From Salpingoeca rosetta (Eukaryota; Protista; Choanoflagellata): DNA of 29,752 bases. This document shows, one piece after another, positions 1 through 29,752 of the stretch (the stretch's first letter is position 1; each line of letters opens with the position of its first letter). The translations under genes and the position numbers were made by a program. The notes below the pieces were generated by a model that did no database searches, was not told where the DNA came from, and worked only from the letters and a program-made list of their open reading frames with translations. Location of the stretch: NCBI GenBank assembly GCA_033442325.1, contig JAWQFM010000004.1, positions 1,071,208-1,100,959 of the forward strand. The letters are read 5' to 3'.

Positions 1-795
1 GTTGTTGATGTGTGGGAGGGGAGGTGTTCAGGCGTTTTGGGGAGGAGTTGCGCTGATGTCACGCTCTGTTGAACTTGTGGAAGGGGGGGAATGCGCTGGT
101 TGTTTCACTGTGTGTGCGGCTTCTTGGTGGGTAGCAAGCTGGCAAGGAGGACTGTGAAGTCAAACCAGGCGGAAGTAGGGAGTGCTGGAGTGCTAAAGTG
201 GAACCACTACACGGTGGGCGTGGCGTGGGCGTGGCGAGCGCGGCAAGGCACCCAGGCAAGCAAGGCAAGGCAAGTGATGAAGGGAGAACAAAGGAGAGAA
301 GGAGGAGCGAGGAAGGAGCGAGGTGAGGTGGCACGTCAAACAACAACAAGCAAACAAAATGCACGCGCTGCACTGCATTTTGGCGAGAAAGAAGGAGGCG
401 TGGCGTGAAAGAATTGAGCGTGCATGCCACGCACAGCAGGAGGAACGTTGCGCAGCCAAGCTACGCTACACAGCAGCGATTGTGGCGTGTGTGTGTGTGT
501 GTGTGCGTGAAACCTTGAAACACGAAAGGAGGCGGTCATTTGGCATTCAACTCAAAGGCTGAAAGAAGCGGGGGGGATACAAGACAGCAAGAACAACAAC
601 CGCAACAACAACAACTTACAACATAAACAACGTCATTGAAATCATGAGTACATAGTAATTGTCAGCCCAACAAAACAAACAGCTTGGGGCACATGAATCA
701 CGCTCAAGACGACACATGGCATGGGAACAGAAAAACAAGGGAAGGAAGGACGGGACAGCCAACGTTGACCAACAGGAGGAGGGTGTGGTTTTGGA

Positions 796-2118
796 TTAAC
801 AGCCAGGATCGATGACGAGCACACCATCAGCGGTGGCTGGAATGGCGTAGATGAGACCGTTTTGAGCGAGGACGCCACCCCACCACTTGTTGGAGCCTGA
901 AAGCCCACTAATGCTGGTTGTGTCGGTGGTGTTGGTGGTGGGATCGTAGTTGAGGACGGAAGACGAGTCGTGCGGGATGCCAATGATGTTGCCGTTTGGT
1001 GCGAGCACGCCTCCGACCCACTTGTTCGAACCCGTCGCCTCAGCAACGCTGAATGTGGTGGCACTGTCCGTGGTTGGGTCTATGACCAGTGTCGTCGCAG
1101 ATCGAGCTGGCACGGCGTAGATGTGGCCGTTGCGTGCCAAGACGCCTCCCCGCCATTTGTACAGGCTCGTGTCGAGATTGTGAATCGTGGTGTCCTCCGT
1201 CGTGAGAGACACTGGATCGATGACAAGGACTGAGGTTGCCTTGTATGGGATGCAGTAGATGAGGCCGTTTGCTGCTTGAATGCCGCCGTACCACTTATGG
1301 GTAGCAGAGGAGAGGCCTGATAGGGTGGTGGTGTCGGCGGTGTTGGTGGCGGCGTCGATGAGCAGCACAGAGGTGGCGTAAAACGGAACGCCGAAGATGC
1401 GGCCGTTGTCTGCCACCACACCACTAAACCACTTGCCCGTTCCCACACCGAGGGACTGAATGGTTGTGGTATCGGCGGTGTTGGTATCGGGATCGACGAT
1501 GAGCATGGTTTCTCTGTGTGATGGAAACATGTAGACGAGACCGGTGTGCGCCAGCACCGCATCGGACCATTTGTCACTGTCGATGCCCAGCTCGGAGATG
1601 GTGGTTGTGTCGGCGGTGTTGGTGCTTGGATCAATGATAAGCACAGACTCTGAGCTGAAAGGTGCAGCGTAGATTAGGCCGTTGTTCGCCAGCACCCCGC
1701 CAGCCCATTTGAAGACGAGAGTGCCAAAATCGTCGAAGGTGAATGAGCTTGCGCTGCACGCCTCGGCTCGAAGGGCGTCGATTCGTCCCTGCTGAGCGGT
1801 GATCGTGTCCTGCTGTATGGCAATCATGCTCTGCTGCGCCTGCACGTTTTGCTGGTACACCTGCAACATGCTCTGCTGTGCAGCCACTGTCTCAAAGAGC
1901 GCATCCACGTTCATCCCGTTCACAAACACGGGCTGGCTCGCTGGATCGCTCGTGTTGATGTGAAACGCACCTGCATCATCCTCCACCAGCGTCACCTCTC
2001 CAGCAACGCTGCTTATGAACGGCATCCAGCACACTGCCGCCGCCACCAGCAGCAGCGCGGGGAGCAGCACCAACCCACCTGCCTGCAGGCACCCCATCGT
2101 TCTCATCGGTGCCATCAT
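796..2118 (-). CDS. Secreted 7-bladed beta-propeller repeat protein with signal peptide and Gln-rich coiled-coil stalk (copy 1, ~440 aa)
   Basis: Intronless ORF. The start was moved to MMAPMRT (ATG at 2118) because the paralog at 14548 starts at the same motif. Hydrophobic signal (GLVLLPALLLVAAAVCWMPFISSVAG), heptad-like Q-rich segment, then seven ~46-aa repeats KWxGGVLAxNGxIYxxPxxxxSVLxIDPxTNTxDTT ending DPGC-stop. Confidence 0.88.
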   Translation of the reverse strand: MMAPMRTMGCLQAGGLVLLPALLLVAAAVCWMPFISSVAGEVTLVEDDAGAFHINTSDPASQPVFVNGMNVDALFETVAAQQSMLQVYQQNVQAQQSMIAIQQDTITAQQGRIDALRAEACSASSFTFDDFGTLVFKWAGGVLANNGLIYAAPFSSESVLIIDPSTNTADTTTISELGIDSDKWSDAVLAHTGLVYMFPSHRETMLIVDPDTNTADTTTIQSLGVGTGKWFSGVVADNGRIFGVPFYATSVLLIDAATNTADTTTLSGLSSATHKWYGGIQAANGLIYCIPYKATSVLVIDPVSLTTEDTTIHNLDTSLYKWRGGVLARNGHIYAVPARSATTLVIDPTTDSATTFSVAEATGSNKWVGGVLAPNGNIIGIPHDSSSVLNYDPTTNTTDTTSISGLSGSNKWWGGVLAQNGLIYAIPATADGVLVIDPGC

Positions 2119-2682
2119 ACTCCAAGTGGGTGAAGAAGAAGAGAGGAGAGGAGAAGAGGAGGAGAGAAGAGAAGTAGAAGGTAAGTGTGCCTTCCAGTCC
2201 TTCCTCGTTCGTGTGTCTGTTCGCAGGACAGGTGCAGCACCAAGAGAAGACAAAAGAAGACCAGATTGGTTGTTGTTGTTTGTGGCGTTTTTTTGGACGA
2301 TTGTTGGGAATCGTGCATTGGATTTCCAGCCACACACAAGCAAGTTCACTGCTGTTGTGTTTGTTGTGTTGTTGTGGAAAGGAGCACGTTGAAACGCATC
2401 TATCTATCCATCCATCCAGCCATCCTTGCCTTCATCAGCTCGTGACTGGACCTACAAGGACAGAGCACACACAGCACACAGCTTCATCACGCAGTGCAGA
2501 AGAAGGGCGTGAGTTGAACACATGTGAAGGAGGCAGCCATCGTGACTGAAGAATACACTGTTCATCCAAAGGTGCGTGTGTGTGAGTGTGTGTGAGGTCA
2601 TTCCATTACATTGCATTGCATTGCATTGCTCAGCCTTGTGTGCTCAACACACGTAAGCGCATACGCACACATACATCACACA
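796..2682. repeat. Dispersed direct duplication, copy 1 (propeller gene plus ~560 bp upstream)
   Basis: Aligns colinearly with 13271-~15213, including non-coding blocks (tgtctgttcgcaggacagg, gacgattgttgggaatcgtgcattggatttccagc, catcgtgactgaagaat, TTGCA repeats). Similarity ends at cacacatacatcacaca. Confidence 0.9.
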
Positions 2683-2721
2683 CACACTCACTCGCCTGCA
2701 ACGCTTCCTTCCTCGTCTCAG

Positions 2722-3822
2722 ATCCGTGCAGCGTTGCAAGGCTGATGAATCGTACATGCTGTGCACCGTCAAAGCCCCCATTGCCGCCTACCTCACTTTC
2801 GACGACGTTGTCTGCATCGCCAAGGAGCAAAAGGTGTGTGTGTGTGTGTCTGTAAGAAGCGTACCACTGCTGTGATCTACAACGCTCGTCATCACCTACA
2901 TCCACCCTCATGCCCATGCACACACGCATCCCATTTGTGTTTTCAGGTGGTTGAGATTGCCCCTGCCCCGCACCTGCCCTCCGATGTGCGCCAACAGCTC
3001 TGCCAGGTTTGCCTCATGTGCATGTGCGTGTGTGTGTCTGTGCTTGTGCTGTCCTTGTGCTGCGGTCACAACAGACGCACCTCACCTGTGATCGTCACTC
3101 AGCCCCTGTTCCTCTCCTCCCTCTCGCGTCTGCCGCTTCCCCTCTCCTCCCTCTCACGTCATTGCTCTCCTGCGTTCAGGACGCTGTAGCCATTGGCCGC
3201 TCCCCTCAACCACCTACCANNNNNNNNNNNNNNNNNNNNNNNNNNNNNNNNNNNNNNNNNNNNNNNNNNNNNNNNNNNNNNNNNNNNNNNNNNNNNNNNN
3301 NNNNNNNNNNNNNNNNNNNTGTAGCAGTGTGGTGTTGGGGTGTTGGGGGTGGAGATATGGTGTTGTGGTGCGTGCATGCACTGTTTTGGTGTTGACAAAC
3401 GTAATCGCACCTGCCCCAACACTCACACCAACCATCCAACGTGCGCAATGTGGTGCAGTCACTACTTCAAGGAGGTGAATCTGCGCATTCAAGTCGCGGA
3501 GATGGTGAGCTGTGGTGGTTCGGTGAAGCAGCACTGTTGATGGTGCTTTGTCCACTTTGATGTTTGTGGCGTACTGTTCTGCTTCATTCCTCCCCCACCT
3601 CACTTACACTTCCTCCATCATCTCCTTCCTCTCCTTCTCCCTCCTTTATTCTTCCCACCAGGTGACTGGCGTTGACCTTGTGCAATCGCAGCTGATGCTT
3701 GCTGGCGGCGCGACGCTGTAAGATGATTGAGTTCGAACAGGACGCAATTGCCACCTGCGGATTCAGCATCCAGGTGCGCATCACCACGAAGGACCCGCTC
3801 AACGACTTTGCCCCCGATACAG
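2722..3822 (+). pseudogene. PC: Pyruvate carboxylase (biotin carboxylase domain) exon fragments, degenerate
   Basis: Exons with AG/GT boundaries translate to RCKADESYML...APIAAYLTFDDVVCIAKE (2722-2833), VVEIAPAPHLPSDVRQQLCQ (2948-3007), DAVAIG (3180-, 3' end lost near the gap), HYFKEVNLRIQVAEM (3459-3504), and VTGVDLVQSQLMLAGGATL/frameshift/FSIQVRITTKDPLNDFAPDTG (3662-3822). These match the PC motifs KADEAY, VVEIAPA, HYFIEVNxRxQVEH, GVDLV and RITTEDP..F.PDTG. Stop, frameshift and missing segments are present. Confidence 0.85.
3220..3319. other. Assembly gap (100 N)
   Basis: Run of N; true length unknown. Confidence 0.99.
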
Positions 3823-4732
3823 GTGCACATGCGCTTGCGTGCGTGTGTTGGATTGAAGGATGGGAGAGAGAGCGGATTTAGAGAAGCTCATGTTTCCTCT
3901 TGGAACGCGGGCACCAGTGGCCGGTGTAAAGTCCAAAAGGCACGATTCTTCTCCTTCTCAACACTTCTTACCCCTCGTAACCCATCATCACCCACGACCA
4001 TGCGCAGCGGAACGAGCCATTCACCCAGCCGCGAACTGGAGCCATACACAACAGCAGCACCACCACCGGCACATGGCGACGAGAAGGATGAGGGAGAGGT
4101 TGATGAGGCGGCACTTGGGCCGTTTGACGTGCTTGTGCACCACACGGGCATGCTTGAGCTGGTGCGCGCGCTCCTTGGGAAGCAGCAGGGCGTCATCAGC
4201 ATCACACCACTGGACGAGCATCAGGGGCAGGTTGCCCGCGTCAGGTGAGCTGCTGCTGACTGGTTGGAGGTGTGCGGTAATGTTGGGGGATTGTAACCGG
4301 TTGAGGAGGTGTTCGTTGCATGCGAGGATCATGATGGGAATGACGACATGTGGTGGCGGGTAATGGCGCGAGGATGCGGCAGTCAAGTACTCATCATGTT
4401 TGTGTGCAGTTCCTCTCTTCATCCCGCACCGATACACCCTCAACTCACTCAAACACACACACACACACATGTGCAGTTGCGCGACGCGTGACGTTGGCGA
4501 GCGCGTCCTGAGGGAGGTGACGAACTTCCCTATTGGGCAGGTGCAGCTGACGGCCCGCCGCGATCCGGACTGCCCCGCTTGGACGGCGGACGAGCTGTGG
4601 TCCGTGTGGGTTGAGCCCGTGTCCGAGGGTATTGAAGAGGTGCTGCCCTCGCTCGCCAAAGCAAACGGCGGCTTTCACTCACACACGTACAAGCCGCACG
4701 GTAACCGCGTCAGGGGCACATTCAGGTCGGCG

Positions 4733-4733
<1 letters not shown>

Positions 4734-4806
<73 letters not shown>

Positions 4807-4819
4807 GTGTGTGCGTGTG
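4734..4819. repeat. (GT)n microsatellite in intron
   Basis: Pure GT run just after the splice donor at 4726. Confidence 0.97.
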
Positions 4820-5942
4820 CATGCGTGTATGTGCGTTGTGTGTATACGTACGTGCACAGATGCTCCTGCAACTCCATTCTGCAACTTAATTCTGCGTAAG
4901 CACGCGTGTCCTTCCCTCAACCACGTCCTCAACCAACCAACCAAACCAACCCCCCCCCCCTTGCAACAGGTTTGTGTCACGGGAAAGCGCCGAGCTGATG
5001 GTCCGCCTGTACGACCAGCGAGAGGTGCTGGGCACGAAGCTCAACGTGTTCCCAGACCCAAAGGCAAAGAACTGAAAGAGCAAAGGGCAAGGACTCCACA
5101 TCCTCCTCCCCTGCCTCGCCAACATCCATCACGCCGACGCCTGTTGCGGCCAGGCAAAGTGCATCACATTCTGCCTGAGCGAGGCAGCCAGGCAGCGTGA
5201 CGTCAAAAGGCCTGACTGCCGCCATGCCCTGGCCCACCGACACGTACCGCAGCGTGCAGGCGACGCTGGAGCGCGCAGGCGTCAACGTCCAGTCGCTGCA
5301 AGTCTTCCCGGACCTGTGCTCTGCAAGCGTTGACGTGGTTGCCGACAGCGAGGAGACGTTCCGAAGCTTGCTGCCACTGCCCATTGACACGGCGGCGAGC
5401 GCCTGTCGTCTGGAGGCGCGCCACGCACCGCTGCACCGCATTGTCGTCACGTGCACCTTGCACAGCAAGCCCACCTCGGGCCGCGACATTGTGCAGGCGG
5501 TTGAGATGAACTTTGGTGGCAAGGCGAAGCTTGTGCCCATCCCACAGTCCCTCAAGGACACGCTGTCCCGCATCCATCCGTTTGCCAGCACACGCATAAC
5601 TGAACAAGAACAAGAACAAGGAGCACAGCAGCAGGATGGTGGAGGTGGCAGTGAGGCACATGATGTTATTGCCAAGCCCACGGCTGTGCACGACCCTCAT
5701 TAGTACTAGAAAGACGGCGATGGTGACAGCAAAAGCAGCAAGAGCAGCGGCGCGTCCTCTGAGACCACACTGCAGCGCGTGTTTGTGCTGGAGACAACGG
5801 ACACGCGTGCGGCGCATGCGTGTGTGCGCAGGATGCAGTTTGCCACCTCTGTCTCCTGTGCTACCCGAACGACGTGCACGTGGCAGTGCTCGACCCCAAG
5901 CTGGGCGGCCTCCTGTCGGACCTCGTCGACGCATTCAACAAG

Positions 5943-8811
5943 GGCAGCGTGGCCAAGGACCTTGATGTGCTGGCGGCTGTAACCATGGGCAACCGCATCT
6001 GCTTCACGGGCAGCACTGCCGTGCCGGTGTGGTCGCAGGCCAAGCTGCTTGCAGGCTTCCTCGCGCCCGCCTTCCACTCGTTTGCCCGCAGCGACCGCGT
6101 GCTGGGCGACGACAAGATCATGGAGCACGTACTGAACGACTACGGCCTCAAGCTCGGGCGCTACCCGACGCCTGGCCTGCTGCCCTACGCAGGCACGGCA
6201 CACGGGGCCGTGCGGGATGTGTGGAGTTTGAGCGGCTGCCGCCCGTCACCGACACCCCGTCCATCGCATCGCCCGTGGCACCCCAGCAGGCGCTTATACA
6301 CACGTGCGACCTGGACGGCGGGGCGCCATGCTGCTGGAGTACTCGCTGTACTACTACCTGGACCAGGACAGGGAGCGCGGGCTCAGCTACATCAACAGCA
6401 CCATCGGTGCCAACATTAAGTCGCAGACGACGATCAGCGTCACGGGCATGCAATACCGCTTCCTGGACTCGCAGCTGCTTGAGCTGGCTCGCAAGTTCCG
6501 CGTGTATGTGCGCAAGCCCAGCGCGGAGGACAGGGACGCGTGCGCCTCGAGCGTGCCCGTGACCGTGGAGGGCATGCAGCGGCAGCTGACGGCATTTAAC
6601 AACGCGGTGTGGGACACGCTCAAGGAGTACCTGTGCCACGTGCTCGGGCTGCCGGTCATTGACACGTCGCACGTGCCGGAGATGTCCGAGGCGGACGTCA
6701 CCTTCCTGAAGCGCAAGCTGTTCAATTACCTGACCAAGGCCAGCCGCACGCTGTGCCGCAGCAAGGACAGCGTGGTGAGCTATGTTGCGCCACAGGACGT
6801 GATTGGCACGCCCTCTGAGCGCAACGTGTGGATGGCTGGCCGCCGAGATCTAATGCAAACGGTCATCCCAACGATGGAGTCGACGTTCCGCACCATTGCC
6901 CACATCCGGCCCACGCGCCACGTGTGCCAGGTGCCCATGTCCGTGACCAAGGAGCTGAAGCGTCTGCGCAAGAAGGCGTTGGTGCTGATGCCAGTTATAC
7001 CGCAAGCACGGGCGCTCCTTCGGCAACTGCAAATGCTTCTGCTGCCACTGCTGCTGGCGACGATGGTGTTGGCTTGAGTGAGCAAGCCGCGCACACAGGA
7101 ATGGGATCACAACAGCGAGCGCAGGGCGTGTATGACTCTGGCAGGGGCGACAGCCTGTCGATCTCGGTACCCACGCAGTGCTCGAAGGACTGCGCAAGGA
7201 GATGGCGGCGGCGTCGGAGGTGCTGCTGCCGACCACGTGCGAGAGGCTGTTCCCGGCCAAGGTGAAGCAGGCCGTGTGGGAGGTGGAGCTGTACCAGTAC
7301 CACGCCATCGGCGAGTCGCTGCCCGCGGTGCAGCTGCATGCGAAGCTGAATAATACGACAGCGGCAGCGTGCCAAGGACCCTTGATGTGCTGGCGGCTGT
7401 AACCATGGGCACCCGCATCTGCTTCACGGGCAGCACTGCCGTGCCGGTGTGGTCGCAGGCCAAGCTGCTTGCAGGCTTCCTCGCGCCCGCCTTCCACTCG
7501 TTTGCCCGCAGCGACCGCGTGCTGGGCGACGACAAGATCATGGAGCACGTACTGAACGACTACGGCCTCAAGCTCGGGCGCTACCCGACGCCTGGCCTGC
7601 TGCCCTACGCAGGCACGGCACACGGGGCCGTGCGGGATGTGTGGAGTTTGAGCGGCTGCCGCCCGTCACCGACACCCCGTCCATCGCATCGCCCGTGGCA
7701 CCCCAGCAGGCGCTTATACACACGTGCGACCTGGACGGCGGGGCGCCATGCTGCTGGAGTACTCGCTGTACTACTACCTGGACCAGGACAGGGAGCGCGG
7801 GCTCAGCTACATCAACAGCACCATCGGTGCCAACATTAAGTCGCAGACGACGATCAGCGTCACGGGCATGCAATACCGCTTCCTGGACTCGCAGCTGCTT
7901 GAGCTGGCTCGCAAGTTCCGCGTGTATGTGCGCAAGCCCAGCGCGGAGGACAGGGACGCGTGCGCCTCGAGCGTGCCCGTGACCGTGGAGGGCATGCAGC
8001 GGCAGCTGACGGCATTTAACAACGCGGTGTGGGACACGCTCAAGGAGTACCTGTGCCACGTGCTCGGCTTGGCCGGTCATTGACATGTCACACGTACTGG
8101 AGATGACCGAGTCGGACGTCACCTTCCTGAAGCGCAAGCTGTTCAACTACCTGACCAAGACCAGCCGCACGCTATGCCGCAGCAAGGACGGGATGGTGAG
8201 CTATGTTGCGCCGCAGGACGTGATTGGCTGGCACGCCCTCTGAGCGCAACGTGTGGATGGATGGTGGCTGGCCGGCGCGATGTAATGCAGACGGTCATCC
8301 CGACGACGGAGTCGACGTTCCACACCATCGCCCACATCCAGCCCACGCGCTGCGTGTGCCGGGTGCTGGTGTCCGTGACCAAGGAACTGGTTGCTGGACA
8401 GCAAGCTGAAGCGGCTGCGCAAGAAGGCGTTGGTGCTGATGCCGGTTATACCGCAAGCACGGGCGCTGCTTCGGCAACTGCAAATGCTTCTGCTGCCACT
8501 GCTTCTTCTGCTTCTTCTGCTGCCGGCGGCGATGGGGTTGGCTTGAGTGAGCGGACCGCGCACACAGGAGTGACATCACAACAGCGAGCGCAGGGCACGT
8601 ACGACTCTGGCAGGGGCGACAGCCCGTCGACCTCAGTGCCCACGCAGTGCTTGAAGGACCGCGCAAGGCCATGGCGGCGGCGTCAGAGGTGGTGCTGCTG
8701 ACCACGTGCAAGAGGCTGTTCCCGGCCAAGGTGAAGCAGGCCGTGTGGGAGGTGGAGCCATACCAGTACCACACCATCAGCGAGACGCTGCCCGCTGTGC
8801 AGCTGCACGCG
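5943..8811. repeat. Tandem duplication A (5943-7342 and 7363-8811, offset 1420)
   Basis: 5961-6645 is almost identical to 7381-8066 (I saw one substitution, aaccgc vs acccgc). The 3' halves still align but carry many substitutions and indels. Confidence 0.95.
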
Positions 8812-9255
8812 GAGATTCGCGAGGGAAGCATCAACAACGACCGCGACATGAACGCCGAGAGGAGCGGCCCCCTTGCGGTACAACGAGGCGCGCGTGCCCA
8901 CGTCCGGTGCGCTGGCCCTCTCGTCCAACATTGAGCACGTGCTGCATATGGTTGCGCCAAACTTTGCACCCGAGTTTGGCAACACGGTGACGCAGACGGC
9001 TGCGGACCTGACGACGGCGTACCGCGCGCTGCTGACGACGACGCGGGACAACAACATTCGCTCGCTCGCCACGTGCGCGCTCGGCTGCGGCGCTTTCCGC
9101 TGCTCCCCATACGCGTCTGCATGCGCGCGCTGTTTGAGGTGATTGACGAGGTGGACCGCGACGGCACGTTCGTTCTTCGACACCATCCGCGTGACCATCA
9201 TCACCAAGGACGTGAGCATGCTGTCGGCGTTTAAGCAGCTGTTTGAGAAGTACCA
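8798..9255 (+). other. Macrodomain remnant
   Basis: LHAEIREGSI (GDI-like start), then GPL/RYNEARVPTSGAL...IEHVLHMVAP...LTTAYRALL...NNIRSLATCALGCGAFRCSP...FDTIRVTII. This matches the macro consensus VIHAVGP, LxxAY and SIAFPAIxTGxF. The NAAN/GGG segment is absent and there is a frameshift near 8872. Confidence 0.8.
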
Positions 9256-9347
9256 TGGCGAGAAGGTGGGCAGCGGGCTGTATGAAGAGGACCTGCAGCG
9301 CAGCGCCCTTGATGCGCCGGCCGATGAGACGCCAGCTGACCCCATCC

Positions 9348-10070
9348 AAAGTGGCTGTACACGGGGCCAACGTACACGGAGCCGCCCTCCAAGGCGGAGC
9401 TGGACAACAAGGCGGCGTGGAACGGGTTTACGCACGACGCGACGCTGCTGATTGAAAACGCCTTCAACAAGCACTGGGCTGCCATCGCTGCCAAGCGCAA
9501 GCGCAGTAATGCTGACAACGATGATGATGATGATGGCAATGGTGGTGGTGATGGTGATGATGATGATGTTGGCAATGGTGAGAGTGATGATGGCAGTGAT
9601 GGCCAGAGCGGCAGCATCGGTCAGCACAAAGGTGTCGCTGCTGGCGGCGTTGCTGTGGAGCATGCGCGTGAGATGCCCAAGGAGATGACAAAGCCGTGCG
9701 GGCGCTTCCCCGACAAGTACCTGCACAAGGAGCACTCCAAAATGAGTGAGGAAGAGGACGCCCACGCGGTCGCCCATGCCCGTGCAACCGCGGCTGCGGA
9801 GGATGAGCGCAACATGCGCCGGACGGTTGATCCAGATGTCCTGCAGTGGTGGCTGGAATACAAGAACCGCAAGGCGTGGAAGTCGGCAAGCTTCTTCAAG
9901 TTCAAGATCCAGTACACGACCAACACCCCCGGCAAGCTGGTTGACCGCTACTTCACGGTGGCCTTCCAGGACCACTGGGTGTACGTGAGTTGAGCACGTG
10001 GGCATGCACGTGAACGACCTACGCCTGAGAGTGAGCGCGTGCGGCGGGTGGTGGACGAGCAGCGGTCGAA
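9348..10070 (+). other. WWE-like domain split by a long acidic/low-complexity insertion
   Basis: KWLYTGP...AAWNGFTHDATLLIENAFNK (W, W, E pattern), followed later by DRYFTVAFQDHWVY...ERVRRV (YxIDF...RxVRR-like). Confidence 0.55.
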
Positions 10071-10089
10071 GCTGGAGCCACAAGCCCTC

Positions 10090-10863
10090 TTTGAGTTTCC
10101 TGACGGCTGGCACATGCGCGGGGGCCAGTTGCTTGTTGACGTGACCAGCGAGGACGAGCTGGGCCACGTGCGTGCGCCCCCTGTTGGAGCCGCTTCGCCC
10201 ACGAAACCTGCGCGTGCAGCGTGTGCAGAACGTGCCGCTGTTCAAGCGGTACTTGGAGAGCGTGCACCGCGTGTACTGGCGCCCGCGCCACCAAGCCTGT
10301 CCAACGACATTGCGCCGCTCTCTGGCAACGACAACGACGACTGCAACGTGCTTGTGCAACGTCTGCTGCACGTCATCTGCAGGAGCGAGCTTGGCCTGAC
10401 CATCAACTACGCCAGCGCGGAGGGCTACTTTGTCTCGGGCCTGTACTTCAGCCGCGACCCGTCGTTTGCTGTCAAGTGTGGCCACCACAAGGGCAGCGCA
10501 ACAGACAAGAACGACACCGCCAGCGAGCGGCGCGTGTTGCTGCTGCTGGCCCGCGCGCGTATGTCGATGTATCGACGCCCCAGCCGAGTGACATTGCTGT
10601 TGCTGCTGCTGATCATGATGTCGCTGCAACTGCTGTTTCTGCTGCTGCTGCTCGCCATGTTGCTGACGAAGGAGAAGGAAGCGGTCGAGCTGCCGCTGGT
10701 GAAGGGACCTCGGGTGGTGCTGAGAGTCCTGGTGGACGCATGACTGCTTTTGCTGCTGCTGGGAGCGTGTTATACGATGTCGTTTGCGGTTTCGACGGCG
10801 ATACGGAGATGTTTGTCATCTACGACAACGGCATGTGCTACCCAGAGTACATCATCTCCTTTG
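10090..10863 (+). other. PARP/ART catalytic domain remnant, copy 1
   Basis: FPDGWHM, RVQRVQNVPLFKRY, RLLH-VIC, GYFVSGLYFSRD, VLLLLARA, LYDVVCG..TEMFVIYDNGMCYPEYIISF. These are the characteristic motifs of PARP7/10/12/14/15-like ART domains, spread across frameshifts. Confidence 0.88.
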
Positions 10864-12377
10864 ACGATGATGCTGTTGATGTGCAGGGGGAAGTGGACGG
10901 GGACGAATCAGAGGATGCGGAAGAAGAAGTAGTCGCGCCAGTTGTCGGGGAAGGGGAGAGACGATGACCGTGGAAATGACCCTACTGCGAACGTGGCAGA
11001 TGCTGGAGCGAGGGGCATGCGACTCACGACTGGGGATGAGGATGGTGGTGATGGTGATGGTGATGGTGACGGTGATGGTCCGCCACGTGAAGATGGCGAT
11101 CAATCACAACGACCTTCACCACCCCAAAAACAATGTTCCCGGTGATGGTGCTGTTGCTGAGAATAACGGCTACGGGGCGTACGGAATCAGAGGTAGCCCC
11201 CACCCCAACAACAGCCCCAACATTAACAACAACAACCACAACATTCTTGGCAATGCCAGCTGGGACATGCGCGAGGCCCAGTTGCTTGTTGATGTGACCA
11301 ACGAAGACGAGCCGAGCCGCTTGCGTGCGCGCCCTCTGGGAGCCGCTTCGCCCCCGAAACCTGCGCGTGCAGCGTGCGCACAACGCACCGCCGTTCAAGC
11401 GGTACTTGGAGAGCGTGCACCACGAGTACTGAAGGCCCGCGCCACCAAACCTGTCCAACGTCATTGCGCCGCTCTCTGGCGACGACTACAACGTGTTTGT
11501 GCATCGCCTGCTGCACGTCATCTGCAAGAGCGAGCTTGGCCTGACCATCAACGACGCCAGCGCGGAGGGCTACTTTGGCTCGGGCCTGTACTTCAGCCGC
11601 GACCTGTCGTTTGCTGTCAAGTATGGCCACCACGAGGGCAGCGCAGCAGACAAGAACGACACCACCAGCGAGCGGCGCGTGTATGTCGATGTGTCGACGC
11701 CCCAGTCGAATGTAGTTGCTGATCATGGTGCTGATGATGATGTCGTTGCAACTGCTGTTGCTGCTGCTCGCCATGGTGGTGACGAAGGAGAAGGAAGTGG
11801 CCGAGTTGCTGCTGGTGAAGGGACCTCGGGTGGTGCTGAGGGTGCTGGTGGACGCACGACTGCTTCTGCTGTTGATGGGAGCGTGTTGTACGATTCCGTT
11901 TGCGGTTTCGACGGCGATACGGAGATGTTTGTCATCTACGACAACGGCATGTGCTACCCAGAGTACATCATCTCCTTTGACGATGATGCTGTTGATGTGC
12001 AGGGGGAAGTGGACGGGGACGAATCAGAGGATGCGGAAGAAGAAGTAGTCGCGCCAGTTGTCGGGGAAGGGGAGAGACGATGACCGTGGAAATGACCCTA
12101 CTGCGAACGTGGCAGATGCTGGAGCGAGGGGCATGCGACTCACGACTGGGGATGAGGATGGTGGTGATGGTGATGGTGATGGTGACGGTGATGGTCCGCC
12201 ACGTGAAGATGGCGATCAATCACAACGACCTTCACCACCCCAAAAACAATGTTCCCGGTGATGGTGCTGTTGCTGAGAATAACGGCTACGGGGCGTACGG
12301 AATCAGAGGTAGCCCCCACCCCAACAACAGCCCCAACATTAACAACAACAACCACAACATTCTTGGCAATGCCAGCT
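10106..12377. repeat. Tandem duplication B (10106-11260 and 11259-12377)
   Basis: 10782-11260 reads as identical to 11898-12376 (offset 1116). The 5' parts are diverged. Short gct microhomology at the junction. Confidence 0.95.
11261..11979 (+). other. PARP/ART catalytic domain remnant, copy 2
   Basis: HRLLHVICKSELGL..GYFGSGLYFSRDLSFAVKYG...LYDSVCGFDGDTEMFVIYDNGMCYPEYIISF (ORF 11493-12083). The LLLLAR strand is deleted relative to copy 1. Confidence 0.85.
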
Positions 12378-13270
12378 AACTTATCTGTCTCAGCCTTGGC
12401 TAGAGTCAGGTCGCTGCTGGTGCCTTCTTGAAGGACTTAGCCAGGCTAGTGACAGTTGGGTTGGTTTGGTACGCCAGTTTGGTTGTCTTGTGTTATCGAG
12501 GGTTGCGGAGTGGTTTGTTTCGTAGCAGGTGTTGTTTGAAGTGGGTGGTGTTGGCCAGTTGGCCTGTTTTGTGCTTGTTCTTCTTCCCTCCCCCTTCTCT
12601 CCTGTGTCTTTGGTGGTTGTTGTGCAAGACTGCACAACGCCGTTTGTCATTCACATATTCCTTGGAGCAAACCAAGCTCACGTTTGGTGTGTGTGTGTGT
12701 GTGTATTTGATCCTTGAACCATCTGAACTTTTCTTCTTTGTCGTGTCTTGTGCGAGTGGACACTTGCTCGCACTCCGCACACTCGCTCTTGATTGAGTGC
12801 GCGTTGCTAACAAGCTTAACCGTGGTAATTGTTGTGAACGGAAATGAAATACACGTGTGTATGAACGGGGCAATGAAAGTCGAGTGCGTGGGTGGAAGAG
12901 AGGATGTGTGTGTGCGGTTGCACACGCGTTGAACCCCATGCTGATGTCACGTGGATGGAAATGCATTGGCTTGCGGGCTGACGACTCTCGAAGAAGTGTG
13001 ATTGCCTTGTTATACTGGAAGTGTTGCCTCTACGCCAGCATGAACACTACGCGTTCCACAGTCTTGGAACAGCTTCTCGCGCCATCGCAATGCATGCACT
13101 CGGTTGAGGGTTGAGGGTGGGTCATTTCAATTCGAAATAAAAGCACAATGAGCAGCATCAGGTGCACAGGACGCAGTAACAGCGGTGACGAAAACGAAAA
13201 AGGTGCAGAAAGGGCACACAAGTGTTCGCACGCACACACACACACACACACAGACACACGCGCGCAACAA

Positions 13271-14548
13271 TCAGCACCCCGGGTCAATGACAAGTATGTT
13301 CTCAGCATCAAATGGAATGCCGTAGATGAGGCCGTTTGGAGCAAGCACCCCGTCCCACCACTTGAAGGATCCAACAAGGCCAGTAACGGCGGTCGTGTCG
13401 GTGGTGTTTGTGGTTGGATCGAAGATGAGCACGGAAGGCGAGTCAAATGGGAATCCAACGACGTTGCCGTTGGGTGCGAGCACGCCGCCAACCCACTTTG
13501 AAGTGCCACTTGCACCTGCCACAAAATGCTCGTCGGTGGCGTTAGTGGATGGATTGATGACGAGCGTGGTTGCAGCTTCGCCTGGGATGGTGTAGATGAG
13601 GCCATTGTGTGCAAGCACGCCATCATACCACTTGAAATTTGTGCCAAGGCCACTGATGGTGGTGACGTCCATCGCCAACGTCTCTGGATTGATGATGAGG
13701 ACGGAGGAAGCCCTCACGGGAATGCAGTAGATGAGCCCGTTGTCGGGATGCACGCCACCGTACCACTTATACCCCTGACTCGACAGCCCGGACAGCGTGG
13801 TGATGTCGGCTGTGTTGGTCTCTGGGTCGATGATCAGCACAGACGTGGCAAAGTAAGGGATGCCGAAGATGAGGCCATTGTAGGCGACCACGCCACTGCG
13901 CCACTTATTGCTCGTGGATCCAAGTGAGTGGATACTTGTGGTGTCAACCGTGTTGGTGTCTGGGTCAATGATGAGCATCGTCTCCCGGTTTGAAGGGAAC
14001 ATGTAGATGAGGCCGTTGTGTGCCAACACAGCGCCAGCCCATTTTCCACCACCCACAGGGAATCCCGAGATTGTGGACGTGTCGACGGTGTTCGTGTTAG
14101 GATTGATGATGAGCACGGAGGAAGGATATAACGGCGCAGCGTAGATCAGCCCATTGTTCGCCACCACTCCCCCAAGCCACCTGTTTCCTGCTGACTCCAG
14201 CTGCCCAAATGTGCTGGCGCTCGGCTCCACCAGACGACACAAGCGATGATGCTGCAGAGCGTTGGTGTTCTGCTGTGCATTGATCGTGCTCTGCTGCGCC
14301 GACACAGTGCTCATCAGCGTGCTGAGTGCCTCGTGCACATTCATCCCGTTCACAAACACGGGTTGGCTCATTGGATCGCTTGTGTTGATGTGAAACGCGC
14401 CCGCATCATCCTCCGCCATCGTCACCTCTCCAACAACGCTGCTGATGAGCGGCATAAAGCACACTGCAACCGCCACCAGCAGCACGGGGAGCAGCAGCAT
14501 CAGTCCACGTGCCTGCAGGCATCCCGTCGTTCTCATCGGTGCCATCAT
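13271..14548 (-). CDS. Secreted 7-bladed beta-propeller repeat protein with signal peptide and shorter coiled-coil (copy 2, 425 aa)
   Basis: Intact intronless ORF. Same MMAPMRT start, signal peptide, [24 protein letters not shown] motif, seven KWxGGVLAxNG repeats and terminal DPGC as copy 1. Confidence 0.9.
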
Positions 14549-14836
14549 ACCCCAAGTGGGTGAAGAAGAAGAGAGAAGAGTGGAAGGAGGAGAGAAGAGA
14601 AGTAGGAGTTAAGTGTGCCTCCTTCCTCCTTCCTCGTTCGTGGTGTCTGTTCGCAGGACAGGCGCAGCACCAAGACAAGAGAAGACAGGATTGGTTGTTG
14701 TTGTTTGTTTGTGGCGTTTTGGCTGGTTGTGGTTGTGGACGATTGTTGGGAATCGTGCATTGGATTTCCAGCGACACACAAGCAAGTTCACTGTTGTGTG
14801 TGTTGTGTTGTTGTGGAAAGGAAGCACGTTGAAACA

Positions 14837-14893
14837 CATCCATCCATCTATCCATCCATCCATCCATCCATCCATCCATCCATCCATCCATCC
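14837..14893. repeat. (CCAT)n tetranucleotide microsatellite
   Basis: Tandem catc units. The homologous tract at ~2397-2424 is much shorter. Confidence 0.95.
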
Positions 14894-16116
14894 TTCCCTC
14901 AGCCTTCCTTCCTTCATCAGCTCATCACTGGACCAACAAGGACAGAGCACACACGGCACACGATGTCGGTGTCTTGCTGTGTTGTACTCCCACCACGGCT
15001 TCATCACGCAGTGCAAAAGAAGGGCGTGAATTGAACACATGTCAAGGAGACAGGCATCGTGACTGAAGAATGCACTGCTCACACAAAGGTGCGTGCGTGT
15101 GAGTGTGCGTGTGTGTGAGGTCATTGCATTGCATCACATCACATTGCATTGCATTGCATTGCTCAGGCTTATCTGCGAAACACGCGCAAACACGTACACA
15201 CATACATCACACATTGTTCCAATGACACGTGCTCACGCGCCGTCTTCCTCTCCTCCATCACCCCCCAGCTTGTGCTGGTGCACCTGACCTCCTCTCGCGT
15301 CTGACGTCGCATCTGACATCGTGTCGCTCTCGTCCTCCCACCACCCACCTTCTCCACGCTGCCTCGTGCCTCTGTGAACGCAGTGTCCATGCAGCCAAGG
15401 ACGCACACAGGTGCACCTGATGTACGTGTGTGATGCAGCGGTCCCTCTCTGTCCCAGACACTCCCCAGCCACTGCTGCCGATACCATCAGGAGTGTGCCT
15501 TTCCTCCCTCCGTCTGGTTGGCACCAGCATGCATGCGCACAGCCCCTCCTCTCCACCAACACGGCGTGCTCCTCGCCAGGACAGGTGCAAGCATGCGTGA
15601 TGTTGAGTGTGCATGGACGAGCAGAAGAACAACGTGAGCCTGCTGCTGCTGCATGTGGCCACTCGACCTCCACCACCACCACCACAACAACAACAACCAT
15701 GGCGTCTCCTCAGGCAAAGTCCACCGTGGCATGTGGCTCTTGTACCCATGGCAATGCGGCCATCGTCAGCGACAGCAGCAGTGTGTGGGGCCAGCGGTGA
15801 TCAAGACCACACTCATGATCAATGACAAGACGGTTGCTGTCGAACATCTTGCAGAGGTGTCACCCGATGAGCTGGCAGACGTTGCACGCGACGGGCGGGT
15901 ATTCCGTTGAAATCGTCTCACCACCACAGCAGCGTGAAGAGCAGCAGGCTGTTGATGGGGTGTCCACGTCCTCCCTTCAGCTTCGAGCACACCTGACAAG
16001 AAAGAACCGGCGCCTTCCGACAACCACCAAGATGCTGTTGCCGACACTCTTCGGAAAGCCATCACCCCACCCCAGCACAGCATCACCTCCTCACGACTCT
16101 GGCGTGCGTGCATGCA

Positions 16117-16120
<4 letters not shown>

Positions 16121-16202
<82 letters not shown>
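16121..16202. repeat. (TG)n microsatellite, intronic
   Basis: Pure TG run. Confidence 0.97.
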
Positions 16203-16206
<4 letters not shown>

Positions 16207-17278
16207 TCAGTGCTCGCTTCGGTACTTCCTCACTTCCACACATAATTCTCGCTGGTACACACTGCATCTACCGCTGCGCTGCACTGCGCTGCACTACAGG
16301 CATGTCGTGCGTCTCGTGCGTGCCCAACATTGAGAGCGCATGCCTCGGTGTGCACAGCATTGTGTCGTGTGGGCCTGCTCACTGGCACCGCGCCGGTGAA
16401 GCCCTGCAGCCATCATCGCCAGCATTGGCGAGGTCGGCGAACACGAAGGCCCGCGAGGAAACGCACACATCAACAAGACACCACGTACGTCAGCATGAGG
16501 TGTGGTATGTAGTGCAGCACTGCATCTCTGCTTGTCTGTTTTGCTTGCATGCACGCATGGCTGCTTGTATGCACGCATGCCTGCTTTCCACTTCAACCTC
16601 TCACCCTCCTCCTGCTGCTGCTGCTGTTGTTATTGGACATGCATGACAGGCGATGCTGAGGGCCCTGCCTGCCCGGTGTTCAAACGGTGCAGATTGATGA
16701 TGCGTCGGGCCGTATGGAAGTCAAACACGAGACCTATGCAACGGGACCACGCGACATGATCACATGTGCGTGCGTGTGTGTGTGTGTGTGTGTATGTGTG
16801 TGTTTGCACTTGTACGTGTCGCTTCGTCTCATTGCTTCTCCACTTTCTCCTCCAACCACATCCCTCCAACTGACTCTGTGTCTGTCCTTGCTACCACGCC
16901 TTCTTGCCGCGCACCACCACTTGCTCACAACAATGCCCTGTGTTATGCACCTCACACAACACCCATTTGTTCCTGCAGCGCGCTGAAGGATGCTGGGGCA
17001 CGCGGCGGAGCTGGAACACGAAACACCACCACCCACAGGAGCGAGATCCGCTTCCGCCCCATCATCTTCATCGTGTGCACCACCGTGTTTCTTCGTCGCG
17101 TCCACCATCATTGCTGCCGCGTGGCCAGACTCCTGGGATGCACGCATCGTCGATGACATGTCGCAACGCATAATCTCATCCTCATGCTGGTGGGTCTGAT
17201 CTCCTTCATTTTCCCGGGCGGCCGTTTGATCCTCTCCGCGGTGCAGTCCACCATGCACGGCGCTGTCAACATGAATGT

Positions 17279-17280
<2 letters not shown>

Positions 17281-17324
<44 letters not shown>

Positions 17325-17350
17325 TGTGTGTGTATGTGTGCGTGTGTGAG
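17281..17350. repeat. (TG)n microsatellite, intronic
   Basis: TG run after the NMN exon end. Confidence 0.95.
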
Positions 17351-19383
17351 TGTGCTTGTATGTGTGTGGTTTGTTGCGAACACTTCCGCACGTTCTCTTC
17401 ACGTCCACCACTGCAGTGAACAAGACAGCGTTACACGTGCCTTCTTTGCTAGCGTGTCGCGTGCACACGTGTCGCTGATCCACGCGCACTTGCGCTTGCG
17501 TTGTTTGAAACCCACCACAGGGCTGCTTACCTGTACTCCCTGGTGGTGTTCATTGTTGCCGCCGCCTCCCACGAGTACTCTGACTTGCGGTGGTGGCGAC
17601 CTCTTCTTTGAGACCGGCATTCTCCTCTTCACCTTTGTGTCGCCCGGGCGGTACATCGAACACCTCGCCAAAGGCAGCACCTCCAGCCTGCCGAAGGACG
17701 ATAGTCAAGGCAACCGCGTGGAGGAGCGATTGACACCGAGCTCGTGCAGCGCGGCGACGACCTGAAGGTGCGTGATCACGGGGTGGGTGTTGGAGCTGGT
17801 GGTGGTGCGTAACATGGTGGTGGTGGGTGATGGCGGGTGGTTGGTTGTAGCTGCTGCAGCAGCAATGTGGCAGTTGTTGCAACCCTCAGCTGAGATTGTG
17901 GCAGCAGCCAGATAATGCACTGTCATTGCATCTCGCTCACCTTTCCTCACGTTCTTGGTTGCAGATGGTGGCTGGTGACAAAGTGCCTGTGAATTGGATG
18001 CACGCGTGCTGGAGGGTGCAGGTGAAATGGACGAGGCCATGATCACGGGGCAAATCAAATCCCGTCTCGTCTCCAAAGGCGTTGATGACATTGTCATTTG
18101 GGCGGCACCATGGTGCATGGTCTTCGAGGCCACGCACGTTGGCAGTGAGGATGCTCAACTGTCAAAGGCGCCCATCCAGCAAGGTGTGTGTGTGTACTGG
18201 ATACGACACGCTACACCACCGGTTCACACGTGCCTGTCAATGTTTCTGCAGACATTCCCACTCACACATACACGCACACCCTCTCCTTTTCCTTCATCTC
18301 TCCTTTTTCTTTCCCAGACAAGCTGGCGGGGCGCTTTGTGTCAGGCATCGTATTGCTGCTGGTGTGTGGGTTGCGCTGCTGACGTCGGGTGCCGCTGACA
18401 CATTGGAGCTCACATCCGACGAAGGTGGCAATCAAATTGTGTCTGTGTGTGTGTGTGTGTGTGTCTGTGTGTGTCTGTGTGTGTCTGTGTCTGTGTGTGG
18501 TGCTCCGTACTGTTGCTCGCGAGTCGTGGTAAGAGAACACACCTCCCTGCCCACACTCACTCACTCACACACACGCTCTCTCACACACTCTCAACTCTGC
18601 CTCCTCACAGGCCGTGCTTAACAAGACGGGCACGCTGACGGTTGGATCTCCACAAGTCATGTGTGTGCGTGCTCGTTGGTGATGACACGTGGACGGAGGA
18701 CGGCACCCCGTCGAAGCTGGTGGCGGCTGAAGAGGCAAACAGCGAACATGCCCCTGGGCCAGGCGATTGTGGCGCACGGCGGCGCTGTATCCTGCGACGG
18801 ACCTCAAGACGGTCTCTGGTCGGAGCATCTCAGCAACCGTGGACAGCAAACCCATTGCCATTGGCATGCCCATTGTGCTATGGGCATGCACATTGTGGTA
18901 TTGGCAATCCCACGCCATCAGCGGCAAATAGCGGCAGACGATGCACGAAGATGAGGAGACGCGTGGCTACATGGTCGTTGTGTGCTCGGCAGACGGCAAG
19001 CTTCTGCCTGGGCTACGTTTGGTCTCGCTGACACGTGCAAGCCCTCGAGGCGAAGAAGGCGGTGCGCCTGCTGCGCCAGCATGCCTGACCATGGCCATGC
19101 TCACGGGCGACAAGGAGGGCACTGCGCGATCCATTGGAGACAGAGGTTGGCATCGACACCGTGCTCGCAGCAGCGTGCAGGAGATGGAGGCGAAAGGGCG
19201 AGGTGGTGGTGATGGTTGGCGACGGCATCAACATTGAGTCCGCGGACGTCGTTCTGATGATTAAGGACAACCTGCTTGCTGAATGTGTTTGCTGGCCATG
19301 CACCTGTTGCATGCGACCGTGCTCCGCATCCACTACAACGTTCATCTGGGCCGTGTGGTCTACAACGCCGCTGGCGTATGCAG

Positions 19384-21676
19384 GTGGCGGACACTGCGAT
19401 GCGTGCGCTGCCGTTGCCTCCTGGAGCGACTCCGCTGACGTTTGTGGCTTCGCGGCTTTGCGGCTGCAGCCATCCACTGGTCGTGGCAAGTGGCCACCTC
19501 TTCAGCAACGCCAACGACGGACGTGCACGCGATCCGCGAAATCACCAGCGTCCACGTTTCGGAGATCCAATCCATGGCAACAGCCGCCACTTCGGCACCT
19601 TCTGTTGTGGTCCTGTGGCATCATTTTGATGAGGGCGATGGCTTGATCGGCACCATCAGCGTGCCTGCGAGCGGAGAGCAGCACCTGCTTGTGTCGGAAG
19701 GCCGGCAGTTTTGGCGGCGTACAGCCTGACCTCCTCCTCCTCCTCGTCGCTGCGCGTGTCCCTGATCCACAGCCCTCTTGCAGCAGGAAGCTCGTGCTCG
19801 CTGCCGGGTACGATGGCGCACAGTGTTTGGGACTTGGACAAGCCCTTGTCGTGCGGCCGCGCTGCCGCCCTCCGTTTGGTGGTCAGCACGATCGATCAGA
19901 GGCAACGGCAGCGTGCACCAGCCCCGCGATGGTGAGCGTGTTTTGACCACGTACATCCTGGAGCAGTGGAGCATGACATTTGTTGCCGTTGTGTTGTGGA
20001 GCATGCGAGGCTGGCAGCCCATCACACAGCACAACGCCGGCCAGTGCAAGCTTCGAGTCAGCCACTTGGACACGCGACGCCAAGCACGTTCTCCTGTATG
20101 GCCGAGCTTCGCGGTGCCAGCTGCGTATTGTGTGCTCACAAGCTTCAACAAGGTCAACACAACGGCCGTCGTAATCCGCCCTGTTGGCCATCTAGTTTGA
20201 CCCAAGACACGATGCCTGGAGCCGTTGCCCTTGTCACCCACCATGCCGAGGCCTCGCCTGAGCTCCCCATCGCACGTGTCCAATTGACTTTGACAGCTTT
20301 GCTGAGCTGGAGCGAGCCGTGCGCATGTTCCATGTCACCGTGAGCACTGCCGTCGAAGATGCCAAGACAGACACGCCGCTGTCTCTGTTGTCGTTTGCGG
20401 CCAACAAGGCCAGCCACGCGCCCGCACTCCGTGCCATCTTCAGCACCTCCACCAGCGTGTCCTGGCTCGACTACAGCATGGTGCACTGCGTCGTGGACAA
20501 GGTGTGTGAAGCCATCAGGGCCTTCAACCAAGGAGGGCAACAAGCCCTGGCAGCGAAGCCCTGGTCACAGCGCGCGTCCCTGACGCACACCCTCGTCGCA
20601 GACATCATTCTGCTTGTGTGCACGTTTCCAAGCGAGCTTGAGCTTGCGACGTCCACTGCCGACAAGCAGTACAACCACCAGCAGCGGGCATGATTGTCTC
20701 ACCAGGGCAGACAGGACATTCATCAGCGAGATGCGCAGCAGTACGTTTTGGCACAACCGGCTGAAGTTGTCTGGTGAGCTGGCCAAGCTTGAGGACCCTG
20801 GGGCGCGCGTGGTGCCACTTGGCGCGTGCAGCTGGTTTTGTGAATGATGACGGTTTTCAGCCTGCGGGCGATGTAGAACTGTTTGGCAGCTTCATTGTTT
20901 GCGAGAGCGCCAGTTTTATGTGGGAGGCGGCGAGGTGGTACATGCTCACCGTCGTCCTCATCACAGCCCTTCACCTTCGTCAGTGGCAAGGACGTGGCCC
21001 AGCTGCTGCTGGGAGTTGGTGAAGACAAGTCGGTGGTGATCATGCTGGTGCTGGGTGTGCTGGCTGGTTGTGGACATGGTGCAGGAGGTGCGGCAGTCAC
21101 AGCTGTTTGGAAGTGACGGATGCGGCATTGGTATTTGTAGTGCGTGGCACGCACTCTTTCCCAGCACGCACTCTTCCCAGCACGCACACACGTTCCTTTC
21201 ACTGCGGTGCTGCCTGCAAGCATTCCAGCCAACGCATGATCCTGGCCCATCTGCTTCGACATGCGCCACTTCCTGCTCTGCTCGTTCTCGGCATCAACAT
21301 CGTGGCCGGGTGGACGTCGTTCCGGCTGTTGCTGCTGCTCAACGACAACACACTGTCGGCCAACGGCCTTGCTGCTCGTGTTCAACAACGTGCTGCTGTG
21401 GATACCTTTGACGGCGACTACAGTGGTGCTGTTGGCTGCTGCGCGTCCTGCATGTCAATGGTGCTGAACCTGCTGATTGCGCTCACGTCGGACTGTGCAG
21501 ACATTGAGTTGCAGCTGCTGCGTGGCTGACGCATGAGGAGGCGGAGGATGGATGTATGTGCGACGCTTTTTTCAAGTGGTGGCTGCAACGTGCAGTGGCA
21601 GGGTGTGCTGCACGCGCTGAAGAAGGAGATGCAGCACAGCGCGTGCAGAACGACGTTGCCGACCATCATAGAATGA
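19384..21676 (+). pseudogene. Unidentified degenerate coding remnant with one WD40-like motif followed by predicted helical segments
   Basis: About 2.3 kb free of microsatellites, with coding-like short overlapping plus-strand ORFs. LVLAAGYDG/frameshift/SVWDLD near 19790-19840 resembles a WD40 repeat. Confidence 0.4.
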
Positions 21677-22031
21677 AATGTGACATGCCTTGAAGTTGAT
21701 GGTGTTGTGTTGGCTTTTCTTGTCGTTGGTGTTGGTTTATTGCTTGCACTTTGCGTCGTTCCAAACCCCGCAATACATGCGTGCTGAAGACACGTTCACT
21801 CATGCGTACGCAGAAAGAGCAAGCAAGTGCGCATGCATACACACACACGCACACACACACACACACAATCAAGCAAGGTGGTGGTCCTTGAGCTCCCCAA
21901 ACGACGGCCGTTCACGCGGGTTCTGCGCCATGCACTTGTACGTCAGCGACTGGAACCACTCGGGGATGGCTAAGGTGTGTATGTGTATGTGTGCGTTGTG
22001 AGGAAGAACGACGTGCAAGTAAGCAATCCAA

Positions 22032-22038
22032 ACACACA

Positions 22039-22124
<86 letters not shown>
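22032..22124. repeat. (CA)n microsatellite in kinase intron
   Basis: CA run inside intron 21970-22130. Confidence 0.97.
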
Positions 22125-22125
<1 letters not shown>

Positions 22126-22643
22126 CTCACCATCTTGTTCGCTGTCTTCAAACTTGAGCCGCTTACCATCTGCCATCAAGTTGCTGATGGTGGCGAGGAT
22201 CGGACCACGGTACCCGCTCCCCTTCTCCTGCTCAATCAAATCCGGCACACGCTGCGTCGCCACCTCCCACATCAGCACGCCAAAGCTGAAGATGTCGGCC
22301 TCAAAGCTGTACTTGCTCCCCGTCAGCGCCTCTGGTGCCATGTACAGCGGCGTGCCCACGCCCGCCGTCAGCGTCATGCTGGTCATCGTCTGCATTCCAG
22401 CCTGCTGGCTGTATTGCGGATCATCGTCAGCTTGACTGGACGACAGGCGAGTATGGCTGCTGCCGTGGGCTCTGCCGCTACCGCCACGCGTAAAGCACTG
22501 GCGAATGGACCCAAAATCCGTAATCTTGGCGCGAAGCGACGATGATACCAGCACGTTACCGCTCTTCAGGTCCCTGTGGATGCGATGAGGGTCGTATGAT
22601 TGAGTGAGCGAGTGAGCAAGAAACACGTGGCTGGATGCAAACG

Positions 22644-22711
22644 CACACACACACACACACATACAGACACAGACACAGACACAGACACACACACACACAC
22701 ACACAGACACA

Positions 22712-22787
<76 letters not shown>

Positions 22788-22798
22788 CACACACACAC
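22644..22798. repeat. (CA)n/(CAGACA)n microsatellite in kinase intron
   Basis: Compound repeat inside intron 22574-22809. Confidence 0.97.
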
Positions 22799-25700
22799 AA
22801 ACATCCAACCGGTGCATTTGGTCGAGGCTGTGGATAAAGGCCATGCCACTCGCAACATCGCGCAGCAGTCGCAGTTTCAACTCCCACACAGTCGTTGTCT
22901 TGGCCCTTCTGTCGATTCCTGTGCTCACCAACGTCAATTCCTCGCCCACGATCTCTGATGCTGTCACACCCTGCCCCACACTTTCTTCACCACCTCGCTC
23001 CCCTTGCTCCACCTCCATCAACACCTGCTCCATGTCTTTGCCCAACAGGTTCTTGAGCGACCCCATCGCCACAAACTCCAGCACCAGAAACGGGCTGCCG
23101 TTGGGATCTGTGCCCGCGCCAAAGAACCGCACCACATTCGGGTGTCGTGTCCGCTGCAGGAACTCCACCTCCTCTCAAACTCAAGCACCGTGCTCTCATC
23201 AAACGCCATCACCCCTTGTTGCAGCACTTTGACGGCCACCAGGACTGTGTCCCACTCTGCCTTGAACACCACGCCAAACGCACCCGCAGCGACACGCTTG
23301 ATCATTTTCAGCTCATCATACCCAATCTCCCACGCTTTCTTCAGCGCCATCACCTCCTCGTCCATCTCCACCAGCAATTGGTCCTTGAGCGCGTTATCTG
23401 CTTGTAAACGCCTTTGCCTCTTGTACGTGCGGTACCCGATGAACAGCAACGCTTGCAGTGCAAGCACGCCAGCGAGCGTCCCCAGCACAGCCGGCACAAT
23501 GTCGAGCTCAATTGGTTCGCACCGCCCGCGTCGCATCTCATGCCCTTGTGAGCACTGGCAATGAAAGGAGTACACAATCTCAGTGACTGAACCAACTAGC
23601 CCAGGGATCGTGTTATCGAAAAGATCAAAGTCTCCGCTCGAGAGTTGAAGCGCGCAATCGATGGGAGCGTCTTGCAGTTGCAGCACTGGCGCTCGAGGCC
23701 TGCGAGGAAAAACTCGTCCGTTGCGGCGGAGATTTGATTTGGATAGGGCGATCTCGTGTCCCACGATTCGATTGACTTCGACGGGGTCATTCAGCCACTT
23801 GTTCCCCGAGAGATCAACCACATCAAGGAGAAACAGGCATGTGGAAATGGTAGCCGGAGCAGACGCCGAGTTGAAGTTGCTCTCGGCCCTCAGGTTCCGC
23901 GCAAAGAAAACACGGCGGCCCCACCGCGTGCACAAGGCAGTGCTGGGCTGAATGCGTGTGTTGCTGATGTCCAACACATCGATGAACGGCGCGTCAATCT
24001 GAGTTAACTGCGTGCAATCGGACGCGTTCAGCTCTCTCAGCGCACTGGGGACGATGACCAGCTTGAGGTGCTCGTTGCGTTGGATCTGAACAGTTTGGAA
24101 GGTTTTGTTCGCACAAAGATGTAACCTCGTGTGCCGTGTGTTGACGAGGCGAAACACGTCCACCTTGTCTGTCAGTACATTGCATACCATTTCCAATGGC
24201 AAAGTGCGGTTGTCGGCGCCTGGCCATCCCAGCCCGAGCACTTGAAGCTGAAGTGGCAGTTGCAGCAGGTGGCCAAGCACCTCACTCACGTCCACGTGTT
24301 GCAAGCTGAGGGTGCGCAGGTGTGGAGAAGGTGTCAAGTTGGTGGCGTCCAACACTGCTCTGCTGGTTCTGTCGTCATCATGCGCTGCGTCCAGCTCGAC
24401 AGTTGTCAGACTTGGAAGAGTCAGAAGCGGTGTGAGATCGATCCTTTTGACACCGTGGTTCTGCATGCGCAGCACACGAAGAGCAGGCGCTTTCGTCATG
24501 TCTGGCATGTATTGCATGGGATTGTCGCCCAGGACGAGGGTGTGCAGGGAAGGCCAATGGGTGGGAATATGAAACCGGGTCAGCTTGTTCGCCGCCATGT
24601 CAATGCGCTCCAGGCGTGGAAACTCTGTGTCAAACAGCCCGTCAACGTGACGAAGGCGATTGTTTTCGAAAGTGACCACCCGCAAGTTGGGCGTGTGCGC
24701 GAATAGGTCAGGCGATAGCCCACTGAGACGGTTGTTATCACAGTACAGCCATTTTAAGCGGTAGCATGAATCAAGGAGCCGGTCAGGCAATGCCGTCAAT
24801 TTGTTGTCGTTTAGTCGAAGGGTGGACAGGGAGACTAAATCTCGGAACAATGCTGGCTGCAATGACGTCAAGCGGTTGTTTCGTAAGGACAGGTGGCGTA
24901 GAGAAGTAAGCCCAGCAAAGATAGAGCCTGGGAGGGACGTGAGGAGGTTCCCTTCGAGAACGACGTCATTCAATCGGCGGTTTGTCTGAAAGATGGTGGG
25001 TGGCAGGGAGGTCAGGAGGGTGCCACCCACTTTCAATGTGTGCAGCTGCGTTAGGCCAGCAAACACGTGTGCATGAAGATGTTGGATTGGGTTTGCGCCC
25101 AGCTCCAGCCATGTCAAGTGTTTCAGTGAATGAAACGCGCCAGTGGGAATGGCGCGGATGATGTTGGAGTCGAGAAAGAGCTCACGCAGGGCTGTGAGGT
25201 CCTCAAACGCGTCTGCTTGGATGCGCGGAATTTTGTTGCGGTCCAAATCAAGCTCGACCAGGGATGTCATCCGTGCAAGTTTTGGAACCGATGCAAGGGA
25301 GTTATTTCCCAAACGAAGTGCAAACAGCTGTGCCGCATGCTCGAACCCCCCTGTGTCTGCCTGCAGTAGTGTGCTGTGCTCGATTGTGATGGCATCCAGG
25401 ATGGGAAAATCGTTGAGCACGCTCAAATGAAATACTGGGAACTGCACACCAGTGATGCGCACCGTCGTGCACGAGGTCCACATGCCATTGCCCACAATCG
25501 ACTGAAGCACCTCTGATTCAACGTGCCCTTGCAAAGACAAGTGCATCACTGTCATTGACGCCGCTTGCAAAGTACTCGTGTCAGTTGTGCTGTTCACTGC
25601 TTCGTGGCCAGAAACCGTGAGGAACAGTACAGCATTGATGTCAGCTCCAAGGCTCCAGGGCACGAGCCATCAGTGATGCTTTGCAGGGTGCACCAGCCAG

Positions 25701-26178
25701 CACGCTGTTCGTCGCTATCAGCGCGTCGCACGCGTGTGCATGAGGGGTGCGGTTGTGCGCTCTTGAGGAGGGCAGTGCATGCCGTGTCTGGTTGAGATGG
25801 GCTCCCTTTGATGGGTGCTGGTTTCCCCTATTTCTCTCCTCGACACCGTTGCTGTTGCACCCAAAGGCGTTCGTCATGCGTTGGATCGATGATAGGTCAA
25901 TCATGGTGGAAGAAGTGTGTCGTGGACGCAACTGTCCAGTGGCGAACGGCACGCGATGCTCGTTGAGTGTTGTTTCCAGGTGCTTCAAAGTTGTGTCCAC
26001 GGAGGGGGACAGCGTGCGGTCCTTGGTGTTGTGAAACGGACGTGGAGAGGTGAAGAGGTGGGAATGCGAGAATGTGGAGGTGTGAGTCAGTGGCAGCTGC
26101 AAGTGCAACCATGAACAGAGTAGAAGGCACGTTGTGGCAAAGAAGCAAAACACAAGGATAACAAGAAGCAAGAAGCGA

Positions 26179-26213
<35 letters not shown>

Positions 26214-27224
26214 GCTCACTCACGGCAAGACGGCATCCTTCAAGCAGCCGTGCTGCCATGGACAGGAGTCACCGACCAGCCTGCCAACAACAACAAGAAC
26301 AACAGTGGTGGCAACAGCGAGAACAGCGCCCAGCGATGATGAGGGCAAACAGCAGCAGCAGCAGTAGCTGGGAGAGGAGAAGGAGGAGGTCGCGGCATGT
26401 CAACACCAAGGGAAGGGAAGCGAGAAAGTGGAAGAAAAGAAAAACAAAACACGAGAAAAACAAAACAATACACCAGGGAAGGAAAGGATTCCCAGTTTTG
26501 CTGGCTTTGTTTCCTTCTGCGCAAACACTTTCCTTCCTCGCTTGGAATAATTTAATTGCCCTGCGATGATTTGCTTTGCAAGAGAAGGAAACCTTGGCAC
26601 TTTTTCAAGTAGATTTGGCAAGGGTGCAGAATACAGAGAAAACAAGGTGTGGGTTTTGTTTGTTGTGCTTTGTGCTGTCGCGCACGTTGGCTTGGGCTGG
26701 TTGTGAATCAACGACGACAACAGACAGCGCTCCCACACTGCACACCGCATCAGTTCCTGCTGCTGCTGCTCCCATCATCATGGCCGTCATCACCCGCGAA
26801 GAGCCAACGACGGTGTGATTCCAAATGTGTGCTGCTTCTTTCTGCCACCTCATCGTTTACTTCCGAATGATGACAGCCACTGGCAGTGGCACACTCAAGG
26901 ATGCATGCTGACAGCAGAACAGCAGCAACCGTGAAGACAACTGCGCAGTGTCACGACACCTCTTTCCTGCACTCCGTGCACGGCCACACCTCACTTCCCT
27001 TTCCTTCATCGTTATCATCATGGACGGCAACCTTTCTTCGCGCTGCACTGGCTTGGCAGTGGATGCAACCACGTGAGAACAGTGCGCAGCATGTTTTGTT
27101 ACCCTTTCTCTTGTCACCATGCTTTCTCTCAGACATGCGTACACACTACTGAACTGTGCAGTGCAGCCATCTCACGTTCACTGTGCGTGCGCCTTCCTGC
27201 GACCATCCCATTCCTGTTTTGCAG

Positions 27225-27560
27225 CGCGAGTGCTTTCGTAATGACAACACCGTCCACAGCCAACTCAACTCAGCAGCTCTCTCGCGCTCATACACATCGT
27301 GTTCGATGCGTGCATGCGTGACGATCTTTGCTGCACGCAAACGCTGGCGCAGAGCAACATGTGACTCGCAGTTTCCAACACGCACCTTGGTGCTGACGCT
27401 GCGAGAGGAGAGCAACTGCAACGTGACCATCCCCGAGCTGAAACTGGACGATTGACGCTGTCTATGCGCCAGGCAAGAGGAGCCGTCGCCTGCGTGTGGA
27501 ACGTTGCTGGCCGCGATAGACGGCAACACAGTGCACTGTCGCTCCCCCCTCTTCACCGCG
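27225..27560 (+). pseudogene. Possible degenerate ribonuclease-inhibitor-type LRR remnant
   Basis: Across frames: FRNDNTVHSQLN, LAVSNTHLGADAA, NCNVTIPELKL, LLAAIDGNTV, loosely resembling LxxNxTLxxLxLxxNxIGxxGA. Confidence 0.25.
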
Positions 27561-27788
27561 CAGAGGCGATAGGGCGATGTTTCCCTTGCCCAGCCTTGCG
27601 CGAGGAAGCAGATAGGTGGCATAGAGGCCCAAAAACGAAAAATGCTCGAGCGTTGTGTACCACGTTGGGATGCTTTTATGCATCTGCGCGCAACAGAACC
27701 AAATGGGGCTCAAACGAAAACACCCGAAAAGGGAAAATGAGAGATGAGGAACAAGCCAGAACAGTACCACGACATGTCTCACCCTCCT

Positions 27789-27801
27789 CAACAACAACAA
27801 C

Positions 27802-27849
<48 letters not shown>

Positions 27850-27850
27850 C
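27789..27850. repeat. (AAC)n trinucleotide microsatellite
   Basis: Tandem aac run downstream of the 28057 stop. Confidence 0.97.
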
Positions 27851-28056
27851 GAGACGAGGGGACGCAAGCAAAAGCTTGCAGGAAAAGTGGAGGAGCAAAA
27901 CCTGCAAAGCGGGGCGCGACAAACACTCACACGCATGAGCGCCAGCTGTGTCCAGTGCTGAGTGTCGCTTCCCACGACCACCACCAAACAACGACAAGGA
28001 CAGCAGCTCGAACGCAGTGCTACCACGTGCTCTTGTTGTGTTCTTGAGTTCTTGAG

Positions 28057-29752
28057 TTAGGCCATGCGACTGTTGGCTCTGGCGGTGCCCTCCAGCCATT
28101 TGCGCGAAGGCGTGGAAATGCTGTTCAACAGGGGCACAACCTTGCTCTTGATAAACACTTCTGGAGGCGTGTCCACGCGGGCGTGCTTCTTGTGCTTGAA
28201 CGCCAAAATGACAGTGGCAACTAAGCCCACGGCCAGCAGCACAGGCGCAGCTACGGGCACAATTGAGGAGGCCAACGCTTCCACAGCCGACACGCCGAGC
28301 TCCGCAGCGAAGGCAACGCCATCAACCACCAACCAAAGGCCGAACGCAGAAACGTTCAGCAGATTCAGGGCGCGTTCACTCTTCGACATGTTCCCCCATG
28401 AGCCTGCGAGGTCGACGGCCAAATAGACGACAGTCGCAGCACCAAGAACCAATCCACCCACACGCACGAACTTCTTCAGCGTTGTCATCTCGGACCACCG
28501 TGCCGTGAGCGCCGACGTCTTCTCGGCCTCAGCCTCGATACCCACGGCTTCCTCGGCCAGTGATCTGCTCACCATCTCCATGCCCGCGTTGGACGTCTCC
28601 GGAACGTCCACAGCAAGCTCAGGGTTGAGGTACCGTGCTGCTTTGTCCAGCTGTCCAGCTTTCTCCTCCAATGCTGCTCCCGACGCAAACGATGCATCCA
28701 CGCTTTGCTGAGCCAGCTTGCGAGAGAAAAAGTTGGCGCCCTTTGACAGGGCCTGTGTGATCTGATCATCGAACAGCATCATCAAGCGGAAAGAAGACAC
28801 ACCCGTGTGCAAGATTGCAATCGCCCTGTCATCGGCGTTCATCTGCTTCCACTGAGAAGCGAGCGATGCCACGGAATAAACTGCAAGGCCGATGCAAGCC
28901 GTTTTGGCCACCCAATACGTGAGCTTCCCAACAACACTGCCAAACTCAGACTCAACCGCCTCAATGCGCGTCCAAAGCGGGCCCTTCACTTTGCTGAAGA
29001 GTTTCGAAGCACTGGCACTTTCAGCGGTGAGCCACTTAATCTGTTCAGACACTTGACCAGACCCCACGCGCTCAAGATCCTCCTTGAATTTTTCCAGGAG
29101 CTCTTGTGGGATGCTTCCAGGCTCACTGCCGACTTTGCCGTTGACCAAGAAGTCGGCAATCTGCTCAAGCACGTTCTGATTCAGCCGCTGCAGAAGATCA
29201 ATGTCAATGTCATCCAAGTTGTCGGACAAGGTCGTCAGCACCCGGCTCAGCACGTTCACGGCCAGGGTCTTGGCGTAGTCTTTGTCAGGTGCAAGGGACA
29301 GGAGCAGCATGCTGATTTTGTTCAGCTTGCCGTGGTCCAGCACTGTGATGGTCGTGAGACTGTTCAGGTACGCGGGCTTCGTGACGTGATCGAACAGCTT
29401 CTTTGCCCACGCTTCCTTTTCCTTGGGCTTGAGGTCCATGTATCGGTGGAACTGTGGCAGGTGCTCAACAAAGGCGAGGACGGCAAGAGACTTCTGCGCT
29501 TCGGCAAAGTAGCGGCTCTTGCCCAGAACTTTGTCCATGTGTTTTCTGCTGTCTGATGTCACATCGTCTGCGTTCTCCACGGTTTTGTTGTCAGGTTTCA
29601 TCCTCTTGCCGCTGCCGCGCCAATACCACTTGAGCCTGTCGTCTGCCACTTTTTGGCCTGGAGTGAACTTAGAGTAGGCGTCTTTGAAGTCTTTGTTGTT
29701 GACAGTGCCTTGGCCAAGGTAAGCGGCAAAGAACTCGCCACCAAGAAACTCC
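28057..29752 (-). CDS. Uncharacterised helical protein with multiple hydrophobic segments; 5'-partial (frame open to window edge)
   Basis: The 530-aa ORF continues without a stop upstream of 29649 (EFLGGEFFAAYLGQGTVNNKDFKDAYSKFTPGQKVADDRLKWYWRG...). More than 1.69 kb with no intron-like sequence. Three strongly hydrophobic Gly/Ala-rich helices near the C-terminus. Confidence 0.85.
   Translation of the reverse strand, partial: EFLGGEFFAAYLGQGTVNNKDFKDAYSKFTPGQKVADDRLKWYWRGSGKRMKPDNKTVENADDVTSDSRKHMDKVLGKSRYFAEAQKSLAVLAFVEHLPQFHRYMDLKPKEKEAWAKKLFDHVTKPAYLNSLTTITVLDHGKLNKISMLLLSLAPDKDYAKTLAVNVLSRVLTTLSDNLDDIDIDLLQRLNQNVLEQIADFLVNGKVGSEPGSIPQELLEKFKEDLERVGSGQVSEQIKWLTAESASASKLFSKVKGPLWTRIEAVESEFGSVVGKLTYWVAKTACIGLAVYSVASLASQWKQMNADDRAIAILHTGVSSFRLMMLFDDQITQALSKGANFFSRKLAQQSVDASFASGAALEEKAGQLDKAARYLNPELAVDVPETSNAGMEMVSRSLAEEAVGIEAEAEKTSALTARWSEMTTLKKFVRVGGLVLGAATVVYLAVDLAGSWGNMSKSERALNLLNVSAFGLWLVVDGVAFAAELGVSAVEALASSIVPVAAPVLLAVGLVATVILAFKHKKHARVDTPPEVFIKSKVVPLLNSISTPSRKWLEGTARANSRMA

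Follow-up and report, generated by a model that had tools for sequence, protein, structure and literature searches.

A probable PARP14-like pseudogene in a duplicated family of the choanoflagellate Salpingoeca rosetta

Vertebrate PARP14 (ARTD8/BAL2) combines three RRM domains, eight KH domains (one of them split by three macrodomains), a WWE domain and an ART domain with an H-Y-L triad. Macrodomains inserted in a split KH domain are a hallmark of PARP9 and PARP14. The KH units of human PARP14 were recognised in 2023 (PMC10450202). Perina et al. 2014 (PMC4245714) found clade 3 'PARP14-like' PARPs in choanoflagellates, sponges and Amoebozoa, named a 'PARP14-like' ancestor for Unikonts, listed macro, RRM, WWE and PARP domains for the choanoflagellate proteins of this clade, and noted frequent local duplication of PARP14-like genes. 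Choanoflagellate PARP14-like proteins are already known from that survey, and only the KH units described here add to them.

We analysed a window of 29,752 nucleotides of the Salpingoeca rosetta genome, in which the annotated model PTSG_11910 of scaffold GL832960.1 maps to positions 5224–8240. An array of two RRM-like units, KH units, a macrodomain remnant, a WWE-like region and an ART domain lies on the + strand at 3984–12379. The initial annotation, made from the letters alone, had proposed a PARP14-like architecture visible in no single ORF and had supposed a choanoflagellate host; the host is confirmed and the architecture holds in large part, with the array seen only across the + strand frames. 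Very probably the region duplicates part of a large gene for a PARP14-like mono-ADP-ribosyltransferase and has lost its function; it would descend from a founder copy spread by segmental duplication.

The S. rosetta family shares with vertebrate PARP14 at least one type I KH unit, a MacroD-type macrodomain and, at the C-terminus, a PARP-fold ART whose triad is His, Tyr and a hydrophobic residue; putative RRM-type units lie N-terminal to these. Unlike vertebrate PARP14, it has one macrodomain, no detectable WWE, an extra domain following the WWE-like part and preceding the ART, and an ART with a low-complexity insert of ~150 residues; the window copy, moreover, appears dead. The PARP14 domain order originally claimed is recognisable in outline, but with one macrodomain instead of three and an unsupported WWE. 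The origin before animals that the initial annotation drew from it is not new, given the Unikont ancestor named in 2014. With the clade 3 PARPs (PMC4245714) the family has in common its lineage, the listed macro and PARP domains with RRM-like and WWE-like parts, and the repeated nearby duplicates; the survey was made before the KH units had been recognised, and it describes neither these pseudogenes nor the pyruvate-carboxylase fragment fused to them.

Comparison of the array with PTSG_02668

The closest assembled relative is PTSG_02668, a gene on the same scaffold. Window positions 3984–6291 match its locus (L004 12575–14830) at 86% identity by blastn, and 3984–10020, from the RRM-like through the WWE-like parts, is collinear with this one gene. 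Lesions were called against residues 800–2614 of its protein (P0013), which are encoded by a single exon of 5.46 kb (L004 13494–18956). All features lie on the + strand, and the basis of each call is given in brackets where one was recorded.

2756–3830, +, decayed ATP-grasp fragment of pyruvate-carboxylase type (CPSase_L_D2) [tblastn of models P0002, P0004 and P0012; Pfam PF02786 in those models]
3984–4244, +, first half of RRM-like unit a; PTSG_02668 homology begins, at about residue 624 of 2791 [blastn]
4245–4478, +, retained intron, GT..AG, phase correct [exon boundaries of P0013 on L004]
4479–4725, +, exon with the remaining half of RRM-like unit a, then the opening half of RRM-like unit b
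4726–4969, +, retained intron with a (GT)n microsatellite [exon boundaries of P0013 on L004]
4970–6291, +, end of RRM-like unit b, then domains without an assigned fold; first part of the paralogue's 5.46-kb exon
6292–6317, +, junction of deletion 1; ~804 nt of the paralogue gone (L004 14831–15634, ~268 codons)
6412–6648, +, KH type I unit a (VTGMQYRFLD...VTVEGMQRQL), open in the window copy [AF2 model, VIA-align, Foldseek, atlas]
6650–6957, +, KH-like unit b, then KH-like unit c as far as its first strand and helix, where deletion 2 cuts it off
6958–7345, +, junction of deletion 2 (~383 nt, L004 16278–16660), low-complexity linker and pre-macrodomain segment
7363–8814, +, A2, tandem duplicate of 5943–7345 (A1), 92% identical [indel comparison]
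8815–8856, +, junction of deletion 3; ~249 nt of the paralogue gone (L004 17028–17276)
8857–9260, +, macrodomain remnant, C-terminal two thirds [Pfam PF01661]
9400–9989, +, WWE-like region, a conserved block divided by an acidic low-complexity insert [motif-level likeness]
9990–10035, +, stop codon and junction of deletion 4
10036–11258, +, ART copy 1 with acidic tail [sequence reading; DNA contigs]
11259–12379, +, ART copy 2, B2, tandem duplicate of 10106–11261, 91% identical [Pfam PF00644]

Because the paralogue has a single exon from the point equivalent to 4970 onward, frame changes beyond that position are lesions, and exon boundaries were rejected as their explanation. Relative to this exon the window copy carries ~18 frameshifting indels, four deletions of 0.25–0.8 kb and two tandem duplications. 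Between 4970 and 6291 the indels fall at 5082, 5148, 5205, 5855 and 6218, and a TGA stop at 5073–5075 replaces TGG of the paralogue. Further along lies a 19-nt frameshifting deletion at 7178. Deletion 1 is also present in A2 and in the models PTSG_11904 and PTSG_02793. A2 has four frameshifting insertions beyond those of A1 (8071, 8225, 8254–8258 and 8385–8388), and its junction is out of frame.

Only two real introns are left in the window copy, 4245–4478 and 4726–4969; the segment upstream of the first ends in a kept 5′ splice site, GTGAGC. Frame-breaking lesions relative to a paralogue, kept introns and lesions common to several copies are the marks of a duplicated (non-processed) pseudogene, and all three were found here. 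The suggestion that this is a decayed copy is borne out by the frameshifts, the stop and the missing blocks. Against a pseudogene stands the NCBI annotation, which places a protein-coding gene, PTSG_11910, over part of the region. A working gene could be envisaged in which odd splicing, many short introns or programmed frameshifting join the frames into a full PARP14-like protein: PTSG_11910 and PTSG_11904 cover part of the region, both genuine introns are kept, and an open frame of 281 codons runs through 6232–7074. The homologous region is nevertheless one exon in PTSG_02668 and one ORF in a Tara Oceans contig, and the frame changes coincide with indels of 1–19 nt against that exon. The annotated models run through wrong frames (e.g., KRLRKKALVLMPVIPQ), RNA joints with GT..AG ends were not found in 6400–12399, and both the macrodomain N-terminus and eight residues beside the catalytic His are absent. 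We consider a working gene very improbable, and the window copy itself probably makes no protein.

Domain content and its order

The RRM-like segment (4000–5070) contains an RNP1-like motif, RGTFRFVSR, and language-model (atlas) features of the equivalent part of the paralogue lie nearest RRM clusters (0.89). Pfam gave no RRM match in this segment; its RRM_1 match in P0013 is confined to residues 391–459 (23.2 bits, cut-off 20.7), upstream of the duplicated part. The proposed RRM-like exons have the motif and the atlas features in their favour and the empty Pfam result against them.

KH unit a occurs twice in the window, at 6412–6648 and 7832–8068. In the AlphaFold model of the intact paralogue's equivalent part it spans residues 54–135 at pLDDT 60–78, within KH units modelled at only 60–80. 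VIA-align superposes this model on MEX-3C KH2 (Z 10.6, rmsd 2.3 Å, 70 of 84 residues) and hnRNP K KH3 (Z 8.6, rmsd 2.1 Å), and the best 19 rows are all KH domains (Z 10.6–8.3, rmsd 2.1–2.7 Å, ~70 residues). This predicted fold agrees with the KH-like unit quoted for 6412–6648 and points to a type I KH domain. KH-like unit b gave no fold and low pLDDT, and the paralogue's KH-like unit c reaches Z 7–8 to SF1 and vigilin KH4, mixed with other β-α-β-β-α folds. The models suggest an array with at least one type I KH unit and probably several.

The macrodomain call is secure: PF01661 matches within 8852–9139 (E = 7.9e-10, 39 bits against a cut-off of 22), covering only profile positions 45–115 of 118. 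This single macrodomain is partial, deletion 3 having removed its N-terminal part (IVNSANPDLMNDGGV...), and is broken by frameshifts at 8873 (+1), 9122 (+2) and 9167 (+4). The paralogue's entire macrodomain scores E = 3e-22 in Pfam, and the closest solved structures to it are human PARP14 macrodomain 1 (2e-12) and PARP9 macrodomain 1 (2e-9). The strand–helix segment RVTIITEDVSTLSAFKQTFEKY lies 3′ of the macrodomain and may hint, only suggestively, at a KH domain split around it.

The WWE assignment was not confirmed. Likeness is confined to a motif, W-x-x-F-x-x-D-A-T-L-L-I-E-N-A-F ... Y-F-T-V-D-F, divided by an insert of ~150 residues; Pfam gave no WWE match at E up to 10, neither phmmer nor the family profile found one in the PDB, and nothing appeared in the atlas features. 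Near this region the window copy has lost 1 nt at 9349 and 8 nt at 9992, and the stop comes after the second loss. Deletion 4 has taken ~415 nt encoding an extra domain that in PTSG_02668 and the Tara protein follows the WWE-like part, ahead of the ART.

For the ART, also called in the initial annotation, PF00644 matches in 11433–12080 of copy 2 (E = 5.7e-7, 29.7 bits against a cut-off of 26.7) and, more weakly, in P0002, P0012 and the Tara protein (P0005). The C-terminal strands align with human PARP12, ZAP and PARP15, and the Met of TEMFVIYD aligns to the Ile of PARP12 PSIFVIF. The catalytic triad is of the mono-ART type, H-Y-hydrophobic and not H-Y-E, with Met here and Leu in the Tara protein as in PARP14. 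Overall similarity to solved PARPs is weak and mixed, the C-terminal part lying nearest PARP12/ZAP/PARP15 and the N-terminal profile weakly favouring PARP4/tankyrase (E = 0.3–0.9); with phmmer the ART is too diverged to match solved PARPs. Copy 1 retains LLH-VI (eight residues absent after the catalytic His, as in all S. rosetta duplicates), GLYFS and TEMFVIYD, with frameshifts near 10280 and at 10536–10560 and a stop at 10965. Copy 2 has a TGA stop at 11431–11433 and ends in the original stop, TAA, at 12377–12379.

The Tara Oceans contig carries an uninterrupted ORF of 2,494 residues that is collinear with the window through KH, macro, WWE-like and ART parts and has the ART motifs LLHGT, GLYFS and NELFVLYD. 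At the position equivalent to the intron 4726–4969 the contig has a break, which falls in a (GT)n run. A chance mosaic, in which RRM/KH-like and macro-WWE-ART parts of different parent genes were joined by rearrangement, might be suspected since the 5′ end is itself a mosaic with the pyruvate-carboxylase fragment and the assembled PTSG_02668 has no ART. We judge it highly unlikely, because 3984–10020 is collinear with one S. rosetta gene, KH through ART with a single Tara ORF, and the ART position is the same in all five S. rosetta copies.

DNA contigs and RNA reads

DNA contigs from two other runs (X1 and X16) match the window with zero differences at 9932–10061, 10053–10178, 10448–10644, 10858–11027, 11347–11534, 11780–11905 and 12115–12340, the first spanning the 8-nt deletion at 9992. 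In X1 the paralogue form at 8873 coexists with that of the window, whose extra base is kept by ~225 of 316 depth units, and the loose end of an X1 contig after 8856 is found exactly in L004. These observations bear on the possibility of an assembly or sequencing artefact, with false frameshifts and tandem repeats over an intact true locus. A multi-copy family is hard to assemble, there is an N gap at 3220–3319, A1 and A2 are 97–100% identical over their first 700 nt, and the junctions of the four large deletions and of both tandem duplications are crossed by no exact contig listed. The exact matches over 9992 and several ART stretches, the coexistence of both forms at 8873, the divergence of the tandem copies (8–9%, each with its own indels) and the same deletions in five loci all speak against an artefact, which we hold to be most improbable beside a genuinely decayed copy.

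RNA runs were picked by species label. The extra base at 8873 is absent from 11 of 11 and 15 of 15 reads, 96% of aligned reads are only 95–99% alike to the window, and at nearly every diagnostic site all reads bear the non-window letter. Where the window is broken, the reads give LLHGTRSTPP and VYW-AKHRR-PAPPSL. Their likely source is a close relative of the window copy without the breaks at these places. Agreement of their alleles with PTSG_02668 extends to only 26 of 39 sites, and no locus among the six compared is matched in full, so the reads could stem from another paralogue or a divergent strain; in the latter case they would not speak to silence of the window copy in the reference strain. 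The expectation of an intact parent elsewhere is partly borne out by this expressed relative and by the better-preserved PTSG_02668, whose annotated locus has no ART and is therefore not a complete parent.

Duplication history and significance

At least five such copies lie on scaffold GL832960.1, each joined to a pyruvate-carboxylase fragment. Models P0002, P0003, P0004 and P0012 and loci L005–L008 have in common this fusion, the deletions and the LLH(G/V)-IC gap. In the window the ATP-grasp fragment, which has an in-frame stop, is fused 5′ of the PARP14-like part, as in the other copies. The repeated unit is ~9–13 kb long and lies on one scaffold, with truncated housekeeping-gene fragments at its breakpoints. 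Every copy is flanked by opposite-strand genes of ~420 residues.

In the history we propose, the copy would start ~624 codons into a PTSG_02668-type gene, joined to a dead pyruvate-carboxylase fragment, retain two ancestral introns and then traverse the former single long exon. The putative founder may have lost four internal blocks and eight codons beside the catalytic His before segmental duplication carried it to five or more places on GL832960.1. Two tandem duplications (1.42 and 1.15 kb) and many small indels would have followed in the window copy. From domain homology alone, an intact member would act as a PARP14-type reader/writer, its RRM and KH units binding RNA or protein partners, its MacroD-type macrodomain binding or removing ADP-ribose, and its H-Y-(L/M) ART attaching single ADP-ribose units.

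PTSG_11910 is best regarded as a pseudogene fragment read in wrong frames, and PTSG_11904, 02793, 02841 and 02929 are probably likewise. Gene-family surveys should leave such models out of their tallies of choanoflagellate PARPs and ATP-grasp proteins. In their parent family KH units stand together with a PARP14-like macrodomain and an H-Y-L ART in a protein from outside the animals. From the expressed S. rosetta gene and the Tara homologue we hypothesize, at even chances, that a single polypeptide of the choanoflagellate–animal ancestor already joined RRMs and a multi-KH array to a PARP14/PARP9-type macrodomain and an H-Y-L mono-ART, and that it has since been turned over by local duplication and decay like immune genes, the KH-based RNA-sensing arm being ancestral and not an animal or vertebrate addition. 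If so, the RNA-binding part of the PARP14 design would predate animals and could be studied in a tractable unicellular model.

Relatives and lesions of the PARP14-like locus

An exhaustive HMMER search of 1.8 billion representatives, with the open 281-residue frame at 6232-7074 as the query, matched six proteins. Four are Salpingoeca rosetta models, all on the 2.08-Mb scaffold GL832960.1: PTSG_11910, which maps to window 5224-8240, PTSG_11904, PTSG_02841 and PTSG_02929. Further search added PTSG_02793 and PTSG_02668, the latter 2791 residues long with a variant of 2108 residues. The fifth HMMER match shares 38% identity with the query. It is an ORF of 2494 residues that runs without interruption on metagenome contigs from Tara Oceans (TARA_SAMEA2622875_METAG-scaffold_7236, 176-7660; source, a marine eukaryote), and it is the sole relative from outside S. 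rosetta among the representatives. It carries the motifs LLHGT, GLYFS and NELFVLYD, and its collinearity with the window extends from the KH-like part over the macrodomain and the WWE-like part to the PARP-type ADP-ribosyl transferase (ART) domain. With the 281-residue frame and with the whole Tara protein as queries, a word-index protein search returned only the queries themselves, the tool being limited by its length window and by high divergence.

A giant-virus origin of the intronless Tara ORF was considered and rejected as unsupported: the contig has a GC content of 62.5% with (GT)n runs at both ends, and it breaks off at the (GT)n intron that it shares with the S. rosetta gene, so that the true N-terminus is cut off inside that intron. 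The window itself is eukaryotic in character: it ranges from 52 to 65% GC and also contains (GT)n microsatellites.

Features of the window at the locus under study (3984-12379, + strand) and directly upstream
2756-3830: decayed pyruvate-carboxylase-type ATP-grasp fragment (VTGVDLVQSQLMLAGGATL*KMIEFEQDAIATCGFSIQVRITTKDP...), directly upstream of the PARP14-like fragment
3220-3319: gap of 100 N
3984-6291: block aligned to the PTSG_02668 locus, 86% identity
4245-4478 and 4726-4969: the only two surviving real introns, phases correct
6318-6957: block aligned to the PTSG_02668 exon, 95% identity
6965-7345: block aligned to the same exon, 76% identity
8857-10020: block aligned to the same exon, 91% identity
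5943-7345 and 7363-8814: tandem duplication, 92% identical (self-comparison of the window)
10106-11261 and 11259-12377: tandem duplication, 91% identical (self-comparison)
8852-9139: macrodomain, Pfam E 7.9e-10, profile positions 45-115 only
11433-12080: PARP catalytic domain, Pfam E 5.7e-7, exceeding the gathering score

As the initial annotation had stated, no single ORF carries the architecture; the longest on the + strand within 4000-12379 is the query frame of 281 codons. PTSG_02668 has its residues 800-2614 in a single 5.46-kb exon, just as the corresponding Tara gene is a single ORF. Relative to PTSG_02668, the window lacks four blocks of ~804, 383, 249 and 415 nt between the aligned parts, the first at 6292-6317. 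Within the aligned blocks it has about 18 indels of lengths not divisible by three, and it carries a nonsense change (TGG to TGA) at 5073. Because the paralogue is a single exon there and only two real introns survive, the "exons" stitched together from 4970 on are fragments separated by lesions, and the earlier treatment of these frame changes as exon boundaries is corrected. The GTGAGT at 9984, a candidate 5' splice site, was rejected on the same comparison, as the paralogue continues with VSPRKEH and 8 nt are deleted from the window at that point.

The missing blocks account for the loss of several KH-region domains, the N-terminal third of the macrodomain (IVNSANPDLMNDGGV...) and a domain before the ART. 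The ART itself lacks eight residues after the catalytic His, reading LLH-VI in the window versus LLHGTRMVPPEQV in the Tara protein. This alignment also disposes of "LSGN" as a replaced HGT motif, since the His is retained and eight residues are gone. As a feature, the locus is an ordinary duplicated pseudogene.

Domain assignments

The macrodomain is a firm call from profile matches, partial in the window and complete in PTSG_02668 (E 3e-22), where it is nearest to macrodomain 1 of human PARP14 (2e-12) and macrodomain 1 of PARP9. The ART is a firm call as a PARP fold. In an alignment to PARP12, the third position of its triad is Met in the window and Leu in the Tara protein. A phmmer search of the PDB with the Tara ART gave no match, and a family profile of the ART returned only weak PARP4 and tankyrase matches.

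Single-sequence AlphaFold modeling of the window's 281-residue frame reached a pLDDT of 39, and the paralogue sequence (PTSG_02668 residues 1490-1870) with a 7-row alignment was used instead (mean pLDDT 51.5; 60-81 in two units). For the equivalent of the KH-like unit quoted in the initial annotation, the best 19 matches among 48,161 chains were all KH type I (Z 10.6-8.3, rmsd ~2-3 Å); KH proteins were also returned by Foldseek and an atlas shape search. The unit is thus KH type I by predicted structure of the paralogue. The RRM part is a putative assignment, based on atlas features (0.89 to RRM clusters, recognition 2828) together with an RNP1-like motif; Pfam RRM_1 is matched solely at the N-terminus of PTSG_02668, in a region absent from the window copy. 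The proposed WWE domain found no support, every test (Pfam, PDB and atlas searches) being negative.

Independent reads and transcripts

Independent reads support lesions in the window. In two other DNA runs, X1 and X16, contigs match it with zero differences at 9932-10061, 10053-10178, 10448-10644, 10858-11027, 11347-11534, 11780-11905 and 12115-12340, the first of these stretches covering the 8-nt deletion at 9992. X1 contains both the window's extra base at 8873 and the paralogue form. The large deletion junctions and the tandem-duplication junctions lie outside all of these zero-difference contigs; these rearrangements rest on their presence in other copies.

Two raw RNA runs labeled S. rosetta were compared with window 6400-12399. 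Reads at least 99% alike to the window numbered only 18 of 485 in one run and 35 of 961 in the other, the remainder being 95-99% alike. At almost all diagnostic sites, every read has a letter other than the window's. The extra base at 8873 is absent from 11/11 and 15/15 reads, the C missing from the window at 9348 is present, VSPRKEH continues past 9989, LLHGTRSTPP precedes 10368, and VYW-AKHRR-PAPPSL follows 10276. These forms indicate an expressed relative that is intact exactly where the window copy is broken, ART included. The initial sequence observation is sound, and its reading of a decayed copy with a parent elsewhere was correct. The window copy is likely transcriptionally silent.

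Several loose ends of the RNA fit PTSG_02668 with 0 or 1 mismatch. Nonetheless, it was rejected as the transcribed parent: of 39 diagnostic sites, only 26 match the RNA alleles, and no ART occurs at its locus or in the 10 kb downstream. ART-specific RNA strings were absent from all six loci. The evidence points to a source, for these 2026 runs, in either a paralogue outside the assembled copies or a divergent strain under the same species label. Strings that would mark the ART-bearing source locus are LLHGTRSTPP and VYWAKHRRPAPPSL. At 6646, 6691 and 6693, among other positions, every RNA read has a letter that is absent from the six assembled copies and from the X1/X16 contigs there.

At the 3' end of PTSG_02668 (18820-20468 of its locus, L004), ...GHTPEIQ is followed by (GT)n and (CT)n repeats and no ART. 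Two near-identical copies of an RRM-containing exon lie at L004 19195-19488 and 19899-20198, both with a (GT)n run after them. This end may be a genuine 3' replacement or else a misassembly at repeats.

A dispersed pseudogene family

Four other copies (L005-L008) share a layout of an opposite-strand gene of ~420 residues, a pyruvate-carboxylase-type ATP-grasp fragment and a PARP14-like fragment. The ATP-grasp fusion seen in the window recurs in at least four other copies, which explains why automatic annotation labels those models 'ATP-grasp / carbamoyl-phosphate synthase domain-containing'. The LLH(G/V)-IC gap is common to L005-L008, and the ~804-nt deletion is common to the models. From these shared lesions, a founder copy would already have been damaged before it spread by segmental duplication. 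Identities between copies are mosaic, from 84% to 95%, with the window at times nearest PTSG_02668, a pattern that suggests gene conversion.

Opposite-strand genes of ~420 residues flank every pseudogene copy, in the window at 838-2682 and 13271-14548 (- strand); these two are 71% identical in DNA, have NGLIY-type repeats, and seem to belong to the repeated unit. A retrotransposon pol gene (integrase, chromodomain) adjoins the PTSG_02793 copy (L006 1-3211). The gene beside PTSG_02668 (L004 22558-30468) encodes a large protein of LRR-Roc-COR type; it also has a faint TIR match and is innate-immunity-like in character.

An early origin in Unikonts of the macro-PARP 'PARP14-like' ancestor, frequent nearby duplication of PARP14-like genes, and macro, RRM, WWE and PARP domains in clade 3 proteins of choanoflagellates and amoebozoans have all been reported (Perina et al. 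2014, PMC4245714). A 2023 description of human PARP14 gives it three RRMs along with eight KH domains, of which one is split by the macrodomains (PMC10450202). With these two reports the evolutionary inference is already in print, and the proposal that the architecture predates animals is not new. What is added here is the KH units in a choanoflagellate family member and the pseudogene family; the gene family behind the pseudogene is of moderate interest.
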